A stretch of 64,000 bases of DNA. Source: a virus (taxonomy: Duplodnaviria; Caudoviricetes). The notes below the pieces were generated by a model. The model was not told where the DNA came from and ran no database searches. It saw only the letters and a list, made by a program, of their open reading frames with translations. A program made the position numbers and the translations under genes. The stretch is from IMG/VR virus record IMGVR_UViG_3300016476_001378. One strand, 5' to 3'. Below are positions 1 to 64,000 of this stretch, piece after piece (position 1 is the first letter of the stretch; each line of letters starts with the position of its first letter).

Positions 1-215
1 CCAGCGCCAGAATAACCCAACAATAAGGTGTGAGTCATAGGGGTCCCTGTTTTTTTAGCAAGATTTACCTTTAAACGCACTTGCTCGCGAATAAAATCTT
101 GACCGATATAATCATCCAGAAGCAATGGCCTTTGTGCCATGTTGGTATCCACAGCGAATTCTTCGATAGCTGGGGCTGGTGTCTCAAGTTTAAAAATCTT
201 AAATAGTGCGTTCAT
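1..215 (-). CDS. ruvB: RuvB-like Holliday-junction branch-migration AAA+ ATPase, 5' part (truncated by window edge; not in ORF track)
   Basis: Manual translation MNALFKIFK...QRPLLLDDYIGQDFIREQVRLKVNLAKKTGTPMTHTLLLGYSGAG matches the RuvB N-terminus (RP..L.DYIGQ...H.LL.G.[P]G.GKT); AAGGAG SD at 225-230 (-). Confidence 0.75.
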   Translation of the reverse strand, partial: MNALFKIFKLETPAPAIEEFAVDTNMAQRPLLLDDYIGQDFIREQVRLKVNLAKKTGTPMTHTLLLGYSGA

Positions 216-243
216 TTCATAAATCTCCTTACTATTATAGTAC

Positions 244-279
244 GCCCCCTTTATTTTTAAGATATAATTTAAAGGGGGC
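244..279. terminator. Stem-loop downstream of 286-516 (probable terminator)
   Basis: GCCCCCTTTA...TAAAGGGGGC inverted repeat. Confidence 0.5.
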
Positions 280-285
280 TGAGAT

Positions 286-516
286 TTAAAGAATTAGAAT
301 GTAATTACTACCGACTTCATCGTCGATTACAATTTTAACATCATTAAAAGTAACAGGGTCTTTGCCCACTTCTTCTTCTAATTCTGCGTAAACGCTAGGC
401 GGGACAATTATGATCTTTGGCTCAGATTCATAAATGTTTTTATAATTAATCAGAGCTTCTTCCAACACCTCACAGATGTAGACAGAAGACAGGCACTCAG
501 TGGGTTCATCGTTCAT
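286..516 (-). CDS. Small acidic hypothetical protein
   Basis: ORF; GGAGG SD at 522-526 (-) favours ATG at 516 over TTG at 528. Confidence 0.7.
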   Translation of the reverse strand: MNDEPTECLSSVYICEVLEEALINYKNIYESEPKIIIVPPSVYAELEEEVGKDPVTFNDVKIVIDDEVGSNYILIL

Positions 517-613
517 TTTTTCCTCCAACCGGACCAGTTCTGTTAAGTTTATAATAACTATAACAGTATGGTTAGTTTCGAACCTTAACTAAATTTTTCC
601 TGTATTATTCTTA

Positions 614-1438
614 ATGGAGAAAAATGTTATGAGACAATTTTTAGTAATCTTTTGCAGCAGCGTTCAAGAAGCTTTAACAACAGCAGCAGCTCTGCCACCC
701 TATAAAGATTTACCACGCTTCTATGTGTTAAACTGCGAAAAGCCAAGCTCAGATAATTTAAACTGGTTGCGGCCCGTTGATGATTACATCTGTTTGGGTA
801 AGGTTACTGAATTAGGTAATCATACTGAGATTTCTATCAGATCTGCTATTCTTTACATTCCAAACTGGTGGCACCTTTTATTCTGCAATGCAAATGATTT
901 GCCGCCTATTGAAGAAGTAAATGAAGCAAGGCGACAAATTGATTCAAATGTTGGCTTTGTTCAGATGCCAAAAATTTGGGGTATTTCAAAAGAGCACTTA
1001 TTACTTTTTGGCTTAGGGAAAATTTTTGGTTCAGGCACAATTAAAAATGAAGCTGAAGTGCTTGAATCTGAGTTAGATATTGTAAGAGCCCTAAGGGGCG
1101 AGCCTGTAAATATTGAAGCTATCAAAAAAGCATTTGTTGAAGTTGTTTCAACTAATGGCATGATCTTCCAAGGCGCTATGCCTTCTATGGGCAAAGAAGA
1201 AAAAGAATTCATTGATTACATGGTAAAGACATTTAATGTAGTGCCTGAAAACCCTGGGGTGATTTTTATTTCACCTAACACTTCAAATAAGGGTTTTGAA
1301 ATGCTATTAGACCAAATCAGCTCGCAAACCATGATTGCTGTTGTTGATAAAGAAGATAAAGCTTATGAAAAAGAACCTTACATGAAATTTAATTGTGATA
1401 ATGAATTCTTTGTCAAGGTTTATACAAAAGGGGGCTAA
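614..1438 (+). CDS. Hypothetical protein (274 aa)
   Basis: Long ORF followed by a terminator; no recognised motif. Confidence 0.75.
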   Translation: MEKNVMRQFLVIFCSSVQEALTTAAALPPYKDLPRFYVLNCEKPSSDNLNWLRPVDDYICLGKVTELGNHTEISIRSAILYIPNWWHLLFCNANDLPPIEEVNEARRQIDSNVGFVQMPKIWGISKEHLLLFGLGKIFGSGTIKNEAEVLESELDIVRALRGEPVNIEAIKKAFVEVVSTNGMIFQGAMPSMGKEEKEFIDYMVKTFNVVPENPGVIFISPNTSNKGFEMLLDQISSQTMIAVVDKEDKAYEKEPYMKFNCDNEFFVKVYTKGG

Positions 1439-1450
1439 AAGCCCCCTTTT
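1426..1450. terminator. Bidirectional intrinsic terminator
   Basis: AAAAGGGGGC-TAAAA-GCCCCCTTTT between convergent genes. Confidence 0.85.
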
Positions 1451-2844
1451 TATTCCGGTTCAGCAGAACCCTCAAAAATTATTCCCTTTGTTTCTGGGAA
1501 TTCTTTAAACCATTTGTGCAAAGCCTCTCTACAATGCTCAGCGTATTTATAATGGGCCCCAATACCTGTTCTTAATTCCATTTCATAGAGGAATTTATCA
1601 GCAGTGGTTGTATGTTCAAAATAATATTTGTGACCCAAGCTGGTAAAGTAAATGTACTCAGGATGCTCTCGCATCATTTCTCTTGCTTGATTAGTTGTTG
1701 ATTTGAAATTCTTATAAAGGCTATAAACATTATCAATCAAATTCAAGTTAGTAGTGTTTTCCTTTGGAATTTGGTCTGTTGAGCCATAAAATCCGATAGG
1801 TAAAAGCGGGCAATATTTAGTGCCTGTTCTATGCCTGTTAAGGTCTCTAATTTCTCCAAAGCTGATACCATACCATGCAAACTTAACAGTAGTCCGGGAG
1901 ACTACGGAACCAAAAGGAGAATACCTATTTGTTCTATGCTGGCAAGCTGTTTTGTATACTTCCTTAGAGCAATTCATGTCTTCTGCCCAAAAATGTGTTT
2001 CTGTTTGATTGTCGTTTAAGATTTCATCAGAATCAATGTTGTCAAGGACAATTTGTCGCTCAAGATTTAAATAATCTTTTAAAGCTTGTGTTGGCTTTGT
2101 ATGCTTTAATAATCTAGGGGCCCCAATTGACATTTGTTCGGCAATTTGTTGACCGATTAAATTCAATTCCTTTAATGGATGTGATTGAAGGTGAGCAGAA
2201 ATACCAGCCCAGGCTCTTGCAGACTGAACCATCATAACGCCAGTGGATGCAGCAAGAGGGATGTAAACTCTTGCACGATCAAAAGCATAATTTCTTCTCA
2301 TGCGGGCTACAGCTTTAATATCTTTATCAGATGTAGATTCTAGAAGCGATTTTGGAATCTTAGTTTCTTCTGGATGCAAATTAGACAACTCTGTCCAAGA
2401 TTCAAGAGCAGATTGGTAATTTTCAAAAGCCTTCTGGTTATAAGCGTTGAATGATTCTCTCAGATGTTCAGGGATGCCGAGCGTTTCAGCGTCAACAAGG
2501 CCAGAAACATCCATCTTAATGTATCTTGTAGAACATTCTTGGCCACCCGCAGTCGGGGACAGTGTCCACAAATAATAAGCAGCAAATTGAGAAACGCCAT
2601 CAATAAAGAGCGCAATAGGGGTCATATCTGCAATGCTTTGATGACCATAGTCGATCATCTTGAAAATGCCATCTACAGATTTGTTTGTGTTGTTAAAATC
2701 AATCTTAGAAGCGATAACATCCAAGCCTTCATTATTTCTGCTATAACGTGCTCCCGTCGCTGCCAAAAGCTCTGGTGTCAAAGCGTAACAACCCAATTCT
2801 TCTGCTCTCTCGGTTGGAGCTATTGATACATACTGAACTTTCAT
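1450..2844 (-). CDS. thyX: FAD-dependent thymidylate synthase, long two-domain type
   Basis: ARYSR, YGHQSIAD, STRY, AFDRARVYIP, RDLNRHR, ELRT..GAH motifs typical of tandem ThyX proteins. Confidence 0.85.
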   Translation of the reverse strand: MKVQYVSIAPTERAEELGCYALTPELLAATGARYSRNNEGLDVIASKIDFNNTNKSVDGIFKMIDYGHQSIADMTPIALFIDGVSQFAAYYLWTLSPTAGGQECSTRYIKMDVSGLVDAETLGIPEHLRESFNAYNQKAFENYQSALESWTELSNLHPEETKIPKSLLESTSDKDIKAVARMRRNYAFDRARVYIPLAASTGVMMVQSARAWAGISAHLQSHPLKELNLIGQQIAEQMSIGAPRLLKHTKPTQALKDYLNLERQIVLDNIDSDEILNDNQTETHFWAEDMNCSKEVYKTACQHRTNRYSPFGSVVSRTTVKFAWYGISFGEIRDLNRHRTGTKYCPLLPIGFYGSTDQIPKENTTNLNLIDNVYSLYKNFKSTTNQAREMMREHPEYIYFTSLGHKYYFEHTTTADKFLYEMELRTGIGAHYKYAEHCREALHKWFKEFPETKGIIFEGSAEPE

Positions 2845-2869
2845 CTTATCTTTCCCTATTGATGGTTAT

Positions 2870-2948
2870 AAAAAATAAAAATCTGAGTTTTCTTGGACAG
2901 GGCCCCTTATACCTTTAATAGAGGATGTAATCCCAATACTAACTCAGA
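2870..2948 (-). other. Long imperfect hairpin plus U-tract in thyX leader
   Basis: TCTGAGTT (2882-2889)/AACTCAGA (2941-2948) enclose TTGG/CCAA and CCTC-TAT/ATA-AGGGG pairings; T-rich run follows on the minus strand. Confidence 0.45.
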
Positions 2949-3003
2949 CCACCTTATTATTGTTTGTTTTGGCATAAAACAGCCCTCTGTTTTTTATACA
3001 AGT

Positions 3004-3036
3004 AGGAGGCCCCCAATTTTTTTATGAATAGATATA
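3004..3036 (+). promoter_or_regulatory. Putative late promoter (AGG-N18-TGAATA)
   Basis: Matches motif recurring upstream of structural genes. Confidence 0.45.
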
Positions 3037-3078
3037 ATAATTTGGGTAAAGAAATTTATCACTTTGGAGCGTGTTTAA

Positions 3079-4089
3079 ATGAGTAGTTCATTTTCCTATT
3101 TAGATAACCAAAACAAGAAGTTCCGAGTTACAGTGAGCGTTCCTCCTTTTGTAGCTTCTACTTCTTCATTTATGGTCACAGTAAATCCCATACCATCTTT
3201 TTGTAGAATAGACAAGATCACTTTGTTGGCATCTGGCATGCCTTCCAGCACAACTATTAACCTTACTGTTTTAAATGACGGAGCTGGCTGGGCAGCTGCA
3301 AGCGGCACATACGCTAAGTTGCCTTTTATTGAAGGTACAAACTCTGCTGTAATGGCCAGTAATATTGCACAATTCCAATGGACATCTGGTATGTATTACA
3401 GAGACGCTTACAGAACCAATTGCCTCCATTTAAACTTCGCAAACAATTCATTTACAGCTGGCGATACATTTACAGTAATTGTAGAGGGTGTACAAACAGC
3501 CCCTTATTCAATTGCTGATTATGACACAACTCCATTTATTGGTGACAACACTTGGAGAATCTTGAGAGTTGACAGCAGCAACAACGTTTATGATCTTACC
3601 CAACAATTAACAAGAAATGGTAATCCTTATGGATTGGGTTCCACTCTTGAAAATTCAGAAAGCTTTACTGCCTTTGGAGCAGCGGGCGATTATTTATACA
3701 TTGGCTCACAAAGAGCATGGTCAAGTGCTATGTTCTTAGTTCCTAGTTATTCACAAAACAGAACTGCTGTAACTTTTGCTAATACCGCAGACGGTTCTAC
3801 ATGGAATACAACCACAAACGTACAAGATAACACATCTAATGGCATGAATACAGTATCAAGCTTGAGCTATTCTGGTGTTATTAAAGTTACTTCTTGGTCA
3901 GCGGCGGCTCCAGTCAAATTAAGCTTTGACCCAATGACAATTGCAGAAAACAACTACAATGATTTTACCCAAAACATTGCAAGGCCTGGTGGATTTTTCT
4001 ATAACCCAGAGCGTTATTGGCTAAGAATGAAGTTTGCGTCTATCACTCCTAGCACATTAAAGCTTGCAGGCATTATGCCTGTAAGATAA
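3079..4089 (+). CDS. Putative virion structural protein (beta-rich)
   Basis: S/T/N/G-rich; YLYIGS, STW, LSYSG.I and YWLR motifs; late-type promoter. Confidence 0.6.
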   Translation: MSSSFSYLDNQNKKFRVTVSVPPFVASTSSFMVTVNPIPSFCRIDKITLLASGMPSSTTINLTVLNDGAGWAAASGTYAKLPFIEGTNSAVMASNIAQFQWTSGMYYRDAYRTNCLHLNFANNSFTAGDTFTVIVEGVQTAPYSIADYDTTPFIGDNTWRILRVDSSNNVYDLTQQLTRNGNPYGLGSTLENSESFTAFGAAGDYLYIGSQRAWSSAMFLVPSYSQNRTAVTFANTADGSTWNTTTNVQDNTSNGMNTVSSLSYSGVIKVTSWSAAAPVKLSFDPMTIAENNYNDFTQNIARPGGFFYNPERYWLRMKFASITPSTLKLAGIMPVR

Positions 4090-4106
4090 TCTTCTAGATA
4101 ACAATT

Positions 4107-4133
4107 AAGGGGGCTGAATCAGCCTCCTTTTTT
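4107..4133 (+). terminator. Intrinsic terminator, followed by TGTATAAT at 4137-4144
   Basis: AAGGGGGCTG-AAT-CAGCCTCCTT then T-run. Confidence 0.8.
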
Positions 4134-4171
4134 ATTTGTATAATCTTGTTATCTTTGGATTGGATACACGA

Positions 4172-4492
4172 ATGGAAAAATCAAACTTACAAATAGCTTC
4201 CGATGAAATTACAGAAGAGCTTATTAGAATCAAGCAAAACAATTTTGACGCGATAGAAGAATTTACAGCAGAGCAAATTGTTGAATTATTAGATGAAAAT
4301 TTAATTTCTACCGATGTAATTATTGAAAGCTACACTCTTGTCAATCAAATGACCTTTGCAGATTCTGTCAATTATAAAGCTCTTAGCAAATTAGCTCAAA
4401 CAATAGAGCTTGTTCAGCATTGGATTAAAACTCATGTTATTGACGGCGAGGATTTAGATCTTTCTATCCTAGAATCAGATGACGATCTCTAA
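4172..4492 (+). CDS. Acidic hypothetical protein
   Basis: ORF; start moved to ATG 4172 because the -10 box overlaps the track start. Confidence 0.65.
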   Translation: MEKSNLQIASDEITEELIRIKQNNFDAIEEFTAEQIVELLDENLISTDVIIESYTLVNQMTFADSVNYKALSKLAQTIELVQHWIKTHVIDGEDLDLSILESDDDL

Positions 4493-4865
4493 ATTAGATT
4501 GGTCCTCCCTAAAAGAAGAGACCAAAAATAAACTTTTATCATTAGCCCCCAAAAAAGATTTAGATAGTTTTTGTTACATAGAAGAAAATCAATCTTTTGC
4601 TGTTATTGAAAATCCAAAAATCACCCGACCCTTGGGTTGTTTAACTTGTTTGGAGGGTGAAAAGGGACAAGATGAGTTTGGAAATATAACTTTAGGGGGC
4701 CTCACTTTATTAAATTACAAAGATTTAATAGATCTGGAGAAATTGCCAGCAACTAGTGAGGCATCTCTAGAAATGGCCCCTAATGTTTGGATCTGTCCTA
4801 ATTGTGAAAGATGGATTTTTGATTATTTGCCTAAATATGATACTATACCAACTCATTGGAGATAA
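4479..4865 (+). CDS. Hypothetical protein with two CxxC motifs
   Basis: CLTC...CPNC. Confidence 0.7.
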   Translation: MTISKLDWSSLKEETKNKLLSLAPKKDLDSFCYIEENQSFAVIENPKITRPLGCLTCLEGEKGQDEFGNITLGGLTLLNYKDLIDLEKLPATSEASLEMAPNVWICPNCERWIFDYLPKYDTIPTHWR

Positions 4866-4867
4866 AA

Positions 4868-5293
4868 ATGTCAGCTTATAAAACCATCAAATGTGCTTTT
4901 AAAGATTTAGATCTTTTAATTAAAGCCCTGGAAGATCTTGGCTTCAAACCTGCTGTTCATAAAGAGGCCCAAAATCTACGCGGTTACATGAATGACACGA
5001 GAGAGCAAAAAGCTGAAATTATTATTCCAAAAGAACAGCTTAATAAAAACTTCACCAAAGCAAGCAATGATTTAGGTTTCGTATGGAATGAAGAGACTGA
5101 ACAATATGACATGATTTGCTCAGAGTATGATGAAAAATTAAAACTTCCTGGCAGAATTAAACAAGCTTATGCGAAAGCTGTAATAGAGGAAGCTTTAGAG
5201 TCTCAATATTTCTCAGTAGAGTCTACGAGCGCTGAAGATCTCAAACAGAGAAAACAAATCAAAGTGCAAATAGTTGGTAAAAAATACATCTAA
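4868..5293 (+). CDS. DUF1257 (Ycf35-like) protein
   Basis: MSAY.TI...FKD...L.KAL.DLGF, LRGY, SNDLGF.W, YD, KQAYA pattern; GGAG SD before ATG 4868. Confidence 0.75.
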   Translation: MSAYKTIKCAFKDLDLLIKALEDLGFKPAVHKEAQNLRGYMNDTREQKAEIIIPKEQLNKNFTKASNDLGFVWNEETEQYDMICSEYDEKLKLPGRIKQAYAKAVIEEALESQYFSVESTSAEDLKQRKQIKVQIVGKKYI

Positions 5294-5305
5294 GGAAACT
5301 AAAAA

Positions 5306-5515
5306 ATGCCTAAGCCAATAGATTTAGTTATAGAAATTTCAGAAGATGGTGACATCATTGTTAAAGTTAACGGCACTGAAGGCACAGAGTGTTTGGATGT
5401 CATGGCTTTTTTAGACACTATAGATAGCTTGTTAGTAGAAGAAACTATTTCTACAAAAGACATGCAAACAAAAGATGTCCAAACAGTTGGACAGCAAAAT
5501 GTAAAAAGTAAATGA
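5306..5515 (+). CDS. DUF2997-like small protein
   Basis: IEISEDGDI.V.V.G..G.EC pattern directly after DUF1257, its usual partner. Confidence 0.7.
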   Translation: MPKPIDLVIEISEDGDIIVKVNGTEGTECLDVMAFLDTIDSLLVEETISTKDMQTKDVQTVGQQNVKSK

Positions 5516-6447
5516 ATCACAGAGCTTTTAATACATCTTATGTTTCTGATGGCAGCTTTATTAAATTAAGTTCAGAATCTAGATTAGCTGATGAGATTTT
5601 TTATTATCAGCAAATTCAATCATTGCCACAGAAGAATTCTTTTGCTGAATTTAAAAATAATCTTTCCAATGGCATAATTTACGTTTTAGAAATAAAAGAT
5701 TATTCTGATAATTATTGTAATTATTTTGAATTCTTAAATAAAGAAAAATCTTTTGATAAAATAGAAAAATCTTTACACAAGATTCTAGATGAATTAATTT
5801 ACATTCATGCTGCCAAACCCCCTAAATTGTTACCTTCTGGTTTGGAAATTGATTTTAAAGAAATCAATAAATCTATGCTTATAACCAAGACAGAATCTGA
5901 ATTTAACAAACTTGCTATAAATGATGATTTTATGGCCCAATTAATTAATTTTGAGTCATTGGTCATCAATGGTAAAACCTATAGTAATTTCAATACAATT
6001 TGGCCCCAAATTAAACAAATCATCATTGATAAGTATTTAGATTTTGATTTAACTTTAATTCATGGTGATTTTTGTTTTGCAAACATTTTAATCAATGATA
6101 AATTAGATTTAAAATTAATTGATCCAAGGGGCTCTTATTGTTTAAAAGGCATTTATGGCGATCCTGCTTATGATTATGCAAAACTATTACATTCAGCTTC
6201 TGGTGATTATGAATATATAGTTTATGATAAATATCAATTAGATTACAATCAAAATGTTATTAATTATAAGTTTGACATTGATTTTAAAATAGATTTAAAA
6301 TCTTTTTTGAATAAAGATAAAATAGAAAAAGCAGAACTCATACAAGGTCTGCTTTTCATCTCGATGTGTTCGAGGCATTATGATTCTTTAGAACATCAGA
6401 TAATTATGTACTGCCAAGGAATTAAAATTTTAAACAACTGGTTGTGA
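5512..6447 (+). CDS. Aminoglycoside/choline-kinase-fold phosphotransferase (capsule-biosynthesis-associated type)
   Basis: HGDFCFANIL, KLIDPRG, GDPAYDYAKLLHS; very AT-rich. Confidence 0.75.
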   Translation: MNHRAFNTSYVSDGSFIKLSSESRLADEIFYYQQIQSLPQKNSFAEFKNNLSNGIIYVLEIKDYSDNYCNYFEFLNKEKSFDKIEKSLHKILDELIYIHAAKPPKLLPSGLEIDFKEINKSMLITKTESEFNKLAINDDFMAQLINFESLVINGKTYSNFNTIWPQIKQIIIDKYLDFDLTLIHGDFCFANILINDKLDLKLIDPRGSYCLKGIYGDPAYDYAKLLHSASGDYEYIVYDKYQLDYNQNVINYKFDIDFKIDLKSFLNKDKIEKAELIQGLLFISMCSRHYDSLEHQIIMYCQGIKILNNWL

Positions 6448-6744
6448 TTCTATCCATTGTTTTAAATCAGATGCCATAACATCAGCCTGAACTTTAGCTT
6501 GTTCTGCTGCCATTTTCGCAGCTTGTGATACTAAATAATTTCTTGTAATTTCCATTACATAATAAGCTATACAATCCTCTACATACATCTCTGGTGTAAC
6601 GGGGTTTGGTATAGTATTGCCAGCTAAATCTTGTACTTCAGCTTGATAAGAAGTATTATAAGGTTGACATTGAATAAATGCATCTACCACCGATTGAGCA
6701 TCAATGTCCCTTACTGGAATGTTAATTGTAAATCCGATCGGCAT
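6430..6744 (-). CDS. Small fibre-cassette protein, paralogue of the N-terminus of 6750-7607
   Basis: GFTINIP.R..DA..V..AF and NP.T.E..V..C shared. Confidence 0.7.
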   Translation of the reverse strand: MPIGFTINIPVRDIDAQSVVDAFIQCQPYNTSYQAEVQDLAGNTIPNPVTPEMYVEDCIAYYVMEITRNYLVSQAAKMAAEQAKVQADVMASDLKQWIESQPVV

Positions 6745-6749
6745 TGTTT

Positions 6750-7607
6750 TTATCCTTGGGTATCATAAATTGTAATGTCAACGGCTGTAACATTACTCTC
6801 AAGACTATCATCTGAAGCTTTAAATGTAAAACTATCTGTTCCAATAAAATCTTGATTTGGTGTGTAAGTTAAATCAGGAACAGTGCCAGTTAGGGAGCCG
6901 TTTAATGGCTGGCCAATGATTGTGTAATTTAAAGTGGGGCCCACATTGTCTGAACAAGTTAATGTAATATTTGCACTATTGTTTTTATTTAAAGTAATAG
7001 ACTGTGGATGGGCTGTAATTGTTCTATGAACAGTGATATTAATGGTGCCCTCTAAGCTATTCTTAGTTCCATTGTTAGCTTTAAATTTAAATAAATCGGA
7101 GCCATAAAAATCTGGGCTTGGGACATAAACATAATCAGGAGAAACACCCTCTAAGGTGCCATGGGTTGGCTGAGATGTTATTTCAAATGTGAGTGGTAAA
7201 TTATCGGGATCTGTGCCTGTAAGTGTAACGATTAATGAGCTGTTTTTGTTTGTGATAACAGATTGATTGTCGATTGATGGGAAATTTTCAAATACAGCAC
7301 TACCACCAATAGATTCCATTCTTCTATTATCAAACCATTGCCCTACTTCTATTGCCCTTGCTTGTGCAGCTTCATTTGCAGCAGCTCTTGCTGCCAATTC
7401 TTCAGTTTTTACTAAATGCATTTTTACTATGTCAAGCATAAAATTAACACATTTTTGTTGAACAAACTCTTCTTTTGTAATTGGATTATTTACAAATAAG
7501 CCGCCAACTTCAATAGAAGGTACATAACCATAAGAAGCAGCAAAAGCCTCTTTTACATCTTCTGCATCTTCTGTTCTAATTGGAATATTGATGGTAAAAC
7601 CTTGCAT
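6750..7607 (-). CDS. Protein with two C-terminal Ig/cadherin-like (Big_9-type) domains
   Basis: Two repeats of ..QP.HG/NG.L.G..PD..Y.P..DF.G.D.F.FKA. Confidence 0.75.
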   Translation of the reverse strand: MQGFTINIPIRTEDAEDVKEAFAASYGYVPSIEVGGLFVNNPITKEEFVQQKCVNFMLDIVKMHLVKTEELAARAAANEAAQARAIEVGQWFDNRRMESIGGSAVFENFPSIDNQSVITNKNSSLIVTLTGTDPDNLPLTFEITSQPTHGTLEGVSPDYVYVPSPDFYGSDLFKFKANNGTKNSLEGTINITVHRTITAHPQSITLNKNNSANITLTCSDNVGPTLNYTIIGQPLNGSLTGTVPDLTYTPNQDFIGTDSFTFKASDDSLESNVTAVDITIYDTQG

Positions 7608-7642
7608 TATAAAATCTCACTTTGATTTATTTATAATTAAAC

Positions 7643-7669
7643 ATTTCAATTTTTGGGCCAAACTAACCT
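7643..7669 (-). promoter_or_regulatory. Putative late promoter (AGG-N18-TGAAAT)
   Basis: Recurring motif. Confidence 0.5.
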
Positions 7670-7686
7670 TTGGCATGAAAATTGCA

Positions 7687-9201
7687 TTAATCAGTTCTTC
7701 TCCTGGAACGGTCTGTATCTTTAAAACCTAAAACCCAACCACGGCTTACTGCTGTACTTGCAGTGGTGTAATTTATATTAAATCCAGGTCTTGTATCAAA
7801 ATTAGAAACGGTACCAACGATTTGGTCAGTACCTGTTGTTTTGCCCACTACTATGGCTGTTGAGGATAGCCTACTCCAAACCTGAGAAGCTGCGGTCCCA
7901 GTGTCAAACATACCATAAGTAAAACAAAATTGATTTGGTTTTGAAAATGTAAACTGAGCATTAGTAATTGCTACTGCAGCGTTTGCGGCAAGGGTCAAAG
8001 AAGTATTACTCGCCACAGAACTAACTGTGCCGATTGTAGCACCTGCAAGATTATAGATAATATCTCCTTGCCTTAAATCACGAAATGTTGTACTTGCACC
8101 AGTTACAGCAGTTGTGCCAGTTGCAGATGTAGCAGTGCCTACACCAATAGTAAGAGGTGACGTAGTTCTTTGAGAGGCGAAAACATTAAAAGATTCACAT
8201 GCTGGGGTCGTGCTAGAAATAGTGTTTGCCGTCGGAGTTCCAACTATTCCACCTATAACAGCTTGAACTCTTGAACCAGTTGTGCCAAAATAATTATATT
8301 GGTCACCTGTAGCTGTTGCAGATGTTAGATCTAGGAGCATGAAATCATTACCACTTTGTCCCTTTAAAGCCATCCACATAAGATTATTGTAAGCAGTAGT
8401 AATTGTATTATTAGTAGTAATTGTAAAACCGGCAGCACCCCATGTCGTCAAATTAAAATCAACCCAAGAAGCAGTAGTGTTAAAAAGACCACCAATAGAG
8501 TTATTATCAGAATAAGTATAATCTGCTCTCGTAGTTCCCGAATCCACTCTAAAGCCTATGGATTTTTGAGTTGATGTTGGAAGCCTCACGGCAGCGCCAA
8601 AACAAATTCTCAGTTCATTGGCTACTCCAGCATTTAAAATAGTACTATTGAAGCCAGCTATAACACAGTCTGGAGCAAAATTTAAAGTAGATACAGAAGC
8701 TGTGCCAGCTGGTGCAGTAGCTATAGCTAACATGCCACAACCAGCAGTCAAATCACTGCCTGTAAAGAATATAAACACACAATCTAAGTTAATGTTAGTT
8801 TGAGGAGTTGAAGCAGCAAACGTTAAAGAAGCTGTATCTGCAGAAAATGATACGGCTGTGCATTCATAATATATCGTACTTCCGGCAGCATTAAATGGTC
8901 GCATAAATCTAGTGTTTGAATTTTGCCTTCGACCTGCAGCAGTAGTAACGTTATCTGTCATGCATTGCCATTGTGTAAATACACCTATAGTAGATGTGCC
9001 ATCCCCAGGAGGACCAGCAAAACCTATACCAAAATTCCTAACAGCTGTTGTTGTATCATAGGCATTTATATTAGCATTGGCCTCCATATAAATTACAATA
9101 CAGGCTTTAGGGGTGCCAAAGTTTGGTTCAGTTCTTACAGTAACAGTACCAACAACAGCTTCACCAGTATAAATTCTTCTATGCACTACGCAAACCTTCA
9201 A
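7687..9201 (-). CDS. Putative fibre tip / receptor-binding structural protein (504 aa)
   Basis: T/A/G/S beta-rich; coupled to the giant fibre gene; shares an AVTG..T.F...G..IGTV module with it. Confidence 0.65.
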   Translation of the reverse strand: MKVCVVHRRIYTGEAVVGTVTVRTEPNFGTPKACIVIYMEANANINAYDTTTAVRNFGIGFAGPPGDGTSTIGVFTQWQCMTDNVTTAAGRRQNSNTRFMRPFNAAGSTIYYECTAVSFSADTASLTFAASTPQTNINLDCVFIFFTGSDLTAGCGMLAIATAPAGTASVSTLNFAPDCVIAGFNSTILNAGVANELRICFGAAVRLPTSTQKSIGFRVDSGTTRADYTYSDNNSIGGLFNTTASWVDFNLTTWGAAGFTITTNNTITTAYNNLMWMALKGQSGNDFMLLDLTSATATGDQYNYFGTTGSRVQAVIGGIVGTPTANTISSTTPACESFNVFASQRTTSPLTIGVGTATSATGTTAVTGASTTFRDLRQGDIIYNLAGATIGTVSSVASNTSLTLAANAAVAITNAQFTFSKPNQFCFTYGMFDTGTAASQVWSRLSSTAIVVGKTTGTDQIVGTVSNFDTRPGFNINYTTASTAVSRGWVLGFKDTDRSRRRTD

Positions 9202-9202
9202 T

Positions 9203-12200
9203 TTATCTCTCCTCTACAATAAGTTGTACAAAGAAGTTCGCATGGGTAGTGTTTAAGCTTGTAAAGTTCACTCTAAGTTTAGTGCCAGAACTTAATGTTG
9301 TAGTGGAAAAACCTGTTGAAGTAAACTCATAAGTAGAAGCACCAGTGACACTTAAAGCTGAAGATAATAAGTTTGTTGCAGAAAAAGCTGTAGTACCAGT
9401 GTAGTACTCAACTTGAACAGCCGATGTGCCTGAAGATGGAGTCTCAACTCTGACATTTAATTCTCTAGGTACATAATAACTTGGATTGCCTGCATTGTCA
9501 GAATTGTCAGGTAATCTGAGTATAACTGAATCTGCTCCAGTTGTAGCCGGGGTATAACCTGTACAGAATGTAAGAAGGACAGTCTTGTGGGCGCCAGCAA
9601 CTTGATACCACGAAGTTGTGGATGCAGCCATGAATGTGTGTGCTCTATTGATTGATAATAACTCAGCGTTTGCAGAGTCATCTATCGTTGAGCCAGATTG
9701 TGGATAAATATAAATAGGGTTTGTTGACCTATTGACAACTGTTATCATTCTACCCGTTGTTGCGGCTGGGAGAATAACACCATTGAATGGTTCAGTGGTT
9801 GCAGAAGATGAGGTGACTACATTGTAATCACTAGTTAGGGCTGTGGCAGTGCCGGATGTAGTGCCTGCTGCAGTCACAGAAGCAGATGTGGTTACAACTG
9901 CTGCTGATAATGTTTTATTTGTAAGTGTCTGAGTTGCATCAGTGCCAACCATGGTGGTTGTTGCATCTGGAATCGTAATAGTTCTTGTGTTGCCAGCTGT
10001 AATACTCGCTGCATCAAATTTAAATTTCTTAGTGGTTGTAGTTGAGTTCTGGAATGTTACACCTGTATCAGATAAACCTGTGATGCTTGTAAAACCACTA
10101 CTATCAACTGTAAGAACATCTCCACCAGAAGTTGACACAGTGAAGATACTTGCACTCTGTGATGCAGCTCCAACTACCTTTAATGGGCTTGTAGACGCAC
10201 CTTGTGCTGTGATTGTAAGATGTGTACCAGTTGCTGAATAAACAAGGGCTGGTGCAGATGCAGTAGTTGTGACACCTGAGTAATAAGCCAATTGGTTTGC
10301 AGTACCAGAACTAACTGTACCACCGCCACCACCGCCTGTAGCATCATTTGCCCATGCCAAAGTAATATCTGAACCAGAAACAGCCGAGACGGATAAAATC
10401 TGACTTGTAGATGGAGCAGTTGTTGGCAGTGTATAGTTAAAGTCACTTGTTTGTGCTCCAGCCTTAAAGAATGAAGCGTTTGTTCCTGCGCCAGCACCAG
10501 AATAAGCATAAAGGCCCAGGCCCTTAGTAGTGTCCAAAGCCATTCTGTTGGTAAAGGACGCAGTTGTACTGGTTGTGCTTGAACTCTTCCAAACTAATGC
10601 ATGACTAGGAGTAGCTGCAGTTGTTTGCAATTCCTCTCTAAATTTTGCATAATAACTAGCACCAGCGGTCCAGAATCTACCTGCAAAATCTACTGCAGGG
10701 GAATAATGGTTTGGTATAGAGGTACTTGGTGCAGTATTATTTGCTAATTCCAACGCAGCAGTTGATGTAGTTTGAATGCTAGTAGATGCAGTCAATGTCA
10801 AAAGCGCAGTAGTATAATTATAAGCAAAGTACGAAGTACCAGCAAACGTTGTACCACCACTGTTGTACTGGACATTAGTATCTGAACCACCTGGTACAGC
10901 ACTAGAGCCAACGCCAGATGAAGCAATTGTAATTGTGCCTGCACCATGTGTAATTGTAATGTTGGAACCTTGAACTAATTGCTTGTACTCTAAGGCAGAA
11001 CCACCACTGTTCATGCCAAGGATGTAGTTTCCAGTACCACCTGATGTTAAACCTGTTCCACCATTTGCAAGACCTAATGTCTGAGACCATTGAGGTGCTG
11101 AACCTGTAGAGGTGAGGAAATAACCAGACGTCGCTGCTATGCCTAACTTAGTAAGAGCAGTAGTTGAAGATGTAGAATTGTAATATAAAATGTCGCCATT
11201 AGAATAAGTTGATTGCCCAGTTCCACCATCTGCAAGAGCTACGTCTGTCCCACCTGCTCTATAAACATAAGAGCCCCCAATTGTTACTGCTGTTGGTATG
11301 TCAGTAGAGACAGATGGTACACCAGAACCATTTGTTACTAAAACACCAGAGACAGTAGTTGCCAGTGTTGCAAGAGCACTACCAGTATAATAAATGAGGC
11401 CATTAGTAGTTGCGAATGATGAAGTTGCTGTACCACCATTTGTCAATCCAAGAATGCCAGAAACAGCATTACTTGAGCCTAAACTAATTGCACCCCAAGA
11501 TGGAGCACCAGTTCCACCACCAGATTTTAAAACTTGATCTGTAGAACCAGCAGCAGTTACAAGAACTGATGTAGCAGCATTGCCATAAAGAACGCCATAC
11601 TGGGTAAAGGTTGTAGTTCCCAAGCCACCATTAGCAAGTGGTAATGTTCCTGTTACCATGCTTGTCAAATTAACTTGGGCAAAACTTGGAGCACTGGCAC
11701 CACCGCCAACCAGGACTGTAGTTGTTGCACCTGTTCCTAATGTTGCAAGTTTTGAGTTGGCATTATCAAAATAAACAATGGCATTAGATGTAGTTAATGA
11801 TGTTGTTCCAATACCACCTCTGCCGATAGCTAAACTACCTGTCCAACCCAGAGCATGAGTGTTTGTGCCAGTATTAGTTGTAATTGTTACGTTTGTATCA
11901 TTTGAGAATGTCTGCGAAGCACCTGTTGCAGAGTTCAATGATGTAATACCACCACCAGATGTGCCTAACTGGTCTGTTGCCCATGACAGGGTAACAACAC
12001 CTGTGGTAGAAGGTGCAGAGGCAGATAATAATTGGCCAGAACCTGGAGCGCCTGAAGGCCAAACATAAGTGTAAGATGTAGTAATTGCATCTGGGGCTTT
12101 AAATGCAATGTATTCAGATCCATTTGCTGCTAATTCTGAGAATCTTAATTCAAATGTGTTGCCCGCAGATGCTCCATGTGGCCCCAAATTGATGTTTGTT

Positions 12201-15200
12201 GTGCCCAGTGTTACTAAACTAGTGCCTGAGTTATTTTGAACATCAATGTAGTTGCCAGTTTGTGACGAAGAACCGCGAATTACAAGACCCTTGCCAGATG
12301 CTGTGCCTGTCAATATTCTCAAAGCGGCTGCTTCAGTTAAGGTTGCATTAGTTCCAGCTGTTGGTGCACCATCAATTTGGAATGTTGCAGCATTTGTTAC
12401 TGTACTAGCACCTGAGAAGGCATAGGTGGCAGGAGCAATTCTGAATGTTCTAAGTGTTGCAATAGCACCTGTTGCAAAAGTTTTAGTTTGACCAAAGTTG
12501 AAATAAACATCACTGTATTCTGTAGCAGTATTAAGTGCTGTATGTGCTGCGCCTGTTACTAAAAGTGCTGTTGCGGGTGTTGTAGCAGATGTTGCCAATG
12601 ATGTAAATGTCGCTCCACCAAATGCACCTACGGAGCCTAGTACTGTACCTGCAGATGTTGAATAAATCTGGAAAAGATCTGCAGTCTGTGATGTGGCGCC
12701 GACTAATCTTAAAGGAGATGTGGCAGCACCCTGGGCAGTAATTGTAAGATGCTGGTTTGACGCAGAGTAAGCCAGAGCTGTAGCGGTTGTTACTGCGCCT
12801 GTTGTAGTTGCACCACTTGTTAAAATTGTGTTTGTAGTAAATGATGATGTTCCTGTGCCACCATTTGTGACTCCAAGAATGCCTGTTACAGCGTTGGAAC
12901 TTCCAAGCGGCAGAGCAGCAAAAGCAGGGGCCCCAGTTGTTCTTGCAAGCAATGGAGCATCGGTAGAGCCTGCACCTGTTGAAGCATACTGGGATGTTGA
13001 TGTAGCAAAGATCACGCCCCATTGAGTTGGTGCTGTAGATGTGCCTGTTCCACCATAGCCGACAGCTATTGTAGTTCCATTCCATGTGCCAGAATTGATT
13101 ATGCCTGTACTACTTATGTTAAATACAGTACCACCAGAAGTAGCAACTGTAAATAAATCTGCTGTTTGGCTAGTTGCTCCAACAAGTTTTAATGGGTTGT
13201 TTCCAACTGCCTGAGCAGTAATTGTAAGATGAGATGTAGTTGTTGCAGTGGAATAAACCATACTTGCAGCAGATGCTGTAGTAGTTGTGCCAGAATAATA
13301 AGCTATTTGGTTTGCTGTACCAGATCCAACAGTACCTGAGCCACCTGATGTTGCGTTAATTGTAATAGAACCATTTCCATTGGTGATAGAAATGTTAGTA
13401 CCAGCCGTTAATGTTGCCTTAGTTAGCGTGTTGCCTGAAGAGTTACCAATTAAAAGTTGGCCATCTGTGTATGTTGTTTGGCCTGTGCCGCCATTTGTAA
13501 CTGCAAGAGTACCAGAAACAGCATTGCTTGAGCCTAAACTAATTGCGCCCCAGGAAGGCGCGCCAGATCCACCGCCAGACTTCAATACCTGATCAGTAGA
13601 ACCAGCAGCAGTATAAGCCAAAGCTGTTGTAGATAAACCGTAAGTTACACCATACTGTGTAGGTGCAGTGGATGTGCCTGTACCACCTCTGCCAACAGCT
13701 AATGTGCCCGACCAGCCTAAAGTATGTGTTGATGTTACAGAGCTGATTGTTACGTTTGTATCATTTGCAAATGATTGTGAAGCAGCACTTAAGCCGTTAA
13801 GTGATGTAATGCCACCACCGGATGTACCCAATTGGTCTGTTGCCCAAGACAATGTAACAACACCACTAACAGGCGCAGAAGCAGATAATAATTGACCAGC
13901 AGATGGAGCACCAGAGGGCCAAACATAGGTGTAATTTGTGGTAACAGAATCAGGCCCCTTAAATCCAATGTAATTGGAACCATTGGCGGCCAATTCCATG
14001 AATCTTAATTCATAGGTGCTGCCAGCAGTAGTGCCGTATGGGTATAGAGCAAGGTCAGTATTGTCAAATCTTGCTCTTTCAACAAGTGTTGTAGTACCCG
14101 TGTCATTAGTTTTAATTGATAAGGCGCCAACATAAGTTGTACTTCCAGCATCTGAAAGAATACCATCTAATCCAATGGTATTTACAACTGTACCACCTGC
14201 ATGCTCTTGCCTATAAGAAATTCTAGCACCAATACCTGCAGCAGCAGTTCCTGATGTTGATCTTTCAATATTAAGAACATCTGTAACAGTGTTAGTGGTA
14301 GCATCTTCAATTCTTTTTGCGCTTAAAGGAAACCCTTCTGTTGCACTATTGACATTAAAACCAACTCCAGTTGATTCATCACAGCCAAATCCAAAGTATC
14401 CAAATCCGTCATATCCTCTACCAATGGACCAGAAATATCTATCTGCTGTATTGTTACCATTGGTTCTAAAACCTGTTCGCAAACCTCTTTGTCCAGCGTA
14501 ACCGCCAGTGATGGTCATGTTGCCGCCGTTAGCAACATAGAACAAATCGTCTTGGTTTGAAGATGTACCTAGGATTTGGAGTTTAGCACCAACACCACTA
14601 CCAGTGGATGCGACATTAATTAAACTTGTGCCAGAAGAGTTTTGAACATCAAATAGGTTTGCAGATTGTGATGCAATGCCTTTTAAGAGGAGAGGTGTAT
14701 TACCTACAGCTTGCGATGTAATAGTCAAATGCGCAGTTGTTGTTGCACTAGAATAAATTAATGCGGCAGCACCACCGAATGAGCTACTGTTATTAAACTG
14801 AATTTGCCCATTAGAGCCACCTGGAGATGCTGCTACAGTTCCCCAAGAAGCGCTGGTGCCATCTGTGGTTAAGTACTTACCACCATTGCCTGTTTGGGCA
14901 GGCAATAATGCGTTGATGGCGCTTGTGGCTGTTGTTGACCCCGTACCGCCGTTGGAAATTGGTAGAGTTCCTGTTATAGCATTAGTTGAGCTTAAATTAA
15001 TGGCCCCCCAAGAAGGTGCTCCTGATCCACCACCAGATTTTAATACTTGATCTGTTGAACCAGCCGCAGTTACAAGAACTGATGTTGCGGCGTTGCCATA
15101 AAGTATACCATACTGAGTAAATGTGGTTGTTCCTAAACCACCATTGCCCAGTGGCAATGTACCAGTGACCATATTTGTCAAGTTGACTTGAGCAAAACTT

Positions 15201-18200
15201 GGGGCACTAGCTCCGCCGCCAACTAAAACTGTAGTTGTAGCACCTGTGGCCAAAGAGGTAAATCTACTGTTACCATTATCAAAATAAATGAGGCCATTGT
15301 TATTAGCATACGATGTAGTGCCTGTGCCGCCTTTGTTTAAAGCGATTGTACTTGCACTCCAAGTACCTGTTGTGACAGTTCCCAGTGTATCTATAGAAGT
15401 TTGGCCTACATAAGTTGCAGAAATTTGTATAGTATCTGTGTTGACTGTAATACCTGTCCCAGCTCCAATGTCAATGGTATTACCAGTTTTTGTGAGACCT
15501 GCGCCTGCTGTAATCTGTCCTGCACCAGAGAATTGAGTGAAGTTGATAGCATCAGAACCAATAGCGATTAATGTCGTATGTGTATCAGTGGTACAAACCC
15601 AAGCAGAATCTGCATAAAGCGAACCTGTTTGCACGAACGTAAACGTACCGCCCTCTAATTCAATATTGTCATCTGTATCAGTTGCTCTTGTAAGCTTCCA
15701 CTTAGAGCCAACTCCACCAACAGAAGTGACAGTATAAATACCATTCATTACATTGGTGCCACCAGTAGGTGTTGTGGTCACACCATTGATGTTGTATGTG
15801 GTTGTAGAAGCACCTGACGCGACGAGAACTCTATCGCCAACTATCAAACTTTGACTATCAAAGTATGTTGTAGACAGTGCTTCATTATTTACAGATTCAA
15901 TGTAAGAACCAGACGCCGAAGAGCCACTTGTTGTACTAGGGGCTTGAGTTTGGAAGTATAATACTGATGTACCAATCGCCGCGAGTCCAGAAGTCGCCTT
16001 TACAGACTCATGAAGGTCCAAACCTTGCTGGAATGAGTCAACATAGTATTTTGTTGCAGCATCTTGTGGCTGCGTGGGTTCACCAACATTTTGTATTCTG
16101 TTGCCAGCAAAACTAATTGTACTATTGGTTGTATTAGATGTATTGCCAATAGTAATTGCCGTTGTAGATGTAGCTACTCCACCAGTTCCAATATTTATAG
16201 TTTTTGTCTGGCCAGAAGACAAAACGCCTGTCGCAAAATTAAATGTTGCAGTAGAAGTAGTCCCAAACACAGTTCCTGTGGTCGCCGCTGCAAATGCAGT
16301 TACTGTTGTTGGCTCTGCAAGGAATGCCACTGTACCAGTGGTGCCTGTAAAGTTTGTGGCATTGGTAAATGTCACAGTAGTGTTTCTGATTGTTGTGGTG
16401 CCAGTTGAAGAACCTATAGTCAATGCTGTAGCAGAACCAAAGATCGTTGCTGTGGTGGCTGCTCCAAACACAGCAAGCGAAGCAGGATTGGCAGCTGAGA
16501 AAACAGTGGCTAAACCAGATGAACCACTAATAACAGTTGCATTCGGGAACGAAACTGTTGTGTTGCTGATTGTTGCAGTTCCAGTTGAAGAACCGAGACT
16601 TAAAGCAGTGGCGGCACCAAAGATTGTTGCTGTTGTAGCGGCTCCAAACACAGCCAAAGAGGCTGGGTTAGCGGCTGAAAAGACTGTAGCAAGACCAGTA
16701 GAACCACTAATGACAGTTGCATTGGGGAATGAAACTGTAGTATTGCTGATTGTTGCAGTTCCAGTCGAAGAACCCAAGCTTAAAGTTGTTGCTGAAGTTG
16801 CGCTAAACGTAGTAGCATTATTTGCCGTAAATGACGAACTTAAAACAGCAACTGTACCACTTACTGCAGTTGTGCCTATGTTTGATGTTGCCATGTTGAC
16901 AGTGAATGTGCCTGTAGAAGCACCCACATTAACATTCGAAGCGCCAGCACCTGTGCCACCAGTTCCTATGTTGACCGTCTTTGCGTTGGCCCCATTATTA
17001 CCAGATGCTAAATTTAATGTAGAAGCAGCAGTTGTGTTAGACAATGTAAGTGATGTGGATTCACCAAACATTGTAATAGCAGCTGTAGTTCCTGTAATGG
17101 ATGTTACATTTGGCAACGCCAATGTTGCATTTCTTACGGTTGCAGTGCCTGAAGTAGTTCCTAATGTTAAAGCTGTTGCAGAGCCAAAAATTGTTGCTGT
17201 AGTAGCCGCCCCAAACACAGCAAGAGATGCTGGGTTTGCAGAAGAAAAGACAGTTGCGAGACCGGATGAGCCATTAATTGTTGTAGCATTAGGGAAATCT
17301 ATAGTGGCATTTCTAATGGTACCTGTACCCGATGTTGCACCTAAAGTAAGAGTTGCAGCAGAACCAAAAATTGTTGCTGTAGTAGCGGCTCCAAATACTG
17401 CGAGAGATGCAGGATTGGCTGCCGAAAAGACTGTGGCCAAACCAGAAGAGCCACTGATGGTAGTAGCATTAGGGAAATCTATAGTAGCGTTTCTAATCGT
17501 ACCAGTACCAGATGTTGCACCTAATGTTAAAGTTGTTGCTGCTCCAAAAATTGTTGCAGTAGTAGCGGCCCCAAAAACTGCCAAAGAGGCAGGGTTGGCT
17601 GCTGAAAAAACTGTTGCCAGGCCAGATGAACCGCTAATTGTTGTAGCATTAGAGAAATCTATAGTGGCATTTCTAATAGTGCCTGTACCCGATGTTGCTC
17701 CCAGTGTAAGGGTTGTAGCAGAGCCAAAAATTGTTGCTGTTGTGGCCGCGCCAAATACTGCAAGAGAAGCGGGGTTAGCTGCTGAAAAGACAGTTGCAAG
17801 ACCAGTAGAACCACTAATGGTTGTAGCATTAGGGAAATCTATAGTAGCATTTCTAATCGTACCAGTACCAGATGTGGCCCCCAAAGTAAGGGTAGTAGCA
17901 GAACCAAATACGGTTGCTGAGGTAGCACTGCCGAGGAATGTGACAGTTCCAGATGTTCCTGTAAATGAAGTAGCGTTAGGGAAAGCAACAGTGGTATTAT
18001 TAATTGTTGCCGTGCCTGTTGAAGAACCAAGCCCCAAAGAAGTGGCACCACCACCTATATTAAGTGTGGTCACATTGGCATTTAATACATTTAAGGAGGC
18101 CGTGGCTGATGTAATGTCACCAGAAATAGCCAGTGCAGAAATGTTTGTAGTTGCTAAATAAGATGTACCCTGTACACCTATACCACCTGTAACTTTTAAT

Positions 18201-19867
18201 GCACCAGAAGTTGTAGCTGCGGCATTTGTGGAGTTTGTAATTGTGACAATGCCAGCTGAATCTACTGTGACTAATGCTGCAGCACTTGAACTTTGAATTT
18301 TAAGTAAATCACCAGTTTGAGCGCCTGCGCCACTAGCTTTTAACAAAAGGGGAGTATTACCTACAGCCTGGGCTGTAATTGTTAAATGAGATGTTGTCGT
18401 AGCAGTGGAATAATCTAAAGCAGTAGCATCGTCTACAACTGTGCCTGCTCCAGCGTAGTATGCAATTTTGCCATCTGCGCCTGTGCTGACAGTACCTGAG
18501 CCACCTGATGTAGCATTGATAGTAATGGAACCATTGCCATTGGTAATTGAAATATTGGTTCCAGCTGTTAATGTGGCCTTGGTTAATGTATTGCCTGAAG
18601 AGTTGCCAATTAAAAGTTGACCATCAGTGTATGTTGTTTGACCTGTGCCACCGCTCGATACAGGCAATGTGCCAACACTAACGACGCCAGTGGAAGCATA
18701 CAATGCACCAGAAGCAGATCCAAGAGTTAAAGAGCCAGGAATTGTAACAGTTCCATCGGAGGCTATTTTGAATCTATCTGTGAATGAAGGCGTAGCAGAA
18801 TAAGATGTTGCTACAGCAGATTTCCAAATTAAAGTTCCAGCAACTGACGCTCCTGATGTAGGCTGAACTTCTGATCTGAATCTAACAATATTAGAAGTTG
18901 CTGTAGAAGTGTTCCATGCGGAACCATTCATTTCAAAGCCTGGAGAATAATTAACTGTTTGACCACTCGTCGCTAAATTGTAATTATAGAGTTCCAGAGC
19001 GTAAGATGATGTGGTACCGTTAGTCAATAACTTGCCAATAGAAACTACACTATTATTAAAATATGCTATAGAATCATTGGCTGTAGAGTTTATAGTTAAT
19101 GGATAATACCAAGATGGTGTCCCAGTGTCTATAGATGACGCGAGTACAAATTCTGTTTGTGGGCTAGTGCCAGGATTGACAGCCATGCCAAGACGCATTC
19201 TTGCATCATTGGAGGCAGCAGTTACAGTTGTGTTCCAAACTTTGCCCTTAAATTCCATCCAAGATGGAAATTGATATTGACCACCGCTTGTTGCCAACGA
19301 AGTATTAACAATTTGGAGGCCACTTGATTCGGTCGAACTGATACCACTCTTGTCAATAACAACATTTGGTACAGTAGTGGATGTATTTGTAAAATCACCA
19401 GCTGATGCAAAAAGTGACCATCTATAAGAAGATGTTCCTAAATTTGCGCCAGTGGTTGCAGGGTAAATAGGTGTAGCAGAATCAGAAAAAACTAATCTAT
19501 CTGTACCTGTAGATGGAGTTATTCTGAAAGAAATAGCAGTATAGGAACCAGATGCATTAGTTGTCAATGACAACGATGTATCATTGGTAATTGTGCTAAC
19601 GGTTCCTATACTTGTGCCTTGTGCGGTGTATAAAATAGCACCTTGGGCGAGTTGTGTAGTAAAGGCTGTACCGCTGCCTGTGACAGCTGTTGTAGCCGCA
19701 CCAGTAGTTATAGTACCTGATGGGGCAGCGGTATAACCTAAAGAATAACCAACAACCTTAATTAAATCAGAACCATTGCCAGATATAGCAATTGATTGCG
19801 CTGTAGTTTGACTATCATTCCAATAAATTTGACCTGTCAGCGGATCAATAATAATATCTACGGCCAT
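9203..19867 (-). CDS. Giant modular fibre protein (3554 aa)
   Basis: About 13 LxxxxGG(T/L/I)G segments; P...QDAATK.YVD; GDRVLV..NGIY..W.LTRATD domain; 60-aa repeats. Confidence 0.85.
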   Translation of the reverse strand: MAVDIIIDPLTGQIYWNDSQTTAQSIAISGNGSDLIKVVGYSLGYTAAPSGTITTGAATTAVTGSGTAFTTQLAQGAILYTAQGTSIGTVSTITNDTSLSLTTNASGSYTAISFRITPSTGTDRLVFSDSATPIYPATTGANLGTSSYRWSLFASAGDFTNTSTTVPNVVIDKSGISSTESSGLQIVNTSLATSGGQYQFPSWMEFKGKVWNTTVTAASNDARMRLGMAVNPGTSPQTEFVLASSIDTGTPSWYYPLTINSTANDSIAYFNNSVVSIGKLLTNGTTSSYALELYNYNLATSGQTVNYSPGFEMNGSAWNTSTATSNIVRFRSEVQPTSGASVAGTLIWKSAVATSYSATPSFTDRFKIASDGTVTIPGSLTLGSASGALYASTGVVSVGTLPVSSGGTGQTTYTDGQLLIGNSSGNTLTKATLTAGTNISITNGNGSITINATSGGSGTVSTGADGKIAYYAGAGTVVDDATALDYSTATTTSHLTITAQAVGNTPLLLKASGAGAQTGDLLKIQSSSAAALVTVDSAGIVTITNSTNAAATTSGALKVTGGIGVQGTSYLATTNISALAISGDITSATASLNVLNANVTTLNIGGGATSLGLGSSTGTATINNTTVAFPNATSFTGTSGTVTFLGSATSATVFGSATTLTLGATSGTGTIRNATIDFPNATTISGSTGLATVFSAANPASLAVFGAATTATIFGSATTLTLGATSGTGTIRNATIDFSNATTISGSSGLATVFSAANPASLAVFGAATTATIFGAATTLTLGATSGTGTIRNATIDFPNATTISGSSGLATVFSAANPASLAVFGAATTATIFGSAATLTLGATSGTGTIRNATIDFPNATTINGSSGLATVFSSANPASLAVFGAATTATIFGSATALTLGTTSGTATVRNATLALPNVTSITGTTAAITMFGESTSLTLSNTTAASTLNLASGNNGANAKTVNIGTGGTGAGASNVNVGASTGTFTVNMATSNIGTTAVSGTVAVLSSSFTANNATTFSATSATTLSLGSSTGTATISNTTVSFPNATVISGSTGLATVFSAANPASLAVFGAATTATIFGAATALSLGSSTGTATISNTTVSFPNATVISGSSGLATVFSAANPASLAVFGAATTATIFGSATALTIGSSTGTTTIRNTTVTFTNATNFTGTTGTVAFLAEPTTVTAFAAATTGTVFGTTSTATFNFATGVLSSGQTKTINIGTGGVATSTTAITIGNTSNTTNSTISFAGNRIQNVGEPTQPQDAATKYYVDSFQQGLDLHESVKATSGLAAIGTSVLYFQTQAPSTTSGSSASGSYIESVNNEALSTTYFDSQSLIVGDRVLVASGASTTTYNINGVTTTPTGGTNVMNGIYTVTSVGGVGSKWKLTRATDTDDNIELEGGTFTFVQTGSLYADSAWVCTTDTHTTLIAIGSDAINFTQFSGAGQITAGAGLTKTGNTIDIGAGTGITVNTDTIQISATYVGQTSIDTLGTVTTGTWSASTIALNKGGTGTTSYANNNGLIYFDNGNSRFTSLATGATTTVLVGGGASAPSFAQVNLTNMVTGTLPLGNGGLGTTTFTQYGILYGNAATSVLVTAAGSTDQVLKSGGGSGAPSWGAINLSSTNAITGTLPISNGGTGSTTATSAINALLPAQTGNGGKYLTTDGTSASWGTVAASPGGSNGQIQFNNSSSFGGAAALIYSSATTTAHLTITSQAVGNTPLLLKGIASQSANLFDVQNSSGTSLINVASTGSGVGAKLQILGTSSNQDDLFYVANGGNMTITGGYAGQRGLRTGFRTNGNNTADRYFWSIGRGYDGFGYFGFGCDESTGVGFNVNSATEGFPLSAKRIEDATTNTVTDVLNIERSTSGTAAAGIGARISYRQEHAGGTVVNTIGLDGILSDAGSTTYVGALSIKTNDTGTTTLVERARFDNTDLALYPYGTTAGSTYELRFMELAANGSNYIGFKGPDSVTTNYTYVWPSGAPSAGQLLSASAPVSGVVTLSWATDQLGTSGGGITSLNGLSAASQSFANDTNVTISSVTSTHTLGWSGTLAVGRGGTGTSTAPTQYGVTYGLSTTALAYTAAGSTDQVLKSGGGSGAPSWGAISLGSSNAVSGTLAVTNGGTGQTTYTDGQLLIGNSSGNTLTKATLTAGTNISITNGNGSITINATSGGSGTVGSGTANQIAYYSGTTTTASAASMVYSTATTTSHLTITAQAVGNNPLKLVGATSQTADLFTVATSGGTVFNISSTGIINSGTWNGTTIAVGYGGTGTSTAPTQWGVIFATSTSQYASTGAGSTDAPLLARTTGAPAFAALPLGSSNAVTGILGVTNGGTGTSSFTTNTILTSGATTTGAVTTATALAYSASNQHLTITAQGAATSPLRLVGATSQTADLFQIYSTSAGTVLGSVGAFGGATFTSLATSATTPATALLVTGAAHTALNTATEYSDVYFNFGQTKTFATGAIATLRTFRIAPATYAFSGASTVTNAATFQIDGAPTAGTNATLTEAAALRILTGTASGKGLVIRGSSSQTGNYIDVQNNSGTSLVTLGTTNINLGPHGASAGNTFELRFSELAANGSEYIAFKAPDAITTSYTYVWPSGAPGSGQLLSASAPSTTGVVTLSWATDQLGTSGGGITSLNSATGASQTFSNDTNVTITTNTGTNTHALGWTGSLAIGRGGIGTTSLTTSNAIVYFDNANSKLATLGTGATTTVLVGGGASAPSFAQVNLTSMVTGTLPLANGGLGTTTFTQYGVLYGNAATSVLVTAAGSTDQVLKSGGGTGAPSWGAISLGSSNAVSGILGLTNGGTATSSFATTNGLIYYTGSALATLATTVSGVLVTNGSGVPSVSTDIPTAVTIGGSYVYRAGGTDVALADGGTGQSTYSNGDILYYNSTSSTTALTKLGIAATSGYFLTSTGSAPQWSQTLGLANGGTGLTSGGTGNYILGMNSGGSALEYKQLVQGSNITITHGAGTITIASSGVGSSAVPGGSDTNVQYNSGGTTFAGTSYFAYNYTTALLTLTASTSIQTTSTAALELANNTAPSTSIPNHYSPAVDFAGRFWTAGASYYAKFREELQTTAATPSHALVWKSSSTTSTTASFTNRMALDTTKGLGLYAYSGAGAGTNASFFKAGAQTSDFNYTLPTTAPSTSQILSVSAVSGSDITLAWANDATGGGGGGTVSSGTANQLAYYSGVTTTASAPALVYSATGTHLTITAQGASTSPLKVVGAASQSASIFTVSTSGGDVLTVDSSGFTSITGLSDTGVTFQNSTTTTKKFKFDAASITAGNTRTITIPDATTTMVGTDATQTLTNKTLSAAVVTTSASVTAAGTTSGTATALTSDYNVVTSSSATTEPFNGVILPAATTGRMITVVNRSTNPIYIYPQSGSTIDDSANAELLSINRAHTFMAASTTSWYQVAGAHKTVLLTFCTGYTPATTGADSVILRLPDNSDNAGNPSYYVPRELNVRVETPSSGTSAVQVEYYTGTTAFSATNLLSSALSVTGASTYEFTSTGFSTTTLSSGTKLRVNFTSLNTTHANFFVQLIVEER
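16434..16793 (-). repeat. Two 180-bp coding repeats
   Basis: FPNATVISGS.GLATVFSAANPASLAVFGAATTATIFG x2. Confidence 0.8.
17181..17900 (-). repeat. Four tandem 180-bp (60-aa) coding repeats
   Basis: T(T/A)GTAGCATTAG(G/A)GAAATCTATAGT recurs at 17281, 17461, 17641, 17821. Confidence 0.9.
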
Positions 19868-19869
19868 TC

Positions 19870-20127
19870 TTATTCCTTAACTAAAATTGATTCTGTGTAT
19901 TCCAGTAATTTTTCAATTATTGCTATCCTGATATCGCTTGAATTTTTACCTAGACTTGCGAAATCATCTCCACTTATTGTAAAGAGATTTTTCTCAATAA
20001 CATTTTTATTATAGTCCAGGAATGCGAAATACATTCGTATTCCTGTTTCTATATTAATGTTGCCTTCTTCTAGTTGTATCCAAGCGATATTCGGATTCGC
20101 TTCTCTAAATATTCTAAACACATGCAT
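19870..20127 (-). CDS. Small protein between the two giant fibres (possible assembly chaperone)
   Basis: TAATG stop/start overlap with the 1726-aa gene. Confidence 0.7.
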   Translation of the reverse strand: MHVFRIFREANPNIAWIQLEEGNINIETGIRMYFAFLDYNKNVIEKNLFTISGDDFASLGKNSSDIRIAIIEKLLEYTESILVKE

Positions 20128-23100
20128 TACTGTTCGATTTCTAAAGGAGCATCGAGTCTTGAACCATGGATGATATAATCAACCTTGATAGACTTGAACT
20201 TCTTTACAAGGGCATTGCTTGACAATTCAATTATAAAGTAATTTTCTGTCTTTTCTACAATATGTACTGCATAATTACCCCAAGGTGTCAATTGAATTGT
20301 GTAATTTTCACCAACAAGTTTATGCCAATACTCTGGTAATTCGACGACAAGCTTGCCCTTACCTTCTACAGTACCTCTATGGTAGACACCATGTTCTGGG
20401 CCTTCAAGAACACCGTAGACAAGTCTCATACCTGGCTTAGTTGGGTGTTCAATATCAAAGCTCTTGGTTGTAGCTCTCAAGTTACCATTTGCATCAATAG
20501 AGAACTTATCTACCCCATTTAACTGGCCAACAATGATCTTGCCAGAAGTAGCACCTGATGGCACATTGATGTTAACAGCAGTGCCAGATGTCAATGATGA
20601 AGGGTTAACATAAAGCGCAGCAGCTGAACCTGTGCCAGTAGTAGTACCAGGTATCCATGTAAGCAATGAACCTGTCGCTAAAGCAGTTGTGCTAGAAGCA
20701 TAAACCAATGCATTAGCAGTAAACGAACTGTTCGATCCAGTACCACCATTGGTAGAAGCAAGAGTTCCACTTACGTCTGTGCCAAGAGCGACTTGTGAGA
20801 ATGTAACATTAGTGCCGTCTGTTCTAAGTACTCTATTTGCAGTTACGCCAGATGCCCATGACGGAACACCAGAAGAGTTGGAGACAAGAGCGGATGATGC
20901 ACTTGTTGCCAAACCACCAACTGTATCAGTTGCAGAAGCATAAAGAATGGTTCCTGCTGTATAGGTGGTAGCCATTGTGGCTGTTGACCATACTGGATAG
21001 TTACCTGTGCCAGTACCTGTCGATACAAGATGTTTATTGGCTGCTGCAGGAGCGACTGATAACAAACCTGTTGCTGCAGTTGAGCCAGCATAAACCACTC
21101 CGCCGAAGTTGTATGATGAGGTTCCTGTACCACCAGCGCCTACGGCAAGAGTTCCCGTTACAGCATTAGTAGAGCTAAGGTTAATTGCACCGAAGCTTAC
21201 GTTTGTGCCATTGTATCTAAGAACTGTGTCCACTGTAGATGCAGTAATGTCGGCAACGTTTCCTGTACCAGTGTCTGTTTTACCAATAACAGAGAATCCA
21301 GCACTTTGTCTCAACATCGCATTGGTTACTTTGTTCGTTCCAATTGCAGTTGTACCAGTACCATTGATTGTTACGTCACCAGTAACTGTTGTCCAAGCAA
21401 CTGCAGTACCGGTTGTAGCAGACAATAATAACTGTCCAGATGTTGCGGCACCCGTAGTTACAAGTTTGCTACCATCATAATAAGCAAGACCATTTGTTGT
21501 TGCGAATGATGAAGTTCCTGTACCGCCATTGCCAACTGGAAGAGTACCAGAAATAGCAGCAGCCTGGTCCAGAGCAACTGTACCCCAAGTTGGCGCACCT
21601 GAAACACCAGCTACGAATACCTTGTATTGTGTCGACGTACTTGTTAATGTAACTGTGCCAGTGCCATTACCAACAAGCACAGCATTAGATGTTAATGACG
21701 AGGTTCCTGTACCACCATTTCCTACAGGCAAGATGCTTGAACCAACTGCGTTTGAAGACGCAAGGTTGATTGAGCCAAAGGAAGGAGCACCTGTGCCAGC
21801 ACCGGACTTCAACACTTGATCAGCAGAACCTGTTGCCGTTACAAGGATTGATGTACCAGCATTGCCATAAAGAACACCATACTGCGTAAATGAAGTGGTC
21901 CCCAAACCGCCATTTGCGAGCGGAAGAGTTCCAGTAACCATGGTTCCTAAGTTAACTTGAGCGTATGTTGGCAAGTTACCAGCACCTGCACCAACAAGAA
22001 CTGTAGTTGCTGCACCAGTTGTTAATGTTGAAAGTCTAGTGTTGCCATTGTCAAAATAAATGAGGCCATTATTGCTTCCATAAGTAGTAGTGCCTGTACC
22101 ACCTCTAGCAAGCGCTATAGTACTTGCAGTCCAAGTACCTGTAGTAATAGTACCGAGTGTGGTGATGGAAGTTTGACCCACATAAGTAGAGGCAATGTCA
22201 ATTGCATCAGCGCTTACAGAAATTCTATTTGCTGTACCAACAGCATCAATTGTATTCCCGTTCTTTGTAAGACCATCGCCAGCATTGATCTGTCCTGCAC
22301 CAGAGAATTGAGTAAAGTTGATAGCAGCAGAGCCAATAGCAATTAATGTTGTATGTGTGTCAGTGGTACAAACCCAAGCAGAATCTGCATAAAGCGAACC
22401 TGCTTGCACGAACGTAAACGTACCACCCTCCAACTCAATATTGTCATCTGTGTCTGTTGCTCTTGTAAGTTTCCATTTTGAACCAGCACCACCAACGGAA
22501 GTAACAGTATAAATACCATTCATTACATTGGTACCACCAGTAGGTGCTGTAGTTACACCATTGATGTTATATGTAGTTGTGGAAGCGCCAGATGCAACAA
22601 GAACTCTATCACCAACTATCAAACTTTGACTATCAAAGTATGTTGTAGACAGTGCTTCATTATTTACAGATTCAATGTAAGAACCAGACGCCGAAGAGCC
22701 ACTTGTTGTACTAGGAGCTTGAGTCTGGAAATACAATACAGATGTGCCGATTGGTGCCAAGCCTGAAGTCGCCTTTACAGACTCGTGAAGATCTAATCCC
22801 TGCTGGAATGAATCAACATAGTATTTTGTTGCAGCATCTTGTGGCTGTGTAGGTTCACCAACGCTTTGAATTCTGTTTCCATTGAAGCTTATAGTACTAT
22901 TTGAAGTATTAAGAGCAGCACCAATGTAAATAACAGTAGTTGATGTCGCTACCGCATTGCTACCGATGTTAATTGTTCTGGTATTACCAGAACCAAGAGT
23001 ACCCGCACCAAAGTTAATTGTAGAGGTTGCGGTGGTGCCAAACATTGTGCCTGTAGTGGCACCTGCAAATGCAGTTACTGTTGTTGGTTCTGCGAGGAAT

Positions 23101-25307
23101 GCCACTGTTCCAGTTGTACCTGTAAAAGCTGTGGCATTGGTAAATGTTACAGTGGTATTCCTGATTGTCGTGGTGCCAGTAGCTGCGCCAAGAGTCAATC
23201 CAGTTGCACCACCAAATGCAGTTGCTGTCGATGGCTCTGCCAAGAATGCTACTGTGCCAGATGTACCAGTGAAGTTTGTAGCATTGGTAAATGTTACAGT
23301 GGTATTTCTAATTGTTGTAGTGCCAGTAGCAGCACCCATAGTTAATGCCGTGCCTGAGCCAAAGATCGTTGCTGTTGTAGCAGCACCAAATACAGCAAGT
23401 GAAGATGGGTTAGCAGATGAGAAAACTGTTGCGAGACCAGAAGATCCACTGATGGTTGTAGCATTAGGGAAGTCTATGGTAGCATTTCTAATTGTGCCAG
23501 TACCAGATGTCGCACCCATGGTAAGAGCTGTCGCCGCACCAAAGGCGTTTACAGTTGTAGCCCCAGTATTAAATAATGTTAAACTTGTTGTACCAGTTGC
23601 AATAGTCGGATTGCCAATTGTCAAAGTACCTGTTGAAGAGCCAAGTCCCAAAGTTGCTGCTGCACCAAAGATTGTTGCAGTAGTAGCAGCACCAAATACA
23701 GCAAGAGATGATGGGTTAGCAGACGCAAAAACTGTGGCAAGTCCAGTAGAACCACTAATGGTTGTAGCATTAGGGAAATCTATGGTCGCATTTCTAATTG
23801 TGCCAGTGCCTGATGTAGCACCCATGGTCAAAGAAGAAGCTGAGCCAAAGATTGTTGCAGTAGTGGCAGATCCAAATACAGCAAGCGAAGATGGATTGGC
23901 AGATGCGAAAACTGTGGCAAGGCCAGTAGAACCACTAATGGTTGTAGCATTAGGGAAATCTATAGTAGCATTTCTAATCGTGCCAGTGCCAGATGTCGCA
24001 CCCATGGTAAGAGCTGTTGCTGCACCAAAAGCGTTTACGGTGGTAGCACCAGTGTTAAACAGTGTTAAACTTGTAGTACCAGTTGCAATAGTAGGGTTGC
24101 CAATTGTCAAAGTACCTGTTGAAGAACCGATACCCAAAGTGGACGCAGCGCCAAATGCAGCAATAGTTGAAGCACCTGTGTTAAACAATGTTAAATTTGT
24201 AGTACCAGTTGCAATAGTCGGGTTACCAATTGTTAAAGTGCCTGTTGAAGAACCGATTCCTAAAGTCGCTGCTGCGCCAAATGCTGTAACCGATGTAGAT
24301 GCACCAAAGAATGTTATTGCAGATGCTGTACCTGTAAAACTTGTAGCATTTGTAAATGTTACAGTAGTATTACCAACTGTAAGTGTGCCAGTGGATGCGC
24401 CTATATTAATACTGGTAGCTGCCTGGCCCATATTTAATGTAGTAGCATTAGCATTGAAAACTGAAGCAGTTCCAGCGCCAGTAGTTATGTCCAAGCCATT
24501 AACAGCAAGGTCGCCAGCAATGGTCAAATTACCATTGGTGCCATTGAGCACAGGAGAATATGTTGCATCGCCTGTATAAACGATTCTATTTGTAGTGCCA
24601 TCACCAACATCAGAAATAAATAATGGGTACAATGTACTATCAGAATTATTTGCTGAAGCTGTGATCTGGTTGGCTGAAGTTACGTCAGTGGTATAGGCAA
24701 TTTGCTTAGCATTTGTACCGTCACCAACAGAAAGTCTAGTTGAGCCTGGAACCCAAGAAAGCACACCTGCACTAGTAGAAGCTGAAACTGTATTAGTTCC
24801 AAAGTTCATGTAGTCGGTATCAATAGTACCTGTAAATGGGTGAATCCAAATCTTTGCAACTGAGTTGGTAGTTGAGCCACCATAAGTACCCGCTGGTGCA
24901 AGGTTTAAAGTGCCATTATAACCACCAAATGCAAGAACTGGATTGTTTGCATCATCAGAATAGTTAAAAAGAGTAGATCTTCTTGTTGTACCTGTTGCAT
25001 CAGTAATATTATCTGTTGGAACTGTAGCTGGTTCAATCCAATAGAAGTTAATTTGAGAGGCTGCAGAAGCAGTTGTTCCACCAAAGCCAGGTATGATTAA
25101 AATGTCTTTATTACCACCTGATGTTGGTGCAGTGCCAGAAGCGGCAAAAGCTGTGAAGCCCTGATCACTAAAAGCCTGTACAGGCTCGCTTTGTGCTTCA
25201 ACTTGTGGTTGGCTATCAATTGGCTCATCTGTCAGATCGACGGCCATGTTTTTTTCTTTAAGTTTTGCCAGAACTTTTTCGCTAAAATTATCGGGTGTGT
25301 TTGCCAT
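20127..25307 (-). CDS. Long modular fibre protein (1726 aa) with C-terminal KSF.I.HP...EGPE domain
   Basis: Same modules as the 3554-aa fibre; C-terminus RATTKSFDIEHPTK...LEGPEHGVYHRG; AGGAG SD. Confidence 0.85.
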   Translation of the reverse strand: MANTPDNFSEKVLAKLKEKNMAVDLTDEPIDSQPQVEAQSEPVQAFSDQGFTAFAASGTAPTSGGNKDILIIPGFGGTTASAASQINFYWIEPATVPTDNITDATGTTRRSTLFNYSDDANNPVLAFGGYNGTLNLAPAGTYGGSTTNSVAKIWIHPFTGTIDTDYMNFGTNTVSASTSAGVLSWVPGSTRLSVGDGTNAKQIAYTTDVTSANQITASANNSDSTLYPLFISDVGDGTTNRIVYTGDATYSPVLNGTNGNLTIAGDLAVNGLDITTGAGTASVFNANATTLNMGQAATSINIGASTGTLTVGNTTVTFTNATSFTGTASAITFFGASTSVTAFGAAATLGIGSSTGTLTIGNPTIATGTTNLTLFNTGASTIAAFGAASTLGIGSSTGTLTIGNPTIATGTTSLTLFNTGATTVNAFGAATALTMGATSGTGTIRNATIDFPNATTISGSTGLATVFASANPSSLAVFGSATTATIFGSASSLTMGATSGTGTIRNATIDFPNATTISGSTGLATVFASANPSSLAVFGAATTATIFGAAATLGLGSSTGTLTIGNPTIATGTTSLTLFNTGATTVNAFGAATALTMGATSGTGTIRNATIDFPNATTISGSSGLATVFSSANPSSLAVFGAATTATIFGSGTALTMGAATGTTTIRNTTVTFTNATNFTGTSGTVAFLAEPSTATAFGGATGLTLGAATGTTTIRNTTVTFTNATAFTGTTGTVAFLAEPTTVTAFAGATTGTMFGTTATSTINFGAGTLGSGNTRTINIGSNAVATSTTVIYIGAALNTSNSTISFNGNRIQSVGEPTQPQDAATKYYVDSFQQGLDLHESVKATSGLAPIGTSVLYFQTQAPSTTSGSSASGSYIESVNNEALSTTYFDSQSLIVGDRVLVASGASTTTYNINGVTTAPTGGTNVMNGIYTVTSVGGAGSKWKLTRATDTDDNIELEGGTFTFVQAGSLYADSAWVCTTDTHTTLIAIGSAAINFTQFSGAGQINAGDGLTKNGNTIDAVGTANRISVSADAIDIASTYVGQTSITTLGTITTGTWTASTIALARGGTGTTTYGSNNGLIYFDNGNTRLSTLTTGAATTVLVGAGAGNLPTYAQVNLGTMVTGTLPLANGGLGTTSFTQYGVLYGNAGTSILVTATGSADQVLKSGAGTGAPSFGSINLASSNAVGSSILPVGNGGTGTSSLTSNAVLVGNGTGTVTLTSTSTQYKVFVAGVSGAPTWGTVALDQAAAISGTLPVGNGGTGTSSFATTNGLAYYDGSKLVTTGAATSGQLLLSATTGTAVAWTTVTGDVTINGTGTTAIGTNKVTNAMLRQSAGFSVIGKTDTGTGNVADITASTVDTVLRYNGTNVSFGAINLSSTNAVTGTLAVGAGGTGTSSYNFGGVVYAGSTAATGLLSVAPAAANKHLVSTGTGTGNYPVWSTATMATTYTAGTILYASATDTVGGLATSASSALVSNSSGVPSWASGVTANRVLRTDGTNVTFSQVALGTDVSGTLASTNGGTGSNSSFTANALVYASSTTALATGSLLTWIPGTTTGTGSAAALYVNPSSLTSGTAVNINVPSGATSGKIIVGQLNGVDKFSIDANGNLRATTKSFDIEHPTKPGMRLVYGVLEGPEHGVYHRGTVEGKGKLVVELPEYWHKLVGENYTIQLTPWGNYAVHIVEKTENYFIIELSSNALVKKFKSIKVDYIIHGSRLDAPLEIEQ
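22260..22865 (-). repeat. ~600-bp block duplicated at ~15485-16090
   Basis: Offset 6775 bp; 22612-22715 is identical to 15837-15940. Confidence 0.9.
23355..24270 (-). repeat. Mixed 180-bp and 126-bp coding repeats
   Basis: Repeat starts at 23761/23941 (180 bp) and 24121/24247 (126 bp). Confidence 0.8.
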
Positions 25308-25333
25308 ATTAAAACAGACTCCTAGGAAAATTT

Positions 25334-26293
25334 TTAAGAGCTTTTATACTCTGTTTGTAGTGGAGCATCTCGTCTGCTTCCAAAGACTTCAAAGCTGAAT
25401 TCTATGAATTTTCTTCTTGAGAAAATTCCTCCACACCTTCTGACTACAAATCCTTTTTGTGACTGCGAGTGAACAAAAATAGGATAGTTGCCATACGATG
25501 TTAGGGAAATAGTATACTCTGCAACTAATTCGTCCCAGTACTCTGGTAGTTCGACAAAAACATCGCCATGACCAGAAATTTTACCCCTATGATAAACACC
25601 ATTTTCGGGGCCCTCAAGACAACCATAGACTAATCTATAACCTTCTTTTGTAGGGTGAGGGATATCGAAACTTTTAGAAGTTGCGCGTAAAACACCATTT
25701 ATAAAAATTGTATTGCTATCTGGCTGCGAGATGATAGAATCTGCTAAAGTATTACTATCAGACCAAATTGGAATGTAATCAGTTGTTCCTGATCCATCGA
25801 CTACACCTGAGGCTCCAGCAACACCCTTGGAGCCTACATATCTATAACCACTAATTTTAAACCCAGTGGCAGTTGAGTGGGTATTTTGAAAATTTAAAAT
25901 ACCTGTTTGATAATCAAAAATCCATCCTGAAGAATCTGTTAACGGAATTAAATTATCATCTTGATCATAAAGATTGATTGCATAAGTGGATGTTGGGTCC
26001 CCATCAAATTTATCAGAAATCCAATCTTTTAATCTATTACCAAGTCCATCGGTTGCATACCAAGATTGCGATCCTGCCACAGTTGTATCAGGAGTCAAAT
26101 CTAATAAAGTATGAACTTCTACGATAGAAGTTGTTGATACTGGGGGCGTTCCTGGTATGTTTTGTGCCCAAATTTCTGAGGCGTGGACATTGATGGTATA
26201 ATCACCAATCTCTTCATACGCTCTCTTTGTCGAGGACGTTACTCTTTTATTAAATAATTTTTTAAAGGTAAAATCAGTTTGCGTCCAAGACAT
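25334..26293 (-). CDS. Structural protein with C-terminal KSF.I.HP...EGPE domain
   Basis: WIFDYQTGIL; RATSKSFDIPHPTK...LEGPENGVYHRG; likely start ATG 26293. Confidence 0.75.
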   Translation of the reverse strand: MSWTQTDFTFKKLFNKRVTSSTKRAYEEIGDYTINVHASEIWAQNIPGTPPVSTTSIVEVHTLLDLTPDTTVAGSQSWYATDGLGNRLKDWISDKFDGDPTSTYAINLYDQDDNLIPLTDSSGWIFDYQTGILNFQNTHSTATGFKISGYRYVGSKGVAGASGVVDGSGTTDYIPIWSDSNTLADSIISQPDSNTIFINGVLRATSKSFDIPHPTKEGYRLVYGCLEGPENGVYHRGKISGHGDVFVELPEYWDELVAEYTISLTSYGNYPIFVHSQSQKGFVVRRCGGIFSRRKFIEFSFEVFGSRRDAPLQTEYKSS

Positions 26294-26294
26294 T

Positions 26295-28880
26295 TTAAGC
26301 CCCCACCGCACTCGTTATTTGAGTTATTGTTTTGGTGTTATCTCTAAAAATTATAATAATTCTATACTTACCATAATTTGGGCTTACTCCGCTACTTTGA
26401 GTATTCTGGACTCCAAACGAGAAAGTCAAACTACTACCAGATGCTGATACTCTTGCCCCATAAAGATTATTAGTTCCGCCCCTAAATGAACCAATAGGCA
26501 CTGTTGCAAAATTGGCCCCTAAATCATAATAAAGTTCTGTTGTAGGATTATTTAAATCATAAATTTGGGCCAATATATTTACTGAACCAGTTCCAACAGC
26601 AGAAATATCACTCGCAACATTTGATAGTCCAGAAATGGTTAAAAGAATGCTACTTGCAAAAGAATTAAAGAAGAATCGTTGATATTCCTGATCGCCTGTG
26701 AAAGTTAATCTTGGAGAAGTATTATAAGGCAGGGTTGAAGGGGAATCATAATCTGCAGCAATGGGGTATGTCAAAGTTCCGTTTCTGACTTGCAGATAGC
26801 CATTTGCCATGCCTGTTTGTGAATTAAAGGAGCTACTTGTGTCTGTCTGCAATCTGTAGCTCTCATCTCTAAAATATTCAACTGTGTTAGTTGCTGGCGC
26901 TGAGGTATACGTGTTGATACTCCTTATAATAGATGCTGAACTTGATGCAGTTCCAGCAGAGCCTATGTATTCACCATGTGCTTTAAATAAGGCTACAGAT
27001 AAACTTCTTGTGTTTGTATATTGGCTTGGATTATCCAATGTAATTGTTACAGCATTTGCCCCTGTTTTATCAAATTCTGCATTATAAGCTGGAACTGTGC
27101 CTGGATTCAAAACTAAATTATTCATTCCAGTGCCATAAGCTATTGCTACAGATGTTGCATGATAACATCTATCAAAAATTCCAGATGCCGCTTTAAAAGA
27201 CAACGTGAATGTAGAATCTTTGCCATAGTACTTGATGCCTGATAACCAAACATCTACAGGCGACAACTCTGTTATTGTTGGAGAAACGCTAAAAGATGGA
27301 GTTGGCGAGGAATTTGAAGCTGTGTCTCTCCAAAAGCCTGCGACATTTGTTTCACCAGAAAGTGTATGGTCAAAAGAATGACCTTCCCAGCCCTCATTTG
27401 CTTGGGTGTAGCTAATGTGTCCGTATGCTTTTTCCCAAAGTGTATTATAAACATCAATAGAATCTATGGTGAGAGTGCCAGAGGTTCCTGGAAGACCTGT
27501 GGCAGTCAAGTCATAAGTGGCGTTTGTGGTAGATGTTACGGAAGATGATATATGGTTGTATTTGTAAACTTTATGTGTAGCCACACCATAAGTAGCTTGC
27601 GTGTTGGCTTTCCCAGCATAGAATGTTGAAGAATTATTGGCTGTATCTAATCTAAGGGCCCCTGTTAAAAAATATCTGTTTGATATGGTGTCACCAGCAT
27701 TGTATGTACCTGATGAAGTTTGATACCATGAATTTGTTAAACCAGAAGAAAGTTTAACAGTATAGAAATTTGGTGAAGAGGTTAAAACAAGAGCTGTTCC
27801 TGTTAATAAGTTTGGCTTTTGCGGAGCGATTAATTTTAATAATTCATTAATATCATCCATCGCATCTGCAACGGCTGTGGATGAAGTCCATGTATCAAAG
27901 TAACCATCGGTGTATGTTGTGTCTGTTGGGCTGCCAATTGAGCCACCTAAATTTTCGCCCCAAGTTGGTTGATTTGTAGTTGGATCAACTTTTAAAATTT
28001 GTTCAGGAGAACCAACGGGCAAAACGCTCCAAGTAGAAGTAGAACCATTGTAATAAATAATAGAACCATCTGCTTGGGATGAATCTGTTAATTTGGAAAC
28101 ATCAAATGTTTGTGAGCTTGCAAAAGTAACAGCTTGACCAAATCCAGTGGTTCCATTAAATGTATGGTTGCCAGACCAAGTATAATTAGCAGCTAAATCA
28201 ACGGTTAAAGTTAATTGACCTGTAGAAACAAAAGAGCCGCCTGTTACACCATTGACCTTGATGCCACCGCCACCCTTAACACCTAGGTTGCCTAAGCTTA
28301 ATTCGGTCCAACCAGAAGATGTGTAAAGCTTCATTACATTTAGATCATCTCTAAATATAATGTCACCAGTTTGTCCTACAGGGTCAGCTCCTGTGAAGCG
28401 GCCCAATCTTAAACTAGCATTATTTAATGCAAGATTGCCTGTAAGAGTGCCACCCGCGAGCTTTAAATAAAGGCTATTTGCCTCTGTGAGTGTGAGTGCC
28501 CCTACTTGCGCTACATCAACCCATGCAGCGCCATTAAAAATCTTTAATGTAGAAGAAACAGTATTAAAATAGAGGCCACCAGTAGCAGTAGAAGCTGGGT
28601 CTGCAGAAGCAGCATTAAGAACTAAACCAACATTTCCAGAAGTGGGAAGAAACTTAATGTCGCCAGTAACCACACCACCTGTTTTTAGTAAATATAAACT
28701 GGTATTTACACTAAAGTCAATAGTGCTTGGGCCAGGCGTGATAGTAATAGTGCCATTAGCAGAGCTGAATGTAATGTCGTTGATTAAAACATCACTTCCA
28801 ACTCTTAAGGAAGTGACGAGATTTTGTCCAACTGCACCAGCAGCTACTTTTCTAGGGGATACTATGTAAAAAGACGACAT
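26295..28880 (-). CDS. Putative fibre/baseplate structural protein (861 aa)
   Basis: YL.K.GG..TG repeats; G.LYFNT....KIFNG..W; S/T/G-rich. Confidence 0.7.
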   Translation of the reverse strand: MSSFYIVSPRKVAAGAVGQNLVTSLRVGSDVLINDITFSSANGTITITPGPSTIDFSVNTSLYLLKTGGVVTGDIKFLPTSGNVGLVLNAASADPASTATGGLYFNTVSSTLKIFNGAAWVDVAQVGALTLTEANSLYLKLAGGTLTGNLALNNASLRLGRFTGADPVGQTGDIIFRDDLNVMKLYTSSGWTELSLGNLGVKGGGGIKVNGVTGGSFVSTGQLTLTVDLAANYTWSGNHTFNGTTGFGQAVTFASSQTFDVSKLTDSSQADGSIIYYNGSTSTWSVLPVGSPEQILKVDPTTNQPTWGENLGGSIGSPTDTTYTDGYFDTWTSSTAVADAMDDINELLKLIAPQKPNLLTGTALVLTSSPNFYTVKLSSGLTNSWYQTSSGTYNAGDTISNRYFLTGALRLDTANNSSTFYAGKANTQATYGVATHKVYKYNHISSSVTSTTNATYDLTATGLPGTSGTLTIDSIDVYNTLWEKAYGHISYTQANEGWEGHSFDHTLSGETNVAGFWRDTASNSSPTPSFSVSPTITELSPVDVWLSGIKYYGKDSTFTLSFKAASGIFDRCYHATSVAIAYGTGMNNLVLNPGTVPAYNAEFDKTGANAVTITLDNPSQYTNTRSLSVALFKAHGEYIGSAGTASSSASIIRSINTYTSAPATNTVEYFRDESYRLQTDTSSSFNSQTGMANGYLQVRNGTLTYPIAADYDSPSTLPYNTSPRLTFTGDQEYQRFFFNSFASSILLTISGLSNVASDISAVGTGSVNILAQIYDLNNPTTELYYDLGANFATVPIGSFRGGTNNLYGARVSASGSSLTFSFGVQNTQSSGVSPNYGKYRIIIIFRDNTKTITQITSAVGA

Positions 28881-28902
28881 CTATTTTAATCCATTTTATT
28901 TT

Positions 28903-30927
28903 TTACAATAAGTCAATAAGCAAGAAGGCAGACCAATAATTACTACCACCCGTTCTCACACATTCCAATTGTAACATTTCACCTGTGGTAACAACAACTT
29001 CGTTAAAATTCTCAAATGATTCGGATTCTTTGTTAATGTTTACTAAACCTTGATCAATTAAAACTTTGTTTCCACAATAAAGTTTGAATACCGCGTTTTG
29101 CTCTGTTGGCGCTTCATCAAACAATATCTCTAATCTTCTAATCTTCCAATTCACTTGAGCCAACGCACCTTGGGTTGTTAAATGTGGCACAGGAACTTTC
29201 ATTCTTATTTTTCTGTTATCAACTACCTCAGAGCCTGCAGCTAATGTCAAATAATGTGAAGGAATGTACTCTGATTTTGACTCTTTTTCAGTAAGAATAA
29301 TTCTTTTCTGCCCAGAGTTGAAAATTAGATGGTTTCCGTCAAACCAAATTTCACCACCTGTGAGTTCTGAAACAGATGGTGTGGGTTGAAATTTAATAGG
29401 GGCCTTTTTAGTTTCTGATAAAATTAATTGTGCTTTGTTTGCCAAAGTAACATCAGATACAAATGTATGATTGCCCTGCCAGAATGGATTAAAGTTAATG
29501 CTCTGGTCAAGATTGATAGATGTAATGCCTTCATTCTGCTGAATAACAACACCAGAGTTTTCATTGGTTTCTAAGTCTACAAGGATGTTTTTCCAAGTTG
29601 GGTTACTTCCTGGCCCCTGCGACATTAAGACTTGGCCAGACATGCCTTGCTCAAACGAAGCGAGTGATTGGTCATGCCCCTTTATAATGATCTGTCCAGG
29701 CGCAAAATCAATCAAATTAGCCCCTGTGCCACCATTTTCAATACCAACTACACCTCGGACATTCTGAGCGGTTCCAGTGATGTCTGAGGTAAGAAACGCT
29801 AAAGCTTTGCGCTGCCTTGATGTAGTTACAAATAAATAATTGCCATCAAACTCTACACCACCCTCAATTGCCTTTTCAATAAGGGGTAATCTTTGGAATC
29901 TAAGAGGGGGAAGAACAGGGCTCTTGCCAAGAGTAATAGGAAAATCAAAATGACCATCAAAACCAGATCTGTCAATTGGAGAATAAACAGGGACACCATT
30001 TTTAACCTGGAGATAGAATCCTTCGCAATTTTGTGTCGAAAGGGTCACTAAATTGTTATCAGAATCGGCATAAAGAATATCGCCCTTGTCATAAGCAGCA
30101 ATTCCAGTACCGCCCTGCGAAAGTGGCATTACACCCTTCAAACTATCTACAGAAAGCTGGCCATTAATTAAGCCAGATTCATTAACTGAGAAAACAGTTT
30201 TACCCGCTAATTCTACACTAAAATTAGGCTGCTTAACATTTAAGATAATTGCAGCAGAACTAGAAGACAAATCATTCTCTTTAAGCTTGGCATGATTTAA
30301 ACCAATTATTAATTGCTTCTCTCTGCTCTCAAAGCTCAAACCAGCTGCAAGGTTATTATCTCTTAGTTTGAAAACAGGATTGAATTCCTCAAATGTAGCT
30401 TGATTCCCATTGACATAAATGGTCTTAATACCTTGCATAAATTCTTTAGAAAATGATGCAAAATCTACCCAAGTCAAAGTTTTATTTTCAGCTAGTAAAA
30501 CTTTTCTTTCTTTAGGTATTGGCAAGAGATCTAATACTTCTTTGCCTGTGTTGATAAGGATGCCTTCTGTTGGGAATAAAGACCAGCCTGTACCACCTTT
30601 ACTAACAGGTAAAACACCCTCGGCTTGGTTCAAACTAACAGGGGCCCAATTTACTCCTCTGGAGGTAAATGTTAAAACGTAGTTATTTTTAGTGGGCTTT
30701 AAAACTTGCCAAGAAACACCATTGGAAACAATTAAAGAGCCTAAAGTGAAATTTTCATGACCTAAATTATTGATTGGAAAAGTTTGGTTTGCTGCGAAAG
30801 TTACAGCCTTTGCAAAGTTGTTTGTGCCTGTCCAAATGTTGTCGCCAGAGAAGTCTAAGCACAACTTGTTGTTATGTAAAATAATTCCATTACCCAGATT
30901 TTCTTCTTGCATTGGTAAATCAGCCAT
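28903..30927 (-). CDS. Putative fibre structural protein (674 aa), first gene of the cassette
   Basis: LPVSKGGTG, MPLSQGGTG and VGIENGGTG segments; C-terminus resembles that of the 3554-aa fibre. Confidence 0.7.
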   Translation of the reverse strand: MADLPMQEENLGNGIILHNNKLCLDFSGDNIWTGTNNFAKAVTFAANQTFPINNLGHENFTLGSLIVSNGVSWQVLKPTKNNYVLTFTSRGVNWAPVSLNQAEGVLPVSKGGTGWSLFPTEGILINTGKEVLDLLPIPKERKVLLAENKTLTWVDFASFSKEFMQGIKTIYVNGNQATFEEFNPVFKLRDNNLAAGLSFESREKQLIIGLNHAKLKENDLSSSSAAIILNVKQPNFSVELAGKTVFSVNESGLINGQLSVDSLKGVMPLSQGGTGIAAYDKGDILYADSDNNLVTLSTQNCEGFYLQVKNGVPVYSPIDRSGFDGHFDFPITLGKSPVLPPLRFQRLPLIEKAIEGGVEFDGNYLFVTTSRQRKALAFLTSDITGTAQNVRGVVGIENGGTGANLIDFAPGQIIIKGHDQSLASFEQGMSGQVLMSQGPGSNPTWKNILVDLETNENSGVVIQQNEGITSINLDQSINFNPFWQGNHTFVSDVTLANKAQLILSETKKAPIKFQPTPSVSELTGGEIWFDGNHLIFNSGQKRIILTEKESKSEYIPSHYLTLAAGSEVVDNRKIRMKVPVPHLTTQGALAQVNWKIRRLEILFDEAPTEQNAVFKLYCGNKVLIDQGLVNINKESESFENFNEVVVTTGEMLQLECVRTGGSNYWSAFLLIDLL

Positions 30928-30961
30928 TCTAAGTTCCCGAGGCCCCTTTTATTTAAATACA

Positions 30962-30989
30962 ATTTTACAGTTTTTCATAGCGCAACCCT
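30962..30989 (-). promoter_or_regulatory. Putative late promoter for the fibre cassette (AGG-N18-GTAAAAT)
   Basis: Recurring motif. Confidence 0.6.
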
Positions 30990-30998
30990 GCCGCATAA

Positions 30999-31026
30999 AG
31001 GAATAACTGATAAGAATCTATAAGAT
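30999..31026 (+). promoter_or_regulatory. Putative late promoter, divergent (AGG-N18-ATAAGAT)
   Basis: Back-to-back with the previous promoter. Confidence 0.55.
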
Positions 31027-31032
31027 GTACTG

Positions 31033-31289
31033 TGTGAAGGGATCAATCACCAAGGTATAGACAAGGTGCTGAGGTTGATATTCTTGAATTCAAAAAATTG
31101 AAAACTGAATTTAAATGACAATCTAAGACAATTGATTGGAGTTAACAATTTAGTTGTTAATGTCGCTGGGAATGTAACGACTAGGTGTAAATCCTTAGAT
31201 GCTCTGTTTTGCATGGGCAATCAGAGAGCATTCACAAAAATAAGACTTCTTCTCCTAAGAAGTCACGACAGATAGAAATTTTAAGGAGA
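31033..31289 (+). ncRNA. Candidate structured cis-regulatory leader RNA with anti-SD pseudoknot
   Basis: Eight compatible helices; closing pair TGTGAA/TTCACA; hairpin loop CTCCT complementary to SD AGGAG (31284-31288). Confidence 0.6.
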
Positions 31290-31297
31290 TAATTATA

Positions 31298-32116
31298 ATG
31301 CCAAGTTATCCATCTAACTTTATCAACGGTGCAGCTCCTGGTGTTCAGTCCAAGAACAACGTTAGCGACCGCATTGAACTTCGCATTGGTAACCAGACCA
31401 CAGTCGCATCCGCAGCAACTTACACAGTTAGAGTTGCTACAACTGCTAACATTACCCTTAGCAACACACAAACTATTGACACTGTAAGTGTTGTAGCTAC
31501 AGACAGAGTTCTTGTTAAGAATCAGAACACTGCATCAGAAAACGGCATCTACGTCTGTGTAAGTGGTGGTGCATGGACAAGAGCTACCGACTTTAACGAG
31601 AATTCCGAAGTTCTTCAGAACTCCAGAGTTTATGTTACAGCTGGCTCCGCAAACATTGCTAAGCAGTTCTACCTTTCAACCGACGAGCCAATCGTTGTTG
31701 GTACAACCGATCTTACATTCACTGCTTCCCCAACTGCAGTTTCTTACCCAAGTGCTGCACATTATCCAACTGATGCTAACGTTGGTGTTGCTGACATCAC
31801 CAATGCAACAGACACATTAGGCAACTTCGCAACTGTCCTTGCACACTTGAACAAGGAAATCACAGCTTACAACACAGCTTATGCTGCTCTTGATGCAGTT
31901 GGAAGCTATGCTGAAGCTAATGAAAGAAGTTTCTTGGCCAATATGGATTCAAACAAGATCAACAGATTGAAGTATCAGATGTTACTCGATGCTTACAGAC
32001 TTAAGAACTACACAGCTCTTATGAATCAGATCGTCTCAGTTGGCGCTCCATCTGCAAGCCGCTACCCATCAGGTTGGAACAGAGGCTGGAACTCCAGCGC
32101 TACTTCCTACTCATAA
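31298..32116 (+). CDS. Probably abundant virion protein with VRVATT..DRVLVKNQ..ENGIY..W.RATD domain
   Basis: Domain common in phage fibre/decoration proteins; strong AAC/TTC/TAC/ATC codon bias; AAGGAG SD. Confidence 0.75.
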   Translation: MPSYPSNFINGAAPGVQSKNNVSDRIELRIGNQTTVASAATYTVRVATTANITLSNTQTIDTVSVVATDRVLVKNQNTASENGIYVCVSGGAWTRATDFNENSEVLQNSRVYVTAGSANIAKQFYLSTDEPIVVGTTDLTFTASPTAVSYPSAAHYPTDANVGVADITNATDTLGNFATVLAHLNKEITAYNTAYAALDAVGSYAEANERSFLANMDSNKINRLKYQMLLDAYRLKNYTALMNQIVSVGAPSASRYPSGWNRGWNSSATSYS

Positions 32117-32144
32117 TTCAGTTTCTAAACAAAGGTTCAAAAAT

Positions 32145-32176
32145 AAAAATGGGGGCTTCTCGGAGCCCCCATTTTT
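32145..32176. terminator. Bidirectional intrinsic terminator
   Basis: AAAAATGGGGGCTTC-TCG-GAGCCCCCATTTTT. Confidence 0.85.
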
Positions 32177-32870
32177 ATTTGTCTCTATATTCTATTAATG
32201 CTTGTTTTGCATCCATAATTTTGTCTATAATCCAAACTTTGCCCTTATTATATTTTGGCGTATTTGGCATTTCAAATATATTATCCCAATCGGATCTTTT
32301 TAATGAAATAAACTTTTCTATGTAAGGATTCAGGTCTCTCATCATTTCTTTGTCTAGCTCTAAAAGATATTCTTCATAGTCTCGTTTGAATAAATCTTGT
32401 CTTTCATCACCAGCTAAATAAAGAGCTAAATCAAATTCAAACATACAATTAGAATTAAAAGATTTTTTAAATTTATTATCTTCTATAAATCCAGCTGGCT
32501 CATCATTGTATGTGTTGCCACCCAAGAGCTCTATGAATAAAATATTACATTCAAGCTCTAATTTATTGTGTATACCTTTGAATAATTCGTCATCACCAAA
32601 CAAACACCATTCTTTATTTAAATCAAATTGACTTACAGTTACAAATGTATCTTTGTAGCCCCTAAGATCTGTTGCCCATTTTACAGGCTCATGAAAAAGA
32701 TCTAGTGTTTCACAAATCTTTGAATAGCAATAATCAATTAAGCCATCATAAAATTCTGGATTAGCTATATATTCAATTTCATTTGTGATTTCATTGATTA
32801 AATATCTAGGTGTTGAAAATTGCTGGGCTGGGAGCACCTTGTAATAAGAAAGGTCTAAAAGCTCTTCCAT
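32175..32870 (-). CDS. Acidic hypothetical protein
   Basis: 231-aa ORF overlapping the upstream gene by 16 nt. Confidence 0.75.
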   Translation of the reverse strand: MEELLDLSYYKVLPAQQFSTPRYLINEITNEIEYIANPEFYDGLIDYCYSKICETLDLFHEPVKWATDLRGYKDTFVTVSQFDLNKEWCLFGDDELFKGIHNKLELECNILFIELLGGNTYNDEPAGFIEDNKFKKSFNSNCMFEFDLALYLAGDERQDLFKRDYEEYLLELDKEMMRDLNPYIEKFISLKRSDWDNIFEMPNTPKYNKGKVWIIDKIMDAKQALIEYRDK

Positions 32871-33226
32871 GTTTGTTCCCCTTTGTATACTTCACTAGCT
32901 CTCATGCTTAAATATCGTCTTTTTTGCTTCTTGTGAAGATAGTCTTTAAATTCTTTTTTGGTATTTCTGAACACTGTGATAACAACGCCTTCTGAAGACA
33001 CAACTACACAGTGGCTATTGTCTTCATGTTCAATCTTGAAACATACTGCATAAGGGAATCCTCTGGAATCTTTGTCGCAATCAAATAGCTTTGCTTCGGC
33101 GGGAATTTCTGTTAAAATTGGGATTTCTCTTTCAACACATCTAGCGTGTGCGTGATTTGAATATTGTAATGTAATATCTTGCCAGGACTTGGGATCAGAT
33201 AAGTTTTTTAAAAAAAGAGCCTGCAT
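32855..33226 (-). CDS. DUF4258/RelE-like small protein
   Basis: YSNHAHARCVEREI...VVITVF. Confidence 0.5.
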   Translation of the reverse strand: MQALFLKNLSDPKSWQDITLQYSNHAHARCVEREIPILTEIPAEAKLFDCDKDSRGFPYAVCFKIEHEDNSHCVVVSSEGVVITVFRNTKKEFKDYLHKKQKRRYLSMRASEVYKGEQTWKSF

Positions 33227-33309
33227 AATAGTAACCTTTCTTGTCTATGTTACTATTATAGCAGGCCCGAATTTATTTTTAAGATGGAAACCTTGACGAT
33301 TCTACCTTG

Positions 33310-34050
33310 TTAGGGTTTCCACAGTGGGCCTCTCTTATTGATTTGGGTTTTCCATGTTTCAGGATTGCCATTCTTAATTCGAGTGTAGACCAAGTGTGCT
33401 CTTCGGACATAGGAACTCCTAGATCCTGCACCATTGTATCTACCCCACATGCGCGAGAGTCCGCCACGGCTTGCCAGAGCAATTCGGGATGACGACCTAT
33501 TTTTAGCTTTTAAAGCCAATTCCCACGCACCGAGTCGTATGTTGTCTTCTAAATCCATAGGATTTAATCCGCTCTTGGCGAGATCAGATCTATAGGTTCT
33601 TCTTTCAATTTGCATGATTCCCATGCAAGGTCCAGATTTCATAGAAAACTCTGATTCAATGTAGGCTGTTGTTGCTACAACATAGGGGTCTAAGTTATAG
33701 CGTTTAGCTTCTTGAATAATAATATCTGCAACATGATCAGCATACGATGATCCTTTACGGGGCTGTACCATTTTGATAAGACCCGCGATCTTCTTCTTTA
33801 CCCCGCTATCGTCACCTTTAGAAGATTTTGTAGTTTTACTTAAAACTGGCTTTGCTTGAGGCTTGTTCTGGGGCTTTGATGTTACCTTGGCAACAGCCTT
33901 AACCTCAACAGTTTTATGCTCTTCTGCATACTTCTTAATAGATGCCTGGGCGGATACGAGAGGCAAAGGGCGCTCCTCGTTTGTAACGGGCTGGGCCAGG
34001 AAAGCTGATCCCAGCGTGAATGCAGCCAATAAACCTAGTATTGCTTTCAT
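33310..34050 (-). CDS. Lytic transglycosylase (SLT domain) with N-terminal signal peptide
   Basis: YNLDP.VV....IESEF (catalytic Glu), GIMQI, NI.LGAW.L, YNGAG; MKAILGLLAAFTLGSAFLA; AGGGG SD favours ATG 34050. Confidence 0.8.
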   Translation of the reverse strand: MKAILGLLAAFTLGSAFLAQPVTNEERPLPLVSAQASIKKYAEEHKTVEVKAVAKVTSKPQNKPQAKPVLSKTTKSSKGDDSGVKKKIAGLIKMVQPRKGSSYADHVADIIIQEAKRYNLDPYVVATTAYIESEFSMKSGPCMGIMQIERRTYRSDLAKSGLNPMDLEDNIRLGAWELALKAKNRSSSRIALASRGGLSRMWGRYNGAGSRSSYVRRAHLVYTRIKNGNPETWKTQINKRGPLWKP

Positions 34051-34206
34051 TCTATCCCCTTTCCGTCGCTGTGTGTTTGAGATTCGCGTACAGCGCACAC
34101 AGCCTTTGCCAGTTAGGCATAATATTTATCGTGTCAAAACTCTAAATAAAATACTTAAAATGGCAAATCCAGTTCTTTCCCAAATAGAAAGAAAATAAAT
34201 TTTTGC

Positions 34207-34234
34207 AGGTGTTTTACCTCCCAAGCCTGTAAAA
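34207..34234 (+). promoter_or_regulatory. Putative late promoter (AGG-N19-GTAAAA)
   Basis: Recurring motif. Confidence 0.55.
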
Positions 34235-34254
34235 AATAAAAATAGAGGTTAATT

Positions 34255-35334
34255 ATGTCTTTGGAAAAACAGGCTCTTACGAATTACTATAATTTTGCTG
34301 TTAAAGGCGCTAAGCCTGATAAATGCCCATATTGCAATGATGTAATAAAAGGATGGGCGAGGACGAGATGCGTCGATTGTAATAGAATATTCTGCCGAAG
34401 TCACATGGAACCCTCTTTAGGCCAGAATAAGAGATGCCCCTTCTGCCGCGAGAAGAGAAAAAGCTTCTTGAACAAGGATGCTGTGACTGCATCCTTAAGA
34501 GTTGCAGAAAGCCTAAGAGAAGAATTTGCACTTGGTGCTGCACAAGAGCTGGAAGATAAAATCTTCGCTTCAATTTTTGGCAATAAAGAGTTGATAAAAT
34601 TCGCACAAGTAGAAGAAAACAAAGAAGAGGCCCCAGAAGAGCCAGCAGAAGCCCCTGCCCCAGAACAACCCCAGCAGCCAGATCAACCTCAGCCTGAAAA
34701 AATTGACCCAAATCAAGCGCTTAATGAATTAGTCAGTTCTTTATCCAATGACATTTTAAGTACATTGTCAGAAGATTCTGTTGTCACACCAGAAATTTTA
34801 AATGATACATTCCAAAGCATGTTGTCACAATTAAGCAATGTAGTACCCAGCACAAGAACTAGTGCCAGCACAGACCTTAGAAGCTTATTTACTGATACCT
34901 CATCAGAAGGTATAAGCTTAGGCAAGCTCATTACTTACTTTGATAAAGATGGCAATTTGATCACAGAAGCTTATAAGGGCGGTTTACAAGATGCAGAAAT
35001 GGCAGGAGGAGTTGTTCCACCTGAATTTGCAGAAAAATTCAACGAACTTAGTGATTTTGTAAGACAACTCCCAGACCCAAGTGATCCTAAATTCTTCGAA
35101 GAGGCAGCCAAGGCAGCCCAGTCTATTAATGGTATCACAGAAATGCTTTATAGAATGAAAATGTCTCCTGATGTATTAAGAAAAAATCTCATTTTACAAG
35201 GTGGCAAACCACCCATAGTAGATACTTTAATAGACATGAGCAAGGGTAGCAAAGTAGCGCCCGACACACGCAGAAGAGAGCCACCCCCAATAGACCCTAC
35301 ACGAGGCTTCAATTTTATGGGGCCTGGCAGATAA
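34255..35334 (+). CDS. Zn-finger-containing late protein (possible head/inner-body protein)
   Basis: CPYC..CVDC..CRSH..CPFC; Pro/Glu/Gln linker. Confidence 0.7.
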   Translation: MSLEKQALTNYYNFAVKGAKPDKCPYCNDVIKGWARTRCVDCNRIFCRSHMEPSLGQNKRCPFCREKRKSFLNKDAVTASLRVAESLREEFALGAAQELEDKIFASIFGNKELIKFAQVEENKEEAPEEPAEAPAPEQPQQPDQPQPEKIDPNQALNELVSSLSNDILSTLSEDSVVTPEILNDTFQSMLSQLSNVVPSTRTSASTDLRSLFTDTSSEGISLGKLITYFDKDGNLITEAYKGGLQDAEMAGGVVPPEFAEKFNELSDFVRQLPDPSDPKFFEEAAKAAQSINGITEMLYRMKMSPDVLRKNLILQGGKPPIVDTLIDMSKGSKVAPDTRRREPPPIDPTRGFNFMGPGR

Positions 35335-35351
35335 AATCCACTTTATTAATT

Positions 35352-35377
35352 AAACCCAGCCGATGGCTGGGTTTTTT
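35352..35377 (+). terminator. Intrinsic terminator, followed by TGTATAAT
   Basis: AAACCCAGCC-GAT-GGCTGGGTTTTTT. Confidence 0.85.
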
Positions 35378-35418
35378 GTATAATTAATACAAAATAAAAT
35401 TTTCAAAAAGAATAAAAA

Positions 35419-36294
35419 ATGAAAATACAATTAACCAATATTGATGATGCCCTCGAGTGCCCCTTTTATGTTAAAGCAGGTAAGAAACACACTTGCTTCA
35501 TGAAACTTAATATGTCAGCAGGGCAAGCTATGAATTTAGTGGACAACCCTGACTTTGACACAACTTCATGGAATGATAACTGCGAAGGCAAATTTGAAAA
35601 TTGCAACTTTGTTAGTCTTTTATATAAAATTGATGCAGAGCCAGCAACAGCTGTCCAAGCTGAAGACTATGAAGACTTTAATCCTTTCGAAGAGTATGAG
35701 GAAGAAGATGAAGTGCAGCCTGAGCCTGAAGCAAAACAACCAGAAGTTGCTCCAGAAGATTTAATTCATGTAAGAGTACATCCTGTTGAAAACATTTATA
35801 GTGTCAAAGTTGATGCTTTGATTTATCCAAATAATCAAATGTTATTGATTGATGATGAAGAATTAAATTATAGGAGCCAAGATAGAATTCAAGCTGAATT
35901 AGATAAGATCGCCCCTCCTGTTGCAATGGGCTCTGTTTTTAAAACATCAAATGGTGGAAACCACAAGGGTGGTGTAATACCAAAAATTATTTATCATGCT
36001 GTCGTTGCCGCACAGTCAAGATTAGTCAGTGAAGCTGCCATTTCAAAAGCAACAATCAAATCTTTGACTCAAGCAGATGAAGATGGTTGCAAAGTTGTTG
36101 CTATGATGCCTATGGACTGTGGTAACTTTGACTTACATCAAACAGCAAACGCGCAATTAAATGCCATTTATAAATTCTTACAAACTGTATCAACTAAAAA
36201 TATCAGACATATTTTTATTATCACAACCAAAAGCGACAAGGTGACACTGGACATTTTCAACGAAAAATTCGATAGGATCTTTGGCGAAGAATAA
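35419..36294 (+). CDS. Cys-rich N-domain plus degenerate macrodomain
   Basis: VDALI.PNN, G.VF.T..G, IIYHAV, SL..A...GCK.VA.P...G. Confidence 0.7.
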   Translation: MKIQLTNIDDALECPFYVKAGKKHTCFMKLNMSAGQAMNLVDNPDFDTTSWNDNCEGKFENCNFVSLLYKIDAEPATAVQAEDYEDFNPFEEYEEEDEVQPEPEAKQPEVAPEDLIHVRVHPVENIYSVKVDALIYPNNQMLLIDDEELNYRSQDRIQAELDKIAPPVAMGSVFKTSNGGNHKGGVIPKIIYHAVVAAQSRLVSEAAISKATIKSLTQADEDGCKVVAMMPMDCGNFDLHQTANAQLNAIYKFLQTVSTKNIRHIFIITTKSDKVTLDIFNEKFDRIFGEE

Positions 36295-36312
36295 ATCCTA
36301 GGGAGATTTTTA

Positions 36313-36633
36313 ATGGATATCATAGCATCTAAACTGCTTCAAGCTTGCTTGGATACGTCCCATCACAATCCAGTATGGATAATTGATCAATTTGGCTCTA
36401 TCGTTGCATCTAATTGCAGAGCTGAAGAATTCAATTTCCATGACATTGATTTTAATTCAGCACTTGTTAAAATCAATAATTCAGTTTGGAAAGTTTCCAT
36501 CAAAGAATTAAATCATGGTACAAATTGTTACCTTTACGAACTAGAAAATGAAGAAGACAATAGATTGCAAAATTCAGTAGATAAGCTTGCTGAATATCTA
36601 GAAAAAAGAACTTTCAAATCAGCCAAAATGTAA
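36313..36633 (+). CDS. Small PAS-like protein
   Basis: LDTSHHNPVWIIDQFGSIVASN.RAEE resembles the PAS N-terminal signature. Confidence 0.5.
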   Translation: MDIIASKLLQACLDTSHHNPVWIIDQFGSIVASNCRAEEFNFHDIDFNSALVKINNSVWKVSIKELNHGTNCYLYELENEEDNRLQNSVDKLAEYLEKRTFKSAKM

Positions 36634-36654
36634 TTTAAACATTATTTTAAACTG

Positions 36655-36691
36655 ATCAAACCTGCTGTTTTCCCTAGGTGGCAGGTTTGAT
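36655..36691 (+). terminator. Stem-loop terminator
   Basis: ATCAAACCTGC...GCAGGTTTGAT followed by T-run. Confidence 0.7.
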
Positions 36692-36725
36692 TTTTGTCAA
36701 AGTCCAAACTAAGGAGCGAAACCTT

Positions 36726-37268
36726 ATGGACAACAGAGATTTAACACAAGTCGAATTATTAGTTGAAATTGTCAGCGAAAAGATCAACGCACAGGTTTCA
36801 GCTCATGAAAAGTATAGCCAAGCTTTTATAAAGATTTTAGAAGCGCTTGAAGCTATTATAGAAAACCAAGAAACTGGACAAACAGTGTTCTTGCAAAGCG
36901 TCGTAAATAAACTTGCTGACATTGAAGAACTTTCAACTCAAATTGATGACAATGTTGCCCGCCAAAAAGAATTAGCCTCCAATCTTTCAGAAAAGCTAAA
37001 AGACTTTGAAACGGTAAGCGAAGCTCAAATAAATGGCCTCAAGACAAAAATAGATGGCTTAAATGACTCAAATGAAGAGTTCAATAGTGCCATGCTAGGT
37101 AAATTGGCCGATGTTGTATCTAAGCTCGATGATCTTACAGCTGCTAAAAAAGCATGGAAGAAATTTGGTGAAAGAATTTTAATTTATGTTGGGGCCGCTG
37201 CCACATTGATTGGTCTTTTAGCCACCTTGGTTCAATTTGGCATTGTAACTTTAAAATGGGGTAATTAA
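36726..37268 (+). CDS. Coiled-coil protein with C-terminal transmembrane helix (holin-like topology)
   Basis: Heptad-rich; KKAWKK..ILIYVGAAATLIGLLATLVQFGIV; AAGGAG SD before ATG 36726. Confidence 0.65.
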   Translation: MDNRDLTQVELLVEIVSEKINAQVSAHEKYSQAFIKILEALEAIIENQETGQTVFLQSVVNKLADIEELSTQIDDNVARQKELASNLSEKLKDFETVSEAQINGLKTKIDGLNDSNEEFNSAMLGKLADVVSKLDDLTAAKKAWKKFGERILIYVGAAATLIGLLATLVQFGIVTLKWGN

Positions 37269-37308
37269 TTTTACTTTATAAATAAATCTATAAGGAGGAG
37301 AATCAAAA

Positions 37309-37929
37309 ATGAACACTCCAAGAGATCCAATACAAAATAATGTCATAGCCATTTCAAATGGAATACATGTATTTATCCCACATCCCAATTACATGATTGG
37401 GCTTTCTAATTTTTCGCACTCTGAAGATTACATTGATTTACAAAAATGGTTTTTGAAGGCCAAGCACAGCCCAAGGCACATTAAGATGCTCTTTGAAGAA
37501 AATGATGTTACATCCACATGGTGGGAATTTGTCAAAGAACATAGAAATCAATTCTTAAGCAAAATGTTTATTGAGAATAATTTGATTGTTCTCAAAAGCT
37601 TCTACAACAAATTGATGTATGAAAATCAATTTAATGGGGGCCCTATTAATTCTGAAAATCCAGAAATAATTAGTTTCTTTAATGAATATGATTTTTGTAA
37701 TCAAGTTTTAGCTGCTGGTAAATACATTCCTAATCCCCCAGTGAATGAAGCTATTAGTCTTCTATCCGAAAAACAAATAGCAGATTTAATGAAAAACCAC
37801 ATTGTTGTATTAGAAGACAAACTACATAGATCTACATTGCAAAACATAGCACAACACGATGTTTTAAATAATATTCTTACCCATACTATTTTAAGTTATT
37901 GGGAGTGGCAGAACTGGATTTCTGTATAA
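37309..37929 (+). CDS. Hypothetical protein
   Basis: ORF with AAGGAGGAG SD. Confidence 0.75.
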   Translation: MNTPRDPIQNNVIAISNGIHVFIPHPNYMIGLSNFSHSEDYIDLQKWFLKAKHSPRHIKMLFEENDVTSTWWEFVKEHRNQFLSKMFIENNLIVLKSFYNKLMYENQFNGGPINSENPEIISFFNEYDFCNQVLAAGKYIPNPPVNEAISLLSEKQIADLMKNHIVVLEDKLHRSTLQNIAQHDVLNNILTHTILSYWEWQNWISV

Positions 37930-37937
37930 TTACAGCT

Positions 37938-38324
37938 ATGAATAATGTTATTATCTCTGGATCAGGCCCCCTTTTTGATAGATTAACAAATCAAATTAAT
38001 CAAACCCAATTTAGATCATTATCTGATACCGATGATGCATTAAAAGTTTGGGCTGGAGAAGGAACCCCAGGCGATGATTATCAAATCTGGATTAAAAAAA
38101 CTAATCACACTGATTTTCACCTCATAATCAAAGAGCTTAAAGAAATTATTAAAAATAACCCCAACCTTGAAATGGTTGGGGTTGATAATATTCATTCAAT
38201 TCCAGTCATGCCCAACATGTGTGCAATAATGGGCAGAGACAATGTGATGAGAACATTTCAAAATCAATTTGATTTAGATAATTATTTAATAGAAAGATTT
38301 GCTGTCAGCACTGTGGACTTTTAA
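37938..38324 (+). CDS. Hypothetical protein
   Basis: TGTATAAT at 37923 followed by ATG 37938. Confidence 0.65.
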   Translation: MNNVIISGSGPLFDRLTNQINQTQFRSLSDTDDALKVWAGEGTPGDDYQIWIKKTNHTDFHLIIKELKEIIKNNPNLEMVGVDNIHSIPVMPNMCAIMGRDNVMRTFQNQFDLDNYLIERFAVSTVDF

Positions 38325-38564
38325 ATGTCATTAAACTCAAGATGTCAATGCCAAAAATGTGGTTGTACATTTTCTTTATTCACAGAAGAAATGAAACTAT
38401 TACCAACCATGAAAATAGGCTCATTACAGCCAAAGAAGATTTTAAAAACATGGACAGACTGGGTAGCACACATTGCTACAAATTGCCCCGATTGCAGAAT
38501 TAGATTTACCCCCAAAGATTGTTTAGACGATTATGAAAAGCACAAAAACCTCTTGCAAAAATAA
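38325..38564 (+). CDS. Small Zn-ribbon protein
   Basis: CQKC...CPDC. Confidence 0.65.
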   Translation: MSLNSRCQCQKCGCTFSLFTEEMKLLPTMKIGSLQPKKILKTWTDWVAHIATNCPDCRIRFTPKDCLDDYEKHKNLLQK

Positions 38565-39204
38565 AATTCCAGTAGCTATAGTATTTTTAGGACCGCCTGC
38601 ATCTGGCAAGGGTACAGCCGCTGCTTATTTTCATAAAGAATTTAATTATCAATCTGTAAGCCCTGGGGCTATTTTTAAAAAATTAAGAGAAGAAGATTCT
38701 GAAACTGCCCAACTTGTCAGAGAAACAGTAAAAGATGGTGGACTCTGCCCAGATTGGCTTACAGACAAATTAGTGCTAGAAGAGGCTACTAAATTAATCA
38801 AAAAGGGGGCCAAATCTATTACCTTAGATGGCTACCCTAGAACAGTTGAACAATTAGATTTCTTAATAGAAAATTATGATGTCAAACTATTTGTTCATTC
38901 CAATACACATTGGATGACCATGAAGAAAATGGTTGTCAATAGAAGAAATTGCAAACAATGTAAAGCATTATTTTCTGCTTTAGAACCAATTGAATGCTGT
39001 TCTAAAAAAGAATGTGGAATAAATGATCAATCTAATTGGGAAATGAGATGGGATGATACAGCAGAATTCTTTGGCAAAAGATACAATGTATATAAAAAAG
39101 AAACCTTGCCTGTAATAGACAAGGTTAAAAACTTTAATAATTACATTAAGCTTGATCTAATTAAAGATGATTTAGCTTATTCAAAGATTATTGAATTAAT
39201 TTAA
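38533..39204 (+). CDS. adk: Adenylate kinase family NMP kinase
   Basis: FLGPPASGKGT, LDGYPRT, Cys-rich LID (RRNCKQC..C..C), R.DD. Confidence 0.85.
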   Translation: MKSTKTSCKNKIPVAIVFLGPPASGKGTAAAYFHKEFNYQSVSPGAIFKKLREEDSETAQLVRETVKDGGLCPDWLTDKLVLEEATKLIKKGAKSITLDGYPRTVEQLDFLIENYDVKLFVHSNTHWMTMKKMVVNRRNCKQCKALFSALEPIECCSKKECGINDQSNWEMRWDDTAEFFGKRYNVYKKETLPVIDKVKNFNNYIKLDLIKDDLAYSKIIELI

Positions 39205-39206
39205 AT

Positions 39207-39587
39207 TTATTCCAAAGATTCAACAGGGGCTGTTGCCTGAGTTGTTGCCTGAGTTGTTGGCTTTTGGGCAGCTTGTAAATTTTGTTGTTGCTGGGCCTGC
39301 ATTACATTTTGTACTTTTCTGGTTCCCATGATAGAGCTTATGTCTTCAACCAAATCATTCATAATTGAATTTATTTTTTGCATATTATTAATTTGATTTT
39401 CTATTTCACTCGTATTAGTATTATTTTTAATCCATTCTTGCCTTTGTGCTGGCGGCAAAGACATGTAGGTTTGTATCATTTCATCTGAAATCATTGGTTT
39501 TTCTAATAAATTATTTAGTTCTTTAATCCTAGGGACGAGAGAAATCAAAGAACTGGTTTGGATTTCAAATTGGGAATTGTCAGGCAT
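39207..39587 (-). CDS. Hypothetical late protein (Gln/Thr-rich tail)
   Basis: ORF coupled to 39589-40509. Confidence 0.7.
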   Translation of the reverse strand: MPDNSQFEIQTSSLISLVPRIKELNNLLEKPMISDEMIQTYMSLPPAQRQEWIKNNTNTSEIENQINNMQKINSIMNDLVEDISSIMGTRKVQNVMQAQQQQNLQAAQKPTTQATTQATAPVESLE

Positions 39588-39588
39588 A

Positions 39589-40509
39589 TTATTTTCCTTC
39601 GTTTAGCTGTTTTTTTCGTTCCAAAACATTTATTGTATTTCTAGCTTCCTTTGAGGCTGTCAATGCTTGGTTGAATTTTTCTTGATTTTCTGGTGTGAGA
39701 GCTCTCATAACAGCATTGTGATTTGCGGGTTTTGTAATCCACTCTTCATAGCTTCCAACTTGACTAACACTAAGCATTTTTAGTGTCTCATTGGCTTTTG
39801 CAAGGTCCCGAACGGCGTTCGATAATTTTGCCTGATCGCTGAACGATAGTCCTACAACAACGCTGTGTATAGCAGCCCCACCTGCGCCTACAATTAATGC
39901 ACTCAAGGCTTTGTCTTTTCTTGCTAGAATTTCGATTTCATTAATATCTTTTAATATTTCATTAAATACAGCTTCACTTTGAGGTGCTAATTTCTGTCCA
40001 TTTATCGAAACTTGTTTTCCGGTTGCCACTTGTGTTAGTATGCTTTCCAGGGATGGAGCTGTCTCTTGTACTATAGTATTTCCTTTGCCATACACATTTA
40101 AAACATAGCTTTTTTGAAGTATTTGTGCAATTTTGTCGTTTTTCCTAAACGCAGGAAGAAATTTAACTATACTTAAAATAAGCTGAATGCCTTTAGACTG
40201 CACAAGGCCGCTGACAAGCTGAAAAATTGGATTTGAACCCAAGGTCTTTTCTGCCCTTGAAGCAACATTTAAAAATTTTAGAACTGAACCCAAGTTTTTT
40301 ATAGCCAATTGGCCCCTTGCGTCTGTGTAAATATCGCCCGCAGCAAAAAGCTTTCGTAATTCTGGTTTTGTAAGCTTGCCCAAGGCATTTAATGCCCATT
40401 CCCTGATACCTGCTGTTCTAATAGAATTCGAAGTCAAAGCATTAATATTTACATTTCTTGAAGCTTTAGAAACTCTTTGATTGTTATCTTCTTTAAAATA
40501 CTTACCCAT
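39589..40509 (-). CDS. Basic helical late protein (possible head-internal/ejected protein)
   Basis: SKA and RTA motifs; late promoter inside the clpX 3' end. Confidence 0.65.
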   Translation of the reverse strand: MGKYFKEDNNQRVSKASRNVNINALTSNSIRTAGIREWALNALGKLTKPELRKLFAAGDIYTDARGQLAIKNLGSVLKFLNVASRAEKTLGSNPIFQLVSGLVQSKGIQLILSIVKFLPAFRKNDKIAQILQKSYVLNVYGKGNTIVQETAPSLESILTQVATGKQVSINGQKLAPQSEAVFNEILKDINEIEILARKDKALSALIVGAGGAAIHSVVVGLSFSDQAKLSNAVRDLAKANETLKMLSVSQVGSYEEWITKPANHNAVMRALTPENQEKFNQALTASKEARNTINVLERKKQLNEGK

Positions 40510-40533
40510 GACAAATTTACACCTTTTTGAGTT

Positions 40534-41988
40534 TTAAACAACTACAGATAATTCAATATTCTTATCTTCAATATAGTCATCCTTCAAAGAATAAGAAGCT
40601 GGGAATGTTAAAGCAGATTCATCAATAATAACAGTGCCCTTGAAATTAATAATTTCGTTATCTTCATCAATTTCTTCATCATCATACTCGCCAAGTAAAT
40701 CAAATGCCGCTTCTGAAACAGATAATCTAACAATAGACTTTAATGCACGAGCCCCGGTTGCCATAGCAAATGCCTTTTCAACACAAGTTTCAATATAGGC
40801 CTCTGTAAATATTAAATTGTAGCCATTGTCTGCAAAGAGTTTCTTTTGAATTCTGATTGGCGAATGCTCAGTTTCAACCAAGATCTTTCTAAGCTCTTCC
40901 TTAGTGAGAGGCGCGAGAGCTACAATAGATGGGATTCTTCCAAGCAACTCGGTTAAGATTCCATAATCACCAAGGCTTTCAAGCAATACATCATAAGAGG
41001 CCTGGGACAGAATTTCATGAGTTCTCATTGCACGATCATACTCAGATTCTTTAGAATCATTTGATCGGAAACCAATCTTCTTTCCGCCATAGCCCATCTT
41101 CTTGGCTACAATGTCAGACAATCCAATAAAGGCCCCGCCGAACAAGAATAACATCTTACCTGTGTGCACAACAATTGAATCATGTGGATCCTTAGCCAAG
41201 CGAACTTGGCGCCCCTCTACAAGACGAAGTAGTGAGCTCTGAGTGCTCTTATTCATTACTTCACTCTTGCCTTCATGATGATAACTTGCAAGCTTGTCCA
41301 ACTCATCTACAAATACGATACCACGCTCAGCCAAAGTACTGATGCCCTTGGCCTTTTGAACGATTTCCATAATCATAGAATCAACATCAGCACCCTGGAA
41401 ACCAGTTGGTGAAAAAATAGTAGAATCAGATGATACAAATGGAACATTCAGCTTGCTTGCTATTGTATTCGCAAGAAGAGTCTTTCCACTCCCAGAAGGC
41501 CCAATCATTAAAACATGATGCGAGTTAGGAATTGTGTATGAATCATACTCAGATTCATTAGCGTAGTGCTCATGAACTGCAACACTAACAATCTTCTTAG
41601 GTGTAATTTGACCAACTACTGTTTTATCAATAGCTGAAAAAATCTCACGGGGATTTGGGACAATGTTGTCTTGCATGTGCTTCTTGATAAAAGAATTACG
41701 CTTAGATGCTGGAATAAGATCTAAAACCTTTTCCTTAAGCCTCCAGCCAGTCTCAGCCTCTTCAATAGAAGACAAACATTGCACAACCTTGGAGTTCAAT
41801 TCTATTTGACCAATTCTGCGACCACGCTCAAATGGAGCTAGGCATTCTTTACAAACCCAAATGTCACGATTCTGAATTGTCAGTTCTTTGCCTTTGTTTT
41901 GAACATCACCCTCTTGTGATGGCTTTTTGCAAATTAAACAGAGATTTGTATCGATGTCATCTGTTGGTGGATCTATTTTTACTTTCAA
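40534..41988 (-). CDS. clpX: ClpX-family AAA+ unfoldase
   Basis: CxxC..CxxC Zn domain, VVGQ, GPSGSGKT, IVFVDELDK, GGAF, IGF loop, GRIP, GARAL; TTG start with AGGAG SD. Confidence 0.9.
   Translation of the reverse strand: MKVKIDPPTDDIDTNLCLICKKPSQEGDVQNKGKELTIQNRDIWVCKECLAPFERGRRIGQIELNSKVVQCLSSIEEAETGWRLKEKVLDLIPASKRNSFIKKHMQDNIVPNPREIFSAIDKTVVGQITPKKIVSVAVHEHYANESEYDSYTIPNSHHVLMIGPSGSGKTLLANTIASKLNVPFVSSDSTIFSPTGFQGADVDSMIMEIVQKAKGISTLAERGIVFVDELDKLASYHHEGKSEVMNKSTQSSLLRLVEGRQVRLAKDPHDSIVVHTGKMLFLFGGAFIGLSDIVAKKMGYGGKKIGFRSNDSKESEYDRAMRTHEILSQASYDVLLESLGDYGILTELLGRIPSIVALAPLTKEELRKILVETEHSPIRIQKKLFADNGYNLIFTEAYIETCVEKAFAMATGARALKSIVRLSVSEAAFDLLGEYDDEEIDEDNEIINFKGTVIIDESALTFPASYSLKDDYIEDKNIELSVVV
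40557..40583 (-). promoter_or_regulatory. Putative late promoter within clpX (AGG-N18-AGAATA)
   Basis: Recurring motif. Confidence 0.5.
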
Positions 41989-42034
41989 TTTGAACTCCTA
42001 ATAGTTTGATAGTTTATTATGGTATTTTGCAACC

Positions 42035-44248
42035 TTATTTCTTAATTCTATTTGCAATTTTCTCTTGCAAAGTTGTATTTCTTCGGGCCTCTTTTGTATT
42101 ATTAATAGCGCTTCTTACAGCGTTAGAGGTTCCTACTACAATACAGATTCTTTTGGCTCTTGTAATGCCTGTGTAAAATAAATTTCTTTGCAGCATAGTT
42201 GTTTGTGAATCGTGCGCTAAAATAATAACAGCTGGAAATTCTCCACCTTGAGATTTATGAACTGTGATACACCAAGCATGTTGTAAATCATCTAATTCGT
42301 GCTGCTTATAGATTGTAACATCATTTAAGTCTGGAAACTTTACTCCTATTTGTACAGGAGAAACACTTTTATTTATACCTACAATTTTGCCCATGTCTCC
42401 GTTAAAGACATTTTTGTCATAGTCATTTTTAATCTGCATGACTTTGTCACCAACTCTAAAAATTCTGGGGCCACCTGAAAGCATACCAGCCTGAACCTCT
42501 TCTTTATTTGGAGCTGAAGGGTTTAGTACTTCTTGCAACTTAGGATTGATGTCATTTACACCTAAACCCTTTTCTCTCATAGGTGTGAGAATTTGAATGT
42601 CGTCAACAGTGATGTTTCTTTCATTCACCTTGACAGCAGGAAGAGTTTTTTGCACAAGATGTTTAACAATCTGAATAACATCATCAATCTTCTCAGCTCC
42701 AGCAAATAAAAAGTTTCTGCCCTTAGCTTGGCTTGGGACAACAAGATCTGGCATTTGTCCAGTAATAACATTATGGGCTGCCATGACAATAGCAGACTTA
42801 GCGTCCTGCCGGAACACTTTGTTCAATCTTACATAAGGTATCCTGTCGCTGTTAATCAAATCTTTCAAGATGTTACCAGGCCCCACAGAAGGCAACTGAT
42901 CAGCATCGCCCACAAGAATCAATCTGTCATTAGATTCCATGGCCTTAAGAAGATTATTAAACAATAGCAGATCAACCATAGATGTTTCATCAACAAGCAC
43001 ACAATCTGTTTTTAAAGGATTTGATTCATTAAATTCAAAACCGCCCTCTTGAGATACTTTTAGAAGTCTATGAATGGTTTTAGCATCTCTCATCGTAGAT
43101 TCACACAGTCTTTTAGCAGCTCTACCTGTGGGAGAACATAACTCAAATGTAATCTTATGATATTCCATTAAGGAACAAATAGCTCTAGTGATAGTTGTCT
43201 TGCCAGAACCAGGGCCACCTGTGATGATAAAGATACGATTGTTCAAAGCAGACATGATTGCCGTTTTCTGCTCATCGGAGAATGTAAAATTACCCATTCC
43301 AATAGTGGCCAAATCAGTTTCTAAATCTTGGGTGGTTTTATAGTAAGTTCTTCCCATGTACTTTGACATGTCAGATAGCATTTCCACTACATTGTTTTCA
43401 GCTTGGTTTATAGAGGAAAGATAGATCTTATCATCCTTAATAACAAGGGGCCCCTTTTTTGCCAATGCTTTCATTGCGTTTAATACATCTAATAGATTAA
43501 CATCATTCTGCAAAAGATAAGTTGCCTGTTCTCCTACAGTTTGATGATCAAGATAGCAATGACCACCCTGCATTAAAGCTGTTTCCATGATGAACATGAT
43601 TGCAGCTTCAGTCCGCGCAGGAGAATCTCTTTTAATGCCTGACTTTAATGCAATCTCATCAGCTTTGTGGAATCCAATACCACTAACTTCTGTCAGACGA
43701 TAAGGATCCTTGTCAACAACGTATTGTGAGTTCTCTTCAAAATGTGCATGAATCTTCATCGCAGCATTCACACTGATGCCAAATTTCATAAGATAAGACA
43801 TTAGCTTGTGGGCAGAGCGATTTGCAATCCATTGCTCTTCAATTAGTCTAGCCTTATTCTCTGGCAACCCAACAACTTTGTAGACCTTGGAGATGTCTTC
43901 ATCAAGAATAGAAAGCGCATTGGCCCCAAAATGTTCAGCTACTAAGCGAGCCATAGCTTTACCAATTCCATTAAATGAGGGGCCCGAAAGATAATTCACA
44001 ACGCCTTCAATGGAAGAGAATCCCTTTTCTTCAATCTCTTTGACTTTAAATTGGAGACCATACTTTGGGTGTTCTATCTTTTGGCCATAGGCACTGATAA
44101 CAACACCTGGTGCAAAATTAGGCATGTCGCCAACCAGTGTTGCAACATTGCCGCCGCTATCAACCTCTACACGAAGGATTGCGTATCCACTGTCAAAAGT
44201 TTTTTGGCTAAGAACTTCGCCCTTGATTAATTGGAAATCTGTATCCAT
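42035..44248 (-). CDS. recD2: RecD2-like SF1B helicase
   Basis: HPKYGLQF, HhH GIG motifs, GGPGSGKT, TIHRLL, VDETSM, GDADQLPSV, FRQ, TVHKSQGGE, YTGITRA. Confidence 0.95.
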   Translation of the reverse strand: MDTDFQLIKGEVLSQKTFDSGYAILRVEVDSGGNVATLVGDMPNFAPGVVISAYGQKIEHPKYGLQFKVKEIEEKGFSSIEGVVNYLSGPSFNGIGKAMARLVAEHFGANALSILDEDISKVYKVVGLPENKARLIEEQWIANRSAHKLMSYLMKFGISVNAAMKIHAHFEENSQYVVDKDPYRLTEVSGIGFHKADEIALKSGIKRDSPARTEAAIMFIMETALMQGGHCYLDHQTVGEQATYLLQNDVNLLDVLNAMKALAKKGPLVIKDDKIYLSSINQAENNVVEMLSDMSKYMGRTYYKTTQDLETDLATIGMGNFTFSDEQKTAIMSALNNRIFIITGGPGSGKTTITRAICSLMEYHKITFELCSPTGRAAKRLCESTMRDAKTIHRLLKVSQEGGFEFNESNPLKTDCVLVDETSMVDLLLFNNLLKAMESNDRLILVGDADQLPSVGPGNILKDLINSDRIPYVRLNKVFRQDAKSAIVMAAHNVITGQMPDLVVPSQAKGRNFLFAGAEKIDDVIQIVKHLVQKTLPAVKVNERNITVDDIQILTPMREKGLGVNDINPKLQEVLNPSAPNKEEVQAGMLSGGPRIFRVGDKVMQIKNDYDKNVFNGDMGKIVGINKSVSPVQIGVKFPDLNDVTIYKQHELDDLQHAWCITVHKSQGGEFPAVIILAHDSQTTMLQRNLFYTGITRAKRICIVVGTSNAVRSAINNTKEARRNTTLQEKIANRIKK

Positions 44249-44413
44249 TTTGCTAGAACCTCTTTTATTCGTTGCTATGTTATCGTGTGCCTTGAGGTAA
44301 AATAGGTTTTCAGTTTTTTGAACCCCTACTTAGAGGTATATTATCTCTTAATATTTGTTATTAATTTATTATTAAATTATTATTAAATAGGTATTTATAA
44401 ATCCGGTTTTAGA

Positions 44414-44441
44414 AGGAGTAGGATAGGAGACTCTGTAAAAT
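44414..44441 (+). promoter_or_regulatory. Putative late promoter (AGG-N18-GTAAAAT)
   Basis: Recurring motif. Confidence 0.55.
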
Positions 44442-44518
44442 AGTAATACGTGTATTAATTGAAATTATTTATCAATTATGACCTTGCTTTAAAAAACAAA
44501 TTATGAGGTTAATTCTTT

Positions 44519-44800
44519 ATGGGTGGTAATTATAATATGAGTGCTCCTGGAAGCAATGTAATAACCGATCATGGTTATGGTGAGTGGGTAGTTGTACTCT
44601 ATAACCCAAGTGGCCCCTGTGGTTTGTTCCGTGGCAATTTATTAGTTGCAAAGGACTTTCACACAATCTATGGTTATAGAACTTTAAAAAATGGTGATAA
44701 AGAAAAGAAGATTTTGGCCTCATTCCCAAGCCAAAATGTAGCTTTTGTTTATGACTCAAGATTTATCGAAGATGTAGATGGTGAGGACGTAGAGGAATAA
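44519..44800 (+). CDS. Hypothetical protein
   Basis: GAGG SD; ORF. Confidence 0.7.
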   Translation: MGGNYNMSAPGSNVITDHGYGEWVVVLYNPSGPCGLFRGNLLVAKDFHTIYGYRTLKNGDKEKKILASFPSQNVAFVYDSRFIEDVDGEDVEE

Positions 44801-44809
44801 TCTGCAATT

Positions 44810-45076
44810 ATGTGGTATTTTTCTAAAACAATCAGAACAGCCGCAAGCTCTTATGAAGAGAAAATCATAAGAGCTGATGCTGAACGCATAGCTCGAAGAC
44901 GATTATATTATCAGGGAGATGCAAATCCCAATTTACAAAAGGTTGCAAAAATCGTAGAATTAGCAATTTCAAATTTAAAAGACAAATTTGGAAACTTAGA
45001 TAAAATCAGAAGAGCTTCGTCTTCTGAAAATTTAAATTCAATAATCGAAGAGGCCGTGATAGAAATTTTGCCTTAA
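44810..45076 (+). CDS. Small MWY-start late protein
   Basis: MWYFSKTIRTAAS. Confidence 0.7.
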   Translation: MWYFSKTIRTAASSYEEKIIRADAERIARRRLYYQGDANPNLQKVAKIVELAISNLKDKFGNLDKIRRASSSENLNSIIEEAVIEILP

Positions 45077-45087
45077 AAAAACATACA

Positions 45088-45792
45088 ATGGCATCGGCAC
45101 TTGAAAAGGTGGTACAGGCGATGTCAATTTTATCAAACATTGAACAGAAACTCTATAGGACAAACTTTAAGTCAGAAGATTTAAGACAACAAGCTTATTT
45201 AGCAGTACATGCTACAGTTTCTAGAAACAAAGAGGTTTCTAGAACATACATTGTAAATAAACAACACAGCGCAAATGAGTTAGATAAAGTTCTCACTCAT
45301 TTGCTTTTCATAGACCACACTAAATGTGTAGAATTAACAAATAAGTTAATTGCAAGCTTTCAAATCTCAACTAAGCAAATCTTTTCACTCAACGCAGAGG
45401 AAAAAGAAGAATTGCTTCTTATGGTTGAAGATTTACTTTTGAATGGCTGGGGCAAAGGTGAAGTTTGTTATGAAAAACTCAGACTGTCTCCAAATAACAA
45501 ATGCAGTTTAAGCCTTTGGTTAAACACCCAAAGCATTTTAAAATCAGAAAAATATGCAAAATTATTATCATTGCTCTCTAAAAGAATAGATGATAGTGAA
45601 GTGTATTTAGACACACTTAATAAAGTTTTTACTTCAGGGAACCGAAGATACAATCCATCGATACTTTCTAAATCTTATGAATTATTATTAGAAAAGAATT
45701 GGCGCAGCAATTGGGCCCATAATTCTAATTATTTTATTTTACCAGATGAAGAGGCTCTTTTATCTAATTTAGTTTTCATGGAGGAAATTTAA
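45088..45792 (+). CDS. Hypothetical protein
   Basis: ORF in operon. Confidence 0.7.
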   Translation: MASALEKVVQAMSILSNIEQKLYRTNFKSEDLRQQAYLAVHATVSRNKEVSRTYIVNKQHSANELDKVLTHLLFIDHTKCVELTNKLIASFQISTKQIFSLNAEEKEELLLMVEDLLLNGWGKGEVCYEKLRLSPNNKCSLSLWLNTQSILKSEKYAKLLSLLSKRIDDSEVYLDTLNKVFTSGNRRYNPSILSKSYELLLEKNWRSNWAHNSNYFILPDEEALLSNLVFMEEI

Positions 45793-46377
45793 ATGAGAAG
45801 CAAGTTGATTTTAATTACAGCTGTTAGAAATGAAAAAAATCAAACTTTTATTACCCTTAATGGTAGTCAAGAAATAGTTTTAGAAAATTATTCTGGAGCC
45901 CCTATTAAAAGTGGTAGATTTTGCATAGTTTGTTTTTCCTCAAAGGGTAAATTGTTGTCATTCTATTTAATAGACTCCAAACATAAGCCTTTCCAAGTCT
46001 ATGGCAGCATTGACGCTTTAACAGAAGGCAGCAATATTTGTGATGATACAATCGCATTATTGAAAGAAAATGCTTATGCTACGCAGATTTGCGTTAGCAG
46101 CTTTAACACCTTGAATAAAAATCAGATTGAAGATAACAAGATAAAGTTATTAGAATTTGAAAGTCAAGTTTTTGATAGTTTATTGTCTCACAAAACAGGC
46201 TGGAAAACAGCTAAGAGAAAGATTATAGGCTTGCTTCAAACTGCAGATCTGCAAGATTCTATTAAGAATAGTTTTTTAGGGGCCATCAGCATAGCTCCAA
46301 TGCCCAAAGTTGCCATAAACAAAACTATAGAATTAAATTTAGAAGATTATCCGTACAGTAAGATTATTAGGTACTAG
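45793..46377 (+). CDS. Hypothetical protein
   Basis: GGAGG SD; abuts upstream stop. Confidence 0.7.
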   Translation: MRSKLILITAVRNEKNQTFITLNGSQEIVLENYSGAPIKSGRFCIVCFSSKGKLLSFYLIDSKHKPFQVYGSIDALTEGSNICDDTIALLKENAYATQICVSSFNTLNKNQIEDNKIKLLEFESQVFDSLLSHKTGWKTAKRKIIGLLQTADLQDSIKNSFLGAISIAPMPKVAINKTIELNLEDYPYSKIIRY

Positions 46378-46768
46378 GGAATAAAGCTTCTTGAGCCCTG
46401 TTAAATTGCACAGCTTGGTTTTTGCAAATTGGGCATGCACTATCTAAATTCCAAATCATTTTCCCTGATGGTAGGGTTTCAATTCTCTGCTGGCATTTAC
46501 ATCCATCATGTGGTGCTATAGGCATTACAGGATTTGGCGCTGGCCTTACTGACTGCGGTGCTGGCTCTGGAGCTTCTATAGGTGCTGTGCCAATGTCTGT
46601 ATTGATTTCCTCTGGTATTGCTTGCTCTAAATCAGGTATGGGTGATACTACATCACCAGGTGTATTTGGATCATCAACCTCTTCTTCTTCGGCAAAAGGT
46701 AAAACGCCACGCTTCTTTTCGAGAAGTTTTTTAGTTAAAGGTTTGTAAGCAATTCTTGTGTACCACAT
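46367..46768 (-). CDS. MWY-start late protein with His/Cys metal-binding motif
   Basis: MWYTRIA; PHDGCKC...W..D.ACPIC. Confidence 0.7.
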   Translation of the reverse strand: MWYTRIAYKPLTKKLLEKKRGVLPFAEEEEVDDPNTPGDVVSPIPDLEQAIPEEINTDIGTAPIEAPEPAPQSVRPAPNPVMPIAPHDGCKCQQRIETLPSGKMIWNLDSACPICKNQAVQFNRAQEALFPST

Positions 46769-46774
46769 AATTTT

Positions 46775-46802
46775 ATTTTACATTTACATTTATCTAATCC
46801 CT
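46775..46802 (-). promoter_or_regulatory. Putative late promoter (AGG-N18-GTAAAAT)
   Basis: Recurring motif. Confidence 0.6.
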
Positions 46803-46833
46803 GTACAAATGTAATTAATTATGAGGTACAACA

Positions 46834-47883
46834 ATGTCTAATCATTTCAATCCAGAAAAAGTAATCGATTTTAATATTGACTATTATGCCATCTTAGGCT
46901 TAGAAAAGGGCTGCTTGCCTGATGGCAACACCAAATCAGAGCGTGAAAGAATCACAGACATTCTGAACAGAGCTTATAAGAAAGCGGCTTTTGGAACCCA
47001 CCCTGATTTTGCAAGATCTACTGAAGAGCGTGAGATTTTAAACGAGAAGTTTAAAATGGTTGTTAGAGCCCATACAATTCTATCAAACCCTCTTTATAGA
47101 GACTATTACGAGAGTGGCGGAGAAGTTAGACCATCAACTGTAGAAGACGGTAATTCTATGGAAGTTGATTGGAGTAAGATTGGAACTTACCGCGAGGGTA
47201 TGTTGGAAGATACTGTTGGAAACACAATCTTTTTAAACATTTGTAATAGGGCCTCTAATTTAAATTTGGTTCCTGCTTTTAAGCCTTCTATGGAAGCTCA
47301 CAACTTTGAATGGGACTGGGTTGTATCAGGTGTTGAAATCCGCCCTGGGGAACCTACCAAGCTGGCCTTGGCATGTGTCAATGATGAAAGCAGTGTATTA
47401 AAGCTAACTACTGGTGAAAGCCTTGAAGATTCTTTACCTTTTAAGATTTACTTTTGCATACCGCGCGGGGCTTTACATTTTCTAAGAGAACCTGCTAAAG
47501 AGTATAGTCTTGGTGATGGCCCAGACGCCCCTAAATTCAGTCTTTCAGGCACTTTCAAGGCTGCTGTTTATTCCGACATCAATTTATTAGAATCTACTTC
47601 TATGAATGAAGTTTTAGAATACATTAAAGAAGGGGGCCAATTAGAAAAAGATCTTGAGGCCCTAAGAGATGGCACACTTGTTGAGAAACAAAGACAACTC
47701 GATAGGCAAACAAACCAATCACAATGGCTTACAACTGATCAAGTTAAAGAACTGGATGCCAAAAAGCTTAGGAATATTTTAATTGCTAAGACTTTTGTTA
47801 CAAAGAAAGATGAAAATGCAGCAAATTTCATCGACAATCTTCCTGATAATATAGTCAGGAAGAAGGCCAAATATCAGCGTTGA
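46834..47883 (+). CDS. J-domain (DnaJ class C) protein
   Basis: DYYAILGL..AYKK.A...HPD...F..V..AH.ILSNP..R..Y. Confidence 0.85.
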   Translation: MSNHFNPEKVIDFNIDYYAILGLEKGCLPDGNTKSERERITDILNRAYKKAAFGTHPDFARSTEEREILNEKFKMVVRAHTILSNPLYRDYYESGGEVRPSTVEDGNSMEVDWSKIGTYREGMLEDTVGNTIFLNICNRASNLNLVPAFKPSMEAHNFEWDWVVSGVEIRPGEPTKLALACVNDESSVLKLTTGESLEDSLPFKIYFCIPRGALHFLREPAKEYSLGDGPDAPKFSLSGTFKAAVYSDINLLESTSMNEVLEYIKEGGQLEKDLEALRDGTLVEKQRQLDRQTNQSQWLTTDQVKELDAKKLRNILIAKTFVTKKDENAANFIDNLPDNIVRKKAKYQR

Positions 47884-47898
47884 TCTTTGGCTTTTAAC

Positions 47899-47925
47899 AG
47901 GACCAAACCCCATTTAGAAAGAAAC
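47899..47925 (+). promoter_or_regulatory. Putative late promoter (AGG-N18-AGAAAC)
   Basis: Recurring motif. Confidence 0.5.
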
Positions 47926-47974
47926 TTGATACTGGGATAATCAAATCAGTCCTACAAAGGCAGGAGGAAAAGAA

Positions 47975-49348
47975 GTGGCCAAACCACGACATATTTTTGT
48001 TATAGATACATGTGTAGTTCTCCATGACCCATTAGCTTTATATAAGTTCGGTGAGCATGATATCTATTTGCCGTTAGCCGTTATTGATGACTTAGATGAC
48101 ATTAAAACTAGACCAGGAAACATTAGCTGGAGTGCAAGAGAAGTATTTAGAATATTAGATAAAATAGATCTCAAAACAATGGTTGACAAGGGCGTTGTTA
48201 TTAATGAAGAAAAGGGCAAGCTTTTCATTTATAATACCGAAGCACCTCTTACTAAAAATGAGACCCCAAACATTGTTAAAGTTAATAGTGATAACGCTAT
48301 AATCAACGCTGCCATTTCTTTAAAGAATAAATTCCCAAACAGACCTGTAACAATTATTACCAAGGATACTGGGCTTCGTGTAAGAGCAAACGCTTGGGGA
48401 TGCAATGCTGAAAATTATCAAGCAGATTTAATTGATGTAAAGCCTTTCACAGGCATGTCAGAGTATGAAGTAACAGAAGAGTCAGACTGGACAACACTCT
48501 GGCAGAATGAATTAGTTGAAATTAACAAGCTTTCTTCTGGTTTAAAAGAAAGATTGAAAGACATTTATCCAAATGAATTTGCCATTTTTGTCTATGGTGA
48601 TTCAAAGTGTCCAACCTATCACAAGGATGGCACTCTTAAAGTTTTGAAGGAAAAATACACTGGGAAGCAAGCTTACTCTGGTGTAACTGGTAAAAACTTG
48701 GAGCAAAAATGCGCCCTTGAAATTTTAAACGATAATACTGTACCACTTGTAACATTAATTGGTGCTGCGGGAACTGGTAAATCATTCTTGGCTATTGCAG
48801 CTGCATTGCAGATGATTAATGATCAACATTCTGGCTACGAGAAAATTGTAGTTATGAAGCCTTTGATCCCAGTTGGTGGTAAAGACATTGGTGCATTGCC
48901 AGGCGATAAATTTGAAAAGATTTCTGCTTGGTTGGGCCCCATTAAAGATAACATTGATCAAATTCTTGGCTCAAAATCCATGACTGCAGAAAACATGTTT
49001 GAAGAAATGGTAAGAGAAGGAATGATTGAGGTAGAGGCCATGGCTTTTATCCAGGGAAGATCAATCGCAAATGCCATCATTATTCTTGACGAATCTCAAA
49101 ATATCACACCTAGAGAAGCTAGAATGGTTGTCGAGAGATGTGGAAAGAATTCTAAGGTAATTTTACTAGGCGACCCTTCACAGGTTGAGAATTCTTACTT
49201 AGATGCGCGCTCAAACGGCTTAGCACATGCTGTTATGGGTGGAAAGAAATTAAAAGAATGTGCTACAGTAACATTAACTAAGGTGGAAAGATCTGTTTTG
49301 GCTTCTGTAGCTTCAACAATCTTTAACGCACCAGAGGCTAGAAGATAA
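47975..49348 (+). CDS. phoH: PIN-PhoH (PhoH2-type) ATPase
   Basis: FVIDTCVVLHDP, TKD..LR.RA (PIN); GAAGTGKS, LPGD, DESQN, GDPSQ; GTG start with AGGAGG SD. Confidence 0.9.
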   Translation: MAKPRHIFVIDTCVVLHDPLALYKFGEHDIYLPLAVIDDLDDIKTRPGNISWSAREVFRILDKIDLKTMVDKGVVINEEKGKLFIYNTEAPLTKNETPNIVKVNSDNAIINAAISLKNKFPNRPVTIITKDTGLRVRANAWGCNAENYQADLIDVKPFTGMSEYEVTEESDWTTLWQNELVEINKLSSGLKERLKDIYPNEFAIFVYGDSKCPTYHKDGTLKVLKEKYTGKQAYSGVTGKNLEQKCALEILNDNTVPLVTLIGAAGTGKSFLAIAAALQMINDQHSGYEKIVVMKPLIPVGGKDIGALPGDKFEKISAWLGPIKDNIDQILGSKSMTAENMFEEMVREGMIEVEAMAFIQGRSIANAIIILDESQNITPREARMVVERCGKNSKVILLGDPSQVENSYLDARSNGLAHAVMGGKKLKECATVTLTKVERSVLASVASTIFNAPEARR

Positions 49349-49350
49349 AA

Positions 49351-50556
49351 ATGGCAGCAACAACGTCTTGGGTATCTTATGACAATGCACCTAGTTTTGG
49401 TGTTTTACAAGAAGATTTACCTTTTGTTTCATTAGATTTAACAAATGATATCAAAGTGGTAGGACTTAAATTCCACGGGTCTGAAATAGACTACGTTGAT
49501 ATTTTCCTCCAAGACAAGTTTGCCGACATTTATTATAGTGACTCTACTCCAAATGAATACAGTGTAGATTTAACATTAAAAAGCATTTCTTTAGAAGCTG
49601 CAAAGTTTTGGACAAAAAATGTTTATGCTATGGCAACTAGCGCAGATGCATTGTCAGCTACTTATGACAATGGGGCATCTGGCGTTGGTGCAACATTAAC
49701 AAACTCTGGAACCCAGGCCCCTTTAGAAATTGATGGAATCAAGTTGTCAATTAATGACATTGTTTTTATCAAATATTTGTCTTCGACAAACAGTGCTCAT
49801 TATGGTATCTACACTGTAACTAATTTGGGAAGTGACACAACAAACTGGGTTTTAACAAGGACAGAAGACACAGATTCTGGTAAAGAACTATTAGACATGG
49901 TTGTTGTTGTCACAGCTGGCACATCATATGCTGGCACCAATTGGAAAATCAACAACACAAGTATCACAGTAGGTACAACTGGACTTACCTTTACTGAAAT
50001 TACAAGTACAGCAGATCTAGAAGCAAATGTAACATGGACAGAGCTAATTGCTGAAAGCACAGGAAGTATGGTAAGATTTTCTGTTAACAAGACTGCAAAT
50101 GACAGAACTTTAAGGTTAGACCGCAAGTTTGAAGCTTATTCTTACAAAATAGCACTTAGATTGACTACATCTTTAGCGAATTTTCAAGTAAGAAATTGGA
50201 AGTTAAATACAGAATTTAAAACTATAGTTCCAGAAACCAGTAGCAGACCTGTTAAAATTTTCTCGTCTCCAGATTTCCCTGTATTGAGACAAACAATGAC
50301 TGTAGAATATTATCAACCAACTACAACGAGCGATAATGTAACGTATTCTACAGGAAAAACTTGGACTTCCGTTGATAAAATAGAAGTATTCAAGCAACCA
50401 AGCGGTGGGGCAATAACTCCTGTTTCTGCAAATACTTATGTTGCGAATGGAATGTTGGGAACTATTTCGTTCCTAGTGGCTCAGCTGCCAACAGACACCA
50501 TAACTGTAACAATTAGTAGACCTTTAACAACTGAGCAAACTACAACACCAATTTAA
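49351..50556 (+). CDS. Structural protein carrying the GIY.VT..G....WVLTR..D fibre domain
   Basis: Y.NG..GVGATLTN...L.IDG...GIYTVT...WVLTR.ED. Confidence 0.7.
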   Translation: MAATTSWVSYDNAPSFGVLQEDLPFVSLDLTNDIKVVGLKFHGSEIDYVDIFLQDKFADIYYSDSTPNEYSVDLTLKSISLEAAKFWTKNVYAMATSADALSATYDNGASGVGATLTNSGTQAPLEIDGIKLSINDIVFIKYLSSTNSAHYGIYTVTNLGSDTTNWVLTRTEDTDSGKELLDMVVVVTAGTSYAGTNWKINNTSITVGTTGLTFTEITSTADLEANVTWTELIAESTGSMVRFSVNKTANDRTLRLDRKFEAYSYKIALRLTTSLANFQVRNWKLNTEFKTIVPETSSRPVKIFSSPDFPVLRQTMTVEYYQPTTTSDNVTYSTGKTWTSVDKIEVFKQPSGGAITPVSANTYVANGMLGTISFLVAQLPTDTITVTISRPLTTEQTTTPI

Positions 50557-50557
50557 A

Positions 50558-50650
50558 AGGTTAAATGATAAATTATTTTGTAAATATAAGTGTAATAAAA
50601 AATTAAAAGTAATGGAATACAAAGGTAATTTTAGATTACACTTATAAAAT
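50558..50650 (+). promoter_or_regulatory. Two tandem putative late promoters
   Basis: AGG(50558)-N19-GTAAAT and AGG(50623)-N18-ATAAAAT. Confidence 0.5.
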
Positions 50651-50689
50651 TTTAATAAATTGATTACTTTAGGCACCAGAGAGAATTCT

Positions 50690-51187
50690 ATGCGAACTAT
50701 CGAAGCACAACTACATGACATTCTTTTAGACTTAGTACCCGATCAGTACTCTGCAATTAGCCAGGCGAAAATCGTAGCTGAGGCTGCAGATATTTACTAC
50801 AAGGCTAACAAGGCTAACACTAGAACCTCAGCTGCTAAAAGAGGCGAAACTGGCTTGGTAAAAGCCCTCTGGACTGCATTAGCTTCCTTGTCTTTGGAAG
50901 AAGATTATGAGTATGATGAGCCTAGCTATGTAGACGGATTTGGCATGGATCCAAATCAAATCGTTAGAAGTGCTGTAAGTAAAAGTAATAAAGTTAATTT
51001 CAAAATGTCCAAGAAAGCTATGGAAATCCTCAATGATGAAGATCTTTCAGTTTTCTTAGACGAAGAAATAGAAAACGAATACAATTTTGATGATGCAACA
51101 GATGATTATCTTCATCCTATGGAAAACTTTAAATCTCCTGGAGATCCAAAGCATCACACTGATTCCAGAATTATTCCAGGTTTCTAA
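50690..51187 (+). CDS. Acidic late protein
   Basis: Likely ATG 50690; RTSA and RSA motifs. Confidence 0.7.
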   Translation: MRTIEAQLHDILLDLVPDQYSAISQAKIVAEAADIYYKANKANTRTSAAKRGETGLVKALWTALASLSLEEDYEYDEPSYVDGFGMDPNQIVRSAVSKSNKVNFKMSKKAMEILNDEDLSVFLDEEIENEYNFDDATDDYLHPMENFKSPGDPKHHTDSRIIPGF

Positions 51188-51870
51188 TGGGCAAATTGTT
51201 TAGAGCAGCTCAATACGCTTCAGCTCCAACTGAACCAGCTCCAGCCCCTCCTCCAGCGCCAGCTGCAGATCCTTTGGCTGGATTAGGTGGTGGTATGCCT
51301 CCAATGCCACCGTCTATGGGCATGCCTACAGATCCTATGGCTTCTTCCGCGCCTGCGCCAATGCCTCCTCCACCTACTGGTGAGAGACAAGAAATCATTG
51401 GCCCCATTTCTTCACCATCGCAAATGTTTTATGACATGGATCTTGCAAGATACATACAAAATAATTTGCAACTAGATGCTGATGCTTTAGCCAAGAAGGT
51501 CTGGGAAGCTTACGGCGGTAAGCCAAACGGTCAACCAGATGCAAGTAAAGTAGGGGCCAGAACAGACAGCTACACTGATCATACACCAGAGCAAGCTCAG
51601 GCTGAGCGCAAGGCAACTGAAAACTCAAAATGGAAAAGACTTGAAGCTGGCAAAACAATTGCAGACATCGTGTCTTACGATGACCTTGGCAAAATTGTTT
51701 CTGGGCTCATTTTTGGTGTAATTCAAAAGGTCATAACCCAGTCTATGGCACCTCCAGGTGGTGCTGCAATGGCCTCAAATAGAGCAAGAATTATTATTGC
51801 AAAAAATTTAGAAAAAGAATATCTTTTCAAACAATCCGATGCGATAATTAAAGAAATATTTAAAAATTAA
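51187..51870 (+). CDS. Pro/Met-rich late protein (possible scaffold/head-internal)
   Basis: LFRAAQ then PAPAPPPAP..GGGMPPMPP; TAATG overlap. Confidence 0.7.
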   Translation: MGKLFRAAQYASAPTEPAPAPPPAPAADPLAGLGGGMPPMPPSMGMPTDPMASSAPAPMPPPPTGERQEIIGPISSPSQMFYDMDLARYIQNNLQLDADALAKKVWEAYGGKPNGQPDASKVGARTDSYTDHTPEQAQAERKATENSKWKRLEAGKTIADIVSYDDLGKIVSGLIFGVIQKVITQSMAPPGGAAMASNRARIIIAKNLEKEYLFKQSDAIIKEIFKN

Positions 51871-51899
51871 GCCCCAAATCAGGGGCTTAATGCTTTTTT
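51867..51899 (+). terminator. Intrinsic terminator, followed by CGATAAT (51914-51920)
   Basis: TTAAGCCCC-AAATCA-GGGGCTTAA then T-run. Confidence 0.75.
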
Positions 51900-51969
51900 G
51901 CCTTGATTCAAACGATAATCTAGTATCTTAGATAAGAGATTCCGTTTTTGGAATCAGTAAGGCAAAAAA

Positions 51970-53925
51970 ATGACTAAAACTCAAGACACAATCCAAGTAC
52001 TAAAAGGGCTAGAGGCAGTAAGGCTTCGCCCAGGTATGTACATCGGAGGAACAGACAAGAAGGCCCTCCACCACATCTTGTGGGAAGTATTTGATAACTC
52101 TGTTGATGAACACATGGCAAAAGATGCCAAGGGTAATCCATACTGCACAACAATTCAAGTTACAATTCACGAAGATGGTGAAACTGTCACTGTTTCCGAT
52201 AATGGTCGTGGAATTCCTGTAACTGTCCATAGCGAATATCAAGCAGAAGGTATTACGCAGCTTGAGTTAGCACTTACAAAGCTCCATGCAGGTGGTAAAT
52301 TCACTCACGATACTGCAACAGGTGGCCTTCACGGAGTTGGTGTAAGTTGTGTCAATGCTGTTTCTGATAATTTTACTGCAACTATTTATCGCGATGGTGG
52401 AGTTTTTCAACAGACATTTGCACAGGGTATCCCTACTTCAAAGACTGAAAGAGTTGGTGATTCCAATAATCATGGAACCACTATTACATTTCATCCTGAT
52501 AAAGAAATTTTTACAGATACAATCAAGTATGATGAGGAAATCATTATTGCGAGACTGAGAGAGTCTGCAATGCTTAATGGGGGCCTCTCAATTAAGTTTG
52601 TAAACAAGGCAACTGGTCGCAAAGAGAACTTCATCTATCAAAGCGGAATTGCAGATTATGTCAAGTATTTGACAACTAATAAGAATGGCATCTATCCCTC
52701 TGAGCCAGTTAGTGGAAGCGGTGATTATAGCCATCCTCAAACAGGCAAAAAAGTTCATGTTCAGTTTGCAATGCAATACGCAGAAGATGATGCAGAAACC
52801 ATTAAGGTGTTCGCGAATAACATTCACAATCCCGATGGTGGAACCCATCTTTCTGGCTTTAAGACCTGTTTGACAAGAATTATTAATCAGTACGCACGTT
52901 CTTCTGGAGCATTAAAGGAAAAGTCCCCAAACTTATCTGGTGATGACATTAGAGAAGGCATTATTTGTGTAATCTCTGTTCGTATTCCCCAACCTCAGTT
53001 TGAATCACAGACTAAAGTCAAGCTTGTTAGTGGCGAAGCAGAAAGTGCTGTAAACACAGTTGTATCTGAGTACCTTATTGATTTCTTTGATAAGAATCCA
53101 GCTATTATTTCACAAATTGTAAAGAGAGCTGTTACTGCACAAGAAGCTCGTGAGGCTGCAAAGAAGACTCAAGAAATGATTAAAAGAAAGTCAGTTCTTG
53201 GTAAGTCTTATCGTCTCCCGGGGAAGCTTTCTGATTGTAATAGTGAAGACAGATCACGTACTGAATTATTCCTAGTTGAAGGAGATTCGGCTGCTGGACC
53301 TGCTGTCAATGGCAGAGATGCAGAATTTCAGGCTGTATTACCACTTCGTGGTAAAATTATCAATGCAGAAAAGCATGATTTGGCCTCTTTATTAAAAAAT
53401 ACTGAAATTCAAGATCTTATTTCAGCCATAGGAACAGGCATTTCTATCGGCAGTGAAGATAATGACTTTGACATCAATAAGCTTCGTTATGACAAGATTG
53501 TTATATTAACTGACGCTGACGTTGATGGAGCACACATTTCAACTCTTATCTTGGCTTTCTTCTACAGATTGATGCCAGAGTTAGTTCTCAAGGGACACAT
53601 TTATCTTGCCAAGCCACCTCTATTTAGAGTCAAGTATGGTAAAGAATCCCATTATGCATTCACTATTGAGGAAAGAGATTCTATCATCGCAAAAGCCAAA
53701 GGCAAAGTAGAAGTAACACGCTTTAAAGGCCTTGGCGAAATGAACTTTGATGAACTTCGCGATACCACTATGGATGTACAGACACGAAGATTAATAAGGA
53801 TTGAAGTAGAAGACAAGATTGAAGCCGATAGCATGCTTTCTATTTTAATGGGTAACAACATCGCCGCAAGAAAAGAGCACATTGTAGAGAAATCTCTTAC
53901 ACGCTCAACCCAAATGGCAAATTAA
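51970..53925 (+). CDS. gyrB: DNA gyrase subunit B
   Basis: RPGMYIG, EVFDNSVDE, DNGRGIP, GLHGVG, EGDSA, PLRGK, DADVDG, RFKGLGEM. Confidence 0.95.
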   Translation: MTKTQDTIQVLKGLEAVRLRPGMYIGGTDKKALHHILWEVFDNSVDEHMAKDAKGNPYCTTIQVTIHEDGETVTVSDNGRGIPVTVHSEYQAEGITQLELALTKLHAGGKFTHDTATGGLHGVGVSCVNAVSDNFTATIYRDGGVFQQTFAQGIPTSKTERVGDSNNHGTTITFHPDKEIFTDTIKYDEEIIIARLRESAMLNGGLSIKFVNKATGRKENFIYQSGIADYVKYLTTNKNGIYPSEPVSGSGDYSHPQTGKKVHVQFAMQYAEDDAETIKVFANNIHNPDGGTHLSGFKTCLTRIINQYARSSGALKEKSPNLSGDDIREGIICVISVRIPQPQFESQTKVKLVSGEAESAVNTVVSEYLIDFFDKNPAIISQIVKRAVTAQEAREAAKKTQEMIKRKSVLGKSYRLPGKLSDCNSEDRSRTELFLVEGDSAAGPAVNGRDAEFQAVLPLRGKIINAEKHDLASLLKNTEIQDLISAIGTGISIGSEDNDFDINKLRYDKIVILTDADVDGAHISTLILAFFYRLMPELVLKGHIYLAKPPLFRVKYGKESHYAFTIEERDSIIAKAKGKVEVTRFKGLGEMNFDELRDTTMDVQTRRLIRIEVEDKIEADSMLSILMGNNIAARKEHIVEKSLTRSTQMAN

Positions 53926-53936
53926 GGAAAATACAA

Positions 53937-56459
53937 ATGGCAAAAATTAAAGAACCTGTAGTAGTGCAAAACATTACTGAAGTTATTGAGAATGCACCTT
54001 TCTCTAAGATCATAGATGAAAGATACATGAATTACACCTTTCATGTCATGGAAGATCGTGCAATTCCTGATGCTAGAGATGGACTAAAGCCTGTTCAGCG
54101 CCGCATTCTTTTTGGCATGAAGGACCTCAATAGCAAGGCCAGTGGAACAACTACAAAGTCTGCCAAGATTGTGGGCCATGTTATGGGTAACTACCATCCG
54201 CATGGAGATGCTGCAATCTATGACACACTGGTCAACATGACTCAGGACTGGAAAGCACGTCATCCTCTAACTATTGGCCAGGGCAACTGGGGTTCACTCC
54301 ATGGGCATCCTGCTGCTGCTCAGCGTTATACTGAGTGTAAGTTATCGCGTTTTGGAGAGGCTGTTCTTGACGATGTTAATCAAGACGTAGTACCTTTTGA
54401 GCCAAACTACAATGATGAAATGAAGATGCCAACAGTTCTTCCATCAAAGCTTCCTAACTTACTTGTGAATGGCACTGCTGGCATCGCTGTAGGTGTAGCT
54501 ACAAAGATACCACCGCATAATCTTAAAGAAGTCTCAGCCCTTATTTCTAAATACATTGAAAGCAATGGTAAATTAAACACCGATGAAATTATTTCTATTA
54601 TGCCTGGTCCAGACTTTCCAACAGGAGGCGTTATCAGGGGTCAAAAAGGCATTAGAGATTATTACGAGACCGGGAGAGGCTCTGTTGTCATTGACGGTAT
54701 TTACGAAATTGAGGTTGATGACAAAGGCCGCCAAAAGATTGTCATTACCGGCTTACCGTACGGCGCTAATCCTTCAGAATTGGCTGAAAAAATCGAAGAG
54801 CTCGTAAGAGAAAAGCGCATCGATGGCATTGAAGATCTCAAAGACTTATCGCATGGCAAGAATGGTCAAACCATTGTCAAGGTAGTGGTTTATGTTTCCA
54901 AGACTGGAAATGCAAATCTTATTATCAACCAACTTTTGAAGGCAACTAATTTAAGAATGTCTTTCAATGTGAACAATACTGTTACAGTTGAAAAGCGAAT
55001 CATTGAAAATGCACCAGTTCTTAAGCTTGTAGAAATCTTTGTAGACCACAGAAAGCAAGTTCTTACAAATCGTTTCCAGTCAGAATTAAATGATAATGAA
55101 GCAAGAATGCACATTCTCGAAGGTCTCATTGCAGTTAGTTCTAGGATAGATGAAGCCATTGCTTTGATTAGGGCTTCTGATAGTCCTGCAGAGGCTTCAC
55201 AGAACCTGATTAGCAAGGGCTTAGTGAAGTCTGAAGAGCAAGCCAAGGCTGTTTTGGCTATCACATTGTCAAGATTGACAAAGCTTGAAGCTGACAGACT
55301 CTTGGTTGAAAAGGATGAACTTTCAAAGCGTAATGAATGGCTCCAAGGAGTGCTTGCTAATGAGAAGAAAATTCTTAAGATTGTAGCAAAGGAAACTGAA
55401 GACCTTGCAAAGGTTATGGGAACAGAAAGAGCAACTGCAATTGGGACATCTCCAGACGAAATTACAACTGAAGATTTGATTCCCGAAGAGAAGTGTGTTA
55501 TCTCTTTGACAAAAGATGGATACATCAAGCGCCTTCCACTTTCTGCATACCGTGTACAGAGTCGTGGTGGCCGTGGTGTAACAAACCTTTCAAAGGCAAA
55601 TGAAGAGGCCTCTGAATTATTTATTGCATCAACACACGAATTAATCTTGTTCTTCACCAATACTGGCCTCATGTTTAAGAAGAAGGGCTATGAGATTCCT
55701 GAATTTACTCGCACCCACAAGGGTATCCATCTTGCCAATCTGCTCGACCTTGGTCAAGAAGAAAAGATTGCTGGTTTCATTCCTCTGAAGTCTTTGGATG
55801 CAGATGGTTACATTGTGATGGTTACTCGCTATGGAAAGATTAAGCGTAGCTACATCCGTGATTACAATACTAATCTAAAGACTAAGGGCCTCAAGGCTAT
55901 TCTTCTAAGTGAAGGTGATGAAGTTGCTTATGTTGGAGAGACAAACGGCAACAAGGACATTTTCCTTGTAACGACTTTGGGCAAAGCAGTTAGATACTCA
56001 GAAGAGAATGTGACAATCACAGGCCGCGCAACCCAGGGTGTCAAGGCCATGAATCTTGCAGATGGTGATGCTGTAGCTCAGTTGTTAGTATTGTCTGCAG
56101 ATGAAAATCCAGACATTCTAGTGGCAACATCGCAAGGTTATGCAAAGAGAACAAATGCAAGTGAGTACCGATCAACATCTGGGCGAAATGTCAGAGGAGT
56201 CAATACAATCGATCAGATTAAATTTGACAGAAATGGCTCAATCGTTTCTGCAAGTACAGTGAGCGATGGTGATACTCTTATCGTACTAACGAAAAAGGGT
56301 CAAATTATACAGATACCAGTTGATGACATCAGATCCACAGGGCGAAACACAATGGGTGTTAGAATAGTTAGGCTAGACTTAACTGACTCACTCACTGCGA
56401 TCGCAAAGGTGACAGATGGAGTTGCCCAAGCCGAAAGGGTGGCAGAAGAAACCCTATAA
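53937..56459 (+). CDS. gyrA: DNA gyrase subunit A
   Basis: DGLKPVQRR, YHPHGD, AAQRYTE (catalytic Tyr), GPDFPTGG, GyrA-box QSRGGRG, beta-pinwheel repeats. Confidence 0.95.
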   Translation: MAKIKEPVVVQNITEVIENAPFSKIIDERYMNYTFHVMEDRAIPDARDGLKPVQRRILFGMKDLNSKASGTTTKSAKIVGHVMGNYHPHGDAAIYDTLVNMTQDWKARHPLTIGQGNWGSLHGHPAAAQRYTECKLSRFGEAVLDDVNQDVVPFEPNYNDEMKMPTVLPSKLPNLLVNGTAGIAVGVATKIPPHNLKEVSALISKYIESNGKLNTDEIISIMPGPDFPTGGVIRGQKGIRDYYETGRGSVVIDGIYEIEVDDKGRQKIVITGLPYGANPSELAEKIEELVREKRIDGIEDLKDLSHGKNGQTIVKVVVYVSKTGNANLIINQLLKATNLRMSFNVNNTVTVEKRIIENAPVLKLVEIFVDHRKQVLTNRFQSELNDNEARMHILEGLIAVSSRIDEAIALIRASDSPAEASQNLISKGLVKSEEQAKAVLAITLSRLTKLEADRLLVEKDELSKRNEWLQGVLANEKKILKIVAKETEDLAKVMGTERATAIGTSPDEITTEDLIPEEKCVISLTKDGYIKRLPLSAYRVQSRGGRGVTNLSKANEEASELFIASTHELILFFTNTGLMFKKKGYEIPEFTRTHKGIHLANLLDLGQEEKIAGFIPLKSLDADGYIVMVTRYGKIKRSYIRDYNTNLKTKGLKAILLSEGDEVAYVGETNGNKDIFLVTTLGKAVRYSEENVTITGRATQGVKAMNLADGDAVAQLLVLSADENPDILVATSQGYAKRTNASEYRSTSGRNVRGVNTIDQIKFDRNGSIVSASTVSDGDTLIVLTKKGQIIQIPVDDIRSTGRNTMGVRIVRLDLTDSLTAIAKVTDGVAQAERVAEETL

Positions 56460-56490
56460 AAAGAGGCCCAGCATAAGCTGGGCCTCTTTT
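56458..56490 (+). terminator. Intrinsic terminator
   Basis: AAAAGAGGCCCAGC-ATAA-GCTGGGCCTCTTTT. Confidence 0.9.
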
Positions 56491-56497
56491 GTTTTAC

Positions 56498-56524
56498 AGG
56501 ACAAACACTCTCTTAAAATTAAAT
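56498..56524 (+). promoter_or_regulatory. Putative late promoter (AGG-N18-TTAAAT)
   Basis: Recurring motif. Confidence 0.5.
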
Positions 56525-56535
56525 AATAAACTATT

Positions 56536-57531
56536 ATGGCCAGAAGAAAAAAATCATCTAATGTTTTTCAGGCAATGTCCGACCCAACAACAATAGCTCC
56601 AGGCTTGAATTCAAGAATGGAAGTCGGATCAGGCTTGCTTATTAGATCAATTCGAGTAAATGGTAATTATCTCTTAGTAAGCAATTGCGAAATACAAAGA
56701 AAACAAGACATAGATGTAAAGTGGTTTATCCAAGGCGGACCAAGATCTTCTATAGCAGACATAGGTAAAAAATGGATTGAAGGTCAAATTACATTTCCTT
56801 TAAGAGTTGATCGCAATGGCGATGTGTTGACCCCAATAAGAGAACTGCTTCTTAATGCAGAAAATCCAGCAAGTACTTTAAAAATAGATACTAATCATTT
56901 ATTGTCGCACTTGACTTTAACAGCTGAAGATGGTGGTTCAGATAATAATTCACTAGTGTCTCTCGATGGATTAGTTGTAAAATCTTTGACCATTTCTGCA
57001 GCTCCAGAAAAGGATGTTGAAATTGTGTGTCAACTTTATGGCACCATAGATTTGAGAACTCCTGGAGATTATGTCAATCCAGAAGATGTGGCTATAACAA
57101 GAAAAATAACCTGGGCAGATTGCGACGCAAGTAGATTTAGTTCGGCAATGAGAACTGTTTCCAACATGGAATTTAAAATAGAGAATACTATTCAAGAAAC
57201 AGTTTTTCTAACAAACATGTATGAGCAAAGAGATGATCAAATTAAATACTTTGGTGTAAAAGAGGTCAGATGGCAAGGCGCATACGAAGAATTTTTAAGA
57301 TTGGGTGCAGAAACGGAAAATTACTTCCATGGTGGTTGGAAAGTCGGAGAAAATGTAATTTTTAATTTTGGGGCAGTCAGATTTTTGTCCAGAGTCCCAC
57401 TTTTTCAAGTTTCAGAACAGCCATTAACTTCCAAGTTTTTGATAAGAAAATCAAAATTTTTATCCTTAACATCACCTGACCCAAACAATTCAACAGGTAA
57501 ATTAATTTATTTTGCAGAAGATGTAATTTGA
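56536..57531 (+). CDS. Tail-tube-like protein, minor paralogue
   Basis: R.Q.IDVK.FIQG..RS.I.DIG aligns with the next gene; beta-rich. Confidence 0.5.
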   Translation: MARRKKSSNVFQAMSDPTTIAPGLNSRMEVGSGLLIRSIRVNGNYLLVSNCEIQRKQDIDVKWFIQGGPRSSIADIGKKWIEGQITFPLRVDRNGDVLTPIRELLLNAENPASTLKIDTNHLLSHLTLTAEDGGSDNNSLVSLDGLVVKSLTISAAPEKDVEIVCQLYGTIDLRTPGDYVNPEDVAITRKITWADCDASRFSSAMRTVSNMEFKIENTIQETVFLTNMYEQRDDQIKYFGVKEVRWQGAYEEFLRLGAETENYFHGGWKVGENVIFNFGAVRFLSRVPLFQVSEQPLTSKFLIRKSKFLSLTSPDPNNSTGKLIYFAEDVI

Positions 57532-57571
57532 ACCTTTGTTATATCTTAGTTTGTTTCCGGTCGAAATAAAA

Positions 57572-57597
57572 AGGTATTTTAAAAATAGACCAGAAAT
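57572..57597 (+). promoter_or_regulatory. Putative late promoter (AGG-N17-AGAAAT)
   Basis: Recurring motif. Confidence 0.5.
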
Positions 57598-57624
57598 AAT
57601 CGTTTTGTAAGGAGAAAATATCCA

Positions 57625-58764
57625 ATGCCAATTAGAAATCAGCTATTCGGTGTATATAAGTTGCTTCAACTTAAGGGTGCCGATGGTAACTACAGACCAT
57701 ACGTTGTAGACCGTGCTTCCCGCAACAGAAAGATGGACGTCGAGGCTAAGAACTATGTTCAAGGCACTGCAAAGTCAAGAATCCTTGACATCGGCGCTAT
57801 CAGCGAAGAGATCGAAATCACTCTTCCTATCCTTTTGGGTGGCGCACAGGTCATGGACGGCAGAAGCCTTGTTAGCTATTATTTAACACAGGCTCTCAAT
57901 GAGACAACCACAGTTCTTCCTCTCATTACATCAGCTACAATCACAATTTCCAGTGACGCTGGTGCATCTGTTAACGTTAGAATGCTCTCTGATGGTCGTC
58001 CATCTACAGGTGCTTTCCGTGTAACAAACTTGCCAATCGACGCGCTTACAGTCAGTGGTGTAACATCCCCATTAGACCCAACTGCAACAGGTGCTGGCAA
58101 CGGTCCTTCAAGAGTTGCTAAGTTCTATGACTTTAGAGCTAAGATCGGTAAGTATGTTTACTACATCATGGAAGCGTCCATTACCATTACCGTTAAGACA
58201 GAAAAGAAGTACTTTATCGCTGGTGTCAAGGATGCCAACGCATGGACAACAACACAGCAGTACGTTGCATCTGCTATGGGTTCTGGTGCTACTGGTAACC
58301 CACTCAAGTCCACAGACTCAAACAACTTCTACAACTTCAACACACAGTTCCCATTCATCGGTGTATCTGGTATCTCCGTTGAAGGCAAGGGCAAAGCTGC
58401 TGTAGAACTTACAGACGCTTCTACACCTAAAGACTACGACTTCGAAGACTATAACACTCCTGCTGCACAGTGGGAAGCTGTTAACGTTGACCTTTCCCCA
58501 GATGGTGGTGGCGATGGTAAGCAATACGAACTCACATGGCAGAGACCAGGTGAAGTTCTTACAGCTGCTTACATGGCTGGCGACCCATCACAGGCAGGCT
58601 TTATGCTTCAGATTTGGGATCCAACATCTGGCGTTTCTGGTGCATGGACAAACCTCTTGGGTGACGTTCTTGACCTCAGCGCAAGCGTTGTTAAGTCATC
58701 CAACTTCATTGTTACTACCGGTGTTCTTACCGCTGACTTTGAGTTCACCAACTGGGTTAAGTAA
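57625..58764 (+). CDS. Probable major tail tube protein
   Basis: Strong high-expression codon bias, own promoter, AAGGAG SD and terminator; beta-rich; paralogue upstream. Confidence 0.55.
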   Translation: MPIRNQLFGVYKLLQLKGADGNYRPYVVDRASRNRKMDVEAKNYVQGTAKSRILDIGAISEEIEITLPILLGGAQVMDGRSLVSYYLTQALNETTTVLPLITSATITISSDAGASVNVRMLSDGRPSTGAFRVTNLPIDALTVSGVTSPLDPTATGAGNGPSRVAKFYDFRAKIGKYVYYIMEASITITVKTEKKYFIAGVKDANAWTTTQQYVASAMGSGATGNPLKSTDSNNFYNFNTQFPFIGVSGISVEGKGKAAVELTDASTPKDYDFEDYNTPAAQWEAVNVDLSPDGGGDGKQYELTWQRPGEVLTAAYMAGDPSQAGFMLQIWDPTSGVSGAWTNLLGDVLDLSASVVKSSNFIVTTGVLTADFEFTNWVK

Positions 58765-58789
58765 TCTTACTTTTCTCGTTGGCTTAATG

Positions 58790-58821
58790 AAAATAACCTC
58801 CCGAAAGGGAGGTTATTTTTT
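58790..58821. terminator. Bidirectional intrinsic terminator
   Basis: AAAATAACCTCCC-GAAA-GGGAGGTTATTTT. Confidence 0.9.
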
Positions 58822-59326
58822 ATTCTTCATCTTCTTGACCATACTCATTTTCAAAGTTACTATAGTCATCCATTTGCTCTAGTGCTATTTTAGTAATTTT
58901 CATAGGGGCCTCTGTCATATTTGCCAAGACTAGTCCATCCCCTGCACTGCAAACTTTGTAAATAGTTCTACCTTTGTGATCTTTCCAATGCATTCTGGCG
59001 TACAGCATGTCGCCCTTTTTTGATTCTATAACTGCTTGAATCAATTTAAATTGAACCATTTCCATAGTGTCTAAATACATTTGATAAATAGTTCTTAAAT
59101 GAGAATTATCTAAACATCCAGAGGCAGCAAATGTAAACATCGTCCCCTCTATGCCGTTTAACTCAATTCCAACCATTTTATTATTTGCAGTTAAAAGGAC
59201 AAGTGCTTGTCCTTCTTGAGTATCAACTGTGAGCTTGTAAAATTCCAAATCATAAAGCTCTAAATCTTGGGTAGATTTAAGATGCTTTAAAAATTCACTA
59301 TCATCTGGAACTTTGGAATAAATCAT
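58820..59326 (-). CDS. DUF151/bifunctional-nuclease-like protein (divergent)
   Basis: VLL..I.L.G.E, YARMHW, GDGLVLA....API-like layout. Confidence 0.6.
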   Translation of the reverse strand: MIYSKVPDDSEFLKHLKSTQDLELYDLEFYKLTVDTQEGQALVLLTANNKMVGIELNGIEGTMFTFAASGCLDNSHLRTIYQMYLDTMEMVQFKLIQAVIESKKGDMLYARMHWKDHKGRTIYKVCSAGDGLVLANMTEAPMKITKIALEQMDDYSNFENEYGQEDEE

Positions 59327-59335
59327 ATTAATCTC

Positions 59336-59719
59336 CTAGTGATGACAAACTTTACAAGTCTGACACAATTTATTGTTCAACCAATGCGAAGCAGCTATTA
59401 CCAAGCCTCCACAAACAAGCAAAAGAACACCTTTTAGGCCCCAATCATTTTCATGGGCGTATCTGCCAAGCGCCAGCAGAGCCAGGCCTATGCTCATTAT
59501 GCTGTAAACTCTTTTGTCTTTATGCTGGCGGTATCCTAGACAGATTGAACCTATTGCCAGTGTAGCTGACAAAATAAAAACAAGCCATTCAAACCCTTCT
59601 GTTGCCAAAATTCCCAATCCAAAATAAGGTAAAAAAGTAACAATTAGGGGCATTACAGCACAATGAACTGCACAGGTTATACTAGTTGTCATTCCAAACT
59701 TATCTAAAATACTATTCAT
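59336..59719 (-). CDS. MerC-family membrane protein
   Basis: LDKFGMTTSITCAVHC.VMP, GYRQH, ASHWLN; four TM segments; CxxCxxCHH tail. Confidence 0.8.
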   Translation of the reverse strand: MNSILDKFGMTTSITCAVHCAVMPLIVTFLPYFGLGILATEGFEWLVFILSATLAIGSICLGYRQHKDKRVYSIMSIGLALLALGRYAHENDWGLKGVLLLVCGGLVIAASHWLNNKLCQTCKVCHH

Positions 59720-60380
59720 CTATTAAATCCATCATACTTATTTGCTTTGGCTTATTAAAGCCAGCTACGACGTAAGAAGTTCTATGAACTCCTGGAATTA
59801 GACCATACTTATTAACAGCTTCTACATGAACTTTATTAATATAACCCTTGTGATCATAAAAATTATATTCTGGATATTGTTCTGCTATTTCTGCAACTTT
59901 GGCATCTCTGTAGTTTTTAGCAAGAATAGAAGCTGCTGCAACACAAGCACTTGTTGAATCTGCCTTTGGCATCATGATTTGTGGTTGTAGTTTCTTGCAA
60001 GGTGATTGATCAATTATAAATAGATCAACATTATCAAGGGTGAGGCCTATGCTTTTTACTGCGTTTTCTGCTGCATTGTACATAGCCATTTCATTAGCCC
60101 AGGTCAGGCCCCTTTTATCTATTTCATCGGGCGAAATTTCAGCAATTCCCCAACAATAAGAATTTTCTTTAATGTCCTTTTCAATAGACAATCTAGTTTT
60201 TTCATTTAGTTTTTTGCTATCATTAAGGCCTTGAATCATAACATCTGAATTTAAAATTACAGCTGCTGCAACTAGGGGACCACTCCAGCACCCTCTGCCT
60301 GTTTCGTCTGTTCCACAAATAAGCTTAATTCTTCTTTGTTTGCGGATCTTATTATCATAATCAAATAGTGCTTTGGACAT
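59712..60380 (-). CDS. rnhB: Ribonuclease HII
   Basis: GTDETGRG..GPL, LNDSKKL, IID, KAD, AAASILAK, HKGY, HR.SY. Confidence 0.92.
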   Translation of the reverse strand: MSKALFDYDNKIRKQRRIKLICGTDETGRGCWSGPLVAAAVILNSDVMIQGLNDSKKLNEKTRLSIEKDIKENSYCWGIAEISPDEIDKRGLTWANEMAMYNAAENAVKSIGLTLDNVDLFIIDQSPCKKLQPQIMMPKADSTSACVAAASILAKNYRDAKVAEIAEQYPEYNFYDHKGYINKVHVEAVNKYGLIPGVHRTSYVVAGFNKPKQISMMDLIDE

Positions 60381-60395
60381 AGTTTATTATCGTTT

Positions 60396-60427
60396 AAAAA
60401 AGCAGAGATCTATAAAAGACCTCTGCT
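60396..60427 (-). terminator. Intrinsic terminator
   Basis: AGCAGAG...CTCTGCT with minus-strand T-run, then CGATAAT. Confidence 0.7.
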
Positions 60428-60433
60428 AGTAGA

Positions 60434-60637
60434 TTACAAGATGTAAGTCAATTCTGTGTTGCCACAGACAGGACATGCATCATTTGAGTCATCGAGTAAA
60501 ATTGTCTGCATGAAGTTGCCTTCCCACTTGCAGTAGTCGCAGCAAGTATCTACTCTCAACTGTCTTCTTGTATTTTTCTTTTCTGGAATGAGGAACTTAC
60601 TCTTAATCAAGTTGATTAAACGAAATAAAATATCCAT
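60434..60637 (-). CDS. Small Zn-ribbon protein
   Basis: CDYC...CPVCG; GGAGG SD. Confidence 0.7.
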   Translation of the reverse strand: MDILFRLINLIKSKFLIPEKKNTRRQLRVDTCCDYCKWEGNFMQTILLDDSNDACPVCGNTELTYIL

Positions 60638-60653
60638 TTATTAACCTCCAGAA

Positions 60654-62414
60654 CTATTTGATTTGTCGCGCTGCCTCCTCGTTAACCAACTTAGAAGCAA
60701 GCTTGATTGTTTCTTTGGCTGACATATTCAATGAACCAAGCATTTCCAGCTTGTTTTCCCCATCGATTGCTTCCTTAAGTGAAATTTCTAAATCTGTAAG
60801 ATCTTCAATTAACACGTCATCAAATAAATCAGAGGAGTCTCTAAGCAATGCTTCAACTTGAATCAGCCTATCGTGCAGTTGTTCTTTTAAGTTTGTGGCC
60901 TCTTTAAAAATACCATCTTCGACTTGGGAATCTTCTGCCTCATGAATCATTCTGCTTATCTCATCAGATGTAAGGCTTGCACTTCCAGTGATTGTGGCTT
61001 CAGTTTTCACGCCCCTGAGCAGATCCATTGCACTAACATTTATTATTCCGTTTGCGTCAATGTCAAACCTCACTTCAATCTGAGGCAAACCTCTAGGAGC
61101 TGGTGGAATGTTATCTAATTTACAAACACCTAAGAACCTATTGTGAATAACTTGGGGCCGCTCTCCCTGATAAACTTTAATATCAACAAAAGGTTGAGAA
61201 TCTTCAGCAGTGGTGAAAACCTGTGAATAATCGGTTGGGATGGTGGTGTTTCTGTAAATCATAGGAGTCATAACACCACCAAGGGTCTCAATACCCAGAG
61301 TCAAAGGAGTTACATCCAAAAGCAGAACATCCTTTTCTCTAGAACCAGACAAAATGGCTGCTTGAACCGCGGCTCCAGCAGCTACAGCTTCATCAGGATT
61401 GATAGTTTTATTTGGCTTTTTGCACAACCACTCTTCAATTAAATCAGAAATGGCAGGAACGCGCGTTGAGCCTCCAACGAATACAACCTCATTGATGTCA
61501 TCTGGCCCCATTTTAGCGTCTTTTAGGGCTTGTTCGACACATAGCTTGGTTTTCATCAACAAAGGGCGAATTGCGGCCTCAAATTCAATTTTACTAATAG
61601 ACACATTGACATGAATAGGTGCGTTATTCTCAAAAATAAAATAAGGCACATTGATTTCAGCTGTAGAGCTAGATGTTAAACTTCTTTTGGCCTGTTCACA
61701 TTGTTGCCACAACCTAGCTTTGGCAGTAGCGTCTAAAGTTGTTTCAAACTTTGGCAGCTTTGATAAGACTAAATTAAAAACCATCTCATCAAAATCATCA
61801 CCACCCAGCTGAGTGTCTCCAGATGTTGACTTTACTTCAAAAACACCTATCTCACTGATAGCAAGAATTGTAACATCAAATGTGCCACCGCCCAAGTCAT
61901 AAACAAGAATTGTTTCATTGCGGCGATTATCTAAGCCATAAGCGAGGGCCGCAGCGGTAGGCTCGTTAATAATTCTTAAAACTTCTAGTCCAGCAAGTTC
62001 ACCTGCGGTTTTTGTGGCTTGTCTTTGATTGTGATCAAAATAAGCAGGTACAGTAATAACAGCTTGTGTTACCTTTTTGCCAAGTGCAGTTTCGCAGTCT
62101 CGTTTAATTTTCTTTAGAATCTCACTTGAGATTTCTTCTGGAGACCATTCAACATCACCAAAGTCAAATCTTTTATTTGTTCCCATCCAGCGCTTTACAG
62201 ATCTGATTGTATTGTCTGCGTTGGTTGCTTCTTGGTCTGCTGCTGATTTACCAATAATAATACTTTTGTCTTGCTTTATTGCAAAAACAGATGGAGTGGT
62301 TCTAAAACCTTCAGAATTAGCAATGATTTCAACATTACCAGAGGGATTGACATAAGCGGCACAAGAATTTGTAGTACCTAAATCAATTCCTATTGCAATT
62401 GATTCATCATTCAT
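60654..62414 (-). CDS. dnaK: Hsp70/DnaK chaperone
   Basis: [53 protein letters not shown] linker; start ATG 62414 or GTG 62423. Confidence 0.95.
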
Positions 62415-62455
62415 TTTTAACACCTATTTTGTTTTTATGTTTAATTAAATTATAC

Positions 62456-62486
62456 AAAAAAAGAAGCCAGAGATAAACTCTGGCTT
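62456..62486 (-). terminator. Intrinsic terminator, followed by TGTATAAT
   Basis: AAGCCAGAG...CTCTGGCTT with minus-strand T-run. Confidence 0.75.
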
Positions 62487-62667
62487 ACAGTTTATAATCG
62501 TTTGAATAAAATCCGGGCCCCTTAAAAGCAATACCCACAGGGTAAATTTTCTTTTTAAGGTCACCTTCTTTACATTCATGGCACTTCTTCAAAGGTTCTT
62601 CAGTAATCTTTTGTTCCTTATCGAATTCCAGGCCACACTTCTTACAGATGTAAGTGTAAATTGGCAT
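62485..62667 (-). CDS. FmdB-family zinc-ribbon protein
   Basis: MPIY.Y.C..CG..F...Q....PL..C..C...I.FKG.GFY.NDY. Confidence 0.85.
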   Translation of the reverse strand: MPIYTYICKKCGLEFDKEQKITEEPLKKCHECKEGDLKKKIYPVGIAFKGPGFYSNDYKL

Positions 62668-62674
62668 TTAATCC

Positions 62675-63031
62675 TCAGTCTTCAGATGGCAAATCTATTG
62701 CTCCTGGAACTCTACCTTCGTAAAGGCTTGCCAAGGGATTAAATTTATCATCTGATAATTTTTTATTAATACTTTCGATTTCTTTTTGAGTAATCGGAGT
62801 GCGCTTCGCAGTCTTTTTTGGATCTTTTGGTAACTTATCCTTGTACTCATGCACCATTGATACAGATTGTACAATCGCAAATGTATCCTTGCATTTAGGA
62901 CACTTCATAATTGTATAAACTTCAAGTTCATTTTTGGGATAGTACCCTAAATGAGATTCACGATAAAAATTAGCCTTGCAGGTTCTATTGATACACTGCA
63001 TAGGGGTGCCTACGATTGTCTGTTTAAACAT
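62675..63031 (-). CDS. Zn-ribbon hypothetical protein
   Basis: C....C...CPKC; GGAGG SD. Confidence 0.7.
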   Translation of the reverse strand: MFKQTIVGTPMQCINRTCKANFYRESHLGYYPKNELEVYTIMKCPKCKDTFAIVQSVSMVHEYKDKLPKDPKKTAKRTPITQKEIESINKKLSDDKFNPLASLYEGRVPGAIDLPSED

Positions 63032-63071
63032 TTTGACACTCCTCCATTACATGGAAAGAAAAACCACATAC

Positions 63072-64000
63072 CTATTTTTTAACATCTCTAAGATCAAAAC
63101 CTGCCTCTGACTGATAAACACGCTTTCTCGCAAGAGAATGTTTACGCATGTGTTTGTCTGAATCCATAAAATCAATAACTACAGCTTCTGATTTACCACT
63201 ATCTTTATGTGATCTAATAACTCTTCCAATAGTTTGTAAAACAGTTGCTGAAGCTTGTGTAGATCCAGCCATTATAAGAACACTAATAGCTGGCGCATCG
63301 ATTCCGGTGTTGAGCCATTGTGTTCCTATAAGTATTATATCGTTACTTTCACAAGAATTAAGCATTCTTCTCCGATAATCTTGCTCTTGGTCATCTGGAT
63401 CATCTTCTCCTTTATCGCTCCCAGGAACAAAAACAGAGTTTTTAATCATTGCTTCTAAAATATTGCCATGCTCTACTCTGTCAACAATAATCATAACTGG
63501 CCTTCCAGCTTCTTGAAATGCTTCAGCAAATTGCTTAATCCTATAATTCCTCTCCCAGCATTTTGTAATGTGCTTTGTATAGGAATCTGCGTAATTGCTG
63601 ACCTCTTCTGTATGCTTGATTGGAATCATGTAGATTCTTGGCGGAACAAGGAAACCTCTATTTATAAGAAATGTCGGGCTAACTTCTATAAGTTTTCTTC
63701 CCATGCATCCTTCTAGGCGAATTTCTTGATTGTCTTCACGCCAAGGTGTTGCTGATAATCCAAATCTATAGTAAGCCCTAGACGCATGATTTGCTAAAGT
63801 TTCAATAACGATAGCAGCAAGATGAGCCTCGTCGACAATAATTGCCTGAGCATTTTTAAATAGCTCTCTAATTTGTTTCTTATTTTCTATAGATTGCAAT
63901 CTATTATCTAAAGCACTTTTGGCTTTTTTATAATTTGTGATTTCATTTTTCACAAAACTATTAAAGGACTTATCAAAATCCTTTTCAAGGGAGGTTAAAG
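63072..64000 (-). CDS. SF2 DEAH helicase (UvsW/ERCC3-like), C-terminal part; extends beyond window
   Basis: IVDEAH, GLSATP.RED, TGIDAP, QTIGRVIR, VIDF.D. Confidence 0.85.
   Translation of the reverse strand, partial: LTSLEKDFDKSFNSFVKNEITNYKKAKSALDNRLQSIENKKQIRELFKNAQAIIVDEAHLAAIVIETLANHASRAYYRFGLSATPWREDNQEIRLEGCMGRKLIEVSPTFLINRGFLVPPRIYMIPIKHTEEVSNYADSYTKHITKCWERNYRIKQFAEAFQEAGRPVMIIVDRVEHGNILEAMIKNSVFVPGSDKGEDDPDDQEQDYRRRMLNSCESNDIILIGTQWLNTGIDAPAISVLIMAGSTQASATVLQTIGRVIRSHKDSGKSEAVVIDFMDSDKHMRKHSLARKRVYQSEAGFDLRDVKK

Follow-up and report, generated by a model that had tools for sequence, protein, structure and literature searches.

A 370-nt gap between two divergent genes (30928-31297) raises the question of whether the DNA in front of a virion-protein gene encodes a regulatory RNA and, if so, which part of it folds and what it acts upon. 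The window, a stretch of 64,000 nt from a virus of the Caudoviricetes, had been read before from its letters alone, and the first-pass annotation had proposed that a late promoter is followed by a leader of nine mutually compatible helices, ending in a hairpin whose loop would mask the Shine-Dalgarno sequence (SD) in a pseudoknot.

The locus, its gene and its relatives

The gap is bounded on the left by a 674-aa gene on the minus strand (28903-30927) and on the right by the leader's own gene, which encodes 272 aa on the plus strand (31298-32116). The window also encodes two fibre-like giants of 3554 and 1726 aa and homologues of an ExoV/Dda-type helicase and of PhoH, its G+C content ranges from 32 to 45%, and the metagenome contigs bearing orthologues reach up to 446 kb. 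The window looks like a portion of the genome of an uncultured jumbo phage.

Residues 43-146 of the 272-aa protein match PHROG families annotated as tail fibre or head decoration, and the protein matches PDB entry 9nx3_A, labelled 'capsid decoration protein' (E = 6.6e-7). Given these domain matches, to call the product a putative virion protein of fibre or decoration type is reasonable; the abundance that the first-pass annotation ascribed to it goes beyond what they indicate. Pfam holds no family for it, a literature search for 9NX3 returned unrelated papers only, and a combined DNA and protein search of cultured phages (INPHARED) found a single protein domain of about 100 aa in common. The AlphaFold model, of moderate to mediocre quality (mean pLDDT 59.8), places a beta domain (aa 40-146) before the long helices of a predicted coiled coil (aa 170-248). 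Since the model is mediocre and Foldseek found no PDB entry below E = 0.25 with it, we make no choice between a decoration protein and a fibre.

Full-length orthologues found by protein search fall into identity classes of 97%, 59-69%, 50-55% and about 40%, and on their contigs synteny is kept, with a divergent gene of 655-674 aa, a gap of 290-370 nt and then the virion gene. Sixteen distinct orthologous leaders from metagenomes, whose downstream proteins are 49-97% identical, were compared: 14 carry the core described below (alignment A3) and the remaining two (group C, L061 and L063) a reduced form, and a further alignment of 12 orthologous full gaps (A2) served to test the helices proposed earlier. 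A loose pattern scan of metagenomes yielded four extra genuine loci (L081, L097, L131 and L145), the other 116 of its 120 rows being chance matches in G+C-rich DNA; four matches from a stricter scan of species genomes were likewise due to chance and were rejected by the covariance model. Among the cultured phages of INPHARED, neither an orthologous locus nor a match to the neighbouring gene was found. IMG/VR holds only domain-level relatives of the 272-aa protein and none of the neighbouring gene, and searches of it with the hairpin and with the core pattern both returned no match. Within the window the element is single-copy (131.6 bits, the next best scoring 16 bits). In orthologues of about 40% identity (L073:2819-3003), synteny is kept and the gap, of 185 nt, has neither the core nor the CUCC hairpin; the leader element appears to be an innovation of one sub-clade.

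On the plus strand, a bipartite promoter-like motif, AGG-N14-ATCTATAA (30999-31023), keeps a constant 17-nt offset in all 15 orthologous gaps examined. A tandem second copy lies about 66 nt downstream (31064-31088), degenerate in the window and exact in group D and L197 (gaps L066, L065, L071 and L197 compared). The segment 30999-31026 had been put forward as a late promoter. Its motif is indeed conserved but, since it does not recur in the 64-kb window outside this locus, it is not a general late promoter of the phage, at least within these 64 kb. Further upstream, all orthologous gaps keep, with little or no change, the palindromic TATTTAAATA (30950-59) and the block AATTTTACAGTTTTT (30961-75). 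RNA contigs of the leftward 674-aa gene stop at 30932-30936, and the two observations combined suggest a T4-late-like promoter with a short leader for that gene. On the right, a bidirectional terminator (32141-32180; 18-bp stem, -25.4 kcal/mol, with an A run on one side and a T run on the other) sits between the convergent 272-aa and 231-aa genes and closes a monocistronic unit; the RNA contigs on that side end at 32122-32127.

A conserved core and a hairpin facing the SD

The leader folds more stably than shuffled sequences, with z-scores of -3.0 (31033-31300) and -2.96 (31076-31330), and every helix that the first-pass annotation had quoted can be drawn where it was placed. Their conservation differs. 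Across the 12 full gaps, 56% of alignment cells are paired for the closing helix TGTGAA/TTCACA (31033-38/31231-36), 65% for ATCAATC/GGTTGAT (31042-48/31073-79), 49% for GAATTCA/TGAATTT, 61% for ATCTAAG/CTTAGAT (31121-27/31194-200) and 46% for TTAACAA/TTGTTAA (31142-60), the last of which lies within an insertion private to the clade of the window. Because these values are only partly above those of slid controls (32-42%), the five upstream helices together with the closing helix are counted as not conserved. The 3' arm of the outer helix, moreover, uses TTC 31231-33, which is part of a conserved GCATTC strand. The nine-helix architecture is therefore not retained, its upstream and closing helices being either clade-specific or in conflict with the conserved fold.

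The 5' part of the leader (31076-31161, plus strand) is thus variable, with clade-specific hairpins such as GAATTCA 31086-92/TGAATTT 31106-12, helices paired in 46-61% of cells and an identity to orthologues of about 46-58%. Two candidates for another role of the gap were rejected. The loop of the first hairpin contains a GGA, but a CsrA-type site is ruled out because L198, L074 and L071 lack it. A small protein gene is contradicted by indels of 1, 2, 9 and 32 nt, located in hairpin loops, and the mini-frame ATG-TCG-CTG-GGA-ATG-TAA is lost in L145, L197 and L065.

Whereas the 5' half of the proposed structured leader does not hold, its 3' half is real, conserved and on the plus strand, and it contains a conserved core that the earlier reading had overlooked as a unit. 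GTCG/CGAC is conserved, with 95% of cells paired in the 12 gaps, as is the 8-bp hairpin (82%, six of eight pairs changed on both sides). A helix also exists where GCTCT/AGAGC had been drawn, but covariation places it in another register, as CTCTG 31202-06/CAGAG 31222-26.

The core (31162-31233) was found in 14 of the 16 orthologous leaders. It is laid out as a long-range helix, GAAUGY/RCAUUC, enclosing two stem-loops, P2 and P3, to which GUCG/CGAC would add a pseudoknot. The hairpin GUCG 31162-65/CGAC 31178-81 (31162-31181, plus strand) is invariant in 14 of 14 variants and holds in its loop GAAUGU 31170-75, the 5' strand of the long-range helix. Since this strand pairs with GCAUUC 31228-33, the two pairings together would form the pseudoknot, which is plausible but unproven, because GUCG/CGAC never varies and so offers no covariation. 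In the long-range helix itself (3' strand 31228-31233, plus strand), five pairs are invariant and the sixth is U·G in nine variants, C-G in three and U-A in two, with a mismatch in none, a pattern that is compatible with the putative long-range pairing and alone not statistically significant. GCAUU might instead pair with the AAUGC around the start codon, a possibility that was set aside: the two ACAUUC variants lose a pair there and keep a U-A pair in the long-range helix, and the AAUGC context is also accounted for by Met-Pro coding.

Within the long-range helix, P2 (UAGG 31182-85/CCUU 31193-96; 31182-31196, plus strand) is paired in 89% of cells with one-sided changes only; RNAalifold gives it three base pairs, the fourth pair being U·U in the window. 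P3 (CUCUG/CAGAG, 31202-31226, plus strand) comes in at least six kinds of stem (CUCUG, UCUGUU, CUUUGUU, CCUU, CUCUAC, AUCUAU, CUCUAUC), and its inner extension UUGC/GCAA is private to the clade of the window. The stem is always followed by one nucleotide and then RCAUUC, which fixes the register as CUCUG/CAGAG and not GCUCU/AGAGC.

Downstream of the core, an A-rich single-stranded linker of 9-15 nt, A-rich in all variants (ACAAAAAUAA, 31234-31243 on the plus strand), leads to the hairpin P4 (GACUUCUU/AAGAAGUC, 31244-31264, plus strand), whose loop CUCCU (31252-56) is the complement of the SD. In five lineages or more the P4 stem has been wholly replaced: the window has GACUUCUU, groups B and C have stems of GGCC type, and group D has CGAUCGC and UUAGCUGC. 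The loop varies from 5 to 13 nt. Nevertheless, as the first-pass annotation had pointed out for the window, loop and SD are complementary: the loop keeps CUCC and the SD reads AAGGAG in 16 of 16 variants, so that a conserved anti-SD sequence faces the leader's own SD throughout. Spacer, SD (AGGAG 31284-88) and ATG 31298 occupy 31265-31300 on the plus strand, with AAGGAG invariant and P4 at 18-20 nt from the SD in all variants.

RNAalifold independently predicts the long-range helix, P2, P3 and P4. On the 14 core-bearing leaders, 93.9% of cells are paired, as opposed to 33-41% in slid controls, and 12 pairs are changed on both sides, against 7.2 +/- 1.5 in shuffled alignments, none of 500 reaching 12. 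P3 supplies five of these pairs, out of its seven, and P4 supplies seven, out of its eight. Sequence conservation is uneven too: over the first 36 nt of the core, the window shares 94-97% identity with L066, L070 and L199, whereas in the same comparisons identity is 60-61% for the coding DNA, about 50% for the protein and about 52% for the 120 nt that precede the core. Judged from these identities, selection on the core is strong and the leader RNA, of about 140 nt, is much more constrained than the gene that follows it.

Both invariant, the CUCC loop and the SD put their pairing beyond the reach of covariation. In the window all five nucleotides of the 5-nt loop would pair with the SD, which is sterically tight for a pseudoknot, and in groups B and C the pairing is limited to 4 bp. 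Masking of the SD in nested ensembles is inconsistent among homologues, with a probability of being unpaired of 0.09-0.93. An alternative pairing of UCCUUAGA (31192-99) with UUUAAGGA (31280-87), of 8 bp in the window, is kept in only six of 14 variants and is lost by a single U-to-A change, which completes P2. This position, 31196 (column 48 of A3), flips repeatedly, with U in the window, L065 and the L066 group and A in group B, L097 and L071, and it may be a tuning site between SD-region pairing and P2.

Searched at gathering score, Rfam 15 gave no match across the whole window, in agreement with the earlier statement that no known RNA family was recognised; at E <= 10, the region 30900-31320 matched only mir-50, at a noise-level 21.5 bits against a gathering score of 43. 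No description of this leader RNA was found in the literature.

Transcription and possible modes of action

Read on the plus strand, 94.4% of cells are paired, compared with 87.5% on the minus strand, with 29 G·U cells. G·U pairs of P4 in L065 and L066 would become C·A mismatches on the minus strand; these pairs favour the plus strand as the probable RNA strand. Parts of the stretch are present in six metatranscriptome runs from freshwater, and the RNA contigs that map to 30400-32400 cover 31076-31635, 31076-31848, 31083-31519 and 31113-31407. Such contigs indicate joined sequence and not strand, true ends or expression level. In four runs they join the leader to the coding region, so that a transcription start downstream of 31265, which would have left the leader out of the mRNA, is excluded as the sole start, and an RNA contig of a relative likewise carries the core. 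The contigs of two runs both begin at exactly 31076, 45 nt beyond the start that the ATCTATAA box predicts, a weak hint that the 5' end lies there or slightly upstream; 31076 could also be a processing site or an alternative start. No RNA contig covers 30936-31075, which takes in the outer-helix arm 31033-38 and the ATCAATC arm 31042-48, or extends past 32141, an absence of cover that does not prove an absence of transcription. The element is a real, conserved and transcribed cis-acting folded 5' mRNA leader of one clade of uncultured aquatic jumbo phages.

How might it act? Among the features of the leader, the CUCC loop alone is directed at the ribosome site in all homologues, and for this reason we adopt the reading of a translational throttle or operator, in which loop and 30S subunit would compete for a strong SD and the core would dock, or fold for, a factor. 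We would give this reading an even chance. The loop of P4 would pair with the SD through 4-6 bp in an H-type pseudoknot; this pairing would compete with the 30S subunit and throttle initiation at a ribosome-binding site that is otherwise very strong. The invariant core may then serve as the docking site of a trans-acting factor that strengthens or relieves the block, a phage or host protein being likelier than a metabolite. A strong SD at optimal spacing and contigs of high depth speak for high expression of the gene and against its repression.

Whether the core goes further and acts as a sensor depends on how it communicates with the SD. As in a riboswitch, the core 31162-31233 is a conserved, structured, aptamer-like domain in a 5' UTR, it folds as a compact junction with a pseudoknot, and many of its unpaired nucleotides are invariant. 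These properties, together with the nearby SD and the missing Rfam match, could make it the aptamer of a new riboswitch class through which a small molecule controls translation by way of the anti-SD loop. We searched by eye for a pairing mutually exclusive with the core, P4 or the SD, such as the expression platform of a riboswitch would supply, and found none; P4 is a free-standing hairpin in every variant. As no exclusive pairing ties the core to P4 or the SD, nothing shows a switch. The controlled gene, moreover, is structural and not metabolic, and the element precedes one gene family only, in one phage clade. In group C (L061:2868-3003 and L063:1267-1402; protein 59% identical) an unrelated plain hairpin has been substituted inside the core: GUCG/CGAC, P2 and P3 are lost, whereas GAAUGU/ACAUUC, the A-rich linker, the CUCC hairpin, the spacer and the SD are retained. 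That the interior was replaced and the rest kept argues against an essential role for a specific ligand pocket. A small-molecule riboswitch is therefore quite unlikely, and the broader proposal that the core is a sensor, whether of a new riboswitch or of a protein-operator class, which couples the virion surface protein to an intracellular signal via the anti-SD loop, is unlikely as well, if a little less so.

The group C leaders, which retain only a generic helix, a linker and a hairpin, also bear on another explanation, according to which the leader is a module for stabilising or processing the mRNA. Core and hairpin, the latter just 5' of the ribosome footprint, would shield a long-lived late message from decay that depends on its 5' end or from a nuclease that cuts at the SD, and the pairing of CUCC with GGAG would protect the SD and not regulate it. 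P4 is constitutive, has no alternative partner and reaches to -34 relative to the AUG, on the border of the 30S footprint, and the contig start shared by two runs at 31076 hints at a defined, possibly processed, 5' end. Simple stabiliser hairpins, on the other hand, need neither some 36 nt of near-invariant sequence nor a fixed loop tetramer, and we regard this explanation as rather unlikely. Far less probable are two readings that take the conservation out of the mRNA leader. That the 31244-64 hairpin is an intrinsic terminator of leftward, minus-strand transcription, its SD complementarity being incidental, could be proposed from the TTATTTTTGT that follows the stem on that strand, from the T-rich tract present on this side in all orthologues and from a consensus scan, which calls a terminator. 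Yet the G·U pairs of L065 and L066 would turn into C·A mismatches, the hairpin has no minus-strand gene ending upstream of it, 32141-80 already provides a strong bidirectional terminator, the RNA contigs read through the hairpin, and the invariant CUCC loop would be left unexplained; such a role is very improbable. The invariant, promoter-like blocks at 30950-31023 could similarly speak for a DNA-level site, namely a regulator site or the promoter architecture of the divergent pair, or for a separate small RNA. We give this little credence, given the compensatory changes in P3 and P4, the confinement of indels to hairpin loops and the RNA contigs that bridge core, hairpin and coding region.

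Comparison with known leader RNAs

To our knowledge, the regulatory RNAs of uncultured jumbo phages are almost unexplored. On the comparative evidence assembled here, the leader represents an uncatalogued family of RNAs, distinguished by its layout in two modules and associated so far with one gene in one phage clade. An RNA of about 140 nt that shows compensatory changes and is present in environmental RNA is small enough for in vitro or reporter tests. Binding of a factor by the core would show how large phages meter a virion surface protein post-transcriptionally, and would add a new pseudoknot fold to those catalogued; if the sensor reading is true, no sensing RNA is known to have been described before for a structural gene of a phage. 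As a stabiliser or throttle alone, the leader would represent another uncatalogued case of an ordinary mechanism.

Three groups of known leaders invite comparison. In the leader of E. coli rpsO, the gene of ribosomal protein S15, a hairpin loop pairs at the ribosome-binding site and the protein-stabilised pseudoknot blocks productive initiation. The phage leader shares with it a hairpin loop complementary to ribosome-binding-site sequence, but there is no similarity of sequence or fold, nor an Rfam family match; the phage loop complements the SD core itself and is accompanied by a separate, pseudoknotted domain upstream. Riboswitches of the preQ1-II, SAM-II and SAM-V type use the SD as a strand of the aptamer pseudoknot. 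Like them, the phage leader places an H-type pseudoknot with an embedded hairpin and near-invariant unpaired nucleotides in a 5' UTR near the SD. Its SD, however, is situated some 50 nt downstream of the core, and the loop that targets it belongs to a separate hairpin; the gene encodes a virion protein and Rfam gives no match. Finally, the operator of T4 gene 32, a site of translational control, begins with a 5' pseudoknot, from which an A/U-rich stretch extends to the ribosome-binding site, and gp32 is a single-stranded-DNA-binding protein that spreads along unstructured RNA. Both are phage mRNA leaders in which a 5' pseudoknot precedes an A-rich or A/U-rich stretch; the jumbo-phage leader, by contrast, interposes a stable hairpin with an anti-SD loop and precedes the gene of a structural protein.
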